64,000 nucleotides of DNA, taken from positions 1 through 64,000 of the IMG/VR virus record IMGVR_UViG_3300004369_000011; one strand, written 5' to 3'. Numbering within the stretch: the first letter of the stretch is position 1; each line of letters starts with the position of its first letter. Made by a program: the position numbers and the translations under genes. Source of the stretch: a virus. A model generated the notes under the pieces. It worked only from the letters and a program-made list of their open reading frames with translations. It was not told the DNA's origin and did not search any database. Of the stretch, positions 1 to 64,000 are shown one piece after another.

Positions 1-94
1 AAAATGGGCTTGAAGACCTACAGAAGTGCCAGTGGTATTTGAATAAACTACTGGAAAAGCTTATTTCAGCTAAACTAGAAAAAACTTTTTTCTA

Positions 95-379
95 ATGGAT
101 ATTCGCGCTTTTGGTTCTTATTACGGCCAGACGGCTCAGCTTCCTTACGCCAGTGGATTTGGGTACGTGCCTAGCGCAGGTCTTAAACGATTTCCAGCCT
201 GCCGCGCTATTTTTATCGAAAGCACGTCTAATAACTCTAAAGGTTATCTAACAGTTGAGATGGCGGATGCTCCCGGTCAGCACGTTACAGTTTTTAACCT
301 AGAAGGAAATCAGTTACTTCCGATTTCTTGTACGGCAGTGTTAAGCGGAACTGCTTCAGGTGTTTTTGTTCTTTACTAG
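95..379 (+). CDS. hypothetical protein
   Basis: 94-aa ORF, ATG start, TAAACT -10-like hexamer upstream. Confidence 0.6.
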   Translation: MDIRAFGSYYGQTAQLPYASGFGYVPSAGLKRFPACRAIFIESTSNNSKGYLTVEMADAPGQHVTVFNLEGNQLLPISCTAVLSGTASGVFVLY

Positions 380-381
380 AC

Positions 382-603
382 ATGGCGGAAGTTGCGAAAA
401 AACGAGATCCCGAAAAGTGGGCTCGTGCGAAAGCTAAGGCACGTAAGAAAATGGGCGGGCACAGTGCGCGGGCAATGCAACTTGCAGTGAAGTATTACAA
501 GGACGCTGGGGGAACTTACGAAGGAAAAAAATCTTCTACAAACCGACTCAAGCGTTGGGGTAAGGAAGATTGGCAGACGCGTGAAGAGTACGAAAAGAAA
601 TAA
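382..603 (+). CDS. small basic phage protein, N-terminal half of a DUF5872-like family
   Basis: ATG at 382 follows the previous stop; motifs SARAMQLAVKYYKDAGGTYEG and LKRWGKEDW. Confidence 0.6.
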   Translation: MAEVAKKRDPEKWARAKAKARKKMGGHSARAMQLAVKYYKDAGGTYEGKKSSTNRLKRWGKEDWQTREEYEKK

Positions 604-605
604 CC

Positions 606-824
606 ATGGCTGACGTAGCTCGTGAAAAAGGCCGCACCGAGAGATACCTACCTCGTTCTGCGTGGGCGTCATTGACCCCAGAACAACGTCGTGCAACAGA
701 CGAAAAGAAAAAACGTGCTACAGCGGGTAACAAACCCGTAAATACACAAGTTTCTAATACAGAAGTGGCTAAGAGAGCACGACGTAAAGCGTCGCAACAC
801 ATTAAAAATCGTTCTTCTACTTAA
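606..824 (+). CDS. small basic phage protein, C-terminal half of a DUF5872-like family
   Basis: motif ERYLPRSAWASLTPEQRRATDEKKK. Confidence 0.55.
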   Translation: MADVAREKGRTERYLPRSAWASLTPEQRRATDEKKKRATAGNKPVNTQVSNTEVAKRARRKASQHIKNRSST

Positions 825-894
825 TTTTCGGTGTTTCGTGTCTTTTTAGAAAGTACGATGAACGAAGTAGAATACCTTTAATCTCACAGGCGCA

Positions 895-1188
895 ATGAAC
901 CCCTACCTTAACGCTGCCCGTGACTTCTCCCTAGCGTTTAGGGCGCAAGTTCAAGCTTCTGATGCCCAGTCGCAGGCCACGGAGATGGCCGAACAGGATC
1001 AAGGATATGACGCGGACACTAGATCTTCCTTGCCTTATGGTGCTCCTCAGCCTCAGCAGGCGGGAGGTGTTGATGAGAGCTTAAATGGATTTGATGCAGA
1101 TGAGGATATGCGAGTAGATTACATGAAAAACGAAATGCTGCAAAAGGCTCAACAAAAAGCAGCTCAACGTGGTGTGCAACCCGTTTAG
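895..1188 (+). CDS. hypothetical Q/D-rich protein
   Basis: 97-aa ORF preceded by TAGAAT (868-873). Confidence 0.6.
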   Translation: MNPYLNAARDFSLAFRAQVQASDAQSQATEMAEQDQGYDADTRSSLPYGAPQPQQAGGVDESLNGFDADEDMRVDYMKNEMLQKAQQKAAQRGVQPV

Positions 1189-1219
1189 AGTTAGTATGGT
1201 GACAGCTTGATTCACCGCA

Positions 1220-2035
1220 GTGCTTTTAGACTGTTTTCCCTATTTCAACGAGAAAGAAATTTTAGAGCTGCGGATCGCCACGCTTTACGATCACGTAGAT
1301 GGTTTTTTAATTACTGACGCAAACCGGACGCATCGAGGAGAGGAGAAACCTTTTACAGCTTTAGATACACTTAAAGAACTTGGAATTAGTGACGAGAAAA
1401 TTCAAGTTCTTCACGTAGAGCTGCCCTCTTACGAAGAAGCTCCAGACCCGTGGATTCGAGAGCGCGGGCAACGAGACGCGTTAGGGGTTGGACTTCATAT
1501 GCTGCCTGACGATATCGTTTTTATCAGTTCTGACTGCGACGAAATAGTTAATCCAGCAAAACTTTCAGAGCTAATTGATTTAGTTGCAGAGCACAGCAAT
1601 TCTGTAATTAAATTAAGTATGTCCATGCACTACGGACGAGCTGATCGTCAACTCATAACGCCAGAAGGGCAATTACACAATTGGAGAAACGCAGTTGTTT
1701 CCACCGTGGGACACTTAAAAGAATTTGGAACGCTTTCCAGTATGAGAGCTAGCCAGGACAATATCTACTTTGGGGATCTAGACGCCGGGTGGCACTTTAG
1801 TTGGATGGGGGACGCAAATAGGAGACTTAAAAAACTTAAATCTTATGCACACTGGGAGACAGATCGACCTGATGTAGCAAAAACCTGCGAAAGATTTAAT
1901 GCTGACCTTGGATCTGCTGATATGTTGGGCCGCGAAGACCATTTAATTACGGATTATCCTACCGATGCTCTTCCTACAGCCCTGTGGAAGTTAGACCGCG
2001 TTAAATCTTTTTTGCTTCCTGAAGATGTTAATTGA
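1220..2035 (+). CDS. glycosyltransferase family 17 (GnT-III/MGAT3-like)
   Basis: DCFPYFNEKEILELRI, THRGEEK, QRDAL, SDCDEI (DxD) and GWHFSW motifs. Confidence 0.8.
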   Translation: MLLDCFPYFNEKEILELRIATLYDHVDGFLITDANRTHRGEEKPFTALDTLKELGISDEKIQVLHVELPSYEEAPDPWIRERGQRDALGVGLHMLPDDIVFISSDCDEIVNPAKLSELIDLVAEHSNSVIKLSMSMHYGRADRQLITPEGQLHNWRNAVVSTVGHLKEFGTLSSMRASQDNIYFGDLDAGWHFSWMGDANRRLKKLKSYAHWETDRPDVAKTCERFNADLGSADMLGREDHLITDYPTDALPTALWKLDRVKSFLLPEDVN

Positions 2036-2837
2036 TTGCTTTCCCTATTTTAATGAAAAGGAGTTACTAGAGCTTCGCATTAACGTGCTTAAAGACTATG
2101 TAGATGGTTTTATTATCGTTGATGCTGATAGAACTCACCGGGGAGAGCCAAAAGAGTTCACTTGCCAATCAACGATTAATCAACTTGGGTTGCCCAAAGA
2201 TCTAATAGAGGTCTTGCACGTAACTCTCCCTTCCGCAGAAGAAGTAGCAGATCCTTGGTTTCGAGAGAGAAGTCAGCGAGATGCTTTAACTGTCGCCCTT
2301 AATTTATTTTCTGAAGACACAGTTTTTATCTGTTCGGACTGCGATGAAATTCCTAACCCTAAAAAGCTCTTAGAAGCACAGGATTATTTAAAGAAACATA
2401 GTGATCGAATACTAGGTCTAAACATGTCTATGCACTACGGACGAGCTGATATGCAGCTCTGTTCTCCTACGGGGGAAATATTCAAATGGCCTTGTGCTAC
2501 CGTTTGCACAGTAAAAACACTTAAAAAATATGGTTCTGTTACTGGTATACGTTCTCAACCAAATCGAAAATTTTTAAACGGTTTGGACGGAGGGTGGCAT
2601 TTCAGCTGGATGGGGGATGTAGGTGCCCGTAAACTCAAGTTGAGATCAATTGCAGAATACTACTTATGGGATACAGAGGAAGTACGTAAGCGCTGTGCGG
2701 AGTTTGTACCCGTAGAGGGAACTGTGGACATGCTCGGACGTCAAGATCATGTTTTAACTTCTTTTCCCCTTGAGAATTTGCCTCCCGAAACGGTTAAAAT
2801 AGAACGAGTACGCCAGTTCCTTTTACCTGATGGCTAA
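2025..2837 (+). CDS. glycosyltransferase family 17, tandem paralog
   Basis: same motifs (SDCDEIP, GWHFSW); collinear with the upstream gene. Confidence 0.8.
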   Translation: MLIDCFPYFNEKELLELRINVLKDYVDGFIIVDADRTHRGEPKEFTCQSTINQLGLPKDLIEVLHVTLPSAEEVADPWFRERSQRDALTVALNLFSEDTVFICSDCDEIPNPKKLLEAQDYLKKHSDRILGLNMSMHYGRADMQLCSPTGEIFKWPCATVCTVKTLKKYGSVTGIRSQPNRKFLNGLDGGWHFSWMGDVGARKLKLRSIAEYYLWDTEEVRKRCAEFVPVEGTVDMLGRQDHVLTSFPLENLPPETVKIERVRQFLLPDG

Positions 2838-2985
2838 CAAAATGCCTCCCGAGCTTCTTGAGAAATTTCAAAAGGGGCGTAAAGAAGATTCTTCTTCTGA
2901 TGGCGACAAAACCAAAATGGACGCACGTAAGCGTGCTCGCGCCAAAGCCCGCAAAGCGAAAGCTGCCCGTGGCAACCAAGGTTAA
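2830..2985 (+). CDS. small basic protein, not in ORF track (MANKMPPELLEKFQKG...KARKAKAARGNQG)
   Basis: 51-aa ORF read by hand; overlaps the GT17 stop and fills the gap before the portal. Confidence 0.55.
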   Translation: MANKMPPELLEKFQKGRKEDSSSDGDKTKMDARKRARAKARKAKAARGNQG

Positions 2986-3003
2986 TAACCCTCTGTGAAT
3001 TGA

Positions 3004-5229
3004 ATGCCTAGTTCACTCGACATCCGCAATCGCTTCACTGAAATCCTAGAGGCGTCTCGCACTCAGGATCGTTCGAAGCAAGCTGCAACAATGGTGGTGT
3101 TAAGCCATCTGCAGCAGATGACCCTTCTTATGATCAAGAAGGGTCTGACTTTTTTCTGCGACCAAGACACTTACAAAAGCCGAACTAGGTTTTTAACGGA
3201 TGTCATTGCTCTTAATAAGCTAGACATTCGTTTTCCTGCAATTATTCGAAATTTTTTAATCGATGGTTGCGGACTGTTTTATTTTCGACCTGATCCCAAA
3301 CTTAAGTATCAAATTTATTTCTTTAACAAGGACCAGTATCGGGTTTATCACGATATCAATGGCGAAGTTGAAGAAGTCATTATTATTTATAGCTATAAAG
3401 TTAAAAATAAAAATCTAGGGCTTCCTAGTAACGCTTACGGGCAGAACAAGCGTTATGTACGCTTAGCCATTACGGCAGAAGAAATAAGTGAAGTTGAAGC
3501 TGACAGTGAGCTTAGTTTTGAATTAGAGCCAGGAGCAATTTTAGCGCCTCAAAAAACACGACCTAACACACTTGGGTTTGTGCCTGCTGTTGAGGTACTG
3601 AATAAGCCGAGTGCTAGTGGAACAGAAGGAGAAGGAGAGTTCGACCCTTTTATGGAGCAGATCGTCATGCACGATATGCTTCTACAGAATATGTCTAAGA
3701 ACATCGAGTTCTTTGGTAACCCGACACTTATTAGTTCTCGTCCTAGGAGTGATCTTGTCGAAGCCTCTGACGCTCAGAGTTCTTTTCGACCAACTATCTC
3801 CAGTCAAAGTGGTTTTGGGGGTAGAGACTCACCTTCAACTCGGGTTAGTGAGCCTTTTGGGGCTTCGATGGGCGGTGGTCTCCGCGTTCCTCGAATCATT
3901 GCGAACGTTGAGCCTTCTGATCGAGTTGGCTACATGACGCCAGACCCCATTAGTGGGGACATGAATCGGTACGCTCTAATTGTTCGAGAGGAAATCCGAA
4001 CGGCTCTTGGCGGCGTTGATGAAATTTCAATCTCAGCTGGGGCCACGGCAACTGAGATTAAAGGCTTAATGGGTCGTGCTCAAGCCACGGCTCTTCGTAA
4101 GAACAAAAGTTTCTTGACTTATGGATTCTGTCGTCTACTGGAGATGATGGTCTACCACCAGGAAATAATTTTCCGGGAGTCTTTCATCGCTGCTGCAGGA
4201 CTGAAGGAACCTACTCCCCCTAAGGAGCAAACTGAAGAAAGTCTGGAGAAGTATCAGAGGTTGCTTGCTCGTTTTAACGACAAAGTAAACGAAACGATGC
4301 GTTCTTCGCTTACTGAAAATAAAGTACCCCGTGGGGTTATTGGGCTACCTGAAGACGGAGACCGTTCTGTTACATATCGTTTTCAGGGTGACGTTTATGA
4401 AGATACCGCCTATGATGTTAATCAGAAGTCCATCGTTGTACGAAATCTTCAGGAGTTGGGTGTCGATAGTATCGAAGCCCTCAAGTTTCTTTTCCCTGAA
4501 AAGAACGATTCCGAACGGGCTGAAATGCTGAAAGGCTTTCCATTCCGTATGGTCCAGCAAACTCAAGCAGCAATGCAACAGTTTCTGGTATTATTAACTC
4601 AGATGTTGCAGTCTCCGCACCCTCTTGCGCCTGATCAGCCTCTTGCGGCTGACCCTAGACTGAATATCACTCCGCTCCTTTACAGGACCTTCGACCACCT
4701 CGCGGAAGAATTAACTTACTCGGGTAGCTATGAGCCAGCAGATCCAAGCTTCGATCCCGAGCCCGGTCTCCCCGGCGGTAGCCCCGGCGGTACCTTCAGA
4801 CCAGGGCTCAACCGTTTACCCCCAGTGGGTGGCGCAAACCTCTACCCCGGCGGTAGCTTCGGTAACTACAGCCCAACCGCCGTCGCAGGTACAACAGGGT
4901 TCGGCCCCTTCTATCAATCACCAGTACAACCCGTCAACGTCTCCATACTCCCCAACGAACCCATGGGAGGCGGCAATGGGTTCGCTGGAGCGGGTGCTGC
5001 AGCAGATTCCTTCTCAGTACCCCAGCCAGGCTCAACCGTCTCTTTACCAGACGGCGCAGCCGGATATTCCAGCCGCCAATCAGCCTTCACAGGTCCAGCC
5101 TTGGGCCTACCAAGCACCCCAGGCAGCCCCGACCTACGCTACCAACGTCTCACCGACCCAGACTTCCTCTCCGGTTTCTACGGACAACAGCAGCCACGCT
5201 CTAACCGGAGTAAGCGCAGAGGTCGTTAG
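3004..5229 (+). CDS. probable portal protein with P/G-rich C-terminal extension
   Basis: size and position upstream of scaffold and MCP; helical core; inference from synteny. Confidence 0.6.
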   Translation: MPSSLDIRNRFTEILEASRTQDRSKQAATMVVLSHLQQMTLLMIKKGLTFFCDQDTYKSRTRFLTDVIALNKLDIRFPAIIRNFLIDGCGLFYFRPDPKLKYQIYFFNKDQYRVYHDINGEVEEVIIIYSYKVKNKNLGLPSNAYGQNKRYVRLAITAEEISEVEADSELSFELEPGAILAPQKTRPNTLGFVPAVEVLNKPSASGTEGEGEFDPFMEQIVMHDMLLQNMSKNIEFFGNPTLISSRPRSDLVEASDAQSSFRPTISSQSGFGGRDSPSTRVSEPFGASMGGGLRVPRIIANVEPSDRVGYMTPDPISGDMNRYALIVREEIRTALGGVDEISISAGATATEIKGLMGRAQATALRKNKSFLTYGFCRLLEMMVYHQEIIFRESFIAAAGLKEPTPPKEQTEESLEKYQRLLARFNDKVNETMRSSLTENKVPRGVIGLPEDGDRSVTYRFQGDVYEDTAYDVNQKSIVVRNLQELGVDSIEALKFLFPEKNDSERAEMLKGFPFRMVQQTQAAMQQFLVLLTQMLQSPHPLAPDQPLAADPRLNITPLLYRTFDHLAEELTYSGSYEPADPSFDPEPGLPGGSPGGTFRPGLNRLPPVGGANLYPGGSFGNYSPTAVAGTTGFGPFYQSPVQPVNVSILPNEPMGGGNGFAGAGAAADSFSVPQPGSTVSLPDGAAGYSSRQSAFTGPALGLPSTPGSPDLRYQRLTDPDFLSGFYGQQQPRSNRSKRRGR

Positions 5230-5656
5230 GCATTTTGGTATTGAGGCCCCCGGCATCCTCAATCAGTACTCCTGTGCTCTGGAGGACATGCTGATCTCCC
5301 AGGCTCATCGTATGGATGGCCTGAACGCTCGGTCTTCTGCCATGGAGACTATTTTGACTGACCCTGATCACCTAGCCAATTACACCGACCGTTTCTTCAC
5401 GGAGGTCTACCCCGTGGATATCGACGGTACTCAGGCTATGGAAGCAAGGCAGCCTGTTCAGCAGTATCAGCCCAGCTATGACATGCCCGCACCTCCGGCT
5501 AACGTCGGCGGTTCTTCCCAGGGCGGTAACACTCAGCACGCTTGGCAGGCGTTCTCTGAAGTGATGAACCGTTCTCCTGAGAACGCATGGCGCTACCTGA
5601 GCCAGATGCCCTCTGACGCATTGCGCAGCAAACTTCTGTTTATGGAAGGCGCTTGA
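4730..5656 (+). CDS. probable capsid scaffolding protein
   Basis: Q/P/S-rich N-terminus, helical C-terminus, lies between portal and MCP, followed by a terminator. Confidence 0.55.
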   Translation: MSQQIQASIPSPVSPAVAPAVPSDQGSTVYPQWVAQTSTPAVASVTTAQPPSQVQQGSAPSINHQYNPSTSPYSPTNPWEAAMGSLERVLQQIPSQYPSQAQPSLYQTAQPDIPAANQPSQVQPWAYQAPQAAPTYATNVSPTQTSSPVSTDNSSHALTGVSAEVVRHFGIEAPGILNQYSCALEDMLISQAHRMDGLNARSSAMETILTDPDHLANYTDRFFTEVYPVDIDGTQAMEARQPVQQYQPSYDMPAPPANVGGSSQGGNTQHAWQAFSEVMNRSPENAWRYLSQMPSDALRSKLLFMEGA

Positions 5657-5676
5657 TTTAAATCAGCGTACATATT

Positions 5677-5705
5677 AAAACGCCCCCTCTAGTAGGGGGT
5701 TTTTT
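5677..5705 (+). terminator. intrinsic terminator
   Basis: CCCCCT-ctagt-AGGGGG stem followed by a T-run. Confidence 0.8.
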
Positions 5706-5739
5706 GTTTGCTAGACTTGAAAAAATAGCAACGTTACCG

Positions 5740-5871
5740 ATGCGTGCTTTAGGTGATGTAAGGCGTAAGGCTCCTTTAGAGCCCACAAAGGCGGAGACTC
5801 CTCAGCCTGTTCAAGAGACTCCCGTCGAGGAATCAGACGAATCCTTTGAAGAATCCGTCGAGATTCTCTGA
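5740..5871 (+). CDS. small acidic protein, not in ORF track (MRALGDVRRKAPLEP...)
   Basis: 43-aa ORF with TAGACT upstream; converges on and overlaps the holin-like gene. Confidence 0.4.
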   Translation: MRALGDVRRKAPLEPTKAETPQPVQETPVEESDESFEESVEIL

Positions 5872-6203
5872 ATGTTCTCCAAAGTTACTTTTTCAAAGTG
5901 ACTTTCTATTTTCTTTTCGACAAACTTTTCGCCTGTCGTTAAGATGCGTACTCCGGCGTAACCACAGATAAATGAAACCGCAAGGGCTTCTTTTTCTGTC
6001 AGCTTAAATCGTTCTGCTACTGCCGGACTGACAAATTTGGCTAGTAGGTAACCCGCTACTAGAGCTTTGATTAGATAGGGCACCAGTTTTTTTATCCCGC
6101 GTGGGTGCATTATCGCGTCTGTTACGGATCCAGAAAAAGCCGCTAAGGCTATCTCAGGGTCGTTACAGACTACTGAGAGGATACGAGTTCCAAAGGAGGT
6201 CAT
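5811..6203 (-). CDS. putative holin (LydA-like membrane protein)
   Basis: 2-3 hydrophobic segments, AVSFICGYAG motif, charged C-terminal tail. Confidence 0.5.
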   Translation of the reverse strand: MTSFGTRILSVVCNDPEIALAAFSGSVTDAIMHPRGIKKLVPYLIKALVAGYLLAKFVSPAVAERFKLTEKEALAVSFICGYAGVRILTTGEKFVEKKIESHFEKVTLENIQRISTDSSKDSSDSSTGVS

Positions 6204-6276
6204 ATCCCCTAATTTATCTACTTGTAGTTTAAAGGATGTTCGTTGCCTTTAGGATGGATGTAAAAGGAGGGTAAAA

Positions 6277-7053
6277 ATGACGTACGGCGTATTTACAAAC
6301 TGGCGTTATGACAAAAATCTTTATCACTCCATTCAATCAGGTCCTCAGCGTACTGGAGACAATTTAAATCTTAGAGATACTTACTTAGCTGTTTCTAGTG
6401 GTTATGTCATGCCTGGCGGAGGCCAGCAGACGTTTCAAGGGGTTAATGACGAAGGTGCAGATTTTGGAGTTATTCGTCTAGGTCCTCCTAATTTAAGTGG
6501 GTATCTAACTACAGACTGGCGTCAAGTTCCTCCTGCTGTATCTGGTTATTGGAATAATTACGAAAGTACAAATCCCACGGCGTCTGGCCTTCTTACTTCC
6601 TACCAAGGTTATCGTCGGCAAGGTCTTTACCACGTTGCTAATGCAACGGTACAAACGGCCTTTGGTCCGGAACCCGGTTTAAAAGATATCGGACCCTATA
6701 CCTGGTTCGGCGCCGCTGTTCCAGATAATCAAAACTACGATCCTTTTCAAACGCCCAGCTCGAACACAGCTGAGCAAGGAAGTACGGGAGGTCCTAATTC
6801 CTACCCACGGGCTCGTTTTCCGACATTGACTAATCCGACAAACGATGCGTCCGGGTCACGCGCACCTTGGGAGTACCACCAGCCCGTCTATTGCCAGACT
6901 TTTTCTGAAGCTGTTCGATCTGATCAACCTGGCCAGATGAGCACTGTTATCCGTAGTATGTACCGGGGTCGGTCAAGTAGGTACGTACCAAATTATGGTG
7001 CGGTGTATGGTGTGCTGGGTGAAGGTGTCCGAGGGATGATTCGTCGCATTTAA
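6277..7053 (+). CDS. putative virion structural protein
   Basis: strong AGGAGG RBS; G/Y/P-rich; directly upstream of MCP. Confidence 0.5.
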   Translation: MTYGVFTNWRYDKNLYHSIQSGPQRTGDNLNLRDTYLAVSSGYVMPGGGQQTFQGVNDEGADFGVIRLGPPNLSGYLTTDWRQVPPAVSGYWNNYESTNPTASGLLTSYQGYRRQGLYHVANATVQTAFGPEPGLKDIGPYTWFGAAVPDNQNYDPFQTPSSNTAEQGSTGGPNSYPRARFPTLTNPTNDASGSRAPWEYHQPVYCQTFSEAVRSDQPGQMSTVIRSMYRGRSSRYVPNYGAVYGVLGEGVRGMIRRI

Positions 7054-7132
7054 CGCTATAAATGCGACACACGTAGGTTTCTATACCGTATGAGCGATTA
7101 CAATTTACTTGTAGTTTCTACGGAACTTATCG

Positions 7133-8248
7133 ATGTTTATCGATAATGATTTTCCGAAGATTCTGGGCGCGGAACTTTACCGTCCGCATCCTGCATACAT
7201 CGTAGAGATGGCTGCAGAACCCGTGGTTGTTCACGATTTTTCGAAACAACCCGGTCAGACGGTACAACTCGACCGCTACCGTTTCTTCGGTAACCCTGGT
7301 TCAAAAGAGTCTCGGGAGCGTACGGCAGAGCAGACCATCGGTACTGCTAACAGCCGTAACATCGTTAAGGACAAAGTGCAGGTTACTCTTCGTGAGTACA
7401 CCGGTCCTGCTGACCCTAGCGATCCTACCCAACCCAGCACTTTCAAGATTGCTCGGGAAACTCTGATTACTGCCCAGCGTTTGCTGCTGGACACCGGTAA
7501 TCTGACAACCTTCCACCAATCGATCGGTAGCCTCACCCTTCTTGACGATTATCGTCGTTGGCGTGATCGGGTGTTCATCAACGAACTCCTTAAGGCTGTT
7601 TCCAAAGGTCAGTCCACGGATACCCAAGGCGGTTACTACTTCCCTGGTAACCTCGCCACTGGCGCTCTGACCTACACCAACGCCGAACAAGCTAAGTTCG
7701 ACGTTAAGGATGACCTCCTCCGCGTGGTCAAATCTCTGCGTAAGCGCAACACTCCGACCTACCAGGACGGTTTCTATCGCTGCGTTTGCGATCCTACTTT
7801 CCTGATGCACCTGCGTCAGAACAGCGACTTCCGTGAGGTGGCTCGTTACCCCGGTAACGGTCAGATCAACCCTCTCATGTCCGCGATGCAGCCTAACGCT
7901 GCACTGTACATGGGTCAGGGCTTCGGCCAAGCTACTTTTGTGGCTGGCGAACCGATCATGCCGACCGGTTTCGTGTTTGAGGGTGTGCGCTTCTTCGAGT
8001 CGACTAACATGCCGACTCAGACTCAGAGCGCTACTGTTGCCTCTGTCTCCACAGATTACAATGCCGCTATCGGCATGTTCTTTGGTCCTCAGGCTGTTGG
8101 AGTGGGCATCGGCGGCAACAATGCCCAAGTGCTCCTCAACAACAATGATGACTTCAGCCGTTTCATTATGATGATTTGGAGCCTGTACGCAGGTTTCGAA
8201 CTTCTGAACGCTGATTTCATCACAGTTGCCTACTCTTTCGACGCTTGA
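7133..8248 (+). CDS. major capsid protein (HK97 fold, N4 gp56-like)
   Basis: 371 aa, strongly biased codons; PGQTVQLDRY, GVRFFESTN, FGPQAVG and DDFSRF motifs. Confidence 0.8.
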   Translation: MFIDNDFPKILGAELYRPHPAYIVEMAAEPVVVHDFSKQPGQTVQLDRYRFFGNPGSKESRERTAEQTIGTANSRNIVKDKVQVTLREYTGPADPSDPTQPSTFKIARETLITAQRLLLDTGNLTTFHQSIGSLTLLDDYRRWRDRVFINELLKAVSKGQSTDTQGGYYFPGNLATGALTYTNAEQAKFDVKDDLLRVVKSLRKRNTPTYQDGFYRCVCDPTFLMHLRQNSDFREVARYPGNGQINPLMSAMQPNAALYMGQGFGQATFVAGEPIMPTGFVFEGVRFFESTNMPTQTQSATVASVSTDYNAAIGMFFGPQAVGVGIGGNNAQVLLNNNDDFSRFIMMIWSLYAGFELLNADFITVAYSFDA

Positions 8249-8262
8249 AGAGGTAACCAACA

Positions 8263-9141
8263 ATGACGATCAACTCTAACCAGTTACAAGTTGCCAAGAT
8301 TTATCCTGGTAACTACACCAACGTTCTTCGTTACTGGCACGAAGAAAAGACCGTTCAGTATGACAATGCGAACGGTGTTCCAACCACTCTTACCGGACAG
8401 CCTGTCGGCGGTCCTGTCGGTGTGGTGTTCCGTCCCGGCTGGATTGCTCAGCAGGCTATTGGTTATGTTGACCTGAGCTACCAAGCTCTGGGCACCAACA
8501 ACCAATTGGAGTACTACACCCAGCCTTATGGCTCGGGTCAGAATAGTGCTACTCAGCCTTTCCTGAACGCTAACGTCATCATTCCTTCACCTGATTTCCA
8601 CAAGGATATTCGGGCTGACATCACTGATGGCATCAAAGCTCCCGCTGGCGCTTTTGTTTACCGCGCTTCTCTCCGTCTTGACGGTGGTGATGTGGTCAGC
8701 AGCGGCGTGGCCGGCGGATCTGCTACTCCTCAACTGACTCTGGTTCCCGCTGTGGGTGCTGGTCTTCGTAACACAACCACGGTTGTTTCCGGTCAGTTCG
8801 GTGTGTCCTTGACAGGCGCTACTAGTCGAATTGCTAATGGTTCTACCGCTTCGGTAAACATTATCGATTCCAGTTCACTGTCTGCTCTGGGTGCTGAGAC
8901 TCAGTGGAAACTGTTCGCTACCTCCGATCTTGGCGGTGCGGCAGCTTCCGGTCTGGCGCAAGGTTCCGGCGTGTACGATCCTCGTGCCGGTGCGAACCGT
9001 TTGGCAGGTAAGAATAAGGCTCTCGCAATTTGCGAAGTTTGCTGGATTCTTCCTGACAAAGCTCCTGAGCGTTCCGATCTTGCCCTCCAACCCGGCGGCT
9101 TGATCGAGTCCAATGCCTTCACCTCAACTGTTCCTACCTGA
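8263..9141 (+). CDS. probable capsid decoration/minor capsid protein
   Basis: co-transcribed after MCP (GAGG RBS), same codon bias, followed by a terminator. Confidence 0.55.
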   Translation: MTINSNQLQVAKIYPGNYTNVLRYWHEEKTVQYDNANGVPTTLTGQPVGGPVGVVFRPGWIAQQAIGYVDLSYQALGTNNQLEYYTQPYGSGQNSATQPFLNANVIIPSPDFHKDIRADITDGIKAPAGAFVYRASLRLDGGDVVSSGVAGGSATPQLTLVPAVGAGLRNTTTVVSGQFGVSLTGATSRIANGSTASVNIIDSSSLSALGAETQWKLFATSDLGGAAASGLAQGSGVYDPRAGANRLAGKNKALAICEVCWILPDKAPERSDLALQPGGLIESNAFTSTVPT

Positions 9142-9159
9142 TTTTTTCAGGAATTAACG

Positions 9160-9188
9160 ACCCCTTGCTTCGGTAAGGGGTTTTTTTT
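9160..9188 (+). terminator. intrinsic terminator
   Basis: ACCCCTTGC-ttcg-GTAAGGGGT stem with UUCG loop followed by a T-run. Confidence 0.9.
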
Positions 9189-9278
9189 GTCTTGAAATAA
9201 AAATTTTGGCTTAATTTATGCAGCCTATTTTAATAATCAGAGGCATAGTTTAGAAGAAAAGTACGCTTCCTACTTTTT

Positions 9279-9542
9279 ATGTCAGATCGTGCACTGTCAG
9301 ATTTAAAACTTGCGCGTAAAGAATGCGCTCGGTGTGGGGCTACCTGGCTGAATGGCTGTCACCACTGGGCCACAGGTTGCGTGGGTAATGAGTTGGATCT
9401 TGCTTCTCTCGTTTGCAACGAAGTAAATGACCCAGAGTGTATAAATCCGAAGAAAGGAAGTACCGGAGGGGACACTTGGGCAAAACGTAGCGCTTTTATA
9501 GAAGAAGCGTTACACAAAGTTAAAGCTCAGTTCGAAGTGTAA
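9279..9542 (+). CDS. Cys-rich hypothetical protein
   Basis: CxxC plus further Cys/His residues. Confidence 0.6.
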   Translation: MSDRALSDLKLARKECARCGATWLNGCHHWATGCVGNELDLASLVCNEVNDPECINPKKGSTGGDTWAKRSAFIEEALHKVKAQFEV

Positions 9543-9552
9543 GCTTTTAAAA

Positions 9553-9996
9553 TTAAAAATTAAGTCCGCCCTCCGTTCCGTAGCGAGCGTAAGCCCCCGC
9601 GTGGGGCTCGGCAACGGCTTGACACTTTCTTAAAGCGGCTTGCATCTGCCCTTTGTAAAATTCAGTTGCTTTACCTTGCCCCGCTCTTCCAGCTAAATCG
9701 CGTAAATGTCTTTCTACATTCAACGCGGGAGCGCATCCCTGAATATCTCTGAGTTGTTGAGGGCCTACAGGGCCGCTAAATTCTGTAACTAAATCAATTA
9801 TTTGAGGAATAGCGTCTAATCCGCCTGTGGCTGCCGTGGCAGCTAGTCCTCCTCCACCCACGATTACAGCATTTTTTACGCGTTGCTCCAAACTAGGTTC
9901 TTTTGGATTAAAAAGCTCTGCTCCTACAGCAAAAGCGTCGCCTACGAGGGGCAAACCTCGACCAATTTGCCCTGCAATACGTCTTATGGGGGGCAT
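9553..9996 (-). CDS. hypothetical protein with N-terminal RIAG motif
   Basis: own TAGAAT upstream on the - strand (10025-10030). Confidence 0.55.
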   Translation of the reverse strand: MPPIRRIAGQIGRGLPLVGDAFAVGAELFNPKEPSLEQRVKNAVIVGGGGLAATAATGGLDAIPQIIDLVTEFSGPVGPQQLRDIQGCAPALNVERHLRDLAGRAGQGKATEFYKGQMQAALRKCQAVAEPHAGAYARYGTEGGLNF

Positions 9997-10073
9997 TATT
10001 TTTTGTTTCAGCTTTGTTGGCTCTATTCTACGGGTTTTTGGTCTAAAGTACTGTTCACATACTGTTCTTACGT

Positions 10074-10508
10074 ATGCCTGCGACTATCTACAAACCTAGC
10101 GGCGTAAAAGTCGAGGTCATCTCCACTCACGATGATGGTGAGTACTTTATGGTTCGGTCAAACACCACTGGGAAGGTGTTTTTTGCCCATAAGGACCAGC
10201 TTGATGCCAATGCAGAGGATAAAAGTGGCGAGTTTGGCGAAAAACCCGTGTCAAATCGCCGAAATCGGCGACAAGTTGCTGTGGTTAAGCCCCAAGTGCC
10301 TCTTGATAACCGTTTAAATTTAAATAATCTGACTGCGGAGGGCTTGACCCAAAGTCTTCCGGGTATCGGACTCAAAACAGCTCAAGAAATTGTTGATCTC
10401 AGGCAGTCACTGCCGGGTGAACGGTTTACAAAACTAGATCAGCTCAAATCAATTAAAAAAATTGAGTGGGACGAGGTGTTTGCGACTGGATCTGTGTATG
10501 TGGAATGA
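10074..10508 (+). CDS. helix-hairpin-helix (ComEA-like) DNA-binding protein
   Basis: LNLNNLTAEGL..LPGIGLKTAQEIVDLR...FTKLDQL. Confidence 0.75.
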   Translation: MPATIYKPSGVKVEVISTHDDGEYFMVRSNTTGKVFFAHKDQLDANAEDKSGEFGEKPVSNRRNRRQVAVVKPQVPLDNRLNLNNLTAEGLTQSLPGIGLKTAQEIVDLRQSLPGERFTKLDQLKSIKKIEWDEVFATGSVYVE

Positions 10509-10585
10509 ATTTAGAACTTCTGTATTAGTTCTCTAGAACTTTGAAGATTCGCGTAGAATAACTCTACGGACCGGTTAAAAGTGTC

Positions 10586-11206
10586 ATGTCCCAGTTGTCT
10601 ACACAAGAACTGGAGCAAATCCAGAGCTATCTAGCGCAACAGGGTGTCGTATTTCAACCTACGACAACAGACGCTACTAAGAGAGAGGTAATATACGCTG
10701 CAGTTAATCAGATAACCAGGAACCCTGCACAGGTTTTTGGTTATAAATTAGATGATTATAACTTTAGTCGTGTTGCATATCACTTGGGTTACAACATAGC
10801 AACTGTGCCCGCTGGGGACTACGCTAGGTTACTAGAAGCTTGTAGTAGCGTTCCGAGTGAGTTTTATTACGATAAAATTGTTCAACAAACAGAGCGTTGT
10901 GAAGATGCAGAGCGTCTTACAGAGCTTGCCACGGGTAGGGCTACCAGTCGTCAAGAAACCATTCTTGGGGACGTGTCACGTTCTATTAATATTCAAGACA
11001 AACGAGAAACAGCTCGCATTTGGCGAGAGAACTATCTGTACGAGTGTGATCGATTAGCACATATGCTTTATGTGCCTAATTATCGCGACCCCGTGGCCGC
11101 TCGGTACCGCTTTGAGAGATCTGGAGGTGAGTTCATACAAGCAATTCCTGGTCCGCCTGATGTATCACGATCCGATCGACTGTATTTCTATGCGAATTGG
11201 CGCTAA
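10586..11206 (+). CDS. putative head-completion/adaptor protein
   Basis: helical 206-aa protein in the structural module; inference from position. Confidence 0.4.
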   Translation: MSQLSTQELEQIQSYLAQQGVVFQPTTTDATKREVIYAAVNQITRNPAQVFGYKLDDYNFSRVAYHLGYNIATVPAGDYARLLEACSSVPSEFYYDKIVQQTERCEDAERLTELATGRATSRQETILGDVSRSINIQDKRETARIWRENYLYECDRLAHMLYVPNYRDPVAARYRFERSGGEFIQAIPGPPDVSRSDRLYFYANWR

Positions 11207-11237
11207 ACTCGGTGTAGGAAAATAGTTATTTACAGCC

Positions 11238-12836
11238 GTGTCGCCTAAAGCTGATCTCTTACGCGGAATTCTGGGTGCTGTTGAGCAGGGCGGTGACGTC
11301 TTAATGAATGTGCTGAGGGGTCTTCCTCGGCAAGACGCACAAGCTGTACGTCAAGTTTTGCAACAAGCTACCCCTAGCTCAGCTTCTGCCCGTCAGCTTT
11401 CCCTACCTCTTCGTGAGTCTGCTGGTTCTCGTACCCTGGCTCCTACCGCCACGCGGAGCGGTCGAGTAACTCCTGCAGATACTTCCGTAGGCGGGCGGAT
11501 GTATAACCCCAGTTCGGCTGCTAGTCCGCGCAATATGGAAACTGTTCGTCTTTCGCAGCAACCTCGCGCAGTTGATACTTTTAATCCCCTTACTCCCACT
11601 CCGCGTGGGCAGATGTCAATCGACGCGGCTCCCGTTCCCGCTTTTGGTGAAGGATTTAAATTCGGCCCTGCCCCTACAAACGCAGTTGTGCCTCTGAGTC
11701 CTCGCGCTGTGGAATTGGCTCAGGCCGATCCCGGTACTTTTAATTCGATTCGACAAATTGCCACTGACGCTGAGAATTACTATGGCATTCGTCAAGGAGG
11801 CCTGGTAAATGCTCTAGTCGAACCCGGCGGTACAGATGTTTTGCGCTATTTAGATGCGGGTGATGATCTGGCCTCTGCTGTGAGCAAAGCAAGAGGAGGT
11901 GCTCTTGCACCTACGGGTTCGGCAGATCTTATGACCCCTGGCGTAGATGTTAATGATTTAGGGTCTGTTGCTGGGCAAAGGCAGGCTATGCGAAATAGTG
12001 CTGCTGGAGTTCAAATGGGTGATTTAAGTCGAATGCTTGACCCTAAGATGCTGGCTCTTATGGGGGGCAGCGCTGCTGCAGGTCTTGCTTTAGGAAATAT
12101 AGGGAATATTGCTTCTTCCTTTAACGAAGGAGGCGGTGCTCCCGGCGCAGGCGAAACTCCTCTTCCTCAAGAGTTTCCTCAAGCTCCCGTTTTATTTCGA
12201 GACAATAGTGGGACCCCCCTAGGTGAGGAGTCCTCAGCTTACGAACCTCCTGCATACACTCGTTCTACTGGAGATCCAACGCAACCGGCTCCAGTAGTTA
12301 CCCGTGGCGATGAGCGCTCCAGTGCGCGTCGTCAAGCTCTTGCTCAGTATGCCCCCACGGAAGCTGCGATGGACAGGGCCTTAGAACCAAAAGACCCCAG
12401 TCAATATCGCAGTATTGAAGATTACTACAAAGCTAGGCAGGCTTACTCAAGCGCTCCCACTAAGCGTCAAGAGTTGGTTCAAGCCGCTCGGCAAATGGAA
12501 CAAGAGCAAGCAATGCAAGACAATTTGGCTTCCTGGGCAGATGCAAATCCCCAGCTCATGTATGAGTTACAACGGCGGCAAATGATTAATCCCGCTGCTA
12601 ACCAGCAAAGCGGGGATTCTGTAACCACAAGCCGCGTGGTCTCTCCTATGGGCTCGGACAACACAGCTAACGCCGTGGGTAATTCAATCGCTGCAGGAGA
12701 AACTGCAACTCAACCTAGTCAAGGTGCGTTTGAAATGATGGATGCTACTCGGCCTATGGAGCAACCTGAGTTACAACGCGTACAAGATTTTATCTCTCGT
12801 ATGGCACCACGCAGTCGTGCTTACGGCGGTTATTGA
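11238..12836 (+). CDS. putative internal virion (ejection) protein
   Basis: A/Q/P-rich with no Cys, one hydrophobic G/A-rich segment. Confidence 0.4.
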   Translation: MSPKADLLRGILGAVEQGGDVLMNVLRGLPRQDAQAVRQVLQQATPSSASARQLSLPLRESAGSRTLAPTATRSGRVTPADTSVGGRMYNPSSAASPRNMETVRLSQQPRAVDTFNPLTPTPRGQMSIDAAPVPAFGEGFKFGPAPTNAVVPLSPRAVELAQADPGTFNSIRQIATDAENYYGIRQGGLVNALVEPGGTDVLRYLDAGDDLASAVSKARGGALAPTGSADLMTPGVDVNDLGSVAGQRQAMRNSAAGVQMGDLSRMLDPKMLALMGGSAAAGLALGNIGNIASSFNEGGGAPGAGETPLPQEFPQAPVLFRDNSGTPLGEESSAYEPPAYTRSTGDPTQPAPVVTRGDERSSARRQALAQYAPTEAAMDRALEPKDPSQYRSIEDYYKARQAYSSAPTKRQELVQAARQMEQEQAMQDNLASWADANPQLMYELQRRQMINPAANQQSGDSVTTSRVVSPMGSDNTANAVGNSIAAGETATQPSQGAFEMMDATRPMEQPELQRVQDFISRMAPRSRAYGGY

Positions 12837-12864
12837 TAGTAAACTAGTTTATCGGAACAAACGT

Positions 12865-13389
12865 ATGTCTTACAGCGGTTTTCCTACGGGATTTTCTTTA
12901 GAGTCCGTCATTGGAAACATTGATCCCTATGTCTCTTCGCTGGACCCCAAGGGAGCAATGGGTGTAGGGGAGTTTGCTCCTATGGACGACGGGTTCTTTA
13001 GTGGACCCTATTCCACTGCTTATGATCCGGAAGGAGGTAGGGGCAACTCATTTATTCGAGACCTCGGAAATTTTGCCGAGGAAATAACTCCAATTTTAGG
13101 AGGAACCGACGATATCATTAGGGCCATTAAAGGGATGCCCCGACGGGCAAACCGTTTTGCCGGTGAAGGCTTAGGAGGCTATTTTGATCGTCAACGTGGA
13201 ATGAGGGAGATAGCCCAAGAAGCTTTTAGGCCTTCACGCCCTGTTCAATCAGAAGCAGAAAATATTTCACAAGATTTGCAAATTGCTCTTCCGGAAAGAA
13301 TGGCTGAAATTTTTCGTAGAGGTCTGGGTTTAGGCACAGAGACGAAACAAGGGCCTACTCGCTTACCGGTGATTCCCTTCCGCGATTGA
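12865..13389 (+). CDS. hypothetical, putative internal virion protein with RFAG motif
   Basis: ATG at 12865 after TAAACT; Cys-free. Confidence 0.5.
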   Translation: MSYSGFPTGFSLESVIGNIDPYVSSLDPKGAMGVGEFAPMDDGFFSGPYSTAYDPEGGRGNSFIRDLGNFAEEITPILGGTDDIIRAIKGMPRRANRFAGEGLGGYFDRQRGMREIAQEAFRPSRPVQSEAENISQDLQIALPERMAEIFRRGLGLGTETKQGPTRLPVIPFRD

Positions 13390-13483
13390 AGCTCAGGAGC
13401 CAGTAATTTCCCGCGTGGTTTGCAGTAGAATTTCTTTAATTCCCTAGCAGGCTAAAACCGAAAGGTTATAAAGCCAAGACGTA

Positions 13484-14038
13484 GTGGCGAGCACTTCGAC
13501 CAACAAGTCCCCCCTCATGGTGGACCGCCCTTTTCTTCGGGGCGCACGACTTACTAGCGCCACTTCTATTGTTGATTCGTCCAATCCTAGTTTTGGTGAT
13601 TTAGTTCAATTAGTTCGTGTAGGGGATATTCCTTCGGAAGATGGGGCTTTAGTCGAAGATCTTTTTGTTGTTTCCAACGAAGGTTACCCAAATAATAGTG
13701 GAGTCCGCTCGGCTGCTTTTGGAGTTTACGTTTATGCTCCTAATCAAGCAGCTCCTTCTACGTCGGCTTCCTTGATGATTGGGAAGTTCGAGGTTGGTTT
13801 ATCCGGAGATACGGAAGGTCTCATTCAACGTGTTGAGCTGCCTGCGATGGTTGCTCCCACCCCCCAAACAGGTGATACCAACCTTGTTCGTCCTATTGAA
13901 ATTGGTAAAGCAGAAGGTCTTTATTTAGAAAAAGGCTACATTCTCTGCGTTGGCTACTTAGGTAACGGACCTGCTTCTGTTTCTGGTGGTTTAAGCCCCT
14001 CGGGTATTACGATCGCGGCTCAAGGTGGTTTTTATTAA
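13484..14038 (+). CDS. putative structural protein
   Basis: beta-rich composition; TAGAAT upstream. Confidence 0.5.
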   Translation: MASTSTNKSPLMVDRPFLRGARLTSATSIVDSSNPSFGDLVQLVRVGDIPSEDGALVEDLFVVSNEGYPNNSGVRSAAFGVYVYAPNQAAPSTSASLMIGKFEVGLSGDTEGLIQRVELPAMVAPTPQTGDTNLVRPIEIGKAEGLYLEKGYILCVGYLGNGPASVSGGLSPSGITIAAQGGFY

Positions 14039-14041
14039 TCC

Positions 14042-15589
14042 GTGGCTAAAAAACGAGGCGCAGATAACTTTTCGCCTAATGGTCCAAGACCACTTGGTCC
14101 TTTTAAACCTATTTCAAAACTTGTTGGATCTGATAAAAAATCTCAATTTTTACGTCCGTTACCTTTTAACCGTAAATTTAGACCAGTAACCAGTACAAAA
14201 GACTATAGCAACAGTGTCGTAAGTGAGTACAACTATGCTTCTCTCTGGTCACGTTGGCGCCGTGGCTATGAACTTAGCATGTACGCACAAAACGCATACG
14301 GTGGTTTAGTCTACTCTTCTTTTAAATATTATGCCTCTGGTACGGCTGGTGTAGGTGGTTTTATTCCTGGTTTATTTTTTGCTTACCCATCACAGCGTAG
14401 TGATATGCGAATGCACATGGTGGGTATTCGTCCACGGGATACATTTAACTTTTTGGATTTTGGTATTTCAGTTCAATCTGTTACTCAATACGATTCAACT
14501 ACGTTTGCAGTTGTTTTAAGCCAGCGGTTTGGCGCTCCTATTTCATTTTTTACTGGAGAAATACTGTCCAATAGATTTAACGCTGACGGTACGGATAAAT
14601 TGGTTGGGTACAACAACTACACCGTTACAGCCGTGGGTTTTAACGGGGTAATCACAACTCCTAGCATTAATCCAGATTTTAATACCTTATTTTTGTCAGT
14701 TACTGACGATAAGAGTTGGTTTGTAGATAACTCAGGTGATTTAGTTATACCGGCTACAGGGCCTCCTTTAGCGGGGGAGTTTTTAACAACAGAAGTTAGA
14801 ATTCAGTGTTCTTGTCAAGATTTTTTAAGTCGAGAAAGTTTTAATTTTTATAATCTTTCTCTAAAACAAAAGTATCCCTATACAAATATATTAAACATTG
14901 ATCCTGGTTTTTTTGACGCCGGTTCTACCGCTTCTGAACGAATTAGTCCTTCAATGGACTATCCGGGTTACGCTAGAACTTTTGGTTTTGTTTACTTAAA
15001 TAAAGTTTATACAATTCCTCCTAAGGCCGACCTACTAGCTAATTACTCTGATCCCTCTTTATTTTATTTCCAACCTAGATGGTGTAAGCATATATACGCT
15101 GCCTATTGGGATATGCAACGTAGATTTGATTTATTTAGCGTAACTAATTTTCGCTTGTATCAGCCCAATGATGAGCCGATGGACGAATATTATCGCGAAA
15201 AATTTGAAGTTGAGCTAGAAAAACAAACTACTTTCTTAAAACGAGAGGAAGATCTTGTTTGGTGGTTACGGTACAGTCCTTCTCTTGGCGGACTACCAAA
15301 GCATCTTATGTATTCTGATAAGTACAATATGATTGCTAAAACACTAAATTTTGGTCAATTAGATGACATAACTGAGCTTCAAGATACAAATTTTGAACTT
15401 TTTACTATAGATCAGTTTAATCCTTTGTCTCCTGGTAGTTTTCCGAGAGAAATTTATGACGGGGGGAGTTACGCTAATGGAGTACGTATTTCTAGTTCAT
15501 CGAACGTTTTGGATGGTGGCCAGTATAGTAATGGTGTTCCTTTACCGCCAAGCGGTCCCCCTACTTTTATAAACGGAGGCACTTATTAG
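14042..15589 (+). CDS. putative structural protein with split SWIM-type Zn motif and three C-terminal (D/N)GGxY motifs
   Basis: CSC...CKH; DGGSY, DGGQY and NGGTY. Confidence 0.5.
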   Translation: MAKKRGADNFSPNGPRPLGPFKPISKLVGSDKKSQFLRPLPFNRKFRPVTSTKDYSNSVVSEYNYASLWSRWRRGYELSMYAQNAYGGLVYSSFKYYASGTAGVGGFIPGLFFAYPSQRSDMRMHMVGIRPRDTFNFLDFGISVQSVTQYDSTTFAVVLSQRFGAPISFFTGEILSNRFNADGTDKLVGYNNYTVTAVGFNGVITTPSINPDFNTLFLSVTDDKSWFVDNSGDLVIPATGPPLAGEFLTTEVRIQCSCQDFLSRESFNFYNLSLKQKYPYTNILNIDPGFFDAGSTASERISPSMDYPGYARTFGFVYLNKVYTIPPKADLLANYSDPSLFYFQPRWCKHIYAAYWDMQRRFDLFSVTNFRLYQPNDEPMDEYYREKFEVELEKQTTFLKREEDLVWWLRYSPSLGGLPKHLMYSDKYNMIAKTLNFGQLDDITELQDTNFELFTIDQFNPLSPGSFPREIYDGGSYANGVRISSSSNVLDGGQYSNGVPLPPSGPPTFINGGTY

Positions 15590-15590
15590 T

Positions 15591-16169
15591 ATGACATCAA
15601 TTCCGGTAACTTCTCTTTTATTGAGATCTGGTAATGCTTCAGATAGACCTAGTGGCAATAGTTTCGTTAACGGAGAGCTTGCTATTAATTTTGGCGCCGC
15701 CGATCCAGGACTTTATTTTGAAGATTCTGCTGGAGGCGTAATCAAAGTCGGCCCTTCCACTTATGGAGTGAACCCTCCCAATGCAACTCCCGTAGGTTTA
15801 GCAGGTAATTCACCAGGCGAAATCTGGACGGACTCCACTACCTCTGCCTATTATCTAAAAGTCTGGAACGGCACAGCGTGGCAGAAGATTGGTGCCGCTT
15901 TTGCTGACAATGCTCTGCAAGCCAGCGTAACAATAGCCTCTGGTGCTTTATTTGCTAACTCAGCTCTAGTTGCTTCAGGTGCTTTATTTGCTAACTCAGC
16001 TCTAGTTGCTTCAGGTGTCTTAACTGCTACCGGAGTAGCTTGTGCTGATATTTATACAGGAACTTTAACCGGTACTGCACCTAGTGGATCTCTTCGGTAT
16101 AAAACCGATGACACTAGCAGCCCTAGCGGTCTTTATGTTGCTTTTGCCGGAGGCTGGGCGCTAACTTAA
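15591..16169 (+). CDS. short tail-fibre-like protein
   Basis: LRSGNASDRPS..GELAINF N-terminus and GEIWTD..LKVWNGTAW motif. Confidence 0.6.
   Translation: MTSIPVTSLLLRSGNASDRPSGNSFVNGELAINFGAADPGLYFEDSAGGVIKVGPSTYGVNPPNATPVGLAGNSPGEIWTDSTTSAYYLKVWNGTAWQKIGAAFADNALQASVTIASGALFANSALVASGALFANSALVASGVLTATGVACADIYTGTLTGTAPSGSLRYKTDDTSSPSGLYVAFAGGWALT
15942..16013 (+). repeat. perfect 36-bp tandem duplication (GALFANSALVAS x2)
   Basis: ggtgctttatttgctaactcagctctagttgcttca occurs twice in tandem. Confidence 0.9.
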
Positions 16170-16714
16170 ATAGCGCTCCCTTTGCGCAGAGTGGCCTTAA
16201 GCATCCAAGCGGATTTGAAGTAGTGCCCAAGTATTGTGGCTACTTCGTTTTCGACATCTGGTGCTCCAATTTCTCGCGCCATATTCACAACTTCTTTACC
16301 CATAAGCCCCGCAGTCTCAAGATTTTTTGTGTAGGTAGTCAGGCCTTCGGTGGCGTCATAAGATTTGACATGTTTAAATTCTTTACACATCCCCAGTAAA
16401 CCTTTTTGACACATCGGGAGCAGGAAGTCCATGCTCCTAACAAGTTCACTTAATACATCGAAATCAGCAATGTGCTGTTCGTACTGTTTTCCGAGGAATT
16501 TATGGACAGACAGAAATAGAGGTGTTTCTAGATTTAGGTGGAGTAGATGTGCTTGCGTATTTAAGTGGTAGGTAAAAGACGCGTAACTGACGAGTTTGTA
16601 AACGAGGTTTTCGACAGTCGCTTCTTTTACCATTACAACCTCCTCTGTAATTACTTCTTCCCTCGGAGCTTCGGCTGCTGCTTGGAAGATTTGCTGCAAA
16701 GTAGAGGAGGTCAT
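16166..16714 (-). CDS. dps: Dps/ferritin-like protein
   Basis: HLNL...FLSVH.FL..QY....D..SE and KSAWML match the Dps HWNV/LH/D..AE/WML pattern. Confidence 0.7.
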   Translation of the reverse strand: MTSSTLQQIFQAAAEAPREEVITEEVVMVKEATVENLVYKLVSYASFTYHLNTQAHLLHLNLETPLFLSVHKFLGKQYEQHIADFDVLSELVRSMDFLLPMCQKGLLGMCKEFKHVKSYDATEGLTTYTKNLETAGLMGKEVVNMAREIGAPDVENEVATILGHYFKSAWMLKATLRKGSAI

Positions 16715-16723
16715 CTAACCGTA

Positions 16724-16978
16724 CTAGTAACCGCAGACTGCGGGAGTCTCTTCCAGTTTAGTCTCTTCCTCATCTCCTTTCAAATAATTTTGAAGAGACT
16801 CTTGGTTGATGCGGTATAAAGATTTAGCTCCGTTTGGTTGCAGATTGACAAAAGTTGCTTTCGGCCATCCGCCAAGTTGATTCGATTCGGTTAGGGCGAT
16901 CCGCTTGCGCACAAAGCCTGCAGAACAGTTCAGCAGCTCAGCGGTCTGAGCAATGGTAAGAAGCTTCGCGGGTTCCAT
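16724..16978 (-). CDS. excisionase-like HTH DNA-binding protein
   Basis: LLTIAQTAELLNCSAGFVRKRI ... LYRIN. Confidence 0.6.
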   Translation of the reverse strand: MEPAKLLTIAQTAELLNCSAGFVRKRIALTESNQLGGWPKATFVNLQPNGAKSLYRINQESLQNYLKGDEEETKLEETPAVCGY

Positions 16979-17110
16979 GAAATACAGGTGTTGAATAAAC
17001 ACAACGTAAGAAGATTAGCAGGGATTTGCGTTAAATGACTGCGTGAGTTTTTCTTACGGCGTTTCTTTAGGTTTGGGTTTAGTATCATAAGACAAGAGTC
17101 AAGGCACCCC

Positions 17111-17362
17111 GTGGCGAAAATTCGTATCGCTGGTGAGGTTTTTTCAGGGTATAACAAACCTCGGCCAGACTCTGATGGGGGTAAAAAATCTGCTGTTGCT
17201 GCTAAAGAGGGAGATACTGTGCGTTTAGTGCGCTTTGGAGACCCCAACATGACCATTAAAAAACATATTCCTGAGCGTCGCGCAAATTTTCGAGCTAGGC
17301 ATAATTGTGACAACCCCGGTAGCAAGCTCAAAGCTCGTTATTGGAGTTGTAAGGCCTGGTAG
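17111..17362 (+). CDS. conserved small basic phage protein (DUF6321-like)
   Basis: VRFGDPNM..K...RRANFRARHNC....ARYWSCK.W. Confidence 0.7.
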   Translation: MAKIRIAGEVFSGYNKPRPDSDGGKKSAVAAKEGDTVRLVRFGDPNMTIKKHIPERRANFRARHNCDNPGSKLKARYWSCKAW

Positions 17363-17403
17363 GACGACTAGACTCCCTCTACTAGAATTAAAAGAGCAGA
17401 TCT

Positions 17404-17643
17404 ATGGACGTGTCCTCTCACCAGGGAAACCTAAATATCGGTTTGACTCTGGAAGATGAGTTTACGCTTACTCGTATACGTAATGCGGCTACGGAGCTTT
17501 CAGGCAAAGCGAGGGATCAGTATCTGTGGGCCAGAATCTATCGCTTTGTATGCCGTGAAAGAGCGTATAAGGCAGTAGCAGACGAACTGGGAGTGATTAT
17601 TGACACTAATATAAATATATTCGACCAAGAGCAAGCGGAGTAG
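17404..17643 (+). CDS. nblA: NblA-like phycobilisome degradation protein
   Basis: LTLEDEF...LS...YL...V.RE.AYK aligns without gaps to the NblA pattern LSLEQQF...MS...FL...VVRE.TY (recalled). Confidence 0.65.
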   Translation: MDVSSHQGNLNIGLTLEDEFTLTRIRNAATELSGKARDQYLWARIYRFVCRERAYKAVADELGVIIDTNINIFDQEQAE

Positions 17644-17645
17644 AC

Positions 17646-18518
17646 ATGAGTAAAGCTATAACTCCCGCAGAGAGGCAGTGGCTTAATTTAATTTCGTACG
17701 CTGAGGGCACTTGGAACCCCAAGTCAGGACCCCAGTACAACATGATGTTTACAGGGAAGCGATTTAACGATCTCAGGCGTCACCCCGATATTGTTAATAA
17801 AAGTCCTGGTTACGCTAGTAGTGCCGCAGGAGCCTATCAATTTGTAACACCCACTTGGCGTGGGGTCAGTCAGCGAGAAGGATTAAAAGATTTTGGCCCA
17901 AGATCTCAAGATTTAGGGGCTCTTCATCTTATTCGTCAACGCGGAGTGGATCCAGCTCGCGATCCGATTACACCTCAAACAGTTGCCAAGTTGGCTCCCG
18001 AATGGGCTTCATTACCTACACTTCAAGGTCGTAGTTTCCACGGACAACCTGTTAAATCTTACGGAACTTTAATCAATTTTCTTAAACAGCAAGGAGGTTT
18101 TGTCCCTCAGAATGTGGCGCCTGCTGCTCCTCAACTCCCTTCCTCAACCGGTTCAAATCAAAATCAATCTTCTACGGGATCCAGTGAGGAGGAGCGCTTA
18201 ATTGCAGAAAGTCTTAGTCGTTCTTTGTTAGACAGCACGCTTAAATCTTTAGTTAACCCTCAAGGAGCGGCGGTCCTCTCTCGGTTAGCTCCTCCTCCGT
18301 TACCCTCTGCTTCTGAAGAAGAACAAACTACAGCAGATGAAGGAGATACCGAAAGTTTGTTACTTGCACTAAGTGAGCGTTTGGGAGCCATAGAGGATGA
18401 AGTTTTGGAAACTTCTAGGCCAAACCCAGCATCAGAGGCGCTTAAAACGCAAGAACGTATGCAACAGCTTATGCGGTCTGCTCAGCAAGCGTTTCAACCA
18501 GGAGTATCCGTTATTTAA
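17646..18518 (+). CDS. lambda-R-type lytic transglycosylase/muramidase with C-terminal extension, probably virion-associated
   Basis: ISYAEGT, SSAAGAYQF, SQD and EWASLP motifs. Confidence 0.8.
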   Translation: MSKAITPAERQWLNLISYAEGTWNPKSGPQYNMMFTGKRFNDLRRHPDIVNKSPGYASSAAGAYQFVTPTWRGVSQREGLKDFGPRSQDLGALHLIRQRGVDPARDPITPQTVAKLAPEWASLPTLQGRSFHGQPVKSYGTLINFLKQQGGFVPQNVAPAAPQLPSSTGSNQNQSSTGSSEEERLIAESLSRSLLDSTLKSLVNPQGAAVLSRLAPPPLPSASEEEQTTADEGDTESLLLALSERLGAIEDEVLETSRPNPASEALKTQERMQQLMRSAQQAFQPGVSVI

Positions 18519-18549
18519 CCGTATAATGTAGAAAAGAGGGCGTTTTACC

Positions 18550-19176
18550 GTGGCCAACTCATTCTTTGGTGATCTTGCCGGAGCATTACCTAAGATAGGG
18601 GGTGCGGTACGCGCTGGCCGAGATATTTTTGACACTGTTGAAGGTAATTCCAAGGGCTTGGCTTTTGATGATCAATATGTCAAAAAAACTACAGAGGAAT
18701 TAGATAGACGAGCAGCGGACACGTTGCAGCAGATTCGCGATGTATTTGCAGAAGTCAGCGGCTTAACGGGTATTGGCACGGCTGACGCTGTTCAAAGTTA
18801 TATGAATCGATTTAAAGATTATTTTGAGCCTACTATTGCTAAATACAGCGAAAATGTATACGGTTTTCAACCAGATGTAACTAAGTCTTATGCGACTGCT
18901 GCTGGGCGTATTGACGATATGACAAAGCAATATAGTTTGCTAAATCGCCCAGGGTATATGGAGATGGCCCGGAACCCAGACACAGTTAAAGTTGACCCCT
19001 CGGCAATTACTAGCATTGCGACAGATTATTACACATCGCCACAGGCGGCTAAAAATTACGATTACAGCGGCCCCCAGACACAAGCTCTGATCCGTGGGCG
19101 GACAGGAGCTATCGATGAAATTGCAAGTGCGTACGCTAATCCTAATGTCAAAGCTTTAATGAACTACAACTACTGA
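18550..19176 (+). CDS. hypothetical, putative internal virion protein
   Basis: TATAAT upstream; Cys-free helical ORF. Confidence 0.5.
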   Translation: MANSFFGDLAGALPKIGGAVRAGRDIFDTVEGNSKGLAFDDQYVKKTTEELDRRAADTLQQIRDVFAEVSGLTGIGTADAVQSYMNRFKDYFEPTIAKYSENVYGFQPDVTKSYATAAGRIDDMTKQYSLLNRPGYMEMARNPDTVKVDPSAITSIATDYYTSPQAAKNYDYSGPQTQALIRGRTGAIDEIASAYANPNVKALMNYNY

Positions 19177-19478
19177 TGAGTAAGCTCGGACGTTCCAATG
19201 TCGATAGACGTATTGGCCGTCAACTTGGAAAACGTCTGCGTCATGTAGAAAAAGAGCCCCGTCAGTTTCGACTAGCGGGAGCTTTGTTTAACACTGGGCC
19301 TGCAGAGGTAGCCCAGAAACGAGCACGCCAAGCAAAAAGAAAAGCACAACAAATTAATCCTGTTGGTTTAGGTTTTGCTTCGCGTGATACTTACGGACCA
19401 GACGATAATTGGGATGTTGTTAAATCACTCAATAGTATATCCTACCAAGATTACTATACAGCTCAGCAAACTTACTAA
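19176..19478 (+). CDS. basic hypothetical protein with RLAG motif
   Basis: TGATG translational coupling to the previous gene. Confidence 0.55.
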   Translation: MSKLGRSNVDRRIGRQLGKRLRHVEKEPRQFRLAGALFNTGPAEVAQKRARQAKRKAQQINPVGLGFASRDTYGPDDNWDVVKSLNSISYQDYYTAQQTY

Positions 19479-20007
19479 CTTGTTTTTCTTGCTCTGTGAG
19501 TGATGGTAAATACAAAATAAATCCAAAAACTTTTGCGTGTTTTAAAGGAGTTAATTCGGGTTCGTCTATTAGTAATTTTGGACGTTCTTTTAAGATACAC
19601 ATAGGAAAATCCAATCCAAGTTTTTGCGTAACAATTAATGCAACCTCTGAAGAGGTTAAAAAAATAATTGCTTGATCAAATTCTTTTCTTAGCCATTTGT
19701 GGTAGGCCAATTCAAGCCAAACACGTTGACTAGATTTACGAAATTGCCTGATTTTAGTAAACAACCTTGTATCTTTAGGTTGTTCACTTTTTAAACTAAA
19801 ATCTCTAGGTGGGTACAAATAAATGTTTTTAGCTTTCCATGTCTGAGTTAAGCCATTATTTTGCCAAGTAAAGTACCTAGTTGCTTGAACTACTTGGTTA
19901 GCGTGCTCGCTTGAGGCCGGATCTAGATCAATTTCTCCACCAAAAAATGCAGCTGTCGTGGCTACAACTTCAGGGGGAGATACAAAGTCTCTAGAAGATA
20001 AGACCAT
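19429..20007 (-). CDS. phage N6-adenine methyltransferase-like protein with degenerate catalytic motif
   Basis: IDLDPASS..AN..V.A.RYFT..NGL...W; YPPR where NPPY is expected. Confidence 0.6.
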   Translation of the reverse strand: MVLSSRDFVSPPEVVATTAAFFGGEIDLDPASSEHANQVVQATRYFTWQNNGLTQTWKAKNIYLYPPRDFSLKSEQPKDTRLFTKIRQFRKSSQRVWLELAYHKWLRKEFDQAIIFLTSSEVALIVTQKLGLDFPMCILKERPKLLIDEPELTPLKHAKVFGFILYLPSLTEQEKQVSKFAELYSNLGRIYY

Positions 20008-20410
20008 TAGCCATTTCGTCGATACGCTGATTAACCTCTTTCGGATCCAAAATGTGCACAGCAATACCCGTCGACTGAACCATCGCTACAAGCGCTAAAT
20101 CTGATTTACTTTCTTTTTCGACAAGTTTAATAATTTTTTGAAGGCTGTCGGCTAGTTCTGTATTCAATTGTTCTTGAGCAATAGAAATATCATCTTCTAT
20201 GTCAGAAACTGTAACGTAACGGCTTTTTTCAGGTTCTTCAGGATTAAACGCAAGAATTCCTTTGCCTTTTATTTTTTTGTTTTCAAAGTACAAACGAGTA
20301 ATGTCAGACAAAATAGTTCGCAAAACACCCGCAGCCATTCGATTTTCAATTTCGCTGCCTTTAAACAGCTGTTTAGCTAGTGCAGCCGTTTTTTTACTGA
20401 AATTAAACAT
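19991..20410 (-). CDS. hypothetical protein
   Basis: 139-aa ORF in a tightly packed - strand operon. Confidence 0.6.
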   Translation of the reverse strand: MFNFSKKTAALAKQLFKGSEIENRMAAGVLRTILSDITRLYFENKKIKGKGILAFNPEEPEKSRYVTVSDIEDDISIAQEQLNTELADSLQKIIKLVEKESKSDLALVAMVQSTGIAVHILDPKEVNQRIDEMANGLIF

Positions 20411-20720
20411 TTTTAAAGTTCTCCCAAGCGGAGTTTAAGATTGCGTAAGGGTCGTACAAGAATTTAGAGCTGTTTCGCTCATTTGGATCAAGCCTACAGA
20501 AGTGTTTACCTTCGATAATGCCGTAATCCCCGCCTGAAGCAAGTCCTTGGTGTATAAGCTTGTCCAACGCTACGGTGGGCACAGATAAACGTTGACAGAT
20601 AACCCGTTTAGTAACAAACGCCGTGGTCCGGTTTTGACTTTTGTTGGCGATGAGTTGAAGAGAAACATCAATGCTCTCTAAAACGTTTTTAATGTCTTTA
20701 AGTTCTTTTTGAGGGTCCAT
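20403..20720 (-). CDS. hypothetical protein, possible HTH
   Basis: FVTKRVICQRLSVPTVALDKLI resembles an HTH. Confidence 0.55.
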   Translation of the reverse strand: MDPQKELKDIKNVLESIDVSLQLIANKSQNRTTAFVTKRVICQRLSVPTVALDKLIHQGLASGGDYGIIEGKHFCRLDPNERNSSKFLYDPYAILNSAWENFKNV

Positions 20721-20849
20721 CGAAAAATAAGGGGCTCCCCATTGACCACCTGGTACCAGGCAGGCTGGGCGATTTACAGCGGACCAGAAAGCGCGAAAAT
20801 GGATCCCGCACCCCTAGTGCCAGCGAGGCGCTTCTTACACGCTGACGTT

Positions 20850-21347
20850 TTACTTTAGAAGACGAGAGGCGTGGTGCTCGAAGTCGTCTGAATCCTCTAT
20901 CAACAGCTCGATTAGCTTACAGAGTTTCTGGTCTGTGTCAACCTGTTCTGGTGTGTTCTTAATTAGCCAGTATTTATAGGCATTTAGAAGGTAGAAGTGA
21001 GTCTGTTTAGCTCGTAGAGCCTGTACTTTCCATTTTTCGTAGTCAAAACTCGATTGGTGACGGCTGTTACCCGTATGTAGCTCTAATTCTCTAATTTCTA
21101 CTTGAAGTTCAATATCTTTAATGGTGTACTCCAGAGCAGACACCTTGGCCCGACACTCCTGACTAGACGTAGGAGGTTCGTTGTCGTTGTAAATCCAAGG
21201 GGGTAGGTTCTCGATTACATACTCAGCGTCCCAGAGGCAAGGCTTTGCCGCTGAATTTTTATCACTCGTATAAGTCATTAAGAATGTCTTTAACAAATTT
21301 GTTGTGGTGACCATTGACGGCGTACAGAACGTGCGCCTCAAATTCAA
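20850..21347 (-). CDS. coiled-coil hypothetical protein (true start probably internal)
   Basis: ORF track; heptad-rich. Confidence 0.55.
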   Translation of the reverse strand: MNLRRTFCTPSMVTTTNLLKTFLMTYTSDKNSAAKPCLWDAEYVIENLPPWIYNDNEPPTSSQECRAKVSALEYTIKDIELQVEIRELELHTGNSRHQSSFDYEKWKVQALRAKQTHFYLLNAYKYWLIKNTPEQVDTDQKLCKLIELLIEDSDDFEHHASRLLK

Positions 21348-21684
21348 CTCGGTTAACTAAATCGAGTTTTTGTAGCCGCTTAAGCTGAGATCTCGTGGTA
21401 GTTACAGACTGCCCAAGGGCTTCTGAAATCTGAGTGATCTCGGCGGGCTGCATAGACTGTAGCTCATAGATCAAGTACCTGAGCTTTTGGATTTTGAGAT
21501 TTCGCTTCTTATTAGTTGTACGGACCTCAGTGATAGTTTTAAAGAGTGCTGATCTAGCAAGAGCTGCTGAATCGCTTTTGATGGCACTCCTTTGTCCGTT
21601 AGCCGGAGAATAAGTTGTCGAGACGCCTCGGAAACTTTTTGAGCCGGGCTTTTGGAGACCCACAGGTGGTAGGGATTTATGCAC
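21262..21684 (-). CDS. winged-helix DNA-binding protein (true start probably internal)
   Basis: AEITQISEALGQSVTTTRSQLKRLQKLDLVNR. Confidence 0.6.
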   Translation of the reverse strand: MHKSLPPVGLQKPGSKSFRGVSTTYSPANGQRSAIKSDSAALARSALFKTITEVRTTNKKRNLKIQKLRYLIYELQSMQPAEITQISEALGQSVTTTRSQLKRLQKLDLVNRVEFEAHVLYAVNGHHNKFVKDILNDLYE

Positions 21685-22340
21685 GACCTATCTAAGCACT
21701 TCACCAGAACACAATTTCCAGATCCAACAGGTTTTCTCCAAAATTGCTCGTAAACAAACCTGCGAGTACGCATGTTTTTATCTTCTTCACTCATCCTGCA
21801 AAACCCGTGATCCGCAGGAAGATACAAGTGTTGCTCTGTATCGATACAGTTGCGATAACGCGCAAGCCAAGCTGCTAGGCGCCCTGACTTCCCTCTTGCA
21901 CTCTTGTCCTCCTCCTGGCAAATCTCGCAAGCCTGCAGTCCTACGGGGAGTCGGATCCTCCTCAGGTCCTCTGCGGCGACCAATAGGGGTGCAGAGCGCC
22001 CACAGCGGCAAACCCAGCTAGACGCCTCTGAGTGGTGAACGACGGCCCAATGACCTCTGATTTCTTGGTCCAGAACGACCCCCGTGGGTTCCGTAGGGAT
22101 TTTCGGTTCGAGTAGCCCCAAGTGAATCAGGGACCTTCGGGGGTCAAATCGAGGCGGAAACAAGGATTTTAGTCGTCTTGGAGCTGAGTCTAGCGCACAG
22201 AACGCACAGAATGGGTAGCTTCCCCAACTTTGCTTAGGAATCTTTCTTTTTTTCAATAACGAGACTGACAACCGATTTTCGCTGTAGTCCCCCCTCTTTA
22301 AATAAATTCCGTATCGCAGCGCAAAAATGTTTTTTGGCAT
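21471..22340 (-). CDS. Zn-loop/HNH-like protein with C-terminal HTH (N-terminal part of ORF doubtful)
   Basis: RRFVYEQF...C....CINPYHL; CxC and CxxC motifs. Confidence 0.5.
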   Translation of the reverse strand: MPKNIFALRYGIYLKRGDYSENRLSVSLLKKRKIPKQSWGSYPFCAFCALDSAPRRLKSLFPPRFDPRRSLIHLGLLEPKIPTEPTGVVLDQEIRGHWAVVHHSEASSWVCRCGRSAPLLVAAEDLRRIRLPVGLQACEICQEEDKSARGKSGRLAAWLARYRNCIDTEQHLYLPADHGFCRMSEEDKNMRTRRFVYEQFWRKPVGSGNCVLVKCLDRSCINPYHLWVSKSPAQKVSEASRQLILRLTDKGVPSKAIQQLLLDQHSLKLSLRSVQLIRSEISKSKSSGT

Positions 22341-22508
22341 ACGTATATTAGATATAATTTTCTACAAACTTAAATAACCACCTACAGCGAAATTCCCGTG
22401 CCAAATAGCATTTCAAGGCACTTTTTTTAAGACGCAGCGCATCAGAAACCGTGGCGATTGCAGTGTGCGTAATCTCTTGTTAAACTCCTAGCAACCGTAC
22501 GGAGTTTT

Positions 22509-22679
22509 ATGTCTACTACAGACGACCAGTTCGTAGAAGAGATTTCCTGGGAAGTATTAAGACAGCTAGCTACGCAACTTAATGTGCCTGCTTGGCAGTT
22601 GGCTGAGGACAGTGCTTTTCATATTCGCAATGGTGACCTTGCGCTTAAAGATAAAAAACGACGGGCTGCTATTCATTAA
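22509..22679 (+). CDS. small hypothetical protein, not in ORF track (MSTTDDQFVEEISWEV...)
   Basis: GGAG RBS at 22501; 56 aa. Confidence 0.5.
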   Translation: MSTTDDQFVEEISWEVLRQLATQLNVPAWQLAEDSAFHIRNGDLALKDKKRRAAIH

Positions 22680-22752
22680 CTCTTGACGAAACTTTAATTT
22701 TTTGGGTTCAGTCAGTTAAACTGGGTCTTACGGGAGGGTGCGTGTAACCTAA

Positions 22753-24150
22753 ATGGAGCTTAATTCGCCACCTTGCCTTACGCACGGTTCACTCCCTCGG
22801 GCTTTACACAGTGACAATTTCGAAGGAATTGTTACCGTCATTGAACACATTATCGAAACGGTAAGCGGCGTGGGAACACTCAGCTATTCACGGTGCCCTT
22901 ACGGGTATCCATATAATTTTGAAGGTGTTGTTCGAGCACTAGAAGATTTAAATGTCAGTATTAGTGGCATAGATCTTGGGTTTCCTGACCCCATTGGCAG
23001 CGGTATTGTCGGCGGATCTGGGATTTACGTCGAGTTCAGTGGTGGTTACGGCATTATTGAGAGCCAAATTACTCAGGTTTTGCCTGGTTCTGGCGTAACT
23101 CCTGTTTATAGTGGGGCAAGCACTGTTTTTGATGTAAATCTTCTTGGTTTTGCAGGTGTTGATGTTGTTTATAGTGGCACGTATATTCAAGTGTCGGGTA
23201 CTAAAGATCAAGCTGTAGCCGTTGTAAGTGGTTTAGTTGGAGGAGAAGGTATAACCATTATTGCCAGTGGAGACACTGCTGTTGTTTCTACCGATTTAAT
23301 TGGACAAGGATCTGTAAATTTTTTATACGACGGCATGGGTGTCGGCGTTATTTCTGGACAAGCTCAACAACTTTTAGTCGCAGGGTCGGGCAGTAGTGTC
23401 CGCTCTAGTGGTGACTATCAAATTATTGACATTGGGGTTCTTGGAGGCGGGTTAACAGACGTCGTTTACTCGGGTTCTTTTGTAACAATTGACGGCGGGT
23501 CTGCTTTAGTTGCAGGGTCTGGTACCAGTGTTCGCACAAGCGGTGATTATCAAATAGTAGATATTGGTATTCAAGCCGGATCTAATATGACCGTTATTTA
23601 TTCAGGGCAATTTGTTGGTTTAGCTAGTTCGGCTAGTGCTGGTTCCGCTGTAGTTACCGTGTCCGGTGATCCTGGATTTAACTACATTGGCGGTTCGCTT
23701 TGGTTTGATACCGATCAAGGGCGTCTATTTATATATGCCTCTGGCAACGGTGTGGACGAGCCCGATTGGTATGTAGCTAATGCCGAGTCGTTCGCAATTA
23801 AGAGTGAAGTGCCCCCGTCTGGAACCGGCGGCTTTAATGCCCCTCCTTTAGATGGAACGCTTTGGTTTAACACTCTTATGGGTTCATTGTTTATATATGA
23901 TTTAACTACAAGTGGTTGGTATGAATCAGCTGCGTCCAGAACTCCAGTATATGGAGATGCAGCTCCAGTTACAGCAGTAGATGGTACTCTATGGACAGAT
24001 TCTACAAATAACATTATTCGTGTATGGGATGGCAACCTGTGGGCGGACGTCACTGCTAGCGGCAGTCCTTTTGTACCACCCCCCACACCTTCTGGTTTGG
24101 ATGCTGAAGGTGCAGAAGAAGTTATTGGCTTAATCATGAGTCTCAGCTAA
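22753..24150 (+). CDS. tail fibre/spike protein
   Basis: G/S/V-rich beta repeats (AGSG.SV..SG), three G.LW.D/N modules, C-terminal IGLIMSLS. Confidence 0.65.
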   Translation: MELNSPPCLTHGSLPRALHSDNFEGIVTVIEHIIETVSGVGTLSYSRCPYGYPYNFEGVVRALEDLNVSISGIDLGFPDPIGSGIVGGSGIYVEFSGGYGIIESQITQVLPGSGVTPVYSGASTVFDVNLLGFAGVDVVYSGTYIQVSGTKDQAVAVVSGLVGGEGITIIASGDTAVVSTDLIGQGSVNFLYDGMGVGVISGQAQQLLVAGSGSSVRSSGDYQIIDIGVLGGGLTDVVYSGSFVTIDGGSALVAGSGTSVRTSGDYQIVDIGIQAGSNMTVIYSGQFVGLASSASAGSAVVTVSGDPGFNYIGGSLWFDTDQGRLFIYASGNGVDEPDWYVANAESFAIKSEVPPSGTGGFNAPPLDGTLWFNTLMGSLFIYDLTTSGWYESAASRTPVYGDAAPVTAVDGTLWTDSTNNIIRVWDGNLWADVTASGSPFVPPPTPSGLDAEGAEEVIGLIMSLS

Positions 24151-24177
24151 TCTTTTAGGGCACTTCATCAGACTCCC

Positions 24178-24297
24178 ATGGCCAAACCAAAAAATGTTCA
24201 GCAAATTGAGCTAAAGTGTAAAAAAACAAACCAAGGGGACGGGCGTCACAGTAAACCGTCTCACGGGCGTAAATTGTCTAGAGGGCAGGGACGCTAA
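24178..24297 (+). CDS. small basic cyanophage-type protein (KKTNQGDGRHSKPSHGRKLSRGQGR)
   Basis: 39-aa ORF read by hand; recognisable RGQGR-ending family. Confidence 0.6.
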   Translation: MAKPKNVQQIELKCKKTNQGDGRHSKPSHGRKLSRGQGR

Positions 24298-24324
24298 ACT
24301 TAGTAATTAAACTACGGAGTAGTC

Positions 24325-24717
24325 GTGCTTTTATCTTTTATTGCCGAAGAGGCTCTTGTTCAGGGTGAACCTGTAACAATTAGCACAACTGTTTCTGGTC
24401 AAATAATTTCCTTAAACTCGACCACTCCTCGTGGAGCCACAGCTATCGGCGTTTCTTTGGATACGCTCTCAAGTGGGGCTCTCTGTCGGGTAGCTCCCGA
24501 TGGGACAGCTCCTATATATTCTTCTTTAGTTCCTGGAACTACATACTTCGCCAGTACTAGCGGAAACTACTTAGTTGACTATCCACAATTTGTTACTGAG
24601 TTTAATCAACTTGGTTTTTCTAATATTTATCTAACGCAAATAGGAATTTCTCTTACCCCTTCAATTTTAAAAATTTCAACTGCAGAACCTAAACTAGTGG
24701 TTAGTGGTTTCCTCTGA
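24325..24717 (+). CDS. putative structural protein
   Basis: AEEALVQGEPV...AIGV..LVPGTTYF; paralog-like to the next gene. Confidence 0.5.
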   Translation: MLLSFIAEEALVQGEPVTISTTVSGQIISLNSTTPRGATAIGVSLDTLSSGALCRVAPDGTAPIYSSLVPGTTYFASTSGNYLVDYPQFVTEFNQLGFSNIYLTQIGISLTPSILKISTAEPKLVVSGFL

Positions 24718-24753
24718 TAACGTGTAGAATAAAAATATTACAAGGCTACACCC

Positions 24754-25269
24754 GTGGCGAGTAAGTCGATTTTTAATCGAAATTACACCAGCTATCAAGC
24801 TGACGGCACTATAGTCTATCTTGCTAATGGTCGTGGGGTAGTTACTAATCCAACTCCAGAAGTAACATTAACTGCAGGCGCTAATCTTATAGGAGGAGAG
24901 TGTCTATATGCTAGCGGCGCTTTTGTTGTGCCTACCGCAGCATTAAGTGGTCTTGATACTTCTCATTTTTCCGCCATAGGTTTTGCAACTGAGGCTGCAA
25001 TTAACAATAATCCTGTTGTAGTTAATTTAGATGGTGTAATTACTTTAAATTCTGCAAATATTTCCGCCGAATCTGCGTTAATTCCTGGTGAGTATTATTA
25101 TGTTTCAAAATTTCAAGGTCAAATTACTAGATTCACAACGACTTCTGGCTCAGTTACTGGTTCAGGTTCCGATGCTTACGCAGCAGCTGTTACCGTGGGT
25201 GTTGCTTTAACTTCAAATCTCTTAAGTATTGAAATTGCAACTCCAGTTCTTCTTTATAATGGAGGCTAG
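24754..25269 (+). CDS. putative structural protein
   Basis: AGANL.GGE..AIGF..LIPGEYYY..VGVAL. Confidence 0.5.
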   Translation: MASKSIFNRNYTSYQADGTIVYLANGRGVVTNPTPEVTLTAGANLIGGECLYASGAFVVPTAALSGLDTSHFSAIGFATEAAINNNPVVVNLDGVITLNSANISAESALIPGEYYYVSKFQGQITRFTTTSGSVTGSGSDAYAAAVTVGVALTSNLLSIEIATPVLLYNGG

Positions 25270-25280
25270 AGGTAAAAATT

Positions 25281-26792
25281 ATGGTTATTCGGAGACCGAT
25301 AGTCTTAGTCAGTGGTGCACTTGCTGAGCTTCCATTTGGCGACAGCATTATTACCACGGCTTCAGGAGGAACCCTTGTTGCCGGAAGTGGTCTTGCCGGT
25401 GGCGGCAATACTGATTCAACTATTCGTTTAGATGTAGCTTTAGCCGCGCAACCCAGCGGTTTAATTTTTGTCGGCTCTAATTTAAGTGTAGACGGAGCGG
25501 CAGCTCGAAAAGCTCAAGAGGCACTCGCCTCAGGTAATGATGCTTTATTAGATGCTTCTTTTGCTCTTGCGTCAGGTAATGCCGGTCTTCTAGAGGCTAG
25601 TAAAGCTTTAGCATCGGGTAATGCAGCATTAGTTGATTCTGTCACAGCTCAAGCTTCTGGTAATGCGGCTTTATTTATTGCAAGTAGTGCTTTAGCTTCG
25701 GGCGTTAATGCACAAGAAATTGGAGTTAGTGCGCTAGCTTCAGGTAATGCGGCTATTTTTGACGCTTTCGTAGCGCTTGCTTCTGGTAACGCTGCTTTAT
25801 CTTTATCTTCAACAGCTTTAGCTTCTGGTAATGCCGGATTAACTAACTCTGTTGTTGCTCTTGCTTCGGGTAATGCTGCTCTTGCCCTGTCTAGTACCGC
25901 ACTTGCATCCGGAAACGCTTCTTTAACTGTTGCTGACATTGCTTTATCTTCTGGGAATGCAAGTTTAGTAGTAGCTGTTTCAGCTTTAGCGTCAGGAAAC
26001 GCAGGGCTGGCAAACTCAGCTGTTGCTCTTGCTTCGGGTAACGCTTCGTTATCGGTTTCAGTCTCCGCATTAGCTTCTGGGAATGCAGCTCTTAATGTCT
26101 CAACCACAGCACTTGCTTCCGGTAATGCTGCCTTAACAGATGCAGAGGTAGCATTAGCCTCAGGTAACGCCGCTATTGTTTTATCTAATACTGCGTTAGC
26201 CTCTGGCCAGATAGCTCTTGATATAGCTAACACAGCCTTAGCTTCTGGTCTAGCAGCCGATAATAAAGCTAACACTGCTTTAGCTTCAGGTAATGCTGGA
26301 ATTATCATAGCTTTAGCTGCACTTGCCTCCGGTAACGCATCTCTTAGTACGGCTGCTCAAGCACTTGCTTCCGGTAACGCTGCCTTAATAGGTGCAGAAG
26401 TAGCATTAGCCTCGGGTAATGCGGGCATTTTTCTCGCTGTCGATGCACTTGCCTCCGGAAATAGTGCTTTAACACTCGGAGCAGTAGCACTTGCTTCTGG
26501 TAACGCAGGTTTAAATCTCGCATCAGCTGCTCTTGCCTCCGGTAACTCAGCTTTAGTTTTAGCTAATACTGCTTTATCGTCTGGAAATGCCGCTCTTAGT
26601 GTCGGCAATGTAGCTCTTGCCTCGGGCAACGCTTCTTTACTTGTTTCAACCAGTGCTCTAGCCTCTGGTAATGCCGCATTGTTCGTGGCTCCTCAAGCTC
26701 AAGCATCTGGAAACGCCGCCTTAGCGCTTTACTTTGCTAATCCTGGTTTATCTGAAGGGGATGCGATTGGTTTAATAATCGCTTTATCTTGA
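25281..26792 (+). CDS. tail-fibre shaft protein with ~14-aa ALASGNA repeats
   Basis: about 30 repeats; C-terminal IGLIIALS. Confidence 0.65.
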   Translation: MVIRRPIVLVSGALAELPFGDSIITTASGGTLVAGSGLAGGGNTDSTIRLDVALAAQPSGLIFVGSNLSVDGAAARKAQEALASGNDALLDASFALASGNAGLLEASKALASGNAALVDSVTAQASGNAALFIASSALASGVNAQEIGVSALASGNAAIFDAFVALASGNAALSLSSTALASGNAGLTNSVVALASGNAALALSSTALASGNASLTVADIALSSGNASLVVAVSALASGNAGLANSAVALASGNASLSVSVSALASGNAALNVSTTALASGNAALTDAEVALASGNAAIVLSNTALASGQIALDIANTALASGLAADNKANTALASGNAGIIIALAALASGNASLSTAAQALASGNAALIGAEVALASGNAGIFLAVDALASGNSALTLGAVALASGNAGLNLASAALASGNSALVLANTALSSGNAALSVGNVALASGNASLLVSTSALASGNAALFVAPQAQASGNAALALYFANPGLSEGDAIGLIIALS

Positions 26793-26793
26793 T

Positions 26794-28302
26794 ATGACTT
26801 CTAGACGCGGCCTTATCTATTCCGGCGGTTTTATTAGTGAAGCGTCGGATCAAGATGTTATACCTATTGTCGGTGATTTAATTGCCGGTAGTGGACTTGG
26901 AAATCGATTATTTTCGCTTGGGCAAAATGATTTTGTTCAAATACTTGTCTCAGCACAATCTTCAGGATTAATTTATACACCTGAGGGTACTTTAAGTCTA
27001 GACGGATCCGATATAAATCTTTCTGAACGAGCATTTGCTTCGGGTAATGCGGCTATTGTTTTGGCTGATACCTCTGTGGCTTCCGGAGACGCCGCAAATT
27101 TTTTAAGTAAGGAAGCACTAGCTTCAGGTAATGCCGCTCTTGTAACAGCTTTTGATGCTTTTAATACTTCTCAAACGGCTGTAGCGTTAACTTTTATAGC
27201 ACAAGCTTCAGGAAACGCTGCTCTTCTTTCAACTCAAGAGGCTTTAAGTTCTGGAAATTTAGCATTGAATGACACCTTTGCTGCGGTGTCTTCTGGAAAT
27301 TTTGCTGTACAAGCTGCGAACACTGCGGCCCTGTCGGGGTCTCAAGCAGTATTTATTGCAGATTCTGCTCAAACTTCCGGAAATGCGGCTTTATTTGATT
27401 TAACCGCTGCTATTGCATCTGGAGCTTTTGCAGTTTTTGTTTCAAATACAGCTGTTTCAAGTGGAGTCGAAGCAGTTCTTATTGCCTCATCCGCTTCTGC
27501 CTCCGGTGTCGAAGCAATTTTAGCTTCACAACAATCTTTACAAGCAGCTAATGCTGCTTTAATTCAAGCAAATGTTGCATTTGCTTCTGGTAATTTAGCG
27601 GTGGAAGCTTCCGCTTTTGCCGTTGCTTCGGGCAACGCAGCTTTAAACGCTTCTTTTACAGCACAAGCCTCCGGCAACGCGGCGGTAACCAATTCAGTGC
27701 TTGCGGTAGATAAATCTACAGACGCTACGGGAAAAGCCGTATTTGTGCATATTGTTAGTGATGATGCAGTTGAGACAAGTCAAAAAGCACTAGCTTCTGG
27801 TGCTGCTGTACCGCCAATTTCTACAGCGGCAATCGCGTCTGGTCAAGCTTCTTATGCTTTTTCCTCTGCAGCACAAGCTTCCGGAAACGCAGCTTTGCTA
27901 GTTATACCTAATGCGCAAGCATCTGGTAATGTTTCTATTTTTAATTCGTTACAAGCTTTATCTTCGGGTAATGCCTCTTTATCTGCTGTTTTTACTGCTC
28001 AACTATCGGGTAATGCAGCTTTATCTCTAGCTTCTACTGCATTTAGTTCTGGTAATTTTTCTATCGGAGCTTCCTTAACAGCGTTAGCTTCTGGTAACGA
28101 GGCAGTACTTTATTCTAGTACTGCTCAATTAAATTCCAATCAAGCTATTTCTTCTGGTTTGTACGTTACTTTATCCGGTAATGAGGCGTTGAGCGACAGC
28201 GTGGAGGCCTTAGCTTCTGGGAACGCAGCTTTAGAGTTAATTGCGGGCAACCCTCCTATTAACGCAGATAGCATACTAGGTTTAGTATTTGCGATAAGTT
28301 GA
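26794..28302 (+). CDS. paralogous ALASGNA-repeat tail-fibre protein
   Basis: same length, N-terminal architecture and repeat period; C-terminal LGLVFAIS. Confidence 0.65.
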   Translation: MTSRRGLIYSGGFISEASDQDVIPIVGDLIAGSGLGNRLFSLGQNDFVQILVSAQSSGLIYTPEGTLSLDGSDINLSERAFASGNAAIVLADTSVASGDAANFLSKEALASGNAALVTAFDAFNTSQTAVALTFIAQASGNAALLSTQEALSSGNLALNDTFAAVSSGNFAVQAANTAALSGSQAVFIADSAQTSGNAALFDLTAAIASGAFAVFVSNTAVSSGVEAVLIASSASASGVEAILASQQSLQAANAALIQANVAFASGNLAVEASAFAVASGNAALNASFTAQASGNAAVTNSVLAVDKSTDATGKAVFVHIVSDDAVETSQKALASGAAVPPISTAAIASGQASYAFSSAAQASGNAALLVIPNAQASGNVSIFNSLQALSSGNASLSAVFTAQLSGNAALSLASTAFSSGNFSIGASLTALASGNEAVLYSSTAQLNSNQAISSGLYVTLSGNEALSDSVEALASGNAALELIAGNPPINADSILGLVFAIS

Positions 28303-28366
28303 CCCGAATGGTTGAGCTTTATAACGGCACACGGAGAGACCTGACGCAAGCGTGGTTGAGGAGACT

Positions 28367-28497
28367 ATGGCAAGCTTTTTTAACGTCGCTACGGCTAATG
28401 TCGATACTGGCCCAGTTACGCTGCTCTTGCTTTAATTATTAATAACCCACCCGTGGACCAAGGTTCGTTTATTGGTCTGATTATGGCTCTGAGTTAA
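28367..28497 (+). pseudogene. chimeric remnant: 5' end of a small adaptor gene fused out of frame to the 3' end of a third ALASGNA fibre gene
   Basis: GAGGAG RBS then MASFFNVATANVDTGPVTLLLL*; overlapping frame reads AALALIINNPPVDQGSFIGLIMALS*. Confidence 0.65.
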
Positions 28498-28600
28498 AAG
28501 CCAGTCGTTTGTCTGTTTATTTTTTTTCGGCGCCCTTACTGAGCTATTTGTGGCATGCCTATAGTAGTATCAGTTGTTGGTTTATCTTAACTTAATTCTT

Positions 28601-29272
28601 ATGCACCCTGACATCACTAATACTCTTAATTATTGCCCAGAAGCATCTTTATCCTCGTTTATTAAGGAGTATGATGGTTACTTTACTGATGACTTAGTTT
28701 CTCGGATACTGTCGGAGTACACCTACGACGACCCTTGTTATTGTGACTCTGGCATCAATCAAAATGGTTCTCACGATATTACGACAAATCAGAGTATAAG
28801 GTCCTCTCGTACGTTGCTAATTTCCGCACCAGAGGTAAAAGCAAAAAACCCTTCTGTGCGAGAGAGTATCGATGCTGAAATCTATAGTATTTTAAATAAT
28901 GTTATTACTGAATATGTTAGTGACGTGATGCCTTTGGCCCGAGTTAGTGCCGACTCAGGCTATGAGCTGACCTCTTACGCAAAAGGCTCTTTTTTCAGAG
29001 AACATATCGATACGTTCTATCCTTCAGAATCTGCTCATTTATCTAGTATGGATATGGTTCTTGCAAGAGCCGCAGCTAGTAGGCAACTTTCTATTTCTAT
29101 CCAATTAAACGAAGAATATGAGGGAGGTGAGTTAACTTTTTACGATAAAAAACACACAGTTACGAAGAAAAAAGGATTAATAACTGTTTTTCCGTCGAAC
29201 AACTTGTTTCCTCATCAAGTAACCCCCGTGGAAGCAGGTATTCGTTATTCAATTGTCACTTGGTTCTCCTGA
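28601..29272 (+). CDS. 2OG-Fe(II) oxygenase (prolyl-4-hydroxylase-like)
   Basis: HID, LNEEYEGGEL, FPS..FPHQVTPV..G.RYSIVTW. Confidence 0.85.
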   Translation: MHPDITNTLNYCPEASLSSFIKEYDGYFTDDLVSRILSEYTYDDPCYCDSGINQNGSHDITTNQSIRSSRTLLISAPEVKAKNPSVRESIDAEIYSILNNVITEYVSDVMPLARVSADSGYELTSYAKGSFFREHIDTFYPSESAHLSSMDMVLARAAASRQLSISIQLNEEYEGGELTFYDKKHTVTKKKGLITVFPSNNLFPHQVTPVEAGIRYSIVTWFS

Positions 29273-29340
29273 TTTTTTCTACCCTTTCAGTAACGAGATC
29301 GGTTCTGCTAAGATTACTGTATTCATCGGTTGCGGGTCTT

Positions 29341-29661
29341 ATGGCCACGTTTTACAATCGTGTCGTCAGAAACGTGGACACGGCCAAAATTGTAGCATTT
29401 CAGTCTTCTTCGGATAGTACCATCATCCTGAGCATGCTGTGTGCTAATACTGATGGAGCTAACAACGCTGACATCACGATTCAGCAGGATGACGCTAGCA
29501 ATACTGTCGAAGCATATGTCGCCTTTACACTCCCTGTCCCCGCTGACGCAAACGTTGATGCGATCAGTAATAAAATGATTCTGCCAAGCGGCAAAAAAAT
29601 TGCTGTTTCTGCCAGCTCCAGTGGCAAGCTTGATGTGATTGTTAGCTATGTAGAGGTCTAA
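29341..29661 (+). CDS. small tail-fibre adaptor-like protein
   Basis: MATFYN...VPADA..K.IL..G...LDVIVSYVEV family pattern. Confidence 0.55.
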   Translation: MATFYNRVVRNVDTAKIVAFQSSSDSTIILSMLCANTDGANNADITIQQDDASNTVEAYVAFTLPVPADANVDAISNKMILPSGKKIAVSASSSGKLDVIVSYVEV

Positions 29662-29663
29662 TT

Positions 29664-30410
29664 ATGGGTCAGTCGAACTGGAGCGCTTCTTTATTTTATA
29701 AAGAGGACGCAGACCCCTTTTTCCTCCCTTACCGTTTCAAACTTCCAGATGGAAGTTCTAGATACGCTTCAGATTGTTCACTCGAAGATATACATCTAGC
29801 AGGTTTTAAGGGGCCTGCGCCTCAGCCTCCTATTCCTTCTGAAGATACGTTAGAGGCCTCGTGGGACTCTAACTCAGAGTCATGGATTTTTACCCCTAAA
29901 CAGAATATCTCAGCCGTGTTAGAGAGTAAGTTGTGTCTCGCTGATATTAAACAACGTCTAAAATATTGTATGCCAGATGGACCTTTAGACGGTCCTGAAG
30001 AGTATAAAGAGGCTGTTTATAAATATAGAGGGCATCTCTTTACGCTACTTCATGAGTGTGAAGAACATGGTCATCTATTAACTTACGGTGATTTAGCTTT
30101 CGAACCACCGGATGTTTCTATCGCTACTTGGGATAACGTAAAACAGAGGCAGATAAATTATTTTGAAACGGAAAAACATAACCTTCGTTCCATTTACGAA
30201 TCTCAGGGGGCTATCCCTTCTCCATCTAATGTTTTAGTGTCAGGTTTTTGGGAAGTTAATTCAGTCCCAGATGATTGGGTGCTGGGTTTTGGACCTATAG
30301 CAGCGTATACTCTTCAGAATAATATTATTCCACCCAGTGGGTATGAGATAGCCACGGTTCATATCGAGCCTTCGGGTTATTACTACATAGTCCCGGCAGA
30401 TTCTCCTTAA
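29664..30410 (+). CDS. putative tail-fibre assembly chaperone
   Basis: LPYRFKLPDGSSR, AGFKGP..PP, WD....W and YR..L motifs. Confidence 0.45.
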   Translation: MGQSNWSASLFYKEDADPFFLPYRFKLPDGSSRYASDCSLEDIHLAGFKGPAPQPPIPSEDTLEASWDSNSESWIFTPKQNISAVLESKLCLADIKQRLKYCMPDGPLDGPEEYKEAVYKYRGHLFTLLHECEEHGHLLTYGDLAFEPPDVSIATWDNVKQRQINYFETEKHNLRSIYESQGAIPSPSNVLVSGFWEVNSVPDDWVLGFGPIAAYTLQNNIIPPSGYEIATVHIEPSGYYYIVPADSP

Positions 30411-30475
30411 TTCGATTATTATCTAGGTAGTCCTTGCTCCGCTTTCTTTTTTCTTTACCCACCCGCTGCTGATCG

Positions 30476-31513
30476 ATGCCTAATAATAAAAAGATTGGAA
30501 ATCAGACAGGTAGTGTTCCCCTACCTACTTCTCAGTCTGCTGGAGGTAGCTTCGTCTCTAATGAAGTTGCACGTTTCGTTGCTTTGAATCAGTGGCCTAA
30601 ACCTTCGACTGGTTTAGTTACCTCGGCTGGTGATTATATTTTTGCACTATCCTCAGGTACTGTTACAGAGGCTAGTGGTGCCTATGGTTTCCTCGTTGCA
30701 TACGGTAACGAAGTATCCCGAACGCTTTATCCGAGTCTTTTTGACCGAATTGGTACTAATTACGGCGACGGTAACGGCACCACTACTTTTAACTTACCCG
30801 AGGTCTGGGGAGACTATGGGTACCTGAAAGGAGCCTCTACTCCCTCCGGTGTTACTCAATCTGGTTGTCTACCTTTTCATACTCATTCTATTAGTTGTAA
30901 AGTTACATATTCCACTCCTATATGGTTTGTTCCTCAGACAACCCCCAATCAGTCACGAACAATTTATACATCTTATGATGGTCAACGATCAAATGAAGGT
31001 GCTCACAAGGAGGTTGTCCCTCTTATTACTACTGCTGAAACCGTAGGGGTACCCGTTGGGTGTGCCATTCAGTTTTTCTTGCCTAGCACTGTTGCATCGC
31101 TAGCTGCTGTATTACCGGATTCTGTTCTTATTGCCAGTGGACAGGCAATTAGTCGTAATGGATATGATCTACTGTTTGAAAGATTAGGAACCACCTACGG
31201 TTCGGGCGACGGCTCCACAACATTTAATATTCCTGACCTTAGAGGGGTCTTCCTAAGGGCACCGTCTGCTGATAAGGCTGTGCAACCTTTACCGCATATT
31301 ACTGGTTCAGGGTATGCGCTTTCCGCAACTATTAAACACGCCCATGCTTTTAGCGCTTACACAAACGACGTCGCTCAAGGTTCTGCCGGAGGCCCTGCTG
31401 GTGACGGTGAAATGACACCGCCTGCCTCGGGTCCCTCTAGTATCGGTGGATCCGAGTCCCGAGGACGCAATTTCCTCTGCTTAAATTGTATTGTTACTTC
31501 AGGTACTATTTAA
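30476..31513 (+). CDS. tail-collar domain protein (two domains)
   Basis: VSRTLYPSLFDRIGTNYGDGNGTTTFNLP and ISRNGYDLLFERLGTTYGSGDGSTTFNIPDLRGVFLR. Confidence 0.85.
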   Translation: MPNNKKIGNQTGSVPLPTSQSAGGSFVSNEVARFVALNQWPKPSTGLVTSAGDYIFALSSGTVTEASGAYGFLVAYGNEVSRTLYPSLFDRIGTNYGDGNGTTTFNLPEVWGDYGYLKGASTPSGVTQSGCLPFHTHSISCKVTYSTPIWFVPQTTPNQSRTIYTSYDGQRSNEGAHKEVVPLITTAETVGVPVGCAIQFFLPSTVASLAAVLPDSVLIASGQAISRNGYDLLFERLGTTYGSGDGSTTFNIPDLRGVFLRAPSADKAVQPLPHITGSGYALSATIKHAHAFSAYTNDVAQGSAGGPAGDGEMTPPASGPSSIGGSESRGRNFLCLNCIVTSGTI

Positions 31514-31515
31514 TC

Positions 31516-32034
31516 ATGCTCGGTCAAGTCGTTTACTCCAGCTACTATCGCGGACTGTCGTACATCGACGGTACCAATAAACAGTTTGTTTATTTAAACG
31601 GTCAAGTAATTGACCGTGCCACATTCCCCGTGTTAGATCCGTTCTTCGCTGCAGGAACTTACGGAAGCACCCTTTCGGATATCGTCCTTCCTGATCTTAC
31701 TCATGTCTATTGGCGAGGTATCGATTTAGGGAGGGGGGCTGATGTAGATAAAGCATCTAGAATAACTACTTCCGGTACAGACCCAACGGGAGATAACTTA
31801 GGTGCTTACCAAGATGCTGCCATGCTCCAGCATACTCATGCTAATGGTACGTGCCCTGATTACGGTAGTTTTATAAACGGAAGTAATTTTAGTAACGTTC
31901 GATTAACCGGCGGCACACGTGACACATCTAGTACTCCAGTTATTCAGGGGAGTGGTGTTTTTGCCTCTGGGACAGTCACAACAAGTTTTGATCTCGCTTC
32001 TGTTACTTATTTTCCTTACTTAGGGGTCGATTAA
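31516..32034 (+). CDS. tail-collar domain protein
   Basis: NGQVIDRATFP.L, LPDL...WRG.D.GRG.D and G.YQD....HTH. Confidence 0.75.
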   Translation: MLGQVVYSSYYRGLSYIDGTNKQFVYLNGQVIDRATFPVLDPFFAAGTYGSTLSDIVLPDLTHVYWRGIDLGRGADVDKASRITTSGTDPTGDNLGAYQDAAMLQHTHANGTCPDYGSFINGSNFSNVRLTGGTRDTSSTPVIQGSGVFASGTVTTSFDLASVTYFPYLGVD

Positions 32035-32044
32035 CTTAGTTGTA

Positions 32045-32629
32045 TTAGTAGAAGTTAAAAGAGATTGAGATACGCTCTTTTTCGTCCGTTGCCGGCGGCA
32101 TTACGTAATGGAGTAAATGTCCTGGGAAGAAATATAATGAGTTAGCTTTTGGTATAGCTTCTACTGATGGGGGCTCTTGATACCTAAGAGGGCTTGCTGT
32201 ATCTGGGCGAATTACTGTAAGTGGGCCTGGGTCTTCTGGTACTTGAGCATAGTAAATGGCGATATATTTAGTTGCACCGTGGGCATGAGGCACATTAAAT
32301 TGATTTTTTTCGTTTATGTTTACCCACCATTCGTAGGTACCGTTTAGTGGTGTCGATATACCTACAGCTCCGGGTACGATGTTTTTACATATTTCGTTTA
32401 CTGTGCTGACTAATTTTTTTAGTTCTGGTAAATCTGTTTTTGTAATTAACTTACTTTGCCAGCCTCCGATGTTGCTTAATTTTCTACCTTCGGGATCTTC
32501 TTCTCTTAATGAGAGGCATTCTCGACTAATTGTTTCGCTATCGACTGTAGGCTCGCACAGCAGAATAAATTGAGGGAATATGAAATCTACCAGGAGACTA
32601 TCGGGACGTATAAGTTTTTGGTTTTCCAT
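32045..32629 (-). CDS. putative 2OG-Fe(II) oxygenase (TIGR02466-like)
   Basis: SNIGGWQS, WVNIN..N.PH.H, FP..L.HYV, ERISISFN. Confidence 0.8.
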   Translation of the reverse strand: MENQKLIRPDSLLVDFIFPQFILLCEPTVDSETISRECLSLREEDPEGRKLSNIGGWQSKLITKTDLPELKKLVSTVNEICKNIVPGAVGISTPLNGTYEWWVNINEKNQFNVPHAHGATKYIAIYYAQVPEDPGPLTVIRPDTASPLRYQEPPSVEAIPKANSLYFFPGHLLHYVMPPATDEKERISISFNFY

Positions 32630-32686
32630 AAAACGAACGGTCGCAGTAGCAGTATAATACTACAGCTCTTTATCTCTTTACCTTAG

Positions 32687-33226
32687 GTGGCTGAACGGAT
32701 CTTTCGTATTCGAAATGTTTTTAGCCAAGGTCAAATACAGAAAACTTTAGACCTTTTAGATGACTACAGGGAGAATCCCTTTAAACCAGGGTGGAAATTT
32801 ACTACAGTTAGCTTCCCGGACTCCTCTAATGTTTTCTGGAACTTAGATCTTAAGCGAGATACGTTCTTTACTGAGGAATTATTTACCACCATTAAAGAAA
32901 CCATAGAAACAGAGTTTAATGAACTCGTTGAGTTGTATGATGTATATGCAAATGGACATACTGCTGGTTCGCGAGGTGATATGCATCGAGACGGTCCTGA
33001 TAATTTCAGAACTTTTTTAATATACTGTAATCGAGAGTGGAATATTGAACATTGCGGAGGCACAGTATTTTTTGATGAGTATAAGAACGACTACATAACA
33101 CATCAATTTATTCCTTTTGACTGTATTTATTTTCACGCAAACGTTGAACATTTTTCACAAACAGTTTCACATAGCTTTAGAGGTTTACGTACCAGTATCG
33201 CCTTCAAACTTAAACTTGCTACCTAG
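32687..33226 (+). CDS. 2OG-Fe(II) oxygenase
   Basis: YANGHT.G..G.MHRD, W...GG.VF, EH, LRTSIAFK. Confidence 0.8.
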   Translation: MAERIFRIRNVFSQGQIQKTLDLLDDYRENPFKPGWKFTTVSFPDSSNVFWNLDLKRDTFFTEELFTTIKETIETEFNELVELYDVYANGHTAGSRGDMHRDGPDNFRTFLIYCNREWNIEHCGGTVFFDEYKNDYITHQFIPFDCIYFHANVEHFSQTVSHSFRGLRTSIAFKLKLAT

Positions 33227-33867
33227 ATAGATATCCAAGTTCTGTCTTGCTTACAACTAGGATCATTGGTCTGTACCATCGGAAAACTAACAGAAAATCT
33301 TTTGGTTTGCGAAATAGCTAAATGAGGGTAGTATTTAGGTATTGTTATAGTATCTCCTGGACTGAGCACTTCATCTATTAAAACTTTTTCGTTTATTTTT
33401 AAATTACCTTGTTTATTTACATCTCTATTTTCTAACTTAGGCCAGACTTTAAACCGTGTCTTTCCTTCACACTGAACTATATAGTTGTCAGCATTATCCC
33501 AATGAATTCCAAAAGGATGTGCAGTCTCTGGGTTTAAACAGATGTATATGTGTGCGTCTGCCTGGCATTGATAAATTTCTTCCAGTTGTTTTGCTTTCTC
33601 GTTTAATTTTTTTGTAAATCTTGACGCATCTCGAAGATAGCAAACGTAATTCTCTAGCATTTTTTTTGATAAACTCGGCGGCCATGTATTAATGTCCGTT
33701 GTCCAACAATCATGAGGCCACTCTACCTCTGCGCTACCTAATACGACAAAACGCCCCGTGGTTATAAGTGGCCTCGTGTTAAAAATTACGCTTAATTCCT
33801 CTCTTGTAAGTAGATTTTTACAGTCTCCTCTTTTCAGGACTGGCCCTTCGATCTGCTTTGTTCCCAT
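33223..33867 (-). CDS. JmjC/cupin-4 (RoxA/YcfD-like) oxygenase
   Basis: FGIHWD..N.IVQCEGKT.F, LSPGD...IP..YPH.A, R.S.SF. Confidence 0.75.
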   Translation of the reverse strand: MGTKQIEGPVLKRGDCKNLLTREELSVIFNTRPLITTGRFVVLGSAEVEWPHDCWTTDINTWPPSLSKKMLENYVCYLRDASRFTKKLNEKAKQLEEIYQCQADAHIYICLNPETAHPFGIHWDNADNYIVQCEGKTRFKVWPKLENRDVNKQGNLKINEKVLIDEVLSPGDTITIPKYYPHLAISQTKRFSVSFPMVQTNDPSCKQDRTWISI

Positions 33868-33902
33868 CGTGGTAGTATAGCATCACTAAGTTTATTACAT
33901 TC

Positions 33903-34496
33903 ATGGAGTCAGCTCTTGTTAAATCTTTAGGTAATACTTACAAGGTCTTACCTGAGTTTATTTCAGCAGAGACTGTAGAAAAAATTAAGACAAGTTTTTT
34001 CGATAGTTTGGCGGCTGGTGATAGTAGTTTTGGTGTTATTTCCCCAGAAGACGATTCCTGCGTTCGAAACGCTGTAGGTATTTATATGCATAGTATGTCT
34101 GCTATAACGTTGTGCGATAAATTAAGCACTGTAAGTGAGATTACTGGTAGAGATTGTTTACCTTCTTATTGCTATACGCGTTTAACAAAAACAGGAGGCA
34201 CCTTAAACAGCCACAGAGATAGGCCTTCTTGCGAAATGACCGTTAGTGTTCACATTAGTGGTGATGAACCTTGGTATTTATCCGTAGAAAATATTGAAGG
34301 TAATATGGACGATATCTTATTAAACCCAGGGGATGCAGTCATTATGGATGGCTGCAATCATGAGCACATAAGGTTAGGTGAGTATAAAGGGACGGAGTAT
34401 CTGCAAATGTGTCTTCACTATATATTCGTCGACGGTGAGTTTAAACAGTGGGTTTTTGATAGCCCTGCCTTGTTCGGGATGTGTAATCGAATTTAA
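33903..34496 (+). CDS. 2OG-Fe(II) oxygenase-like protein
   Basis: LPSYCYTR, L..HRDRPSCE, L.PGDAVI..G...EH.R, Q..LHY. Confidence 0.75.
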   Translation: MESALVKSLGNTYKVLPEFISAETVEKIKTSFFDSLAAGDSSFGVISPEDDSCVRNAVGIYMHSMSAITLCDKLSTVSEITGRDCLPSYCYTRLTKTGGTLNSHRDRPSCEMTVSVHISGDEPWYLSVENIEGNMDDILLNPGDAVIMDGCNHEHIRLGEYKGTEYLQMCLHYIFVDGEFKQWVFDSPALFGMCNRI

Positions 34497-34549
34497 TTGA
34501 GACAGGTTGTTTATTTGAGTTAAACTTGTTTAAAGTTGCACACTTTTAG

Positions 34550-34990
34550 GTGGGCGATTCACTTGAACAGGACTTAGTTTTTTCTCTTAGTTGCCTTCAA
34601 AGACGGTCCGCCCGTAAGCGATTTCGAAAAGATATTCTTGATGCATGGGATAATCAGTGTGCTTACTGTGGAGACGGACGAGCCCACACATTGGATCACA
34701 TAATCCCTAGAGCTAAAGGAGGTACAACCAAACGCGGTAATCTTTTAGCTTGTTGCCCTACCTGCAATCTGCACAAATCAGATAGCGAATGGATGACATG
34801 GTACAGATTACAAATTTTTTGGTGCGCAGAGAAGGAAGACGCTATATGGAATTGGTTAGCTTATAACCATGAATACAGTATTGCGGCACGTGAGTACGAA
34901 AAAGCCTGCCAGGGTCCTCTTAGACTCCCAGCAGACTTAGAAATCATCGTTACTAGTGACTTAGACGAAGAAGTGGTTTTAACTGGCTAG
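34550..34990 (+). CDS. HNH endonuclease
   Basis: CAYCG...TLDHIIPRAKGG....NL..CCPTCN. Confidence 0.85.
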   Translation: MGDSLEQDLVFSLSCLQRRSARKRFRKDILDAWDNQCAYCGDGRAHTLDHIIPRAKGGTTKRGNLLACCPTCNLHKSDSEWMTWYRLQIFWCAEKEDAIWNWLAYNHEYSIAAREYEKACQGPLRLPADLEIIVTSDLDEEVVLTG

Positions 34991-35170
34991 TTATTTTTTA
35001 GCAAGTTTGGTCACTAAACCCGCAAGCACTTCGAGTACTCGATAAAATTTGCCGTACAACTCGTTGTCGCGAGGAGTAGGAGTGGCGTTAATAATCGCCA
35101 GAGCTAGAAGATGAAGAGCGCCCCCGATAGCGACAATTTCAGTCCAGTGCGTGGCCAAGAAAGTGAGCAT
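34991..35170 (-). CDS. small membrane protein (holin-like)
   Basis: hydrophobic helix followed by the NATPTPRDN motif. Confidence 0.5.
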   Translation of the reverse strand: MLTFLATHWTEIVAIGGALHLLALAIINATPTPRDNELYGKFYRVLEVLAGLVTKLAKK

Positions 35171-35251
35171 AATTTTTCCGCGTATACACGAATTATACAA
35201 GCACTTACTAAGACAAAACCTTAATACAAACTATGAACAAAACTAATGAAA

Positions 35252-35596
35252 TTAAGAATCTTGTTCTGAAGCTTCTGTAGGTGAATAAAAAGGAGCTGTT
35301 AATCTGATTTCCCCACCGAGTAAACTCTGAGCGATTGAGTCATCAGGAGGTAACTCACTGTACAAGGGCTCAATATAATCTTTTTCTTCTTCGTCCCACA
35401 GCTTATGCAACTCCTGTACTTGTTTATCTACTTCGATCATCTCACGCTCGGCTCTGTAAGCACACCAGTCTTCGAAACAGTTTTTTAAAATTTGTTTTAT
35501 CCACGGATTAGTTTTAAAGAACGCAGAGAACTCCTGTAAGAATAAAATTACTTCGTATATCAAGGCGTTTACTACGATGTATTTTTGTTTCTCCAC
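35252..35596 (-). CDS. hypothetical protein
   Basis: 114-aa ORF. Confidence 0.55.
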   Translation of the reverse strand: MEKQKYIVVNALIYEVILFLQEFSAFFKTNPWIKQILKNCFEDWCAYRAEREMIEVDKQVQELHKLWDEEEKDYIEPLYSELPPDDSIAQSLLGGEIRLTAPFYSPTEASEQDS

Positions 35597-35642
35597 GGGT
35601 CAGCTAGAATTTGTATAAACAGGCTATCGCGCCCTCGTTGTT

Positions 35643-36041
35643 ATGGCTGAAGTTACTTTCAACCGGGAAGCCGGAGCAGCTCCTGCAGGCATTACCCGTT
35701 TTCGCCAGTTTCGCACCAGCGACGGTTCGAACGTAACCGTTAACAGCTTCCGTACCTTTGCAGGGGACGGACTCTATTCTCTTGCGGACGTGTATGAGAT
35801 TACTTTTGGTACTACTGGCACGGCTTCTTTTTCCCTAGGAGCAGGGGCTTTCGCCGTCCGTGGTTACCGCGTGTATGACTCAACCGGTGTTTTAAAGGGG
35901 TCTGTTGAAAGCCCCAAAACTTCTCGTCGTACCACAGCAGATTTAAGTTACAGCGTAACTTCTGGCGATACCGCTACGGTTTATGTCGATCGGTCTGATC
36001 GCAGTCCTACCGAGTATCGTTTGACTGTATCGGCTGCTTGA
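35643..36041 (+). CDS. putative structural protein
   Basis: T/S/G-rich beta composition, biased codons, TAGAAT upstream. Confidence 0.55.
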   Translation: MAEVTFNREAGAAPAGITRFRQFRTSDGSNVTVNSFRTFAGDGLYSLADVYEITFGTTGTASFSLGAGAFAVRGYRVYDSTGVLKGSVESPKTSRRTTADLSYSVTSGDTATVYVDRSDRSPTEYRLTVSAA

Positions 36042-36045
36042 CCTT

Positions 36046-37287
36046 ATGCGGTTATCTGAAGCTGGGCTGTCCCTCATTAAAGAGTTTGAGGGGCTACAGC
36101 TTACTGCATATAAGTGTGCCGCTTCCGTGTGGACTATTGGCTACGGACACACTGGTCCCGACGTAGAGGAGGGCCAGCAGATCACTGAACAACAGGCTGA
36201 TCAACTGTTACTCCAAGACTGTGAGTCAAGCCAGCAGTGTGTTAGTTCATTTGTACATGTTCCTTTAAATCAGTATGAGTATGACGCTTTAGTTTCTTTT
36301 GTATTTAATGTGGGCCCCACGGCCTTTATCAACTCAACACTTTGCAAATTACTACTTTCTGGAACGGAGCGTTCTATTGTCGCTTCTGAGTTTTCTAGAT
36401 GGGTCAAAGCCGGAACTAAAATTCTTCCTGGCCTAGTACGTCGACGAACAGCAGAAAAAGAGTTATTTTTACGCAAAATCAAACACCCGAAATTGACTCA
36501 CTCCCTTCTGGCTAAGCAAGATACCTGGCTTAAACGTAAGCCTGTCGATGCGGCAAAACTTGCGGCGGAAGAAAAACTTTTTGTACCCAAAGGCTCCGCG
36601 TGGGAGTGGGCCGAGATTCGGCGTTATCCCAGTGAAGCCCATCAACAGATTTTTTTAACGGCTCAACCGGATACCGAATGGTGGTTTTTTCCAGACCACT
36701 GGAAAGTTATAAATGATGCACCCCCCGCACCGGCTCCGTCCGCGCCTGCAATTTCTGCAGAGATTAAGTTAAAGGTTCCTTATTATTCGCAAAGGGATAA
36801 TGCGCGAGATCCGATGCGCACTTGTTTTTCGTCCTCTTGTGCCATGCTTCTGGCAGCTTTGAAGCCGGGCAGCATCTCTGGGGATGATGCCTATATAAAC
36901 ACGGTGTATCGCCACGGAGATACAACGCAGGCTTGGGTGCAACTCAGGGCCCTAGCAGATTACGGAGTGAAAGCAGAGTTTCTTCAAAACGGTAACTGGA
37001 CGTCTATCGAAACTCAATTAACCAATGGAATTCCTGTTCCTATTGGTATTCTTCATCATGGGCCAGTCAGTCGTCCTCATGGATTTGGACATTGGATTGT
37101 TGTTATAGGCATTACAGCTGACAAGCAGCGTTTTATTGTGCACGATCCGTTTGGCGATTTAGATTTGGTTAATGGAGGATATCTTTCTACTAATGGAAAT
37201 AGCAGACTGTATTCCAAGAAGAATCTCGCCGCCCGGTGGTTAGTCGAAGGTAAGGCCAGCGGCTGGTTTGTTCGGGCAGTTAAATAG
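36046..37287 (+). CDS. endolysin: GH24 lysozyme plus C39-like cysteine peptidase
   Basis: IKEFEG..L.AY.C..VWTIGYGHT, GLVRRR.AE; VPYYSQRDN..CFSSSCAM, GHW, HDPFG. Confidence 0.85.
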   Translation: MRLSEAGLSLIKEFEGLQLTAYKCAASVWTIGYGHTGPDVEEGQQITEQQADQLLLQDCESSQQCVSSFVHVPLNQYEYDALVSFVFNVGPTAFINSTLCKLLLSGTERSIVASEFSRWVKAGTKILPGLVRRRTAEKELFLRKIKHPKLTHSLLAKQDTWLKRKPVDAAKLAAEEKLFVPKGSAWEWAEIRRYPSEAHQQIFLTAQPDTEWWFFPDHWKVINDAPPAPAPSAPAISAEIKLKVPYYSQRDNARDPMRTCFSSSCAMLLAALKPGSISGDDAYINTVYRHGDTTQAWVQLRALADYGVKAEFLQNGNWTSIETQLTNGIPVPIGILHHGPVSRPHGFGHWIVVIGITADKQRFIVHDPFGDLDLVNGGYLSTNGNSRLYSKKNLAARWLVEGKASGWFVRAVK

Positions 37288-37454
37288 TGGACTGGCTCAA
37301 CGTTGCAAAATGCGCGGACAAAAGGGCATCTGCCATCACTTTCTCTTTTGATGGCGAAAGCAGCCCTCTAGGTGAGCTAGAAACCCGCGAGATGGCTAAA
37401 GCCCAGGCGTATAGACAAGTGTTCCTGCGTTATTTTTATGAAACTAAAGATTGA
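37287..37454 (+). CDS. small hypothetical protein, not in ORF track (MDWLNVAKCADKR...)
   Basis: GTG overlaps the endolysin stop; 55 aa. Confidence 0.4.
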   Translation: MDWLNVAKCADKRASAITFSFDGESSPLGELETREMAKAQAYRQVFLRYFYETKD

Positions 37455-37498
37455 CGAGGGCCTCTTTGAGCTAAAGTCAAACTTCCCAAAACTTTTTT

Positions 37499-37720
37499 AT
37501 GGGCACGCACTACGAGAGTCTTTTGCAAAATTGGGATGCCTCTGAGGAGCAGAAGCGCTCTGATTTTTTAGAATATCTGTATGAGTTTTATGAGGTCACA
37601 GATGGGTTGTATACGGGCCTTTGGTCTGCTTTTTGCGTGGATATTGGCTTTGTTACAAGAGATTTGATTTTAGAGGGCAACCTTAAATGTACCCTCGCTG
37701 ACGACGTTGAGGTAAAATAA
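37499..37720 (+). CDS. hypothetical protein
   Basis: 73-aa ORF with GLYTGLW motif. Confidence 0.55.
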   Translation: MGTHYESLLQNWDASEEQKRSDFLEYLYEFYEVTDGLYTGLWSAFCVDIGFVTRDLILEGNLKCTLADDVEVK

Positions 37721-37739
37721 ATTTAGCTGCCTTGGTTTT

Positions 37740-37973
37740 TTGGCGAGAGATTACGCTAAAGAATATAGAGAGCACGGGGGTACCGAAAAGCAAAAAAAAC
37801 GGCGGGCGGCCCGTAATAAAGCTCGTCGGCATATGGAGCGAGCTGGCCGTGTGCATAAAGGGGATGGTAGGGAAGTAGACCACAAGGATTACAATCCAGA
37901 AAATAACTCACCTGGAAATCTCCGCGTGGTCGACAAAACGACAAATCGCGAAAAGCAACCTAAACGGAGCTAA
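37740..37973 (+). CDS. short HNH protein (RDYxKEY family)
   Basis: RAARNKARR..KGDG.EVDH...N..NLRVV....NR. Confidence 0.75.
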   Translation: MARDYAKEYREHGGTEKQKKRRAARNKARRHMERAGRVHKGDGREVDHKDYNPENNSPGNLRVVDKTTNREKQPKRS

Positions 37974-37982
37974 AGTAGAAGC

Positions 37983-38510
37983 ATGGAAAAGAGTAACCTC
38001 CTGCAGCGCCCTGGCGGCCTCGGCCCCATGAATGCCATGCAGCCTCTCGGCGGCACAGGGATTCAAAGCCCTGCTGCATATGCCGTTACCCCGGAGATGA
38101 TTGCTGTCCGTAGGGCGGCGGGGATAGACAATATCAATCGAGTGATGGCTCAATACTCTCGTGACAGGGGCGAGACTGTTCGGGCTGCTGTCGGCCCCAC
38201 AAACTATCAAGAAGGGAATATCATGCCTTCTATGCAGGCTACGGGGCCTGCTGGATACCAGCATCGTGATCCTCTGGTGCTGCCTGATAGACCAGCGGAT
38301 ATGACTAAAGCGGATTATTTAGTCAAAGAACAAAACAGCATGAACCCTGATCTGCGAGCCAAAATGCAGATCTTAACTACGTTACCCCAACAAAATTTTT
38401 ACAACGTGCAAGACGTTTCGACGTCGCTGATGACTCAGGATTACAGAACCCCCGCAAGTCTGCCCATGCAAAGGCTTGCTGGCGAGAGGATGCGCAACCG
38501 TGGTAAATAA
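37983..38510 (+). CDS. hypothetical M/Q/P-rich protein with RLAG motif
   Basis: 175-aa Cys-free ORF. Confidence 0.6.
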   Translation: MEKSNLLQRPGGLGPMNAMQPLGGTGIQSPAAYAVTPEMIAVRRAAGIDNINRVMAQYSRDRGETVRAAVGPTNYQEGNIMPSMQATGPAGYQHRDPLVLPDRPADMTKADYLVKEQNSMNPDLRAKMQILTTLPQQNFYNVQDVSTSLMTQDYRTPASLPMQRLAGERMRNRGK

Positions 38511-38637
38511 CGATTTCCCGATTCGTTTAGCAGGTATGCGCCTAGGGCTCACGCCTCCGGACGTCACCAAGTTTGCTACAAACCCCCGCGAGGTGACAGC
38601 TCGCCTTCGGTATCAACAAACTTTCCCAAAAAGCTAG
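38500..38637 (+). CDS. small protein, not in ORF track (MVNNDFPIRLAGMRLGL...)
   Basis: 45 aa; GAGG upstream; overlaps the previous stop. Confidence 0.45.
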   Translation: MVNNDFPIRLAGMRLGLTPPDVTKFATNPREVTARLRYQQTFPKS

Positions 38638-38666
38638 TAATCTAAGGCGTTCAAGTTCTTGGATTC

Positions 38667-39362
38667 ATGCTGCATTCCGCGACTCTTGACTGGATTACTC
38701 CCAATGCGGAGCAGGTAATCGCTCGTCATGCACGGGTTTCAACCAAGGATCCTGATCGCTCTGAGTACACTCAACTTTTAAGCTACTGCATAAAGCACGG
38801 CCATTGGAGTGTCTTCGAGCAAGCTGCAGCTAGTTTTGAGATTACTACGACGCGAGCAATATCCCCGCAGATTTTACGGCACAGGTCTTGTGCCTTTCAA
38901 GAGTTAAGTCAACGATATACAAATCCAAGTGAGACCCTGACCCTGGGTGGACGCCCTCCTCACGAGTTTAGTCTTCGCTGGCAAGCGGACAAAAATCGTC
39001 AGAGTAGTGCGGAGGAAGTGGACGCCGCTACGCAGGCTTTATTCCGCTCCCGCATTCTGCTTTTGCACCAAGATGTTCAAACTCTTTACACCGACATGTT
39101 AGATGCGGGGATCGCTCGCGAATGTGCTCGAAATATCTTGCCTGAGTACACCCCTACTCGCCTGCATATGCAAGGAACGCTGCGAAGTTTTTTAACGTAC
39201 GTCGGTTTGCGCGGGCAAGAGGAGACTCAGCTAGAGCATCGTTTAATTGCGCAGTCAATCGGCAAACTCTTAGCCGAGCAACTCCCCGTGGTCATCAAAG
39301 CAATTCAAGCAGCAGACGACGCTGGGTTAGGAGGCTGGGCGTTTTTAAATAAACCCTGTTAG
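38667..39362 (+). CDS. thyX: flavin-dependent thymidylate synthase
   Basis: HGHWSVFE, QILRHRS..FQELSQRY, ARECAR..LP, Q.EHR. Confidence 0.92.
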   Translation: MLHSATLDWITPNAEQVIARHARVSTKDPDRSEYTQLLSYCIKHGHWSVFEQAAASFEITTTRAISPQILRHRSCAFQELSQRYTNPSETLTLGGRPPHEFSLRWQADKNRQSSAEEVDAATQALFRSRILLLHQDVQTLYTDMLDAGIARECARNILPEYTPTRLHMQGTLRSFLTYVGLRGQEETQLEHRLIAQSIGKLLAEQLPVVIKAIQAADDAGLGGWAFLNKPC

Positions 39363-39365
39363 GAT

Positions 39366-39397
39366 AAAAAGTCGGCGGCGGGCCTAATTAAGCCCGC
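39366..39397 (-). terminator. probable terminator between convergent genes
   Basis: GCGGGC...GCCCGC stem with an adjacent A-run on the + strand. Confidence 0.5.
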
Positions 39398-39404
39398 TTG
39401 CTAC

Positions 39405-39977
39405 TCAAATTCCCGGCTGAGGCCTCCAAGGATCCTGTTCCTGTGTTCGGGATTTTGCGGCAAGAGCAGAAGCTGCTTGCTGAGCTTGCATAAACTGCAT
39501 CGCACGTTTGTACTGCTCTACTTCGGCTTCCAACTTCTGGGTTTGAGCTTGAGCCCAGTCCGAAGCATTTTTTGTTAGGCCATCCAAAACATTGTCAGGA
39601 TGGGGAAAGTTAAAAAACACTCCAATTCCCTGGTCAGTTGGAACCTTTTGTCCGTTGCTGTTTTCAGCTAACGTTGAAAGAAAGTTATGGGATTTTTCCA
39701 AAGATATATTTGAAAAGAAAGCTAGTTGTACAGGATCAATTAAGCCTTGATTTTTTTCATACAGAGTCGCAAAGCAACTAGTCACACGGGTTGCTTGCTC
39801 ACGTTTGATTTCGTCGTCGCTTCGTCGTCTTTCAACGACAGAGGCACCTCCGAGAATGCCACCTGAGAATGCCAAGGCAGCCCCGACGTATTGAGGGGCC
39901 GTAAATGCCGTGGCAATCCCAGCGATTCCGCCAAGGATCAGAGCTACGGGAATCGTCTTAATTTTTTGCAGGATCAT
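39405..39977 (-). CDS. membrane-anchored coiled-coil protein
   Basis: two N-terminal hydrophobic helices. Confidence 0.55.
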   Translation of the reverse strand: MILQKIKTIPVALILGGIAGIATAFTAPQYVGAALAFSGGILGGASVVERRRSDDEIKREQATRVTSCFATLYEKNQGLIDPVQLAFFSNISLEKSHNFLSTLAENSNGQKVPTDQGIGVFFNFPHPDNVLDGLTKNASDWAQAQTQKLEAEVEQYKRAMQFMQAQQAASALAAKSRTQEQDPWRPQPGI

Positions 39978-42753
39978 GTTTCTGAAATGCAGTTTCCCAA
40001 AGAAGGGGGTCAGGGTTTTGTGCGAATTCAACTGGGCTTGGAAGCCGATCAGGACCATAGGAAGCCCGATCGGATGTTAGATCATAGGCCTTTAGTCGTA
40101 AACCAATGACAGCCGGTAATCCGTTCTTAAACGTCAGGCCACAGCTAGAGAGCTTAAGGATGTTAACCAAAGCTTCCCGCGTTCTTTCTACAAACCGAGG
40201 TTTAGCCGCAGCTTTGTAGCCACAGGCCTTACAGAAGTTAACGTAGCTTGCGTACAGCTCTGAGTAAGAGTCTTTGACATACAGCCCTCGCTCTGCCTCG
40301 TCTGTTGAAGGCTTAGAAGCACCCCTACCAATGACCGTGGCCGAATTAGGGGAGTACAGGCAGCACTCTCCTAACCAAGATACAAACTGATTGTTGAACA
40401 TCAATGCCTCGATGTTCGTCTTCGCAATGGAAGGGACGTGCTTAACCGGGTTAGCCAAGATGTCACGCATTTTATCGTGGCTTAGGCTAAGAGCCCATGT
40501 CACAATGCCACTCATTTCCGGGACAAAGGAACCAGCTAAGCGGTCCTCGTGGACGCTGAGGAGTTCTCGCCGCTCGCTTGGGGGCACTACCTTGTCCATC
40601 ACAATAGTGAGTCGCCGACGCTCCAAACCGCTACTGGAGTCGTTTGAGGAGATGTGCTCATTACTTGCAATGCAAACTAAGCACTCTGGTTTAAAGCTGA
40701 TAATTTCTTTACCGTATTTACGTTCCGCACGTAGAGTGTCTGATGCTGATGTAAGTTTTTTAAGTACGTCCATTCGTTTGTTGTAGTTTGATTCGTCTGT
40801 CAGTAGCAACAAACGCTTTCCAATAAGGTTATAAGTCTCGAATTTATTTGTTTCGATGATTTCCAAACTCGATGTGTGGGAACCGCTAAAACCAGCTAAG
40901 GCAATCATCAACTGCTGCATTGTTGATTTACCCGTTCCTCCTGGGCCTACAAGGTGTAGGAACCTTTCACCCGCCGTATAGCCGGTCAGCAGCGCTCGAC
41001 AAAAAGATTGAATCAACAGAGCCTGACCCGTATCTAGGGCTTGAGTTACCCATTTAAGAAACTCAGGGCATTTCGCTTCGGGGTCGTAATCGTAAGCAAG
41101 TTTGCTACGAAGATACAAATCTTTTTGCTGCCCCGCTTGAAAGTGAAAAGTTTCGCTATCTAATACACCGTTTTGAAAAGGAATGTACTTACGTCCCTTA
41201 GACCATATGCTGCGACGTCCACCATCGACGGATCTCAACAACTTGGCTTTAAGAATTTGAAAGACACTGCTTACCGTGGCAGAGTTGTATTTGGACATAA
41301 CTCCAGCGGTAACAAAGCTGTCTAGCGCACGAATAATGCGCCGCTTGATATGTTGCTCATCTTGCGCATACCAGACACCCAAATCATTGTCATAAGTATA
41401 AAATTGGTCTAGGTTGCTGTCGTAAATAAAATCATCACCCTGATTTGTGACAATGATGTCAGCTACATCGTTCTCAGAAAACTGACGATTATTAGTGCCG
41501 TTTGCGGTTTGTAGGTTAATAAGCTGTGTAGGGCTTTGCGGCGTATTCATAGTGCTTTGAGGTGACGGTGTAGATGAAGATGTAGATGTAGATGTAGATG
41601 TAGATGTTGTTGGGGACTGCACGACAGGACCTAAATTAAAGTCCTCAGCAGTCAGAATTGAATTAGAAGGAACTGCCCTGGTCTGTTTAAGAACTTCCCT
41701 GATTGCCTCGGGGACTTTCTGTTCGTATAAGCCGCGATCTTGAGATCGGACTTTTTTCCAAGCAGCAGCGGCGCCTAAGTCGGAGGCTAGGGACACGGCG
41801 GGCAAGAGGTCCGCTGCCCCGTGAATTGAGTTTAAAATCCGATTGAATTTGCCATCTATATCGTGAGGGTAGTCGTAGATAGCATAGAACGCATCCTGTG
41901 CCACCGTCAAGGGGGACACGCATACAGTTACATTGTTTACCCCCAGCCAATTCGCCCAACCTATAAGCTCTTTAAAGACGGCAGCCATTGTGGAGGAACG
42001 GTCCTCCACTGGCTCCCCATTCAAAACTGAGCGGACGGTTTGCGAAACCAAACTTTTTAGTTCCAGTCCCTCCGCACTGACTGGAGTGTTCTGCAGAATG
42101 TCCTCTGGATCCCCACCCGTGCCTTGGTTGTCCGATGGGAGTGAAGAATATGCACTGTAAGCTTCGTCTATCTTCTGTGACGGAATAAATTTATCTGTCT
42201 GTAAGAGAATTGCCTCTGGTGTGCGAGCCCCGTAAAAGAGGTTGGGGCATTGCGTGGCCCTAATATCAAATCCCGGAATTTGTTTACAGATTTCCCGTGT
42301 GAACCATTGGTAAAAACCCGCGTCAATAATCGGTTTTTCTAAACCAAAAACTAAACGAAATCGAGGCCAACCTTCTGCAGTTGAAGGGGAGTCGTAGGCG
42401 AAAGTAAGGTATTTCTTACACAGGTCTAGTTCGAGAGCTTGTTCAAAAGTTAGTTCCTGTTTTTGAATTTTATCTCCCGCCGCATCTTTACCGTCAGCTT
42501 GGTTGTCGATGTCGACAATAATCATGCCGGCTTGAATTAAACCCGTGTTGTTTCTTTGACGCTTTCCTTCAATTAAATGCCACGCGCACAATCCGGTGCT
42601 GCGACCTATCTCTTGGGCTAAGTCACTAATAGATATACATACTGGTTTCCAGTTCTCATTAAACGCGGTGAAGTTACCCCCCGTGGGTATCTTGCCCGTG
42701 TTCTTGTCTAAATGAGAGGCAACCTTCTTGTTTATAGAGCAAATGTAATTCAT
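39958..42753 (-). CDS. primase-helicase (P4/D5-like SF3 helicase C-terminus)
   Basis: DID and RFRLVF primase motifs; IPFQNG, GPGGTGKST, LLLTDE, RAERKY, ERR. Confidence 0.85.
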   Translation of the reverse strand: MNYICSINKKVASHLDKNTGKIPTGGNFTAFNENWKPVCISISDLAQEIGRSTGLCAWHLIEGKRQRNNTGLIQAGMIIVDIDNQADGKDAAGDKIQKQELTFEQALELDLCKKYLTFAYDSPSTAEGWPRFRLVFGLEKPIIDAGFYQWFTREICKQIPGFDIRATQCPNLFYGARTPEAILLQTDKFIPSQKIDEAYSAYSSLPSDNQGTGGDPEDILQNTPVSAEGLELKSLVSQTVRSVLNGEPVEDRSSTMAAVFKELIGWANWLGVNNVTVCVSPLTVAQDAFYAIYDYPHDIDGKFNRILNSIHGAADLLPAVSLASDLGAAAAWKKVRSQDRGLYEQKVPEAIREVLKQTRAVPSNSILTAEDFNLGPVVQSPTTSTSTSTSTSSSTPSPQSTMNTPQSPTQLINLQTANGTNNRQFSENDVADIIVTNQGDDFIYDSNLDQFYTYDNDLGVWYAQDEQHIKRRIIRALDSFVTAGVMSKYNSATVSSVFQILKAKLLRSVDGGRRSIWSKGRKYIPFQNGVLDSETFHFQAGQQKDLYLRSKLAYDYDPEAKCPEFLKWVTQALDTGQALLIQSFCRALLTGYTAGERFLHLVGPGGTGKSTMQQLMIALAGFSGSHTSSLEIIETNKFETYNLIGKRLLLLTDESNYNKRMDVLKKLTSASDTLRAERKYGKEIISFKPECLVCIASNEHISSNDSSSGLERRRLTIVMDKVVPPSERRELLSVHEDRLAGSFVPEMSGIVTWALSLSHDKMRDILANPVKHVPSIAKTNIEALMFNNQFVSWLGECCLYSPNSATVIGRGASKPSTDEAERGLYVKDSYSELYASYVNFCKACGYKAAAKPRFVERTREALVNILKLSSCGLTFKNGLPAVIGLRLKAYDLTSDRASYGPDRLPSPVEFAQNPDPLLWETAFQKHDPAKN
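41569..41604 (-). repeat. TGTAGA hexamer tandem repeat encoding an (ST)n interdomain linker
   Basis: six units, one with a mismatch. Confidence 0.85.
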
Positions 42754-42858
42754 AGACTGTCGCAGAGTGTCCTCCAGTATGCCCCGGATCGTCCAGGACG
42801 CCAAGGGGAGCAAGTATTAAATTCCAGCTTATCCCCTCTTTAGCCGGGCAACCCCATT

Positions 42859-43650
42859 CTAGTTTCCACTCGGTGCTGCGCTTTGTTGGGCGTAGTACTG
42901 TTTGACAACCTCAAACCAAGCGGCTTGATCCTTTTCGACTTCCGTTTCCCCGAACGTAAAAATTTGGGTGTTAAATTCTTTTATTGCGGTTGTGACGATA
43001 ATTTGCGTCTTTGTGATTTTAAGACCTAGGCACGCCTCAGCCGCTGCTTTGTAGGCGGCAAGTTGCAGTTTTGTTTTTTTAGTTTTAAAGACCCCTGAGA
43101 TCAAAGCCTTTCGCGTTCGTTCGTCTATAGGTTGATCTTTTTTAGGAAACCTAGCGGCGTAAGGACCATTACTTGTTTTAAAGTCCGCCAGGATAATTTC
43201 CGCGTTTTGATTCATGTATATAAGATCGCAACAACCTGCGTACCCATGCCCCGTGGTTGCGTCGTAGTAATGTATGCGGCCCACGCCGTCGTCACCTACG
43301 TACTTCGACCAGCGCGGCTGGTTAAAAGGTTTTTCTGACCATAGAACTCGGCCTCCCTCAAGAAGTTCGTCTAAGAGTTCCGGAACACCTTGCCAGAAAG
43401 GATCATATCGCTCGGGGGGAACGACACGCAGACCGCGCAGGTAATTTTCCACACTGTTGTGAATCCATGTCCCCCTCGTGGCTGCTTCGTCAGCTACACC
43501 AGGATTTAATTGATTCCACTTCGAAAGCTTTATCTGCGTTTCTTGTGATTGAGTGGCAGTTAGAATCGAGGTTACAGAGGGAAGTGGTTTAGGTACCCCA
43601 TCACATATGTAGTGCCGTAGGCCATTAACTGTTACGCGTGTGTCGGACAC
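42859..43650 (-). CDS. PD-(D/E)XK exonuclease
   Basis: PSVTSIL, RGTWIH, E, AG..D, DFKT, LQLAAY. Confidence 0.85.
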   Translation of the reverse strand: MSDTRVTVNGLRHYICDGVPKPLPSVTSILTATQSQETQIKLSKWNQLNPGVADEAATRGTWIHNSVENYLRGLRVVPPERYDPFWQGVPELLDELLEGGRVLWSEKPFNQPRWSKYVGDDGVGRIHYYDATTGHGYAGCCDLIYMNQNAEIILADFKTSNGPYAARFPKKDQPIDERTRKALISGVFKTKKTKLQLAAYKAAAEACLGLKITKTQIIVTTAIKEFNTQIFTFGETEVEKDQAAWFEVVKQYYAQQSAAPSGN

Positions 43651-43675
43651 TGATTTGTGTCAATTTGAGCTTATT

Positions 43676-44035
43676 CTAAAACGAATTTACCAGTGCGTTT
43701 GGACCTGATGAAGTATCATCATCGTCATCCTCCTCATGTGGGTCATCGTCAATAAAGAATTCTTGCTGCTGATACTGATAATTTCGATTTCGCTGTTCCA
43801 ACTCATTTAATAGGTACAGTCCAGCCGAAAAAGATTCTCCTACAATTTCCGCGCAAGTTTCAGCATCCCGCGCATTCCCGTGGTGGTCAATGCACTCAGT
43901 TAAAAGTTGTTGGCTAATCAACAAAGCAGATAGTTTGTCAAGCTTCGCGTTCTGCAACGCTTGCTGCTCAATTAAAAGGTCCAGTAGGGACTCTAACCGC
44001 CGTTTCATGGGCAGATACTTTTCGGACGTTGCCAC
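43676..44035 (-). CDS. hypothetical protein with acidic tail
   Basis: 119-aa ORF. Confidence 0.55.
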   Translation of the reverse strand: MATSEKYLPMKRRLESLLDLLIEQQALQNAKLDKLSALLISQQLLTECIDHHGNARDAETCAEIVGESFSAGLYLLNELEQRNRNYQYQQQEFFIDDDPHEEDDDDDTSSGPNALVNSF

Positions 44036-44538
44036 CCTACTTCAAAATCAATTTCTGTCTTGATGTTTGCGTCGCCACCTTTTTGGAAAACAAACCACGC
44101 AGACGTCACAGAGTCCTTTAATTGCTTCCCATCCGCACGAAATGAGGGACGAGGACTCAAAATAATTAGGTTTGTTAAAGCACTCGTTTTTAAGAACGAT
44201 TCGCGTTTCCGCGTGGGCTCTAGGAATGTAAGGCGATCTAAAATGCAAACTCCCTTGCGGGCGACTGTAAGCCCATAGTCTGTAATCCAATTTGTATTTT
44301 CTTTTAATCCCTGCGTGATAGCCACCACCCAATCTACGTCGCTCATATACTGCAGCCACCATTCGGGGTCTTGTACGGCGGCTTCTATGGAGTTGTCGCG
44401 AATATCAGATAGCCCACAACGCTTTAATTCTTCTGCCAGTCCGCCCGTAAAATCCGTTGGAAGAAGGACCGAGCCCGTACATAATTGCCGCTGGGCAATA
44501 GGATTAAATATAAAGTTAGGGACTTGGTAGAAGGACAT
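44005..44538 (-). CDS. methyltransferase-like protein lacking NPPF
   Basis: DWVV followed by AITQ; RLTFLEPT..R..FL, RPSF..DG..DSVTSAWFVF.K. Confidence 0.55.
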   Translation of the reverse strand: MSFYQVPNFIFNPIAQRQLCTGSVLLPTDFTGGLAEELKRCGLSDIRDNSIEAAVQDPEWWLQYMSDVDWVVAITQGLKENTNWITDYGLTVARKGVCILDRLTFLEPTRKRESFLKTSALTNLIILSPRPSFRADGKQLKDSVTSAWFVFQKGGDANIKTEIDFEVGWQRPKSICP

Positions 44539-44779
44539 GGACGGCGTTAAGAGTTTGGAGCGCTTACGGAGCTGGATGAGTCTAGAGCAAGAGTTTCTTC
44601 ATAAACAATTCCTAGCTCAAGCTAACAAGCTTGATCGAAAAGAACTCATAGAGATTTTAGAGATTGTTCATGCAAACTATCTTGTACGAGGTAGTTTATT
44701 TTTACGTCTTTCCAAATGGTGTCAACGCCAGGGTTACCCGTTGCCGGATGCGGATGAAATTACAAATCCAAACAAATAA
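44537..44779 (+). CDS. nblA: second NblA-like protein
   Basis: MSLEQEF....F..Q...L...E..E.L......YLVR...F aligns without gaps to the NblA pattern. Confidence 0.65.
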   Translation: MDGVKSLERLRSWMSLEQEFLHKQFLAQANKLDRKELIEILEIVHANYLVRGSLFLRLSKWCQRQGYPLPDADEITNPNK

Positions 44780-44800
44780 AAAAGGCGCCGTAGCGCCTTC
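44778..44800 (-). terminator. intrinsic terminator
   Basis: AAGGCGC-UACG-GCGCCUU followed by a U-run on the - strand. Confidence 0.75.
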
Positions 44801-44824
44801 GTGTCCTCTGCTTGTAAGTATAGG

Positions 44825-45649
44825 TTAAAAGTCCAAACCTGCAGCTTTCAGAGCTTCTTTCTGCTCGTCAGTCAGGTCTTTCTTTTCACCTTTCTTAGAT
44901 GAGGGCGGCTCAACTTCCTCAGCAGGCTTCCCAGCAATCGCGGCTGACGGCGGGAGAGAAGCAAAACCCCCTCCCTGAGTCTCCAGACGCTTCGGATAGG
45001 TTTCGGCAAAGTCCGCTTTAAGCTTCGCGTGGTCTTGCCCAAGAGGTAGCTCGACCAGATTGCTAGAGGGGATAGTGCTACGTAGAGCAGAAGATACCAA
45101 ATCTCCTCCATCGTTTTCCAACCAGGTAGCGATGTCTTGAATGAGCTTGGTTTCTTCTGAGCCATTTACAGGACGATCCTTAAATTCCAGGGCATTGAAA
45201 TTAATTTTCGCACCATCCGCTCCGGTAATGGGATCCCGTTCATTGAAGCTTTTCGTTACAAACTTCGTGCTTGTAATGATTTCTCCAACATTGATACGGT
45301 TGTTGTAAAGCGTTTGGAAGTACGAAATAAAATTCTTCTGACTTGATTTGCCAGAAATAATGCAGGTAGATACACAGCGAGGAGGCAGCAAACGGTGGCT
45401 AGGACTAACACCGATAAAAGCAACCCGAATAAACTCTTCATGGGAGCGCATTCCGAGGTTCCCGAAAAACGGGGTGAATCCCAACAGAACAAATTCGATT
45501 GGTATCCCGTTATCGTTCGCGTCCGTGATCGCCGAGTCTGGATCAGTGTCGGACTTCCACCGACGTGCCTGAAGATCAATTCGTAAGCAGTGTGGGGGGA
45601 CTTGACAAAGAATTTCATCAACCGAAAATTTACCAGCAATGAAAACCAT
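44825..45649 (-). CDS. putative ssDNA-binding/annealing protein
   Basis: adjacent to SSB; flexible tail ending in LDF. Confidence 0.4.
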   Translation of the reverse strand: MVFIAGKFSVDEILCQVPPHCLRIDLQARRWKSDTDPDSAITDANDNGIPIEFVLLGFTPFFGNLGMRSHEEFIRVAFIGVSPSHRLLPPRCVSTCIISGKSSQKNFISYFQTLYNNRINVGEIITSTKFVTKSFNERDPITGADGAKINFNALEFKDRPVNGSEETKLIQDIATWLENDGGDLVSSALRSTIPSSNLVELPLGQDHAKLKADFAETYPKRLETQGGGFASLPPSAAIAGKPAEEVEPPSSKKGEKKDLTDEQKEALKAAGLDF

Positions 45650-45663
45650 AAGTAGGAACCAGA

Positions 45664-46308
45664 TTAAAGGGAGAAGTCAACAGAACCAATAGCGGCGGCA
45701 GATACCCGGCCTTTATCAAGGTCGGCTGCTTTTTTAGGAGTGGGTTTAGAAGATTTAGGGAGATAAAGGACTTTATCAAGATTGTAATTAAGGTAGGACT
45801 TGTCCTCCTTCTCGCTGGTGCTAACTTTGCCTACTGCAATAGTCGGCGTACCTGGAGCTAAGTCGGCTAATTGCTTAGACAACTCAGCCCACGCTGTGAG
45901 CTTAAACCAGTTGGTTTCGCTTCCTTCGCTTTGCCAAGCGAGAGATCGGTTTGTAACCGTCGTGTCTGAAAGCTCAACTTCTTCAGCTTTCGGCCCAAGG
46001 CCACCCGTGGCAATAAAGAGGTTTACGGCTAGAAGATCGTCAAAGTTTTCATTGGTTACAACAAGCATGGGCTGCATCTGCAGCATCCCGTCCGGCGTAG
46101 GACGTGTTGGTCCAATTGCCAGAATGGTTTGCGCGTCAGTCAAACCCTGGAGAAGTTTTCCTACATAGTGGTCTTTACCTTGGATTAGTTGAACCTTAGT
46201 TGGTACGCGTTTTTCGCTTGAAGGAAGGGATTCCCCAAGTACGTTTACAGTTCCCTCGATCACCTCAGCTTCTGCTGTGACTCTCAGGCCTAGAACGAAG
46301 ACATTCAT
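45664..46308 (-). CDS. ssb: single-stranded DNA-binding protein (OB fold, likely tandem)
   Basis: GGLG...E, TNWFKLTAWAELS..L..L.PG....VGKV. Confidence 0.65.
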   Translation of the reverse strand: MNVFVLGLRVTAEAEVIEGTVNVLGESLPSSEKRVPTKVQLIQGKDHYVGKLLQGLTDAQTILAIGPTRPTPDGMLQMQPMLVVTNENFDDLLAVNLFIATGGLGPKAEEVELSDTTVTNRSLAWQSEGSETNWFKLTAWAELSKQLADLAPGTPTIAVGKVSTSEKEDKSYLNYNLDKVLYLPKSSKPTPKKAADLDKGRVSAAAIGSVDFSL

Positions 46309-46837
46309 TGGATAAGTTTCTGTAAATGGTTGAGCGGTGGACGTTCAGAACCTCGGCAATCTGCGAAACGCTGATGCCTTGGCTTCGGTAGGCTACTACC
46401 AATTTGATGTCCCCGCCAGTCAGTTTAGAGGCTTGCTTAGCCTTGTATGCGTTGTGATACGGATTAACACATTTTAAACACGTGCAAGACATCTTGACAA
46501 AGTTATCGCGGTTCATATCCATGTAGTCCAAAATTAAAGGACGTATGTAATAGCGACGTCCAAGCGTATATATAACAGGGTTATTATTTACATAGCTTCC
46601 TTGCCATGGATAGCATTCTGTGTGTTGGAAATCACTAAAAGCTAATTTAGTAAATAGCTGACCAAGTGGTGAGTCCTGTTGTTTTTCATAAGTAAGTTCA
46701 AACTTGTCTATTTGTAGACTTCGAGCGATATCTAGAGCTTGCGCTTGCGCGTGGGCAGCATCGTTAGCCCGCACAGCCAACTTTAACTTTTTTTCTTTTC
46801 GCTCCAAGTTAAGTTTATAGTGTTCGATAGTGGGCAC
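46265..46837 (-). CDS. HNH-like Zn-loop plus Hin-type HTH protein
   Basis: C.PWQG, C..C.CVNPYH, SVSQIAEVLNVHRSTIYR. Confidence 0.65.
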   Translation of the reverse strand: MPTIEHYKLNLERKEKKLKLAVRANDAAHAQAQALDIARSLQIDKFELTYEKQQDSPLGQLFTKLAFSDFQHTECYPWQGSYVNNNPVIYTLGRRYYIRPLILDYMDMNRDNFVKMSCTCLKCVNPYHNAYKAKQASKLTGGDIKLVVAYRSQGISVSQIAEVLNVHRSTIYRNLSNECLRSRPESHSRS

Positions 46838-46886
46838 TGTTTTAGGCTATCTGTTCTCAATATACACGCTCTTACTTTTTTGCATG

Positions 46887-46911
46887 AAAAAGGGCCCTGT
46901 CAGCGGGCCCT
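46887..46911 (-). terminator. probable intrinsic terminator
   Basis: AGGGCCC stem followed by a U-run on the - strand. Confidence 0.6.
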
Positions 46912-46928
46912 GCTTTGTTAGTTAAAAA

Positions 46929-47900
46929 TCAGCGCTTAAACAGTTCGTCATAAAGACCACCGCCACCGGGGACGTTCGTCCCTCGTAGTAAGTTTTTGTT
47001 TGATTGTAAGTAGTTGCGAATAGACTCATCTGACTGTCCCTTAGCCCGTGCAGCCTCTAAATCTTTGTGACCAAAGAACTCGGGGCTGTCTCCGTACGTT
47101 GTAGAAATCTGACTGCTTTGCGAGGCGGCGGCAGGGGAAGAGGATCGTGCGCCGCTAACCACATCATAAACACCGCCCCCACCAGGGACGTTGGTCCCTC
47201 GGAGCATGGCGATATTTTGGTCAAGAAATTTTTTAACGTCCGTGTCGGCTACACCTTTCTGACGAGCTGCGTCTAGGTCCGCTTGACCAAAGAAGTCAGG
47301 GCTTTCCCCGTAAGCAGAAGAAATTTTTGACATCTGCTGTTGCTGCCGAAGCGCGTCGCCTGAGAAACCCGTTGTTGGGACACTCCCCTTCATTAGTTGA
47401 TCGAATAGGCCACCTTTACCCGGTATGTTTTCCCCCCGGAGTAAACCAACGTTTTTATCAACAAACTCTCTGATCTCTGTGGGCGAGTAACCGGCTTCTA
47501 GATTTCGGAAGTAGTCTTCATGTCCGAAGAATTCTGGGCTCTGTCCAAAGGAGGAGGATATACCGGGTCGGGTATCCTTGGGTGGCTGTGGCTGCTGCAA
47601 GGGTCCGATATTAATGTCACCTATACTCCCCCCTGTGGCAACAACGTTACCTCTTCCTTCTAGACCCCCGTAGGTCTTTGTTGCCGTGGGTGTGCGAGGA
47701 GCTTTAAAGCTCAAAGCACCTCCCCTGCCTTTTTCCGTTGTTTGTACCTGTGTCAAAGGAAGCCCTTGAAACTGGTCACCAACAATATCTTCTGCACTTT
47801 CTGCTCGTAAGTCAAACAGCTCTTCTAAATTTTCAAGCGTAAGTCCAAAGCGCTCTCCTGCTTTAGCTACGGGAGTACCTTTGTAACGAGAAGAAGTCAT
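46929..47900 (-). CDS. protein with three ~65-aa internal repeats
   Basis: IS..(F/Y)G.SP(E/D)FFG..D...LRG.N.PG.GG.(F/Y)D x3. Confidence 0.7.
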   Translation of the reverse strand: MTSSRYKGTPVAKAGERFGLTLENLEELFDLRAESAEDIVGDQFQGLPLTQVQTTEKGRGGALSFKAPRTPTATKTYGGLEGRGNVVATGGSIGDINIGPLQQPQPPKDTRPGISSSFGQSPEFFGHEDYFRNLEAGYSPTEIREFVDKNVGLLRGENIPGKGGLFDQLMKGSVPTTGFSGDALRQQQQMSKISSAYGESPDFFGQADLDAARQKGVADTDVKKFLDQNIAMLRGTNVPGGGGVYDVVSGARSSSPAAASQSSQISTTYGDSPEFFGHKDLEAARAKGQSDESIRNYLQSNKNLLRGTNVPGGGGLYDELFKR

Positions 47901-47934
47901 CGGAATAGGTGTGCCTTAATTAGAGTATAAAGCA

Positions 47935-48201
47935 TCAGCGAGCCTTGTACCCACTTGGTTTAGCACCAGCAAATAGCCTTGGGGCTTGTGTTTCGTGTTT
48001 TTGAAGTGGTTTAAAGCCCCCAAAAGGAGCCACTGCCCCTGCTTCTCCTACGGAAGAAAATTCTTGTTCTTTTGTTGTATTTCCAATTCTCTTCGTAAAG
48101 TCTTTAAATTCAGGAAAGTAATCGACGAGGATAGATCGATCCGGACTGTCGTCCATTGGACCGGGGCGATTAAAAACGTCTCCCGCAAAGCGCCGCGTCA
48201 T
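47935..48201 (-). CDS. small protein with RFAGDVF motif
   Basis: 88-aa ORF. Confidence 0.55.
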   Translation of the reverse strand: MTRRFAGDVFNRPGPMDDSPDRSILVDYFPEFKDFTKRIGNTTKEQEFSSVGEAGAVAPFGGFKPLQKHETQAPRLFAGAKPSGYKAR

Positions 48202-48217
48202 CTTCCGTAGGTTTTTT

Positions 48218-48766
48218 TTAGTATAACGTTTCCTTTGTTTCTACAAACTGGCGCATCAGGTTAAATCCTGGACCAATTACTCCTCTCAAGGTGCGCATTG
48301 TAGTCTTAGCCTCCTCGTGGCACTTAAAAAGCTTTGCCTTGTCCTTAGAAGGAGAATACTTTACTAGTTGTTTTTTTTCGTAATTCAAGCAGTCAGAAAC
48401 GTATTCGTTTCCGTGCAGGATCAGCCAAACCTCTTTAAAGCGTAGAAGAGGCATGGCTTCGACTTCTGCCAGCGTGTATAGCCGATCTTGCCACGTTACC
48501 GTGTTTTTGCTTTTCTTGCTACTTTTTTGTACATTTGGTGAACTCTTCTGAATTGAAACACCTAAATCCTTACGCAGTTTTCGAGCCGCGTTTGCCGCTT
48601 GCAAAGCGTTGGGAAAGGTCTCCGTGGTTATATGGAAGCAAATCTGTGTTTGCACGCACCCTACGTAACCTTTATCTGTTTTCGCGGTGAAGATATCTTT
48701 GGTGTTTGTTGCGGGGATGTCTAGGATTTCCATTTGTGCTCCAAGCTGACTGGCACTATAGCGCAA
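48218..48766 (-). CDS. basic hypothetical protein
   Basis: 182-aa ORF downstream of polA. Confidence 0.55.
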   Translation of the reverse strand: MRYSASQLGAQMEILDIPATNTKDIFTAKTDKGYVGCVQTQICFHITTETFPNALQAANAARKLRKDLGVSIQKSSPNVQKSSKKSKNTVTWQDRLYTLAEVEAMPLLRFKEVWLILHGNEYVSDCLNYEKKQLVKYSPSKDKAKLFKCHEEAKTTMRTLRGVIGPGFNLMRQFVETKETLY

Positions 48767-48772
48767 GTGTTT

Positions 48773-50668
48773 TTATTTTTCCGCCCAAGTGTTTCCTATC
48801 GACGCGTCTGCTTTAGCGGGCACTGTTTTTAAAATTGTCTCAGCAGCTTCTTTCATACAGTCTTCTAAGATTTTTTTATAGTGGTTTTCTTTACCTACCT
48901 GTACTTCCAAAACAATTTCATCGTGCACACAAGCGATTAAATGCGCCTCGGCACCTAAATGTTCCCCTAGTTTTGCAATGGAGAGTTTTAAGATATCCGC
49001 CCCCGCTCCTTGAATTAAAGTATTAGCGCAAGCCATCATCTGAGCGTCATCATATGACAGGAGCCGGCGACGTCCCATAGGAGTGCGTACATAGCACCAA
49101 CCTTCTTCAACCATCGCCGCTCTTTCTCTGTGCCACTGACGCAAGCGTGGATACGCGCTGTGAAACGCTGTGTGTGCAATTTTTGCCTCAGAGAGCGTAA
49201 TAACCTTCCCGCTCTGAGCTGCGTAGGTTTTGTACTTACGAAATCCCATTCCGTACAGCAATGCAAAGTTAAGTGTTTTACCATCTTGTCTCTGAGAGTA
49301 AGTAACTTGATCGACTGGAACTTTGTAAATTAAGCTTGCCGTGACGTTATGTAGATCCTCTCCGTCTTGAAACGCTTTAATCATCTGAGGAATGCCTATT
49401 AGTTCAGCCCCAAGTCTCAGTTCTATTTGAGAAAAGTCACAAATTACAAATTTAAAACCCTGTGTGGGTATAAAGCACCCCCTAAATTCAGAGTTTCTAG
49501 GCACCTGCTGAATGTTCACCCCGAACACAGTTTTTTTTACTTTAGCTGTAGTTCTTTTCGCACCTGAAGACGTAAACCTTCCGCTATTCGCGCCGTATTG
49601 ATTGTAGCCACTATGTATCCTATGTGACACAGGGTTTATATTGTCTATGAGTTTATTAACGTGCTCTAGTTTAGTTTCTATCTTGACTCGCTTCCGATAC
49701 AAATTAAGAAGAAAATCCTCGCTATCAAATTCCGCCAACGCAACCTGATTCAATGTTGGCTTGCCTGTTACGTTGTCACGAGGTACAGCAATGCCCAGAA
49801 CAGCGAAGTAGTTAAGGCACTGCGCGTTTGAGCCGGGATTAAATTCTTTCTTAGGTTTTTTTCCGATGGCTATCGCACCCTCTGTTGTCTTTAACAATTT
49901 CATCTCAATAGGTAATAAGTTATCTAATGTTTCGCAAAATAATTTTGTAGTCGCGTTTAATTCAAGTTCAATAGTTTGTTTTAAATTTTTTAGCTTAGCT
50001 ATATCAACGCCAAATCCTCTGTGGCACATTAAAGCCACAGGGCGTATACACTGAGACTCTAAGGTGTATATCTCTAGTAGATTCTCTTCAGCTAACTCAG
50101 CTAACTGCGACGCCGCCACGCGGGGGAGAATGTCTACGTCTTTTGCGGCGTAAGCAATCTGTTCCTCCGTTAGCTTAGCCTGAGACCAGTCCGTCAGTCT
50201 TTGTTCTTTATCTATTTCTTCTTCAAGCCGCCGTTCTACAACAGCTTTTAAACTACAACTTACATCTGCAAAATAAGGCTTCTTTGCTTGAGGGGATATT
50301 CTTTTTTCCTTGAACCCGGCGCGTAAGCATTTTTCGGCCACGTAAGTGTCAAAAAGCTTGTTTTTAAAATCAATTCCAAGTTTAAGGTTGAACTGAAGAT
50401 CAAAGTTTAAATTATGCCCTACCAGCATTTCGCGAGTTTCAATATAGGTTTTTAACTCTTGTAGATCTGTTAATTTAAATAAATCAAAAACATAAACTAT
50501 CCGATCGGCTTGTTCTTCCTTTGTGTCACAGAGCTGAAGCAGACGCGGACGAGCAATGCGAGCGTCCAACCCCGTGGTCTCGTAGTCCAAACAAACTTTC
50601 TTACAGCTTTCTAAGTCTTGTAGCGCTTCCTGGGCTTGCTGTTGCGTTGTGATGTATTTAATTTGCAT
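48773..50668 (-). CDS. polA: family A DNA polymerase with 3'-5' exonuclease
   Basis: DYETTG, HNLNFD, YAAKD; DFSQIELR, RQDGKTLNFALLYGMG (Phe at the 762-equivalent position), VHDE. Confidence 0.95.
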   Translation of the reverse strand: MQIKYITTQQQAQEALQDLESCKKVCLDYETTGLDARIARPRLLQLCDTKEEQADRIVYVFDLFKLTDLQELKTYIETREMLVGHNLNFDLQFNLKLGIDFKNKLFDTYVAEKCLRAGFKEKRISPQAKKPYFADVSCSLKAVVERRLEEEIDKEQRLTDWSQAKLTEEQIAYAAKDVDILPRVAASQLAELAEENLLEIYTLESQCIRPVALMCHRGFGVDIAKLKNLKQTIELELNATTKLFCETLDNLLPIEMKLLKTTEGAIAIGKKPKKEFNPGSNAQCLNYFAVLGIAVPRDNVTGKPTLNQVALAEFDSEDFLLNLYRKRVKIETKLEHVNKLIDNINPVSHRIHSGYNQYGANSGRFTSSGAKRTTAKVKKTVFGVNIQQVPRNSEFRGCFIPTQGFKFVICDFSQIELRLGAELIGIPQMIKAFQDGEDLHNVTASLIYKVPVDQVTYSQRQDGKTLNFALLYGMGFRKYKTYAAQSGKVITLSEAKIAHTAFHSAYPRLRQWHRERAAMVEEGWCYVRTPMGRRRLLSYDDAQMMACANTLIQGAGADILKLSIAKLGEHLGAEAHLIACVHDEIVLEVQVGKENHYKKILEDCMKEAAETILKTVPAKADASIGNTWAEK

Positions 50669-50686
50669 GTAATGATTTTAGAAGAC

Positions 50687-50716
50687 AAAAAAAGAGGCGT
50701 CCCGTAGGACGCCCCT
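50687..50716 (-). terminator. intrinsic terminator
   Basis: GGCGUCC-UACG-GGACGCC followed by a U-run on the - strand. Confidence 0.8.
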
Positions 50717-50725
50717 AGTGTAACG

Positions 50726-51505
50726 TCAAGCTCCGCGCTTGTTCCAATAGCCAATAATGTAGTCTTCCATATCGTCCCACATGCGGCACACCTGCATCCC
50801 TGTCTCGGTCAGGGTCACGTGGTACACCTTCCGACGGAGGAACTGAGAGTGAGGAATTAGTTCCTTGTCCTCGGGTCCAAATGCGATATGCTCCTCCATT
50901 ACTGCAAGCCCAGAGCTGACGAGGAAGGAGAGCCCGTCACGAAGGGAGGTGTACATGGGCGAGCCGTGGTAGCAGTCAGAACGAGCTACGCCTGAGGCCG
51001 CGCTGCAGGGCTCCATAAAGCCATCGATTTTTCGGCGGAATCCTCGGAAACAATCGTACTTGTTATCGAGACGAGCATCGTCTAGCATGTTAACTACCGC
51101 AACCGCAGTTTCTTTAAGAGTTACCTTATCGCCTGTTGCGCACATAAATAAGAGTGCGGCAGCTCCTGCGGTTTTTAGATTCTGGTTAGTAAGGACTATC
51201 TTGAATGTTTCATCCGCTGTAAGTTGGTTAACTGGTTGCTCCCCAATCCTCGAATGACCAGTTTTGGTGTAAGCCCGGCGCGGCTTGGCAGGCCTATAGA
51301 TGGCCAGTTTGGCGGCCAAGGTTGCTAATTGCGGATTACGCTGTTCGACGCTGAGATTAAACAGTTTTTTAGCGTCGAACAATTTGTGATCGAAATGCTT
51401 AGTGATGTCTACCGAAATTGTAGGATTCTTTTCCGAAACGGAAAACAAAGCAGAAACTTCGTTTTTTTCAAGGGGGAGGTCCCCAAGGGTGAATTCGAGA
51501 TTCAT
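50726..51505 (-). CDS. hypothetical protein, possible winged helix
   Basis: C-terminal LRDGLSFLVSSGL ... VTLTETG. Confidence 0.55.
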   Translation of the reverse strand: MNLEFTLGDLPLEKNEVSALFSVSEKNPTISVDITKHFDHKLFDAKKLFNLSVEQRNPQLATLAAKLAIYRPAKPRRAYTKTGHSRIGEQPVNQLTADETFKIVLTNQNLKTAGAAALLFMCATGDKVTLKETAVAVVNMLDDARLDNKYDCFRGFRRKIDGFMEPCSAASGVARSDCYHGSPMYTSLRDGLSFLVSSGLAVMEEHIAFGPEDKELIPHSQFLRRKVYHVTLTETGMQVCRMWDDMEDYIIGYWNKRGA

Positions 51506-51600
51506 GTCAGTTTGGCTGATAAAGACATGTAGACCTTACTAAGAATGCACTCATATTGGAAGGGGGACCTGGGATTTCTTTAGGTTTGTAAGGATTATTG

Positions 51601-51831
51601 TTAGGGTACAGCTTTCCATTTCAATACGCCGTTCACTACTCCGTAACAAACTTGTAGTGAGTTAGATGCATTATTGTATCGAACTGCGCCGATAAACGCT
51701 TGCTCCATTAGTTTGTCCGCTTGTTCATCTGTTAGGTCTATAGGATCATTCCATTGTGTTACATAAGATCTTGTTATTTTGTTTACATCTTCACTGTCCT
51801 GTTGTTGTCTGAGTAAAGTTTTCTTTTCCAT
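51601..51831 (-). CDS. hypothetical protein
   Basis: 76-aa ORF. Confidence 0.5.
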   Translation of the reverse strand: MEKKTLLRQQQDSEDVNKITRSYVTQWNDPIDLTDEQADKLMEQAFIGAVRYNNASNSLQVCYGVVNGVLKWKAVP

Positions 51832-51836
51832 AAAAG

Positions 51837-53408
51837 CTACAACAATATTTTCTGAAAAACTGTAGAGGATTCGGGATCGTTTTGGGGGTCCACTACGTAC
51901 ACTTCATCGCTAAATTGTTGGAGTACATCAGCCTCCATTCCTATACAGAAAGCGTAAAAATTAATACTTTGCTCTTCTTTAAAGTTATTAAGACGTCGTA
52001 CAAAGGCATCAGGTACATTTGCTTGTCCGTCAGTAATTAATAGTATGTCTGCTTTTGGATCTATGTGAGCCTTTGTCATAGCATGCTCTAATACCGCAGT
52101 GAACGAAGTTCCTCCGGCAGTTCGCCACGTAAGAATAAAATCCAGTAGTTCTTTGTTATTTTTACGGTTGCTATCAAGCACCAAGCTGTTACAAATTCTG
52201 GCGTCAAATAAATGAATTTGAATTTCTCGCTTTTGCTTAAGACACTCGTCTGCGACAACAAAAGCTATTGCTTTCGACCATAATTCAGATTCTCCAGTCA
52301 TTGAGCCAGAAATGTCGATGTACATTACTACGGGTCCTCTATCAACGTCTTTAGATTTTGCTTCATAATCTTTAGTCAACAAAGTTTTTTGTGAATACTT
52401 AAGAGCAAACAGGGCACGTCCTTCCTGCGTGGCCGCCAACGCAATTTCAATAGGGAATGCTTTAGTTACTTCGTCAGAAAACTTAGCGCCAACTATATCG
52501 CTATAGTTCGTTTGAGTTTTTTTAGCTCGTCTTCTGTCATTCCAAGCTTTACGTAAGCCACCTAAACGAGAGGCTAGTTTCTGCAGTTTTTTATTATGAC
52601 TTAGTTTTTTAGCTAAAGCTTGTTTTTCTTGCAAATCTCCGCTGTGATGCCCCTGGCCTGTTTCTGTTCCAGCAAGAGCTGACATAGCATTTTCCAGTTC
52701 GTCAGCTTCTTTCTTAGCCCGCTCAACCGCCTCCGCTACCTTAGGTTGTAGTTTATTTCTGGCTTCGTTCAAGACTTGTTCCACGGCTTGACTCAATTGC
52801 TTTCCTTGCTGCCTTAGTTCGGTAGCCTCAAGGTCTTTTCCTTGTTTTTTAGCTTGAATGAAAGCGTCACGTAACTCGTTTAACTTCTCAGCACTATGCG
52901 CCAAAAGCTCTGCGGGCAGTTGACCCAATTCAATTTGCTCTTCTATAATTTCACTTAATTCGTTTAATAAACAAACGGCATTGTTGCCGCTATTAAATTG
53001 ATTGCCTATACAGTGGGTTGCAAGAGTCGGCCACGCGGGAGAATTACAGAGATCATTTAACAGGCCAATCCAAAAAGCAGATTCAGGTTTATATCCAGAA
53101 GGAAACGGGGGATCAAATCCTTCTTGTTTATTACGAAAATATTCTTCAGCCTCCGTCAAGGAGACTAGAGGAGTTACGTTGCCGCCCTGATAAAGACATT
53201 CAAAAATTTCTTTACCAAATCGAGATAGTTGTCGAATATCATATCGATCAATTAAGTAGTTGACCGTAGGTTTGGTGTCTCGTACAAAGTCTTCCCACAA
53301 ATAGTCTGCTAGCGCGGAGACCGCAACTACTATGGGCGCTGCATCAAGCAGGCGAATGTATTCGTGCAGGGTTTTGTTGTTCATGGATTTACTTAGTGAA
53401 CTCTCCAA
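51837..53408 (-). CDS. VWA-domain protein (ViaA-like)
   Basis: GPVVMYIDISGSM (MIDAS), GGTSF, ADILLITDG. Confidence 0.85.
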   Translation of the reverse strand: MESSLSKSMNNKTLHEYIRLLDAAPIVVAVSALADYLWEDFVRDTKPTVNYLIDRYDIRQLSRFGKEIFECLYQGGNVTPLVSLTEAEEYFRNKQEGFDPPFPSGYKPESAFWIGLLNDLCNSPAWPTLATHCIGNQFNSGNNAVCLLNELSEIIEEQIELGQLPAELLAHSAEKLNELRDAFIQAKKQGKDLEATELRQQGKQLSQAVEQVLNEARNKLQPKVAEAVERAKKEADELENAMSALAGTETGQGHHSGDLQEKQALAKKLSHNKKLQKLASRLGGLRKAWNDRRRAKKTQTNYSDIVGAKFSDEVTKAFPIEIALAATQEGRALFALKYSQKTLLTKDYEAKSKDVDRGPVVMYIDISGSMTGESELWSKAIAFVVADECLKQKREIQIHLFDARICNSLVLDSNRKNNKELLDFILTWRTAGGTSFTAVLEHAMTKAHIDPKADILLITDGQANVPDAFVRRLNNFKEEQSINFYAFCIGMEADVLQQFSDEVYVVDPQNDPESSTVFQKILL

Positions 53409-54573
53409 TGGTTTTAGCGATTCGTTGTGAATTGATATTTAACTCTTGGCACAATTTTGTAGCATCTTGTCGCGCTTTCAGAGTTACACGATAGTGTTCT
53501 CCCTCAAGAACTCCGTTTGCTTTTGCTTCTAGCACTTGTAAATCGTGATGAATCTTACGTAACTTACTAACCACGTGGTTTAAATCTTCTAGATTCTTGG
53601 CTTCTTTTGATTGAATCGCATGAAACTCACTGAGGACACCGGCTTGAGCCCGTTTAATGTCCTTTAACAACCTTTCAGCTGTAGGGATTACTTGATCCAA
53701 TACCTCCCGAATTACAGATACATCGTCAGGAGTCTGATAAACAATATGAATCAGGGAGTCGTGAAGATGTTCTGGATAAAGTTTATCGTCGCCCTGAACA
53801 AGAGCCCAGCCCCGCATGAACTTAAGAATCTGTACACGCCGTCGATCACTGATTGTTATGCCCCGCGTGACTAGCATCTCAAACACCTGAGCAAACGAGT
53901 CAAGAAACTCATCACTTGGAGCAATGAGAGCAGCCTCTTCTTGTAACTTGCCTAAATCGGCATAACTTAGATCTGATTCAACAGCAGGTCGCTGTTCGAT
54001 ACCCAGAGCCCATGTGTCTAGAAGTCTTTTTGAAATAGGAGCTTTGAGAAGATCTACTGTCGGTCTAAACAGAAAGCGATCGCAAAAAGCTTGGAGAGCT
54101 TCTTCTTGGGGAAAGCTGTTAGTCGCCGCAACGATAGATTGAATAGGTGTTGTCAACACCTCTTTGCCGTTATTAAACGTACGTTCGTTTAGGATCGTAA
54201 GCAGAGAATTTAGTACAGCGGAGGAGCCGCGAAAAAGCTCATCTAGGAAAGCTATGTTGGCAGTAGGAAGATAACCCTGTACATCCCGACTGTATTCGTC
54301 TTTAAGTAACTTACTTACAGCGACAGGACCGAACAACTCTGATGGATCTGTGGTGGGCGAAAGCAAATAACCGAAGAAGCTAGAACCTGTAAATCCGTTG
54401 GAAACGGCGCGAACTAATTCAGATTTACCTGTGCCGGGTAGACCAAACAAGAACGCATTTTGCTTGGTAATAACTGCAGCCAGTAAGCCGTCGATGACGG
54501 GTGCTCGCTCTAAGAAAGCATTGTTAAGTGAGCCTCTAAATTTTTGAAGAGAGGTAAAAAGTGTGTCGTTCAT
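53389..54573 (-). CDS. MoxR-family AAA+ ATPase (RavA-like)
   Basis: GLPGTGKS, ELFGP, FLDE, LNSLLTILNER, AATN, DRFLFR, ISDRR. Confidence 0.9.
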   Translation of the reverse strand: MNDTLFTSLQKFRGSLNNAFLERAPVIDGLLAAVITKQNAFLFGLPGTGKSELVRAVSNGFTGSSFFGYLLSPTTDPSELFGPVAVSKLLKDEYSRDVQGYLPTANIAFLDELFRGSSAVLNSLLTILNERTFNNGKEVLTTPIQSIVAATNSFPQEEALQAFCDRFLFRPTVDLLKAPISKRLLDTWALGIEQRPAVESDLSYADLGKLQEEAALIAPSDEFLDSFAQVFEMLVTRGITISDRRRVQILKFMRGWALVQGDDKLYPEHLHDSLIHIVYQTPDDVSVIREVLDQVIPTAERLLKDIKRAQAGVLSEFHAIQSKEAKNLEDLNHVVSKLRKIHHDLQVLEAKANGVLEGEHYRVTLKARQDATKLCQELNINSQRIAKTIGEFTK

Positions 54574-54711
54574 TAGATAAAAAGTAATAATTTGATAAAG
54601 CGTTTAAAGGAAAAGGCGTGTCTTCGTGTCTGGTAGGGGCCAGTCAACGAGTGACTCCTCTGTAGTAGCTCCACGCCTGTAATTGCTAAGCGACTAGGTA
54701 AGTAAAATGAA

Positions 54712-55911
54712 TCAGAAGTCACAGTCTTCATGCTTTTCAGCAATCATGATTTTGGTTTCTGCGATGGTTTCCTCCAAAGGAACGTTAGAGGCTCGGACAA
54801 GCTCCACGCGTTGGTTGTAGAGTTTTTGTAGATGTCTCGAACGTTGATTGTACACATCAGTTTCTGTGACAATTTGAGCTTCCAACTCCTCTAACTGTTT
54901 TTCGGTAGAGGCAGATTGAATTTGGGACACAAGATCTTTATAAGTACCAGACAACGCAAGCGACTTTTGGAGAGTTGCAAGCCCTTCTGTTGAATCCCGA
55001 CCCGCCACAATAGTTTCCAATTCCGTTCGAATCTCAAGTTTTACATCGTTATACAACTGAAACGCTTGATCCTTGTCCTTAATCAAGGGAGAGTTCATCT
55101 GCTTACCAACCTCTACTAACCTCTCGGCCAGCGTGGTTAGGTTTTCAAATCCAGGACAGTGCTTACTTATGAGCTGTAGCTGAGCTGCAGTTAGCTGCCA
55201 CGAGCCTCGGCGTTTCGAAGTCCCTGTCTGTCGCTCGCCAATTTTACTTGAGATGCGTACATCCAAGTCATCCATCAGCTCTGCTGCTTTTTCCAAAGCT
55301 CGATCTGCTGCACTGTGTTGAGCAGCCTCCAATACTTCCGCTGTGTTAAGGCTCGCCGCCCTTGCGATCCTGTCATCTAACAGGTGGTCTTGTGCGCTTG
55401 TCGATACCTCCAAGTTGATTGGATTCGGACCTATTACAAAAACTTCAATTGGAGATTCAAATTGTTCTTTGGTCGGAAACAAGCGGAGATACGCTTCCCG
55501 AGCCATTTTTAGTTCTAGTTCGTCCTTGAAGAGGGGTTCAAGAAAGCCAGCAACAGTAGTGTTCCAACGCTCAAACTCTGCGGTCCAAAGACCTTTAAGT
55601 TCTTTATTAAATACCTTAGCTTCGCGGCGAATTGAAGCGATCTTCTCCATCGCTACATCAAAGTAATCAGCGTGAAGAAAGTGAACGTCTCCCCTATGGA
55701 TGGTGCACTCGTCATAAAGTTTGCGCTGTTCGGAACGAAGACAATTCAAATATTCTTTAAGCTTGCCTGAGAGGTTTGGACGGATGGATACTGCCTGCTG
55801 ATTCTCAAGCGTGTCAATAACAGCTTGAGGTAGCTTCAGATCATCAAACTTAATCTGTGTGCTCTGACGCACGTTAGCACTAACGGAGCAGTGGAGAAGA
55901 AACACGTTCAT
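54712..55911 (-). CDS. helical protein, DUF3150-like
   Basis: size, helical composition and position directly upstream of the AAA-VWA pair. Confidence 0.4.
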   Translation of the reverse strand: MNVFLLHCSVSANVRQSTQIKFDDLKLPQAVIDTLENQQAVSIRPNLSGKLKEYLNCLRSEQRKLYDECTIHRGDVHFLHADYFDVAMEKIASIRREAKVFNKELKGLWTAEFERWNTTVAGFLEPLFKDELELKMAREAYLRLFPTKEQFESPIEVFVIGPNPINLEVSTSAQDHLLDDRIARAASLNTAEVLEAAQHSAADRALEKAAELMDDLDVRISSKIGERQTGTSKRRGSWQLTAAQLQLISKHCPGFENLTTLAERLVEVGKQMNSPLIKDKDQAFQLYNDVKLEIRTELETIVAGRDSTEGLATLQKSLALSGTYKDLVSQIQSASTEKQLEELEAQIVTETDVYNQRSRHLQKLYNQRVELVRASNVPLEETIAETKIMIAEKHEDCDF

Positions 55912-55913
55912 GA

Positions 55914-56339
55914 TTACTTAAGGCGAGAGAAAGCAGTGGTGATTTTGTCAGTGAGCAAGTCGATAGCTCCCATTACTGAAAGCTGTTCAACTAGTTTCTT
56001 CCGCTCGATGCGGGCAACCTTTAGGTCACGTTCGAGTTTTTCGATACGAGCGTTTACCTTGTCGAGTTTTGCGTGCCCCGTGGGAGCCTTCGTCACGCGC
56101 ACGATGATGTTCGTTCCGAATTCAGGGAACTTGAACAAGGAATCGGGACCTTGAAAGGTCTCTAGTGAAAGACCAGAAGCGTCAGCTTGCTCTAGGTCGT
56201 TTGTGAGGTTGGAACGAGCCGCCTCGTAGGGAGTCCCAAAAGATTCATTTAGAGCCGTTAGGGCTTGATCGCACTCGTCGAACAGTTCAGCGGTCCTCCG
56301 ACCTCGTTCAACTAAATGAGAGATGGTTGGTTTAGGCAT
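55914..56339 (-). CDS. coiled-coil hypothetical protein
   Basis: ATG at 56339, downstream of a sigma70 promoter. Confidence 0.6.
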   Translation of the reverse strand: MPKPTISHLVERGRRTAELFDECDQALTALNESFGTPYEAARSNLTNDLEQADASGLSLETFQGPDSLFKFPEFGTNIIVRVTKAPTGHAKLDKVNARIEKLERDLKVARIERKKLVEQLSVMGAIDLLTDKITTAFSRLK

Positions 56340-56392
56340 GATGTGCAAAAGATGGGGACGCACCACGTTAAGGGCCGGTGCCGCCCAGGAGA

Positions 56393-56421
56393 AAGATAGC
56401 TCACGCAGAGCACGGTGTCAA
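56393..56421 (-). promoter_or_regulatory. sigma70-type promoter
   Basis: TTGACA-17 bp-TATCTT on the - strand. Confidence 0.7.
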
Positions 56422-56587
56422 TCCTTTGCTCTACTATACTTTAGTAGACATCTAAAGGATAGCTTGCTCAGGAAAGTTAAAGTAATAAACTTTTTCTGTA
56501 ATGTAAGTTTGGCAACTAAATTTCGCATGTTTAATACTATTTAACTTTATGTATTACTTTATACGTCTTTACAGACGACGCAGTAAG

Positions 56588-57103
56588 CTACAGTCCCTTA
56601 GATTCCTGAACTGTTTTATCTGAGTTATAGCGCCCACAATCTCTATAAGAAACGTCAGGCTTAGAAGCTGTACGCATAAAAATAATTTGACCAATTCGCA
56701 TCCCAGGCCACATAGGGATCGCATGATACTGGCGAGCGTTCTTTATCTCCAATGTCAGCACACTAGAATTAAAACCAGGATCAATCCAGCCAGCCATCAA
56801 ATGTTCAAAACCTGCACGCGCAAGACTACTCTTTAAAGCAAATTGGCCACACACGTCGTCCGGCATATTAAACATTTCAAATGTCTCTGTAAGAACAAAC
56901 TGATTGGGTTTAAGTAAAAACGGAGTTGTTTTACTGCACGAAGTTAGAGTTATAGGAGATAACTTATCGGTATCTTCTACCTCTACGAGCATGTTGTGAC
57001 CTAAACGCACGTCTAAGCTTGCTGGATTGAGTAGATAGTCCTCAAATGGAGTGACCATGCCTTTCCTACAGAGGCGTTCGATCTCGTGGTCACTTAGGAT
57101 CAC
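56588..57103 (-). CDS. dcd: dCTP deaminase
   Basis: MILSD, NPASLDVRL, KSSLARAG, AGWIDPGF, LTLEI, GMRIGQ. Confidence 0.9.
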   Translation of the reverse strand: MILSDHEIERLCRKGMVTPFEDYLLNPASLDVRLGHNMLVEVEDTDKLSPITLTSCSKTTPFLLKPNQFVLTETFEMFNMPDDVCGQFALKSSLARAGFEHLMAGWIDPGFNSSVLTLEIKNARQYHAIPMWPGMRIGQIIFMRTASKPDVSYRDCGRYNSDKTVQESKGL

Positions 57104-57128
57104 ATCAAAAATTAAAAACTGCCCAAGC

Positions 57129-57452
57129 TTAACACTTAAGGCCTAGTGTCACCTTCTCATAAAGAGCTTTTCCTGTTTCCGTAAGGCTTAGATGGATCAG
57201 AGTGCGGTTGAGAGAAAGACGCTCTCTGTAAATTAATCCCATTCCGTTGGTGTTCTTTTGCGTCTTACCTCCTAACAGACAACAATTACGGGACACTGCA
57301 GAGGTTGAGATGTTTATAAATTTAGTAATGTCAGCTTGTAAAACACCCTCTGGATCGTGCTCTCCAATGATTAGAAAGATTGTCAGAGTTGTGCATGAGA
57401 CTTCGCGGTCATTAAACAGCGTAAAAGGAAGAAGACGTGCTGATAAACGCAT
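57129..57452 (-). CDS. MarR-like winged-helix protein
   Basis: QADI....ISTSAVSRN...GLIYRE...LSLTETGK. Confidence 0.7.
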   Translation of the reverse strand: MRLSARLLPFTLFNDREVSCTTLTIFLIIGEHDPEGVLQADITKFINISTSAVSRNCCLLGGKTQKNTNGMGLIYRERLSLNRTLIHLSLTETGKALYEKVTLGLKC

Positions 57453-57460
57453 AGAGCTAA

Positions 57461-57685
57461 CTAACGCGCCAGGGAATAAAGGGGAAGACAGTAACTTGCG
57501 GCACCCACCACGGTCTGCAAAGTAACCACACGTCGGTTGTTTACCCCCCTACATTCTTCTATTTGTTCGCGGTTAGCTTGATCTTGAGCCTGAAACGCGG
57601 CACAAAAACCGAGGCCCACACCTAATATCAGAGGCAAGGCAGCTTTTGCGTACGTTTTTACGTTACGAATAAAGTAGGACACCAT
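57461..57685 (-). CDS. small membrane-anchored protein
   Basis: N-terminal hydrophobic helix. Confidence 0.5.
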   Translation of the reverse strand: MVSYFIRNVKTYAKAALPLILGVGLGFCAAFQAQDQANREQIEECRGVNNRRVVTLQTVVGAASYCLPLYSLAR

Positions 57686-57975
57686 TAGGGAAGATTAGAA
57701 AAGGAGTAAGAAACCATACGATTCTTCTGCTCATATTTAATTAGATCTAAAAGTTTTAGAGCTTCCCGACCTGCACTACTCCCTGAGCCGTGCTTTCCTA
57801 TAACGTAGCTAGCAAGGTCTTCAAGAGCGCTTATATGCTTTAGTTCCCAACCATCCTCATTACTAGTGTTTTCATACAAACTTAGTTGATGAAGCTTTAA
57901 AGCAACAATAAGCGCTTCACTAGGAATCAAATCAAGAAGAGTAATCATGTCAGTTGAAAGAGAAAAAAGAAACAT
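57685..57975 (-). CDS. early hypothetical protein
   Basis: tightly packed - strand ORF. Confidence 0.5.
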   Translation of the reverse strand: MFLFSLSTDMITLLDLIPSEALIVALKLHQLSLYENTSNEDGWELKHISALEDLASYVIGKHGSGSSAGREALKLLDLIKYEQKNRMVSYSFSNLP

Positions 57976-58164
57976 GGTTGGTTTAAATAAGGTCTAAACA
58001 GAGTTCTTGATACGCCTCTTCAATCTCAGCGTGGGTAGCAGGGAGGGCCACACGATCTCTAAGGCAACAGGCAGTTCTCTCAATTTTGAGTAAGTCATCC
58101 TCAAGGACGTTTCTATCCCACAGAAAAGAGATGAAGTCGTCGGCAGTTTCGTAGGTTTTCATGT

Positions 58165-58659
58165 TTAGTTACTGAGAATGTGTACAAGGTGAGAACAGTT
58201 GTGATTCAGGTTGTAGCGCTTCGTGGCAATAGCTTGGAGCTTGCTGTATAGAAGCTGGAGTGACTGACTTAGTTGAAGCATCTCCAAAGAATCACTTCCG
58301 AGAGCTACATCTGATTTAAGTCGAACGTCATCAAAGAGTTCAGCCAGTTGTTCGTTGCTCAGTGCTCCAAGAGTAAAAATTAGAGCCTCACAATAGAGAA
58401 CAGAAAGGGGTTGGTTGGGGTCTCCTGTCACGAGAGGAGCTTCGTATAGAGCGGGCATGGGGGTAAAGGATGCTTTGGGTGAGTCAGGGGTACTAGGTGA
58501 GTCGGCGTCCTGCGAAGCAGGGGTTGGTTTAATACTGTGCAAGTGGTCTAGGATCGCACCTAAGCGGTAGCGAGTGTCTGCATCAGGTTTAGATACTTCA
58601 TAGGCTCGATATGTACGTCTATAAAGAGCCTTCCATTCGTCAAGTTTCATTGAAGACAT
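58165..58659 (-). CDS. early hypothetical protein
   Basis: tightly packed - strand ORF. Confidence 0.5.
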   Translation of the reverse strand: MSSMKLDEWKALYRRTYRAYEVSKPDADTRYRLGAILDHLHSIKPTPASQDADSPSTPDSPKASFTPMPALYEAPLVTGDPNQPLSVLYCEALIFTLGALSNEQLAELFDDVRLKSDVALGSDSLEMLQLSQSLQLLYSKLQAIATKRYNLNHNCSHLVHILSN

Positions 58660-58942
58660 CTGTCAATTTAAGAATCTCCATGGGCAGGGCAGACCGGGGA
58701 ACACGCTTACTGTTTAGATAAAAAGTAGCTTTACAGTGATCGCTTGTTCGTCCGGACCGGGTTACCTTAACTGTTACTGGGTGCCCCATAATGGTTTCAG
58801 TACAACTTGAAACGATTGGAGACATAGAGGCAGCTCGGTTAAGTTTCTGCCAAGCAGCCCTAGCTTGACCCGACATTATGTCGAGCGTGGCCTTTATGTT
58901 GTCTAAGACAGTAAGGCTTAGTTTTATCTGGACTCCGTACAT
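58640..58942 (-). CDS. early hypothetical protein
   Basis: coupled to the upstream gene (TAATG). Confidence 0.5.
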   Translation of the reverse strand: MYGVQIKLSLTVLDNIKATLDIMSGQARAAWQKLNRAASMSPIVSSCTETIMGHPVTVKVTRSGRTSDHCKATFYLNSKRVPRSALPMEILKLTDVFNET

Positions 58943-59292
58943 TAGGTACCTCGGGCAAAAGAATGACGGCTGCCCAGTTCAATCTCCCACGGTTCTGTAT
59001 TTTCTGCTACCCCATACCATTTGTTACTCGATTGGTACACACCGCCCCTACATAGTGTAAATAGAATTACGTTAAGCCTAGATTTTGTAGTTGAAGTTTG
59101 CCAACCGCAGTCACAAACTTCTACTTCGTCGGGGGTGATTGTCGCAATCGTGTGACCGTGAAGCCTGACGTTTATACGATCGATCGTATGCTTTTTGGAG
59201 GGGAAGTACACACACTGCACCTCAGTGTTAGCAAGTTTCCAATCTTTTCGCTGCTCGATTGCTTCGAGCATTAAGCGTTCGATTTTGCGCAT
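58942..59292 (-). CDS. conserved cyanophage early protein
   Basis: MRKIE..M..AI...KDW...NT.V, LHGH.IA, GWQT.TTKSRLN pattern. Confidence 0.65.
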   Translation of the reverse strand: MRKIERLMLEAIEQRKDWKLANTEVQCVYFPSKKHTIDRINVRLHGHTIATITPDEVEVCDCGWQTSTTKSRLNVILFTLCRGGVYQSSNKWYGVAENTEPWEIELGSRHSFARGT

Positions 59293-59371
59293 TGGTTTTA
59301 GGGTTAAGTAAATTGGCGCCCCGCGAAGCGGGTGATTGTAGAATACAACTCAGTTGTTCATAGGTTTAGTG

Positions 59372-59575
59372 ATGCGTGTCGCCGGGGAAGTTTTTACATC
59401 AGAGGAGAATGAGCCTGCGATTGCATCTTCCTACGAAGACCGGAATCGTGAGCGTGGGGACGCCAAGATTCTGTACAAGTTCATTATGGGAGGAGGGTTA
59501 GGTGACCCTAAACAACATGGGGACACACTGAAGCGGTTACTAGATCAGATCAGTGGGGTTAATTTAGGCGTGTGA
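59372..59575 (+). CDS. small protein starting MRVAGEVF, antisense to the early operon
   Basis: own TAGAAT (59339-59344); fills a gap in the - strand gene train. Confidence 0.55.
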   Translation: MRVAGEVFTSEENEPAIASSYEDRNRERGDAKILYKFIMGGGLGDPKQHGDTLKRLLDQISGVNLGV

Positions 59576-59581
59576 GTTGGG

Positions 59582-59923
59582 TTAGTCTTCCGGCCATTCG
59601 TAACCCTCAGGAACTTCCCAAAGGTCCCCATCCCCATCTTGATGTAAACGCCAACGCACACCATTAGATTTTATGACTGCGTTGTTGAGAATACTTATCC
59701 ACGCTTCCCAGTACCATTCATGATCTGAGCCTATCTGGCAGATCTGCACATCGCTGTAGTCAACTCCTACATCTTTAGCCCACTGTTCGTCAGCATCGTT
59801 GCAATAGAGTTGGGGAATGTAAACGCCGGGGAAGTTCGAACGTAGAACTAAGTTAGGCTCGTGCATTAGAACATACCTCGTGAGTCGATGTGATCTTGAA
59901 TTAAAGCATCGGAGGGTTCCCAC
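59582..59923 (-). CDS. early hypothetical protein (true start probably MHEPNL)
   Basis: GVYIPQ, HEWYWEAW and QDGDGDLW motifs. Confidence 0.55.
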   Translation of the reverse strand: MGTLRCFNSRSHRLTRYVLMHEPNLVLRSNFPGVYIPQLYCNDADEQWAKDVGVDYSDVQICQIGSDHEWYWEAWISILNNAVIKSNGVRWRLHQDGDGDLWEVPEGYEWPED

Positions 59924-61932
59924 CCGTCTATATATTGCAGAGCAGGAATAACATTCTCCTCCAGTTGTTCGATGATGTCGAAAGGCAGAAGATCAGTGTC
60001 GATTAGATACTTGAAGCGGGCTAAAGATTCTTTAGCCAGGGTGTAACAATTCATCTTTTTAATATCAGTCGGAGCGGAGAAGTTCATCGGGAAATAACTT
60101 TGTCTTGGGTGTCTTCAACTTGAGAAGTAACAACAACACGTTGACACAGTGAGTTATATGCTGCAGGACATTCGCGCATCAAGATTTTGCGAAGATCGTG
60201 CTGCATGTGATGATTAACAACTGCAAGTAGTTGATCTTTGTGAAACTCTGAAAAGTAAGGGCTGTAGCTCATGGGTTTGTTATGCAAGTGGCAGGGGAGA
60301 TGTTGACTGTTGAAATGTTGCCCTCAATAGAAATGAGAGCAGCATCAAGTTCACTGATAACTTTCTTGTTGTCTGCGTAGATAACTGGATAGTTATTTAG
60401 TAGGCGAATCAACTCGGAACGATAGTCAATTAGTGCAGTCCGGAGCGTGGTGGTTTGCAGCGTGATCATGTGAGTTCAATTAGGTTCTGTTTTTCGAGCA
60501 AGATTAGGTGATCAAGTACATCGCCAAGGGTAGATCGAACGTACTCATCTTTCAGTGCAGCTTGATCGTAAGCATCGTATACAGTTGAGTACAATTTGTT
60601 GAACTGTTGTTTGTTCATGATTCCCTCCATGCTTTGCAGCAACGTGAGCTTACATAATAATCAGCAGAGTAGTCAGCGTAGCGATACTCTCGCACTACAC
60701 AAGATGCCTCTTGGTAAGAATCAAACTCGTCCATAGTTTCAAGGTAGTTGTGATTAATTGATCTGCGTTGGATGTAGTACATAATTAGAAGGTGATTGTT
60801 TGTGTAGTGTCAGAGAAAGTCTTGGTGCGTAGGTACTCAAGCGTAGTTAGATCATTCTTTGCCCAATCACCCCCAGGATGATTTGGAGTTTCATTAAGTA
60901 GTTGTAAAAGATCCTGTTCATATGCACGAATCATGCGGCGCATGAAGTCACGTTCTGCATTGTAGTTAGTGTTGTAGATGGCCATGATGTTGTTGTGATT
61001 GTGTGATTGATGCCACGCGAAGCGTGATGTCTTGAGACAACTTAAACAGGTCTGGTGTTGCCTCAAGCTAACTTAAACAAGCCAGAAGTTATCTAGCTTG
61101 AACTCATTAACAAACGATTTAGCAATCGCTTCCGCCGCAACTAAACGCTCAGGCTTCGCAAATAGCGAGTTCCACGATGTAGTTAGTGACCCATACTCTC
61201 GCTGATAATCTTTAGCCGCTGGGGTGCACAAATACCGTTCTATGTAACCGATTGCTCGGTCAAGATCGAACGTATTGTTAAGCCAGAACTTAGATAAAGT
61301 CTTGCCCACACTGTTGTAGTGTGCACTAGAGAAGTTAACTGCATACTCTTCTAGTTCGCGTGCAGCTTCAGTGTCGATTGTGTAAGTCATAGTTGGGTGA
61401 TAAGAATTAGAGTGCGGAGTGATAAACAATTTTCGCGTTCTCCCTTGCACTGGCGGGCATCTTTGTGATCTTCATTGCGAAGTCGATTGCCGCAGTTTCA
61501 TTAAGTGCAGCAACAATAACGTCACCGATTCTATAACCGGGGAAGCGAACATCGTAGCGCTCCATGATGTCGAAGTTAGCCATAGTTAAGAGGTGATTGT
61601 TAGTTAAACGATGATAATTAGGAGTAGTAGCGGCCCATAATAACGTCGTTGTCTTCAGTGAACTTCATAAGAATCCCACTGAAGAATGAGTCGCCGTGGT
61701 AACCCTCCCAGCCTGGGAATGAATCACCCTCGTTGCGCATGAAGTCACCCAGGCAGTAGTAATAACCTTTATAGTTTACGAATTGGGTATCTTCAAACTC
61801 AGTTTCAGTTAGGTAGTCAAACTGTTTGCGGAGTTTGATAGTTTCAGCGTCGCCGATGTACAACTCAGCGCATAACCCTGAGAATGTTTCTCTAGGCTGA
61901 TTGTTTGTGATGATGGTTAGAGCAGCAGTCAT
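59866..61932 (-). other. cluster of small early hypothetical genes (59866-60087, 60084-60287, 60269-60469, 60785-61066, 61073-61450, 61618-61932, plus ORFs under 60 aa)
   Basis: densely packed co-oriented short ORFs downstream of the early promoters. Confidence 0.6.
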
Positions 61933-61962
61933 GATGATTCACCTGTATGCAATGTGATGTAG

Positions 61963-62480
61963 TGAGGGAAGAATCCCTCAGTTTGATGTAGTATCAAAGA
62001 GAGAGAATCTGTTAGGTTGGTGATCATAAATGATCTAACCTTAATCTAGATCAACTGTACATCTTGATGATGTAGAGGCTATCAGGAACCTACCCCAAGT
62101 TAGTTAGGGAAAGTCGGCCTAAACTTAAAGTAACGTACAAAGCGCACTAAATACATGCAAAGCATATACTTAATGCGCCAAGTGCGTCAGTTCTTTGTAT
62201 TTAGTTCCACGTTGGCGATGCGTGGTAGAAGTTAACGCCGTTAAAAGTGATGACAGGAAGTCTATGGGCTCTGTCCAGAGTACCTGCACTAGACACAGTG
62301 ACTCTGGACAGAGGAAAGGAATCGATACGGCGCACACTTAACGAGTCGGGTTGCAACTCTATTGTGCTCGGGGGATCACTCGCGCCCCTAGTTCCATTTT
62401 CTGGCCATATCTGTTATGCAGAATAAGTTAACTGTGCCTTAGGCTTTCCGTACAAACTATCTCAGTACAGTTAACTATTC
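61963..62480 (-). ncRNA. candidate large structured leader or non-coding RNA
   Basis: no ORF of 60 aa or more; at least nine inverted-repeat stems, several nested. Confidence 0.5.
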
Positions 62481-62545
62481 AGTTTTCAAGGTGCGATCGG
62501 TTGCCCGATGCCTCAGATCCTACAGCATGAAGCGCAGCTTGTCGG
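62476..62545 (-). promoter_or_regulatory. early promoter P2 + GCAA hairpin + boxA-like element
   Basis: CCGACA-17-TAGGAT; ATCGG-GCAA-CCGAT; GCACCTTGAAAACTGAATA. Confidence 0.65.
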
Positions 62546-62659
62546 GATGGTTGTTTCTGAATCGAAACATTGCGTAACGTTGGCGGGATCCTGACCATTG
62601 GTCTAGGGATCACAGGCCTTGCCACGCGTCACCCGATTGGCTGGGCTGGGCTGATCGGA

Positions 62660-62732
62660 TTGTCGAGGTGCTGCCAATCGGTCTCCCGTTCGGCTTGAGC
62701 ACAGTATGGGCACACCAGGGGCCCTAGGTCAA
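62660..62732 (-). promoter_or_regulatory. early promoter P1 + GAGA hairpin + boxA-like element
   Basis: TTGACC-18-CATACT; GCCGAACGG-GAGA-CCGATTGGC; GCACCTCGACAA. Confidence 0.65.
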
Positions 62733-63225
62733 GCCCTGAAACATTAAGAAAGTCTGAAGCCTAGGTGCGCTGGGTGAGGGGAGAGGAACCGCACGCGCTC
62801 GCGTGTATATATACATACTAAAATTGAAACCTGCCTGCCAGGTCTGACCGACTCAGCACCAGGAGAGGGGATGATAGGAAGCCTCCCCCGCCTATGTATA
62901 ACTAACCCTGCTCGCTATGTATAAAGAACTGGACGCAATCTGCCCGCAATGTGCCCTTTTTTTTAATATACAGCCTTGTTTGACGACGGGGCCGAGAACC
63001 CCCTGAGTATCAGGCAGGTAAATTGGGTATAAAAGGTCCCCCCGTCAATAAATTGATACTCAAAACCGGTAAGGCTTGTTAAAAAAAATTTTGGCCGCCC
63101 GTTTTTTAAGGTAAAAAGCTGTTCAGGTCGATAATTTTGTTTAATTTGAGATAAGGGTGGGGTAATGCAGGGTACTGGCCCCTATACTCTGACGTGTAGA
63201 CTCTTTTTGAGCTTAGAGAGGTTCC

Positions 63226-63438
63226 ATGACTGACCATGCACTTGTTGATAAGTTAAAAACTGCGGGGGTGTGTTGTGCTGAGTGCGGGGACAGGTACGGA
63301 ACCCCCCGTGGAAAGTATTCGTCTTGGTGGATGGGTGTTTGCAATGTGTGCGATGCAGAGGCACCCGTCACCGAGGTACGTAATTTTCGCTATTTGCATC
63401 GTGGGCTTGTTGAACTTGTTGAAAATGCCAAGATCTAG
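63226..63438 (+). CDS. small Zn-ribbon protein
   Basis: GAGG RBS; two CxxC motifs. Confidence 0.6.
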   Translation: MTDHALVDKLKTAGVCCAECGDRYGTPRGKYSSWWMGVCNVCDAEAPVTEVRNFRYLHRGLVELVENAKI

Positions 63439-63470
63439 ATAGTAAACTAGGTATACAAACTGGTTTAGTT

Positions 63471-63842
63471 ATGAATCACAGCGGCAACCTGCGGAATCCT
63501 CTGTATCGTCCTGGGGTAGATGAGTCTCGGTATGAGACGATGCCCTTCGCTCCATCTGCAGCTCCGCCTGCTTACGAAACAATGCCCTACTATCCCGATT
63601 CTCAGGAAGATGAACGAGCTAATTTGGGCGCATTGTTCTTAGAGCAGTTTTTAAGCGGAAACCCCGAGGCTGTTGAAACTGCAGGACCTAGCTTTGATCT
63701 GCTTCCCGACATTGACTCCTCCGTAATGGATAGGTATCTTGAGGAGTACCGTCAGAGCCCTGGCTATACGCCGCCAAAGTTAAATATGGACGAGATTCGT
63801 AGAAATATTCGACGTGCGCGTGCACTGGTCCGAGGCGTTTAG
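63471..63842 (+). CDS. hypothetical protein
   Basis: TAAACT upstream; internal YETMP repeat. Confidence 0.55.
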   Translation: MNHSGNLRNPLYRPGVDESRYETMPFAPSAAPPAYETMPYYPDSQEDERANLGALFLEQFLSGNPEAVETAGPSFDLLPDIDSSVMDRYLEEYRQSPGYTPPKLNMDEIRRNIRRARALVRGV

Positions 63843-64000
63843 TTTAAGAATTACAAATTAACATTGTTAACCGTTTTGAGGGTACATCATGGTGCCTTTT
63901 ATGTTTAAGATGAGTTAGCGTTCCCTAACAGTAATGAGCTTAACCACCTCTGTGCCCTCGCGTTTACTTTCTTCCGAGGAGTGGGATGAGCTTAACGCTC

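Follow-up and report, generated by a model that had tools for sequence, protein, structure and literature searches.

Antitermination by boxA RNA and the Nus factors is textbook knowledge for phage lambda, where it works with the N protein, and for rRNA operons, and it was later extended to suhB and to CRISPR arrays. In rRNA operons the complex (rrnTAC) requires boxA RNA and no phage protein, and acts on long, untranslated and structured RNA, according to the relevant passages of PMC10250234, PMC5725501 and PMC13753749, and boxA has also been described in the leaders of CRISPR arrays (Stringer et al., 2020, as cited in a passage of PMC13753749). Without lambda N, Nus factors are documented, in the passage available from PMC5725501, as acting against Rho-dependent termination, and the rrn complex is said in part of PMC10250234 to "probably" block intrinsic termination too. 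Cyanobacteria lack Rho, as stated in a section of PMC12642595, so the function best documented for boxA complexes without N cannot apply to them, which raises the question of what their well-conserved boxA does. No published phage rrn-type boxA working without N was found in the literature covered, to which subscription journals contributed little.

Here we analyze a locus in a viral genome of 72,080 bp (IMG/VR record IMGVR_UViG_3300004369_000011), the window being its first 64,000 nucleotides. Judged from its sequence, the region is a conserved 5' control module of the early transcript that resembles the front of an rRNA operon.

Organization of the locus

The original prediction described two tandem units on the - strand, each made of a promoter, a GNRA hairpin and a boxA, and every base of the elements that it positioned agrees with the sequence (Table 1). 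Both units lie within a divergent stretch of ~1.3 kb without genes, at the head of a - strand gene train extending from 61932 to 39958. The -10 of unit 1 is separated from hairpin 1 by 8 nt, and hairpin 1 from boxA1 by 1 nt; in unit 2, 7 nt lie between TAGGAT and hairpin 2, whose GCAA-capped stem is followed after 1 nt by GCACCTTGAAAACTGAATAG, with AATAG at +3 after boxA2. Rfam gave zero matches, CRISPR repeats included, over the entire window at gathering thresholds, and zero at E<=1 over 61800-63300. A search of the window for tRNA and tmRNA was negative, as was that for a repeat-spacer array downstream of boxA (Rfam CRISPR repeats, window).

Table 1. Features of the leader region and of the gene train that follows it.
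Feature	Position (sequence)	Strand	Details
Unit 1 -35/-10 (P1)	TTGACC 62732-62727, 18-nt spacer, CATACT 62708-62703	-	Read from sequence
Hairpin 1 (boxB-like)	62694-62673	-	GAGA loop; 8 pairs including one G-U; one A/A mismatch
boxA1, leader type	GCACCTCGACAA 62671-62660	-	Third-best weight-matrix 12-mer in the genome
Structured domain, closed by a predicted long-range helix	62518..62659; 5' strand 62659-62640, 3' strand 62538-62518	-	Predicted folds
"Promoter 2"	CCGACA 62545-62540, 17-nt spacer, TAGGAT 62522-62517	-	8/12, unflagged in consensus scan
Hairpin 2	ATCGG-GCAA-CCGAT 62509-62496	-	GCAA tetraloop
boxA2 (62494-62483) and D4-like CTGAATA, spacer (ITS) type	GCACCTTGAAAACTGAATA 62494-62476	-	Best weight-matrix match
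Long hairpin from AAUAG directly after boxA2	62421..62480	-	Three compensatory and two broken pairs in L272
Untranslated structured leader, ~540 nt, up to the first sizeable gene	61933..62482	-	Folding versus shuffles
First sizeable early gene, 104 aa, unknown function	61618..61932	-	Query for finding relatives
Intrinsic-terminator-like hairpin	50693..50716	-	10 pairs, 7 G-C, T7; 25 nt before DNA polymerase start at 50668
Two-way terminator-like hairpin within the gene train	46891..46911	-	Terminator scan
Terminator-like hairpin	44781..44800	-	Promoter-like site follows at 44725-44698

Strength of the boxA and hairpin matches

The degenerate 12-mer GCACCT[CT]GA[AC]AA occurs only at these two sites on both strands of the whole genome. 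Sites were scored with a weight matrix built from 27 Cyanobacteriota rrn leaders, the 12-mer part of which is circular because its training sites were chosen by their likeness to the consensus, a choice in which the 11 downstream bases played no part. Unit 2 holds the top 12-mer of the genome, with a score that 24.5% of 200 shuffled genomes attain, and its 23-mer (the 12-mer plus the 11 downstream bases) scores 29.4 bits, which 0/200 shuffled genomes reach (maximum 23.9); the 11 downstream bases alone are likewise the best such site in the genome. boxA1 scores 13.4 bits as a 12-mer, compared with 20.0 bits for its counterpart in the close relative L270, and stands outside the top 8 with the 23-mer matrix; unit 1 alone is not significant within this genome. 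The 12-nt words fit the consensus of the presumed host clade, Cyanobacteriota. Both hairpins are stable for their composition: hairpin 1 has -10.8 kcal/mol (z -3.95, with 0/200 shuffles as good) and hairpin 2 has -5.6 kcal/mol (z -4.64, 2/200 as good). boxA is unpaired in local folds, and the full fold pairs part of boxA1 with 62516-62513.

Conservation in related phages

The close relatives are 91-97% identical; three of them (L269, L270 and L272) span the units, and a fourth, L268, includes only the downstream leader. The layout of unit 1 (TTGAC -35, hairpin, boxA) is found in both close relatives that span its site, both hairpins are retained, and a T-to-C change in hairpin 1 of L270 and L272 makes the G-U pair a G-C pair. 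The boxA1 site reads GAACCTTGAAAA, a perfect boxA, in L270 and GCACCTCGAAAA in L272, so that it varies among boxA-like words only; it is a hot spot of change, with 3 of the 13 differences from L270 along 257 nt falling within its 12 nt. boxA2 is kept in L269 and L270 and varied to GACAA-TCG in L272, and natural boxA variants in the lineage include GAACCUUGAAAA, GCACCUCGAAAA and GACAA forms. Identity with the close relatives is 94.9% in the 257-nt site and 89-97% in its flanks; they are thus too alike to prove selection.

Distant relatives comprise 19 loci with 33-56% protein identity, 13 of them with at least 1 kb of upstream sequence. The hairpin-boxA unit was found in 12 of these 13, on the strand of the gene and 613-1384 nt upstream of it, and is absent from the DNA upstream of the homologous gene in L345. 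Where the early train of S-EIVl, the nearest cultured relative, begins, no such boxA unit is seen. No DNA match was found among 50,697 phage records, and neither single-protein searches for related loci nor a search for the exact 25-mer formed by boxA2 and the bases downstream returned anything from viral contigs, a set from which near-identical records may be missing.

Fourteen distinct sequences retain unit 1, among them phages in which the neighbouring protein is only 44-56% identical. All 14 have a hairpin of -9 to -15 kcal/mol directly adjoining boxA, with stems that differ between groups and a GNRA loop at the position of hairpin 1 in 11. In distant relatives boxA1 follows G[AC]A[CT][CT]TNGA[AC]AA, with seven invariant positions (G1, A3, T6, G8, A9, A11 and A12); position 7 is variable, as it is in the boxA words of cyanobacterial rrn leaders. 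Eight of the 11 sequences aligned there retain boxA2 together with GAATAG. Group C relatives have boxA2 in the form GAACCT[TC]GA[ACT]AA followed by NNGAATA[GC], with L328 (GAACCTTGGTAA) as the exception, and in group B the second boxA is degenerate, while hairpin 2 has a GAAA or GAGA loop and one compensatory pair (CGGCCC/GGGTCG versus CGGGCC/GGCTCG). The conservation of the boxA-like 12-mer that the original prediction called for is present (boxA1 in 14/14, boxA2 in 8/11), and the two words behave like genuine rrn-type hairpin-then-boxA modules under selection.

Fit to cyanobacterial rrn signals

Cyanobacterial rrn leaders read TTGACA-17-TAnAnT, ~7 nt, a hairpin, GAACCT[ACT]GA[AC]AA, 3 nt and AATAGTTT, and in the ITS a hairpin precedes G[AC]ACCTTGAAAACTGCA, the form that a passage of PMC8461337 gives for the ITS boxA of these bacteria. 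With a matrix made from 21 phage sites, the best match in rrn leaders had a median of 15.5 bits in 28 Cyanobacteriota, and of 5.0, 4.5 and 8.3 bits in 18 Pseudomonadota, 17 Bacteroidota and 14 Actinomycetota, respectively. The proposed kinship with cyanobacterial leader and ITS boxA is borne out by this far better fit than to the rrn leaders of the three other phyla, and a cyanobacterial host is likely. The same difference makes the boxA type a possible host predictor, which may be of use for uncultured phages.

Among the matches listed, likeness to the leader extends over at most 19-26 nt at any locus, and over at most 19-23 nt at the host loci compared, which rules out the recent capture of a host rrn fragment; an identical 19-mer occurs, among those matches, in rrn operons of Clostridia. 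In at least four cyanobacterial genomes boxA directly precedes CRISPR arrays, the word GCACCTTGAAAACTG being identical in G002, G013 and G097 and replaced by a GAACC variant in Calothrix (G003), which indicates that the signal works outside rrn in that phylum.

These data bear on the alternative that the boxA-like words have no Nus role and that the region is a conserved structured 5' UTR or operator whose likeness to boxA is a by-product. Such a view would suit the 12-mer scores, attainable on their own by shuffled genomes, and the excessive similarity of the close relatives, but it does not account for the 23-nt match, for a word that stands beside a hairpin at the same place in distant relatives with its invariant positions, or for a match specific to the cyanobacterial rrn type, and we regard it as very improbable.

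RNA structure and promoters

The stretch 62700-62440 folds with z -4.19 on the - strand versus -1.41 on the + strand. In 11/11 sequences a predicted long-range helix starts 1-2 nt past boxA1 and ends just 5' of boxA2, closing a domain of ~140 nt. The closing helix was predicted separately for each sequence, group C helices use other sequences, and groups A/B and C have no conserved sequence in common in the inner domain; one compensatory pair was seen in an inner hairpin, where GUUUC/GAAAC becomes GUCUC/GAGAC in L270. When the phage groups were aligned with MAFFT and folded with RNAalifold, unit 1 yielded no shared structure and the whole interval only 5 pairs, so that cross-group covariation rests on the separate folds. 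Downstream, the ~540-nt leader has a minimum free energy of -176 kcal/mol (z -5.90, 0/100 shuffles; + strand z -2.35), 91-97% identity with L270 and L272, and no terminator-like site on the - strand. Compensatory changes affect 4 of 92 predicted pairs in close relatives. The architecture of rrn leaders is thus found in these phages, with a hairpin 5' of boxA throughout the 14 distinct sequences and an element plus a predicted helix after boxA. Because a leader-type boxA1 and a spacer-type boxA2 enclose a long-range helix, the predicted layout resembles a miniature pre-rRNA, followed by the structured untranslated leader.

A consensus scan flagged P1 (9/12), and its TTGAC[CGA] -35, 18-nt spacer and weak NANNNT-type -10 keep a constant distance to the hairpin in most of the 14 distinct sequences, the exceptions being L332 and L339 of group B, with TCTCAT, and L338, without TTGAC. 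The region holds 5 promoter-like sites, with 3.5 +/- 2.1 in shuffles, that is, no excess. Assembled contigs from four sequencing runs of three studies include relatives 90-99% alike spanning 44-64 kb, and those from two RNA libraries cover the region and also DNA upstream of P1; contigs are uninformative on transcription, strand and start.

Of the two tandem promoters in the original prediction, the first is a conserved promoter-like site and the second is probably not a promoter. In favour of a separate promoter and transcript for each unit, serving mainly the terminators at 50.7, 46.9 and 44.8 kb, the 29-nt "P2" element at 62517..62545 hardly varies in groups A and B although the sequence on either side does, and a hairpin lies 7-8 nt past its -10, as for P1. 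The site nevertheless falls under the scan threshold, takes in the 3' strand of the predicted closing helix and has no counterpart in group C, where boxA2 is retained; it does not combine near-consensus hexamers with a conservation independent of RNA structure, as a sigma-70 promoter would. "Promoter 2" probably supplies one strand, the 3' one, of the long-range helix and is not a promoter. Both boxA sites would then lie on one transcript, as they do in an rrn operon, and this arrangement fits the data better than two promoters do.

The same folds raise another alternative: boxA sites and closing helix could serve to make a small stable phage RNA (~140 nt, 62659-62518), cut by RNase III as 16S rRNA is, with any downstream effect secondary. 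The order boxA, long-range helix around a structured RNA and boxA in all predicted folds, the strand-specific folding and the compensatory pair within the domain would agree with it, and rrn leader-trailer helices are RNase III sites (PMC10250234, in the relevant passage). Against it, the inner domain differs in sequence between groups A/B and C, Rfam offers no match, and the domain is known from predicted folds, contigs being silent on RNA ends. We consider this reading rather unlikely.

Terminators and phage proteins

Three intrinsic-terminator-like hairpins, as originally proposed, are present in the train, at 50716-50693, 46911-46891 and 44800-44781. Gene starts follow the first two after 25 and 54 nt, respectively, too close for a promoter to fit in between, which means that some read-through must take place there. 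This, and the probable action of the rrn complex on intrinsic termination mentioned above (PMC10250234, in part), would favour two independent units directed at these terminators. However, promoter-like sites occur inside the train, after the 44.8-kb terminator (44725-44698) and at 56421-56393, which means that the train may comprise several transcription units, and action of a leader boxA over 12-18 kb without an N-like protein is undocumented in the literature covered. We can only infer terminator read-through at such a distance downstream of a leader boxA, and taken together with the case against "P2" we judge the scheme of two independent units unlikely.

A total of 116 ORFs were compared with Pfam, PHROGs or both (69 with PHROGs, 97 with Pfam), and none could be recognised as an N/Q-like protein, a sigma factor or an RNA polymerase. 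This agrees with the original supposition, but profile searches miss N proteins, which are too short and too variable for them. In another alternative both modules are nut-like: a phage protein that escaped recognition would bind the GNRA hairpin in the way that N of lambda binds boxB, and boxA would bring the Nus factors. GNRA loops kept in 11 of the 14 distinct sequences despite stem changes, a second hairpin that is also GNRA (GCAA, GAAA or GAGA) and many small early ORFs without a known family would all be in line with this. The early leader of lambda and of the mEpimmI phages likewise has boxA beside a GNRA-like hairpin and employs host Nus factors (PMC11893012, in the passage available), but in lambda nut boxA precedes boxB and N is essential, whereas here the hairpin precedes boxA in both units. 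Moreover, cyanobacterial rrn leaders and ITS share this hairpin-boxA order without a phage protein, and no arginine-rich N-terminal peptide was noticed by eye in early ORF translations, all of which makes nut-like sites decidedly unlikely.

A model for the early leader

The reading that we favour as a whole, and hold to be somewhat more probable than not, is that of an rrn-like leader module acting through host Nus factors on the early transcript. Host RNA polymerase would start at P1, about 62696, and the nascent RNA would form a GNRA-capped hairpin directly followed by a single-stranded, leader-type boxA. The long-range helix would then close the ~140-nt structured domain, a second hairpin would follow with the spacer-type boxA and AAUAG element, and ~540 nt of folded untranslated leader would run into the early/replication genes. 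If the parallel with rrn operons and CRISPR leaders holds, the boxA RNAs would be recognised by NusB and S10 (NusE) of the host, which, with NusA, NusG and other factors, would turn the polymerase into a fast complex, resistant to pausing and termination and tethered to the leader. The tethered complex would protect the long untranslated RNA and aid its folding, and may also raise read-through of intrinsic terminators in the 22-kb train, the least supported of these steps.

A more far-reaching form of this idea, which we put forward tentatively, is that in a ~55-86-kb, probably cyanophage, lineage a miniature pre-rRNA heading the early operon captures the rRNA transcription complex of a Rho-less host without any phage antiterminator. 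If so, early complexes would be fast and resistant to terminators over 22 kb, and the element might release a processed small RNA or divert NusB/S10 from host rrn.

The phage boxA module is real and conserved, and would be a variant of Nus/boxA antitermination that is new as such. The copying of host rrn leader and spacer signals by a phage, apparently without a phage protein, would be a distinct form of takeover of host transcription. A short, portable phage element with natural boxA1 variants in near-identical strains also provides a handle on the function of the cyanobacterial Nus complex.

Comparison with known systems

The put RNA of HK022 is likewise structured and part of a phage early leader; it acts on host polymerase independently of any phage protein and is not known to require boxA or Nus factors. 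The mechanism presumed here for the phage, by analogy, is that of E. coli rrnTAC (boxB-boxA-boxC, with NusB, S10, NusA, NusG, SuhB and S4). It differs in its boxA word, which is of the GCTCTTTAACAA type in Pseudomonadota, and in its documented target, Rho, which is missing in cyanobacteria (PMC12642595, in the section cited above). CRISPR leaders are alike in having a promoter and then boxA ahead of a long non-coding transcript, outside rrn; unlike them, the phage element has two boxA sites with hairpins and no downstream repeats.

The closest likeness in order of elements is to cyanobacterial rrn operons, where the -10, 7-8 nt, a hairpin, 0-4 nt and boxA follow each other as they do here. The words of phage unit 1 are inside the leader-type range (ACCT[ACT]GA[AC]AA), although 9 of the 14 phage unit-1 sites have C at position 2, where 26 of the 27 rrn leaders used have A or G, the single C being that of L326. 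Unit 2 is identical to the ITS over 17 of 19 bases and also shares AATAG at +3, with a D4-like CTGAATA where the ITS D4 reads CTGCATA. Both systems have two boxA sites, probably on one transcript in the phage, and a long-range helix past the first; the phage module, in contrast to the rrn operon, precedes protein genes, and its boxA sites enclose an RNA of ~140 nt instead of 16S rRNA.

Genomic context and likely host

The two-unit region lies within a gene-free stretch of around 1.3 kb in a 72,080-bp IMG/VR virus record, estimated to be 89% complete, of which the window spans bases 1-64000. On one side of the region, a minus-strand train running from 61932 down to 39958 contains small early and replication genes (dCTP deaminase, a MoxR ATPase with a VWA protein, a family A DNA polymerase, an exonuclease and a primase), while the genes on the opposite side are on the plus strand, the first starting at 63226. 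The MoxR-type AAA ATPase (bpMoxR) adjoins the VWA-domain protein at 51837-54573 (minus strand), within the replication module. Synechococcus phage S-EIVl, the nearest cultured relative, has homologues of 15 of the 119 ORFs; the structural genes are collinear in both phages and the major head protein is 69% identical. The genome also encodes an early protein of the Pfam family Kyano_Gp96 and three 2OG-Fe(II) oxygenases. The source virus is probably a cyanophage. Searching 50,697 phage records at the DNA level gave no match. As originally predicted for N/Q-like proteins, no N/Q-type antiterminator was recognised among those ORFs that were searched with Pfam and PHROGs, nor was any RNA polymerase or sigma factor.

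Sequence of the two units

A minus-strand reading of 63000-62300 confirmed all the elements and coordinates proposed for both units.

Elements of the two units upstream of the early genes
Element	Position	Strand	Source or spacing
Unit 1 putative -35 (P1), TTGACC	62732-62727	-	sequence read of 63000-62300
Unit 1 putative -10 (P1), CATACT	62708-62703	-	18 nt after TTGACC
Unit 1 hairpin, GAGA-capped	62694-62673	-	8 nt after CATACT
boxA1, GCACCTCGACAA	62671-62660	-	1 nt after unit 1 hairpin
Unit 2 CCGACA	62545-62540	-	sequence read of 63000-62300
Unit 2 TAGGAT	62522-62517	-	17 nt after CCGACA
Unit 2 hairpin, ATCGG-GCAA-CCGAT	62509-62496	-	7 nt after TAGGAT
boxA2 with downstream bases, GCACCTTGAAAACTGAATA	62494-62476	-	1 nt after unit 2 hairpin

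The degenerate 12-mer common to both units has no further occurrence in the genome, and almost every shuffle folds less well than the two hairpins. A weight matrix was built from 27 ribosomal RNA operon (rrn) leaders of the phylum Cyanobacteriota (36 loci were examined, seven being short upstream and two dropped as implausible); in L291 and L292 the site taken was the one after the promoter and hairpin. With this 12-mer matrix, which is circular in that training sites were chosen by likeness to the consensus, unit 2 was the top site of the genome, with a score matched by 24.5% of 200 shuffled genomes, and unit 1 ranked third. The 11 bases after boxA played no part in that choice; when they were scored together with boxA, unit 2 reached 29.4 bits, 23.9 being the highest score among 200 shuffles, and with the downstream 11-mer alone the unit 2 site was again the best in the genome. 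Based on these scores against shuffled genomes, unit 2 exceeds chance by a wide margin, and unit 1 depends on other evidence.

Upstream of P1, within 62827-62900 (minus strand), there is a further promoter-like site (TATACA, 18 nt, TATCAT), along with a terminator-like hairpin at 62845-62827 and palindromes around 62800. These possible operators are all conserved in the close relatives L270 and L272.

Comparison with rrn boxA and phylum specificity

A passage of a taxonomy paper gives the boxA of the cyanobacterial 16S-23S spacer (ITS) as GAACCTTGAAAA, followed by D4 (CTGCATA) (PMC8461337). GNACCTTGAAAACTG was present in 93 of 301 sampled genomes of the phylum (around 195 matches versus around 10 for the reversed control), GA being the commonest and GC frequent. 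The phage's own GCACCTTGAAAACTG is found as the ITS boxA in five genomes, just 3' of a hairpin and 333-406 nt past the 16S 3' end. The cyanobacterial boxA word behind the original prediction holds in both that passage and the genome sample. Cyanobacterial 16S leaders consist of TTGACA, 17 nt, TAnAnT, about 7 nt, a hairpin, GAACCT[ACT]GA[AC]AA (also GAACCGAGA[AC]AA), 3 nt and AATAGTTT. Given these leader words, the departures of unit 1 from the ITS word (C at positions 7 and 10) are normal leader variation, and unit 2 is of the spacer type.

Among the matches listed, [AC]ATA follows the matched 15-mer in 36 of 93 distinct viral-contig contexts, versus 0.7 expected, so that rrn-type boxA appears to be common in viral contigs, some of which may be host DNA. 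The searched literature, with subscription journals mostly outside its coverage, yielded lambda-type N-dependent systems and cellular boxA targets; neither a phage rrn-type boxA module nor anything on cyanophages was found in it.

The identical 19-mer is the rrn leader and ITS boxA in many Clostridia among the matches listed, and thus the host cannot be told from the boxA word by itself. Approximately 430 nt upstream of 16S, in samples of four phyla, were scored with a matrix made from 21 phage boxA sites. The scores support a cyanobacterial host as well as the reading of the module as an rrn mimic, and no conclusion depends on two sampled genomes flagged as unpublished.

Best scores of the phage boxA matrix in leaders upstream of 16S
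Phylum	Leaders	Median best score (bits)	Leaders with at least 14 bits
Cyanobacteriota	28	15.5	16
Pseudomonadota	18	5.0	0
Bacteroidota	17	4.5	1
Actinomycetota	14	8.3	3

Conservation in related viruses

A protein-guided scan of metagenome contigs yielded four loci 91-98% identical in DNA (L268, L269, L270 and L272). Where they are covered (L270 and L272, and L269 for unit 2), the two promoter-like elements and the two hairpins are conserved, the G-U pair of hairpin 1 becoming G-C. BoxA1 reads GAACCTTGAAAA in L270, a perfect consensus, and GCACCTCGAAAA in L272; boxA2 is the same in L269 and L270 and GCACCTTGACAATCG in L272. RNAalifold on three sequences gave 92 pairs, four with compensatory changes, one of them in the inner hairpin and three in a long hairpin starting in the AAUAG after boxA2. 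Identity over the two-unit stretch was 94.9% in both relatives versus 89-97% in the flanks, not clearly higher, and the close relatives are therefore too similar to prove selection. Further strains, 90-99% alike, were found among contigs of four public runs. In one contig the match stops at 62492 and a different upstream sequence is joined exactly at boxA2, there reading GAACCTTGAAAA, a hint coming from this single contig. In run X4, contig depth was around 104-107 over the gene-free control region (62010-63343) versus around 22 in flanking genes, which suggests that the control region is common to more phage strains than its flanks.

For distant relatives, the 104-aa protein encoded by the first sizeable early gene after the leader was aligned with a 55%-identical homologue, and this alignment led to 19 viral contigs with 33-56% identity, the ones that span the module being mostly 55-86 kb long. 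The unit-1 module, whose presence in related phages was a proposed check, was found in 12 of the 13 contigs with at least 1 kb upstream (11 distinct), 613-1384 nt upstream and on the gene's strand. All of these contigs except L338 (11 of 12) have GG-TTGAC[CGA], an 18-nt gap and a weak -10 at the start of the module; a hairpin of -9 to -15 kcal/mol lies 7-8 nt further on, with the boxA word 0-1 nt after it. Together with the window, L270 and L272, these make 14 distinct unit-1 sequences in five groups. Stems are wholly different between groups, and the loop beside boxA is GNRA (GAGA, GCGA, GCAA) in 11 of the 14. BoxA1 is present in all 14, with G1, A3, T6, G8, A9, A11 and A12 invariant and position 7 free, the same position that varies among cyanobacterial rrn leaders.

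The predicted conservation of the 12-mer stood for boxA1 and in part for boxA2, found in eight of 11 aligned sequences. Around 150 nt downstream, group C has GAACCT[TC]GA[ACT]AA plus NNGAATA[GC] (GAACCTTGGTAA in L328). Group B has retained a 29-mer at the proposed second promoter ('P2') together with a GAAA/GAGA hairpin that shows one compensatory pair, and its boxA2 is degenerate; no unit of this kind was found in L345 or S-EIVl. On sequence comparison, the distant relatives are the decisive evidence on conservation of the module.

A predicted structured domain, probably in place of a second promoter

The interval between the boxA sites was folded separately for 11 sequences. All 11 folds contain a long-range helix that starts 1-2 nt past boxA1, ends 5-28 nt before boxA2 and is predicted to close a structured domain of around 110-140 nt. 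Groups A and B have the helix sequence UCC.GAU.CAGC / GCUG.UA.GGA, and group C has an unrelated one, for example CAACUCUCGC / GCGAGAGUUG. In the window, its 3' strand (62538-62518) is the stretch originally taken for the second promoter, which is an 8/12 promoter match, below flagging by the scan, and has no counterpart in group C. For these reasons 'P2' is probably not a promoter, and the two boxA sites probably share a single transcript from P1, in the manner of leader and spacer boxA in an rrn operon.

Between boxA2 and the 104-aa gene there are around 540 nt without a convincing ORF, the sole one (32 aa) having its end frame-shifted in relatives. The fold of this leader (61933-62482) had a z of -5.90 on the minus strand versus -2.35 on the plus strand, the values for the interval between the units being -4.19 and -1.41, and the leader had no Rfam match. 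It includes a perfect 13-bp hairpin and is near-invariant close to its 3' end in five close relatives.

Terminators and possible mode of action

In passages of PMC5725501 and PMC10250234, NusB/S10 are described as recruited by boxA, and the rrn complex as Rho-resistant and as making elongation faster; intrinsic antitermination in lambda requires N (passage of PMC5725501), and the rrn complex probably blocks intrinsic termination too (passage of PMC10250234). Rho is absent from cyanobacteria according to the abstract of PMC12642595, so that with a cyanobacterial host the module would have to act via pausing, elongation rate, RNA folding or intrinsic terminators. The terminators predicted at 50.7, 46.9 and 44.8 kb are all present as terminator-like hairpins. 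Genes start immediately after two of them, which calls for some read-through; the third has a promoter-like site after it, and there is one more at 56421-56393. At 50693-50716, the strong terminator-like hairpin and its T7 run leave 25 nt up to the start codon of the DNA polymerase gene (50668), too little for a promoter, so transcription of this gene must depend on read-through.

BoxA in other settings

Filamentous cyanobacteria G001, G004 and G005 carry a multi-copy conserved non-coding element of around 330 nt (L248, L252, L247, L250, L258, L262, L264), with a promoter-like start, an embedded boxA GCACCTTGAAAACTG and differing downstream genes between copies. Opposite-strand tRNAs in L250 aside, there was no gathering-score Rfam match in the five of seven copies scanned (left out: L247, L252's twin). 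In viral contigs L060, L106 and L111, a promoter, hairpin and boxA are directly followed by tRNA genes; in cyanobacterial loci L243 and L251, tRNA genes lie several hundred nt downstream on the same strand.

The phage-type boxA word is also directly 5' of CRISPR arrays in four cyanobacterial genomes (L244, equal to L151, L245, L287 and L288), where a promoter is followed by boxA 25-45 nt before long arrays of CRISPR-DR5 repeats, although cyanobacteria are without Rho. These occurrences fit the reported use of boxA ahead of CRISPR arrays (cited in a passage of PMC13753749).

Follow-up and report, generated by a model that had tools for sequence, protein, structure and literature searches.

A putative modular leader RNA with two rRNA-type boxA copies ahead of the early genes of an uncultured phage

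In this study, positions 61963-62480 of the window (the whole 64,000-nt, or 64-kb, stretch of phage DNA analysed) were assigned, at about even chances, to an untranslated, co-transcriptionally folded minus-strand leader RNA of ~760 nt, of which they would form the larger 3′ part (about three-quarters). The leader is ordered as a sigma-70-like promoter, two rrn-type boxA copies, a chain of modules, the Shine-Dalgarno sequence AGGUG, and the first ATG (61932), and it heads an early-to-replication gene array of minus-strand ORFs running from 61932 down to ~39400. The 5′ end of the RNA is probably near 62695; with such a start, the RNA would extend 5′ of 61963-62480 to include another boxA and one more folded domain. 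That the leader acts in cis, loading host Nus factors for processive antitermination and ending in a two-state hairpin, is a proposal in which we place about half of our confidence. The features are listed in Table 1.

Table 1. Positions in the window of features of the leader region, from the promoter side to the first gene
Feature	Position	Strand	Basis
Promoter-like site: TTGACC, 18 nt, CATACT	62703-62732	-	consensus scan
5′ hairpin GCCGAACGG/CCGAUUGGC, just ahead of boxA-1	62673-62694	-	RNAfold mean pair probability 0.99
boxA-1, GCACCTCGACAATCCGAT	62654-62671	-	exact match to clade boxA pattern; kept in relatives
G+C-rich folded domain between the boxA copies	62517-62660	-	nested helices, pair probability 0.86-1.00 (prediction)
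boxA-2, GCACCTTGAAAACTGAAT (the boxA of the sequence-only reading)	62477-62494	-	clade boxA pattern match
M1 hairpin, 14-16 bp, begins in boxA-2 tail; conserved apical element (..ACGGRWAGCC..)	62421-62480	-	pair probability 0.87
M2 three-way-junction domain	62324-62411	-	covariation
M2 helices P2, P2a GGGG/CCCC, P2b GCACA/UGUGC, P2c GAGUUG/CGACUC	P2: 62404-62411 with 62324-62331	-	
M3 hairpin, perfect 13-bp stem here (13-15 bp in all)	62267-62315	-	pair probability 1.00
Small hairpins UUAAC/GUUAA (62232-62244) and CCACG/CGUGG (62207-62225)	62207-62244	-	first read from sequence; second, pair probability 0.85
Long composite hairpin with 18-bp apical stem (62141-62179)	62119-62204	-	pair probability 0.65-1.00; lineage-specific
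Hairpins CCCUAA/UUGGGG (62093-62109; 0.80) and UACAUC/GAUGUA (62058-62074; 0.96)	62058-62109	-	thermodynamic prediction only
GATC(A) repeats at 62022, 62032, and 62049	62014-62052		sequence
Alt-A long hairpin: UCUCUC (62001-62006) with GAGGGA (61974-61979), enclosing stem UUUGAU/AUCAAA (61982-61998)	61974-62006	-	covariation
Alt-B tail hairpin UGAGGGA/UCCCUCA	61963-61980	-	shares GAGGGA with Alt-A
Shine-Dalgarno AGGUG (61940-61944) and start ATG (61930-61932)	61930-61944	-	sequence

Extent, coding content and folding of the leader

The sequence-only reading had described ~520 nt of ORF-free, densely paired RNA directly behind a boxA. This segment lies within the leader, and the non-coding stretch proved larger, covering 61933-63225. 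The claim that it is ORF-free was upheld, as sense-strand ORFs in the leader region were only 21, 32, 51, and 55 aa in length, and no conserved ORF was found in 61933-62480. In six relatives, the longest sense ORF had 26-66 aa and the shuffled means were 55-82 aa; it was shorter than its own shuffled mean in five and longer only in L285 (66 vs 55 aa). Visual comparison showed that most relatives have nothing equivalent to the ATG at 62027; in G034 it is matched by a TTG, whose frame ends after four codons.

Folding of 61933-62500 with RNAfold gave z values of -6.80 for the minus (sense) strand and -2.37 for the plus strand, and none of 100 shuffles was as good on either strand; the comparison with shuffles proposed earlier was thus passed by the sense strand. 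In the centre (62046-62266), for which no BLAST match was obtained in the compared relatives, z was -4.32 for the sense strand (0 of 200 shuffles as good) versus -0.76 for the antisense strand (41 of 200). The relatives had a mean z of -6.92 in the sense versus -5.94 in the antisense orientation (n = 6, 25 shuffles each), the antisense strand also folding well. In this phage, the leader is a strand-specific structured RNA element.

All stems of the sequence-only reading were found, including GAATAAGTTAACTGT (62421-62435 with 62467-62480), the perfect 13-bp stem (62269-62281 with 62301-62313), the 10-bp stem (62146-62155 with 62196-62205), CCACG/CGTGG (62207/62221), TACATC/GATGTA (62058/62069), the stem at 62014/62030, TTTGAT/ATCAAA (61982/61993), and TGAGGGA/TCCCTCA (61963/61974). 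For CGCCGT/ACGGCG and GTTAA/TTAAC, the letters are present but the pairings clash with the covariation-backed M2 stem P2, and TGAGGGA/TCCCTCA cannot form together with a longer hairpin for which 63 sequences show covariation. The earlier reading had not picked up that a second boxA lies near the promoter, that the modules are assembled as a mosaic, or that hairpins compete at the 3′ end. A 15-bp long-range helix (62499-62514 with 62075-62090, predicted probability 0.76) is not claimed; in 46 relatives its cognate duplexes were no better than non-cognate ones (-24.2 vs -23.4 kcal/mol), with ranks evenly spread.

The boxA copies and the modules behind them

The promoter-like site aligns with TTGAC(C/G)...TACCTT of two relatives (G034 and G032), and a search with the strict pattern TTGACN-N16-19-TANNNT succeeded in only 16 of 52 relatives. 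Within the 64-kb window, the clade boxA pattern had two matches only, both on the sense (minus) strand and ~150-180 nt apart, boxA-1 lying 25-40 nt and boxA-2 ~200 nt downstream of the inferred start. At least one sense-strand copy was present in 52 of 59 representatives and at least two in 37 (median spacing, 151 nt); none of the 59 had a copy on the antisense strand.

An exact 20-mer including boxA-2 was found in 93 bacterial genome stretches from many phyla, which marks the boxA behind which the earlier reading had placed structured RNA as a genuine rrn-type one. A looser boxA motif lay 89-618 nt past a 16S 3′-end motif in 18 of the 80 genome hits examined, and passages of PMC9769826 place this motif in 16S-23S spacers; they also give the primer for the ITS box A of picocyanobacteria, and the boxA-2 of the relatives matches its complement. 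By their sequence, both copies are of the bacterial rrn type, and they are situated on the transcribed strand, promoter-proximal and ahead of a long unit. An early guess at a cyanobacterial host had rested on the best phage hits of polA (Pseudanabaena phages, 26% identity) and on the identity of the relatives' boxA with the picocyanobacterial one; because the 20-mer occurs in many phyla, too widely to name a host, the guess was reduced to a mere possibility.

Hairpins are situated just 5′ of both boxA copies in this phage (62673-62694 and 62496-62509). In relatives, the 31 nt 5′ of boxA folded at -7.3 kcal/mol versus -6.3 kcal/mol in control windows; since these hairpins are no stronger than the controls, an rrn-like boxB is not supported. 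It was also noted by eye that, in many relatives, pairing of an upstream CUAGGU with the 5′ half of boxA-2 is possible and could mask the site. The folded domain between the two copies is partly kept in L090, L117, and L119, and the GC content in 200-nt windows was 0.575 at 62500 and 0.610 at 62600, compared with 0.46 at 62400.

Several helices of the leader are maintained through compensatory changes. Those backed by covariation, which had been named earlier as a check to be made in homologs, are the M1 hairpin behind boxA-2, M2, the hairpin after M3, and Alt-A. RNAalifold on a global MAFFT alignment of 59 sequences returned only 10 pairs because the stems are misaligned in it. The upper stem of M1 (15 sequences) was 89.2% paired, with compensatory changes in 5 of 8 pairs and a covariation of 0.529, compared with 0.266 in shuffles and reached by none of 500. 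Pairing within the M1 apex (UAG/CUA vs CGG/CCG) is unproven, the registers of the variants being one column apart. In M2 (11 distinct sequences), 98.8% of the cells were paired and 12 of 23 pairs were compensatory, a result reached in none of 500 shuffles, and slid controls gave at most 3 pairs. M2 has 47 invariant columns, about half of all, mostly outside helices. It is present in only 13 distinct sequences, that of this phage included, and absent from most leaders; a related form (GGGCGCGGAAGUUCCCCC...) occupies the same place in L089, L125, L298, and L330. Because M1 and M2 occur in only some leaders, they are not essential to a function common to all.

M3 is nearly invariant in sequence across the clade, and its pattern occurs in 82 metagenome stretches and in none of the cellular genome collection; thus, no prophage or host copy was found. 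As the stem letters hardly vary, M3 cannot be subjected to a covariation test. By eye, insertions were noted in the 3′ arm of some relatives; both sub-stems can still pair, an indication that the strand is folded. The hairpin after M3, situated in relatives where this phage has the small hairpins of 62207-62244, covaries there: all of its 5 pairs show compensatory changes, a result that none of 500 shuffles reached, and only 3 of these 5 column pairs hold in this phage. For the composite hairpin that follows, no BLAST match was obtained among the leaders compared. As RNA, the GATC repeats would form a hairpin, AGGUU-GAUCA/UGAUC-AACCU (62014-62041).

At the 3′ end, Alt-A and Alt-B are mutually exclusive through their common GAGGGA. 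Alt-A (63 sequences) was 92.9% paired, with 7 of 13 pairs compensatory and a covariation of 0.489 versus 0.180, none of 500 shuffles reaching the former value, and the minimum free energy structure uses it in 57 of 59 sequences. Both partners of the GAGGGA core, which has three variants, are present in 63 of 63 sequences; composition-matched shuffles already yield such partners in 57-65% of cases. In one lineage of four sequences, all three strands of the triad are altered in step; in the GAGGGC clade, the compensating G is present in only 1 of 11 sequences, and on the MAFFT alignment Alt-B gave no covariation signal. The Alt-B stem has 6-7 bp and a mean of -9.6 kcal/mol. The 7-8 nt past it include 5 U in 25 of 59 sequences and 2 U of 8 in this phage, so that here, lacking a U-tract, it is not a canonical terminator.

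Relatives and RNA-library contigs

Relatives of the leader were collected from 61 polA-related loci and 50 loci anchored on early proteins, amounting to 76 clusters at 97% identity (viral and metagenome contigs, including the 82 M3-bearing metagenome stretches). The early-protein-anchored relatives required alignments as queries in place of single proteins; when the first ORF of either strand served as a single query, no relatives were retrieved from viral contigs, and the DNA of 61500-63300 had no match among 50,697 phage records. In BLAST, pieces of the leader were 80-86% identical in records whose polA was only 57-58% identical, the leader thus being more conserved in nucleotides than polA.

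Across the loci compared, the position and architecture of the leader are conserved in a clade of uncultured aquatic phages, with sizes of 0.55-0.95 kb. The distance from M3 to GATC was 205-250 nt in nearly all relatives in which the motif was found (347 nt in one), and that from M3 to the tail hairpin was 253-321 nt, mostly 280-288 nt. The first early ORF (61618-61932, minus strand, 104 aa) has a homologous counterpart as the first gene after the leader in relatives. Judged from the contigs, the leader has a mosaic build, its modules being swapped between lineages as cassettes.

Contigs of four metatranscriptome runs from three studies tile 61612-63122. One spans the leader and the start codon, another (62630-63122) crosses the proposed promoter, and a loose contig end at 62479 switches to the boxA region of another lineage. 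These data are assembled contigs without strand in which DNA carry-over is possible, and the parts without contig cover (61300-61611 and 63123-63300) carry no weight.

Possible functions and comparison with known systems

In the proposed mechanism, host RNA polymerase would start at the sigma-70-like promoter, and host NusB/NusE, together with NusA/NusG, would be recruited by the nascent boxA copies in the manner of rRNA operons. The modified polymerase would pass the long untranslated leader and then read through terminators of the array, for example the strong hairpin before polA. The last module would fold in two exclusive ways, as the long UCUCUC/GAGGGA hairpin or as the GAGGGA/UCCCUC tail hairpin (with a U-rich tail in many relatives); access to the first gene is probably controlled by this module. 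The sequence-invariant M3, the M2 loops, and the GAUCA repeats most likely serve as binding sites for host or phage factors.

Terminator-like hairpins on the sense strand of the array include 50716-50693 (10 bp, U7), which lies 25 nt ahead of the polA start (50668), 46911-46891, and 44800-44781. Such sites numbered 25 compared with 19.8 in shuffles (sd 4.5), that is, without excess. A promoter-like site follows the hairpin at 44800-44781, which makes separate transcription units possible.

In bacterial rRNA operons, antitermination involves boxB-boxA-boxC and NusA, NusB, NusE, and NusG together with further factors, as in the E. coli complex. The phage leader resembles the rrn leader and spacer in having the bacterial rrn boxA sequence in two copies, the first promoter-proximal and both followed by long, untranslated, structured RNA. 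It differs in heading protein-coding genes instead of rRNA, in that the hairpin 5′ of boxA is indistinguishable from background structure, and in that Nus binding is here only predicted. Pressed further, the likeness would make the leader a miniature mimic of an rRNA operon (promoter, boxA, folded domain, second boxA, larger folded RNA), a reading we regard as unlikely. If it were true, the early transcript would be dressed as pre-rRNA and capture the complete host machinery for rRNA antitermination and RNA chaperoning, perhaps diverting it from ribosome synthesis, and M1, M2, M3, and the GAUCA repeats would be an exchangeable docking toolkit in a new class of large modular phage regulatory RNA.

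Lambdoid nut sites consist of boxA followed by a short, small-loop boxB hairpin and are used by the N protein. The leader is similar in its host-type boxA near the start of the early transcript, with a hairpin directly after it and terminator-like hairpins downstream. However, M1, behind boxA-2, has a stem of 14-16 bp and a large apical element of ~30 nt, which is not the short N-type boxB 3′ of boxA, and assignment as a lambdoid nut site was therefore rejected; in addition, each transcript would have two boxA copies, conserved structure continues for another ~560 nt, and none of the early proteins was recognised as N-like. Ten of these were scanned without an informative PHROG or Pfam match, a search in which an N-like protein could be missed.

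The put RNA of HK022 and the EAR RNA of Bacillus, to which the sequence-only reading had likened the region, are far shorter than the leader and act without boxA. They share with it the nature of a structured RNA opening a long operon and proposed to make polymerase termination-resistant, but no common motif was seen. T7-type phages have a host-promoter-driven early transcript with RNase III hairpins in its leader. The present leader is likewise long and untranslated, with long hairpins (13 and 18 bp) before the first gene; it differs in belonging to a far longer, modular family with rrn-type boxA pairs, and cleavage here is only hypothetical.

The earlier remark that no Rfam family could be recognised agreed with the searches: Rfam 15 (4227 models, put/EAR not confirmed among them) gave no match at gathering score in the 64-kb window, and only tRNAs outside the leader in the loci of 14 relatives. 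Across 61700-63400, three hits only were obtained, at chance level (E 3.8-9.8; plant miRNA, snoRNA, and lncRNA models). In the open-access full texts searched, no paper was found on boxA in cyanophage leaders or in comparable leaders of other phages.

A different function, also unlikely in our estimate, is that of a large free-standing ncRNA, or of processed pieces, acting in trans on host proteins or defences, as sponges or decoys; the pieces would be set free by processing, for example at the long perfect hairpins, or by transcription ending at the tail hairpin, and boxA would only ensure completion of the RNA. The mostly non-helical invariant half of the M2 columns, as in RNAs that bind proteins or ligands, and the near invariance of M3 accord with such a role, as do the swapping of modules as independent cassettes, the lineage switch at 62479, the U-rich tract at which a free RNA of ~0.7 kb could terminate in 25 of 59 leaders, and the 13- and 18-bp near-perfect stems, which could be RNase III substrates. 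GOLLD, ROOL, and OLE are comparable in size class (0.55-0.95 kb), in many conserved helices and invariant loops, and in being phage-borne. However, the leader has no Rfam similarity to ncRNAs, these large phage-borne families included, and, its module content varying between lineages, it has no single fixed fold, unlike them. It is always the 5′ leader directly ahead of the first early gene of an array and not a free-standing gene; the Shine-Dalgarno sequence follows 20-40 nt on, one RNA-library contig joins the leader to gene 1, and no U-tract is present in this phage.

M3 and the GATC repeats may act on the level of DNA and not RNA, and in appearance they fit double-stranded sites as well as they fit RNA elements. 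GATC occurs at the repeat site at least twice (2-5 copies) in 57 of 59 relatives, and neighbouring copies are 10 nt apart in 94 of 115 pairs (11 nt in 9), which would align them along the same face of the helix; the window as a whole shows no depletion of GATC (231 found vs 245 expected). M3 is an invariant imperfect palindrome with arms kept by sequence rather than covariation, the phage encodes its own D5-type primase-helicase and family A polymerase, and the antisense strand of the relatives is also low in z. The two elements could thus function in double-stranded form, as operators, as methylation-sensitive sites, or as iterons at a replication origin activated by transcription; what looks like RNA structure at both would then be a by-product, and the other modules could still work as RNA. 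We consider this quite unlikely: covariation that includes G-U pairs is seen in the neighbouring M1, M2, Alt-A, and hairpin after M3, folding in this phage is strongly strand-asymmetric, and sub-stems remain pairable despite the insertions in the 3′ arm of M3.

A riboswitch-like sensor, in which M2 or its alternatives in other lineages would bind a small molecule or ion and set the state of the 3′ hairpin, is very unlikely. M2 is aptamer-like in that its three-way junction is compact and the nucleotides of the junction and loops are invariant, and a bistable element of the terminator/antiterminator kind lies downstream; however, M2 is ~320 nt upstream of that element with unrelated modules between them, is confined to its 13 distinct sequences, showed no pairing with the switch, and matched no Rfam riboswitch. 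A neutral spacer or unannotated tiny genes with stems arising by chance, for which the sense ORFs of 21-55 aa might speak, is scarcely credible given the stability (z -6.8), the compensatory changes in four modules, the nucleotide conservation above that of polA, the longest sense ORFs of six relatives being within the shuffled range (above the mean in one), and the ATG at 62027 without counterpart in most relatives.

To our knowledge, lambdoid nut sites are the main source of what is known about factor-dependent processive antitermination in phages. The present case is a clade of uncultured aquatic phages with the host rRNA-type boxA in two copies, in a conserved, covarying leader matching no described RNA family. 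The boxA sequence might also help in guessing which hosts uncultured phages infect, although the one found here is too widespread to name a host. Even under another function, M2 as a candidate binding domain, the invariant 15-bp M3, and the 10-nt-phased GAUC repeats are testable objects. If the leader does load Nus factors for antitermination as proposed, it would represent a second, N-independent route by which phages borrow the rRNA transcription machinery, and a new large structured RNA with defined modules, including a three-way junction and a two-state 3′ hairpin.

Genome setting and relatives

The untranslated minus-strand RNA preceding the first early gene (ATG at 61932), here called the leader, is conserved, strand-specific and covarying, with two sense-strand rrn-type boxA copies, mosaic modules and a 3′ element that has two mutually exclusive folds. 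Read as minus-strand sequence, 61963-62480 lies on the left side of a 1.29-kb non-coding region (61933-63225); the IMG/VR virus record is 72,080 bp long, and bases 1-64000 are covered by the window. The minus-strand array encodes a D5-type primase-helicase, a family A DNA polymerase (polA) and a MoxR/VWA pair. No close phage was found in the reference phage collection, where polA identity was at most 26.5% and the leader region had no DNA match. No tRNA genes were detected in the window; in some relatives they lie a few hundred bases upstream of the leader on the opposite strand (L117:371-442, L117:1980-2052, L336:2172-2244).

The product of the first early gene (61618-61932, minus strand) falls into PHROG 1845, a conserved family of proteins about 100 aa long with no assigned function, whose gene is also first in loci L074 and L075 and in the 42 protein-alignment loci. 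The family has invariant motifs NNQPR, YKGYYY and GRYYS and a sub-threshold APOBEC_N-like Pfam match (E 0.003, 18 bits vs a cut-off of 25). Within the replication gene array, a MoxR-type AAA+ ATPase gene (bpMoxR, E 3e-54) adjoins a gene for a VWA-domain protein (51837-54573, minus strand). At 36046-37287 (plus strand), a phage lysozyme domain and a C39-like papain-type peptidase domain are fused in one ORF.

Features and fold strength of the leader and its surroundings
Feature	Coordinates	Strand	Basis or result
Minus-strand ORF array	~39400 up to 61932	-	ORF calls
Plus-strand ORFs	resume at 63226	+	ORF calls
Promoter-like site TTGACC-18-CATACT	62732-62703	-	consensus match
boxA-1	62654-62671	- (sense)	one of the sole two motif matches in window
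boxA-2	62477-62494	- (sense)	one of the sole two motif matches in window
M1, 14-16 bp hairpin behind boxA-2	62421-62480	-	upper stem covaries
M2, three-way junction	62324-62411	-	covariation
M3 hairpin	62267-62315	-	sequence almost invariant across clade
GATC(A) repeats	62014-62052		motif counts in relatives
Terminator-like hairpin, 10-bp stem + U7, ends 25 nt before polA start	50716-50693	-	hairpin scan
Terminator-like hairpin between minus-strand genes, scores on both strands	46891-46911	-	hairpin scan
Terminator-like hairpin between minus-strand genes	44781-44800	-	hairpin scan
Fold, z-score	61933-62500	- (sense)	-6.80; MFE -179.4 kcal/mol; 0/100 shuffles as good
Fold, z-score	61933-62500	+	-2.37; 0/100 shuffles as good
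Fold of centre, z-score	62046-62266	- (sense)	-4.32; 0/200 shuffles as good
Fold of centre, z-score	62046-62266	+	-0.76; 41/200 shuffles as good

Searching viral contigs with polA yielded 61 related loci of 57-80% identity and one distant locus at 30%. The intergenic region was compared by BLAST with 43 of these records, most of which end short of the expected place of the leader, 11-13 kb upstream of polA; 6 matched. The strongest match had 86% identity over 62332-62492, whereas polA of the same record was only 58% identical, indicating that the leader core is better kept than the polymerase. Where the region lay away from the contig end (G034, G032, G017 and G024), a gap of 1.2-1.5 kb without ORFs of at least 80 aa preceded the homologous early genes, except for one ORF in G034 (4201-4449) taken to be spurious. 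Alignment searches based on two conserved early proteins added 8 and 42 further loci, and patterns for the M2 domain and the M3 hairpin matched 9 viral and 82 metagenome stretches, respectively; the M3 pattern had no match in genomes of 185,579 species. The pooled, oriented relatives comprised 122 extracts, forming 76 clusters at 97% identity, of which 3 were mirror images, since the palindromic character of M3 allows matches on both strands.

Fold and modules of the leader

The sequence-only reading had described dense base pairing free of ORFs. Both points were borne out, as the region folds better than its shuffles on the sense strand (see table) and sense-strand ORFs do not exceed 55 aa. 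The asymmetry between sense and antisense z-scores indicates that sense-strand G-U pairs contribute, as expected of RNA and not of a DNA palindrome; the antisense strand of the relatives' leaders also folds well (n = 6 relatives, 25 shuffles each). All stems listed in that reading are present at the positions it assigned, but the ACGGCG/CGCCGT pairing is excluded by stem P2 of M2, which occupies 62324-62331 with one of its strands. The covariation it proposed to look for was found as compensatory change in M1, M2, the hairpin following M3 and Alt-A, a hairpin of the 3′ switch. A predicted long-range helix gained no support from comparison with relatives.

The M1 upper stem (15 sequences) was 89.2% paired, with 5 of 8 pairs compensatory and a covariation score of 0.529 vs 0.266 in shuffles, none of 500 reaching it. 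In M2, 98.8% of cells pair across 11 distinct sequences and 12 of 23 pairs are compensatory, a number reached by no shuffle, with slid controls giving at most 3 pairs; many of its 47 invariant columns lie in junctions and loops. M1 and M2 are present in only part of the clade. The short hairpin after M3 in relatives also covaries (5/5 pairs compensatory; 0/500 shuffles reach it). For the central part (62050-62262) of the leader in this phage, BLAST against the other leaders gave no match, and the distance from M3 to the GATC repeats is 274 nt here, 205-250 nt in nearly all relatives and 347 nt in one. GATC(A) occurs in 2-5 copies in 57 of 59 related leaders, and of 115 pairs of neighbouring copies 94 are spaced by 10 nt; the genome as a whole shows no depletion of GATC. 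The repeats may serve as iterons or methylation-sensitive sites, or as repeated contacts between RNA and protein. Putative binding sites are the best reading of the invariant modules; M3 and the GATC repeats are candidates for action in either RNA or DNA.

The last module reads GAUUCUCUC, followed by a covarying small hairpin and then UGAGGGAUUCUUCCCUC. In Alt-A, GAGGGA pairs leftwards with UCUCUC in a hairpin of about 13 bp; in the competing Alt-B, the TGAGGGA/TCCCTCA stem of the sequence-only reading, it pairs rightwards with UCCCUC. Alt-A (63 sequences) was 92.9% paired, with 7/13 pairs compensatory (0/500 shuffles reach it) and the outermost pair changed from UA to GC in 11 sequences, and it was the MFE choice in 57/59. 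Alt-B is more weakly supported: the same alignment gave no covariation, and composition-matched shuffles alone supplied its partner in 65% of cases. Both GAGGGA partners are kept in 63/63 sequences, and in one lineage (4 sequences) the core has become GAGAAC and both partners GUUCUC. Of 59 sequences, 25 have 5 U among the 7-8 nt that follow Alt-B; the count in this phage is 2 U of 8.

The boxA copies

Among cluster representatives whose sequence extends 700 nt or more upstream of M3 (n = 59), 52 had at least one strict sense-strand boxA and 37 at least two (median spacing 151 nt); their antisense strand carried none. The sequence is that of boxA in bacterial rrn operons. At least 120 genome stretches matched a degenerate version of it, and 18 of 80 examined matches sit 89-618 nt past a 16S 3′-end motif. 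The exact 20-mer of this phage matched 93 genome stretches (Clostridia, Chloroflexota, Acidimicrobiia, a Prochlorococcus and others), a spread from which the host cannot be named. For picocyanobacteria, a passage of PMC9769826 gives an ITS 'antitermination box A' as primer, and the complement of the primer in that passage is identical to bases 1-15 of boxA-2 in the relatives.

One long irregular hairpin is predicted between the two boxA copies (pair probabilities 0.86-1.00). In leaders of relatives (for example L102:502-530; G034, G032, G017), boxA-2 is preceded at a distance of 5-6 nt by a conserved CUAGGU. Base pairing between this motif and the 5′ half of boxA (ACCUWG) could form a small hairpin, which would conceal part of boxA. 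In this phage its place is taken by AUCGG-GCAA-CCGAU (62496-62509), which stops 1 nt short of boxA-2.

Transcription and proposed antitermination

The promoter-like site would place the start near 62695, giving a leader of about 760 nt. When aligned with one related lineage, its counterpart there reads TTGAC(C/G)...TACCTT; because the strict pattern was present in only 16 of 52 relatives, the promoter is regarded as putative. GC content is 0.55-0.61 in 62500-62800 vs 0.39-0.47 in the flanks. Farther upstream, within 62940-63060, the segment 62940-63001 is conserved at 70-82% identity in three other lineages and has an A8/T8 run beside GGGCACATTGCGGGCAG; interleaved inverted repeats next to it carry TTGACG..GGGG and GAGTATCA on both strands. 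This block could represent further promoters, operators or an origin.

Metatranscriptome contigs (four runs, three studies; 88-99% identity) tile 61612-63122, one of them covering the start codon together with the 3′ part of the leader. As they are strandless and may include DNA carry-over, and one RNA-library contig (62630-63122) crosses the proposed promoter, they give no more than a weak hint of transcription. The hairpin before polA leaves no room for a promoter between them, and a promoter-like site follows another terminator-like hairpin in the array. Such strong hairpins on the sense strand inside the array are consistent with antitermination; their number was not above that in shuffles.

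The antitermination role of boxA is established for rRNA operons and for the nut sites of lambdoid phages, and from it we infer that the leader would load host Nus factors. Polymerase so modified would continue past downstream terminators as well as across the untranslated leader, by analogy with rrn leaders and nut sites, and access to gene 1 is probably controlled by the 3′ switch. The leader differs from a lambdoid nut site, as defined, in having neither a short boxB nor a recognisable N. The sequence-only reading had not recognised the RNA as a known Rfam family; the window had no Rfam match at gathering score (61700-63400 gave only three chance-level matches, E 3.8-9.8), and Rfam searches of the window and relatives place the leader in no described RNA family. 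A full-text search of open-access literature found no paper on phage leaders of this kind. We file it as a putative phage antitermination leader, a known kind, and its RNA body as a new family.
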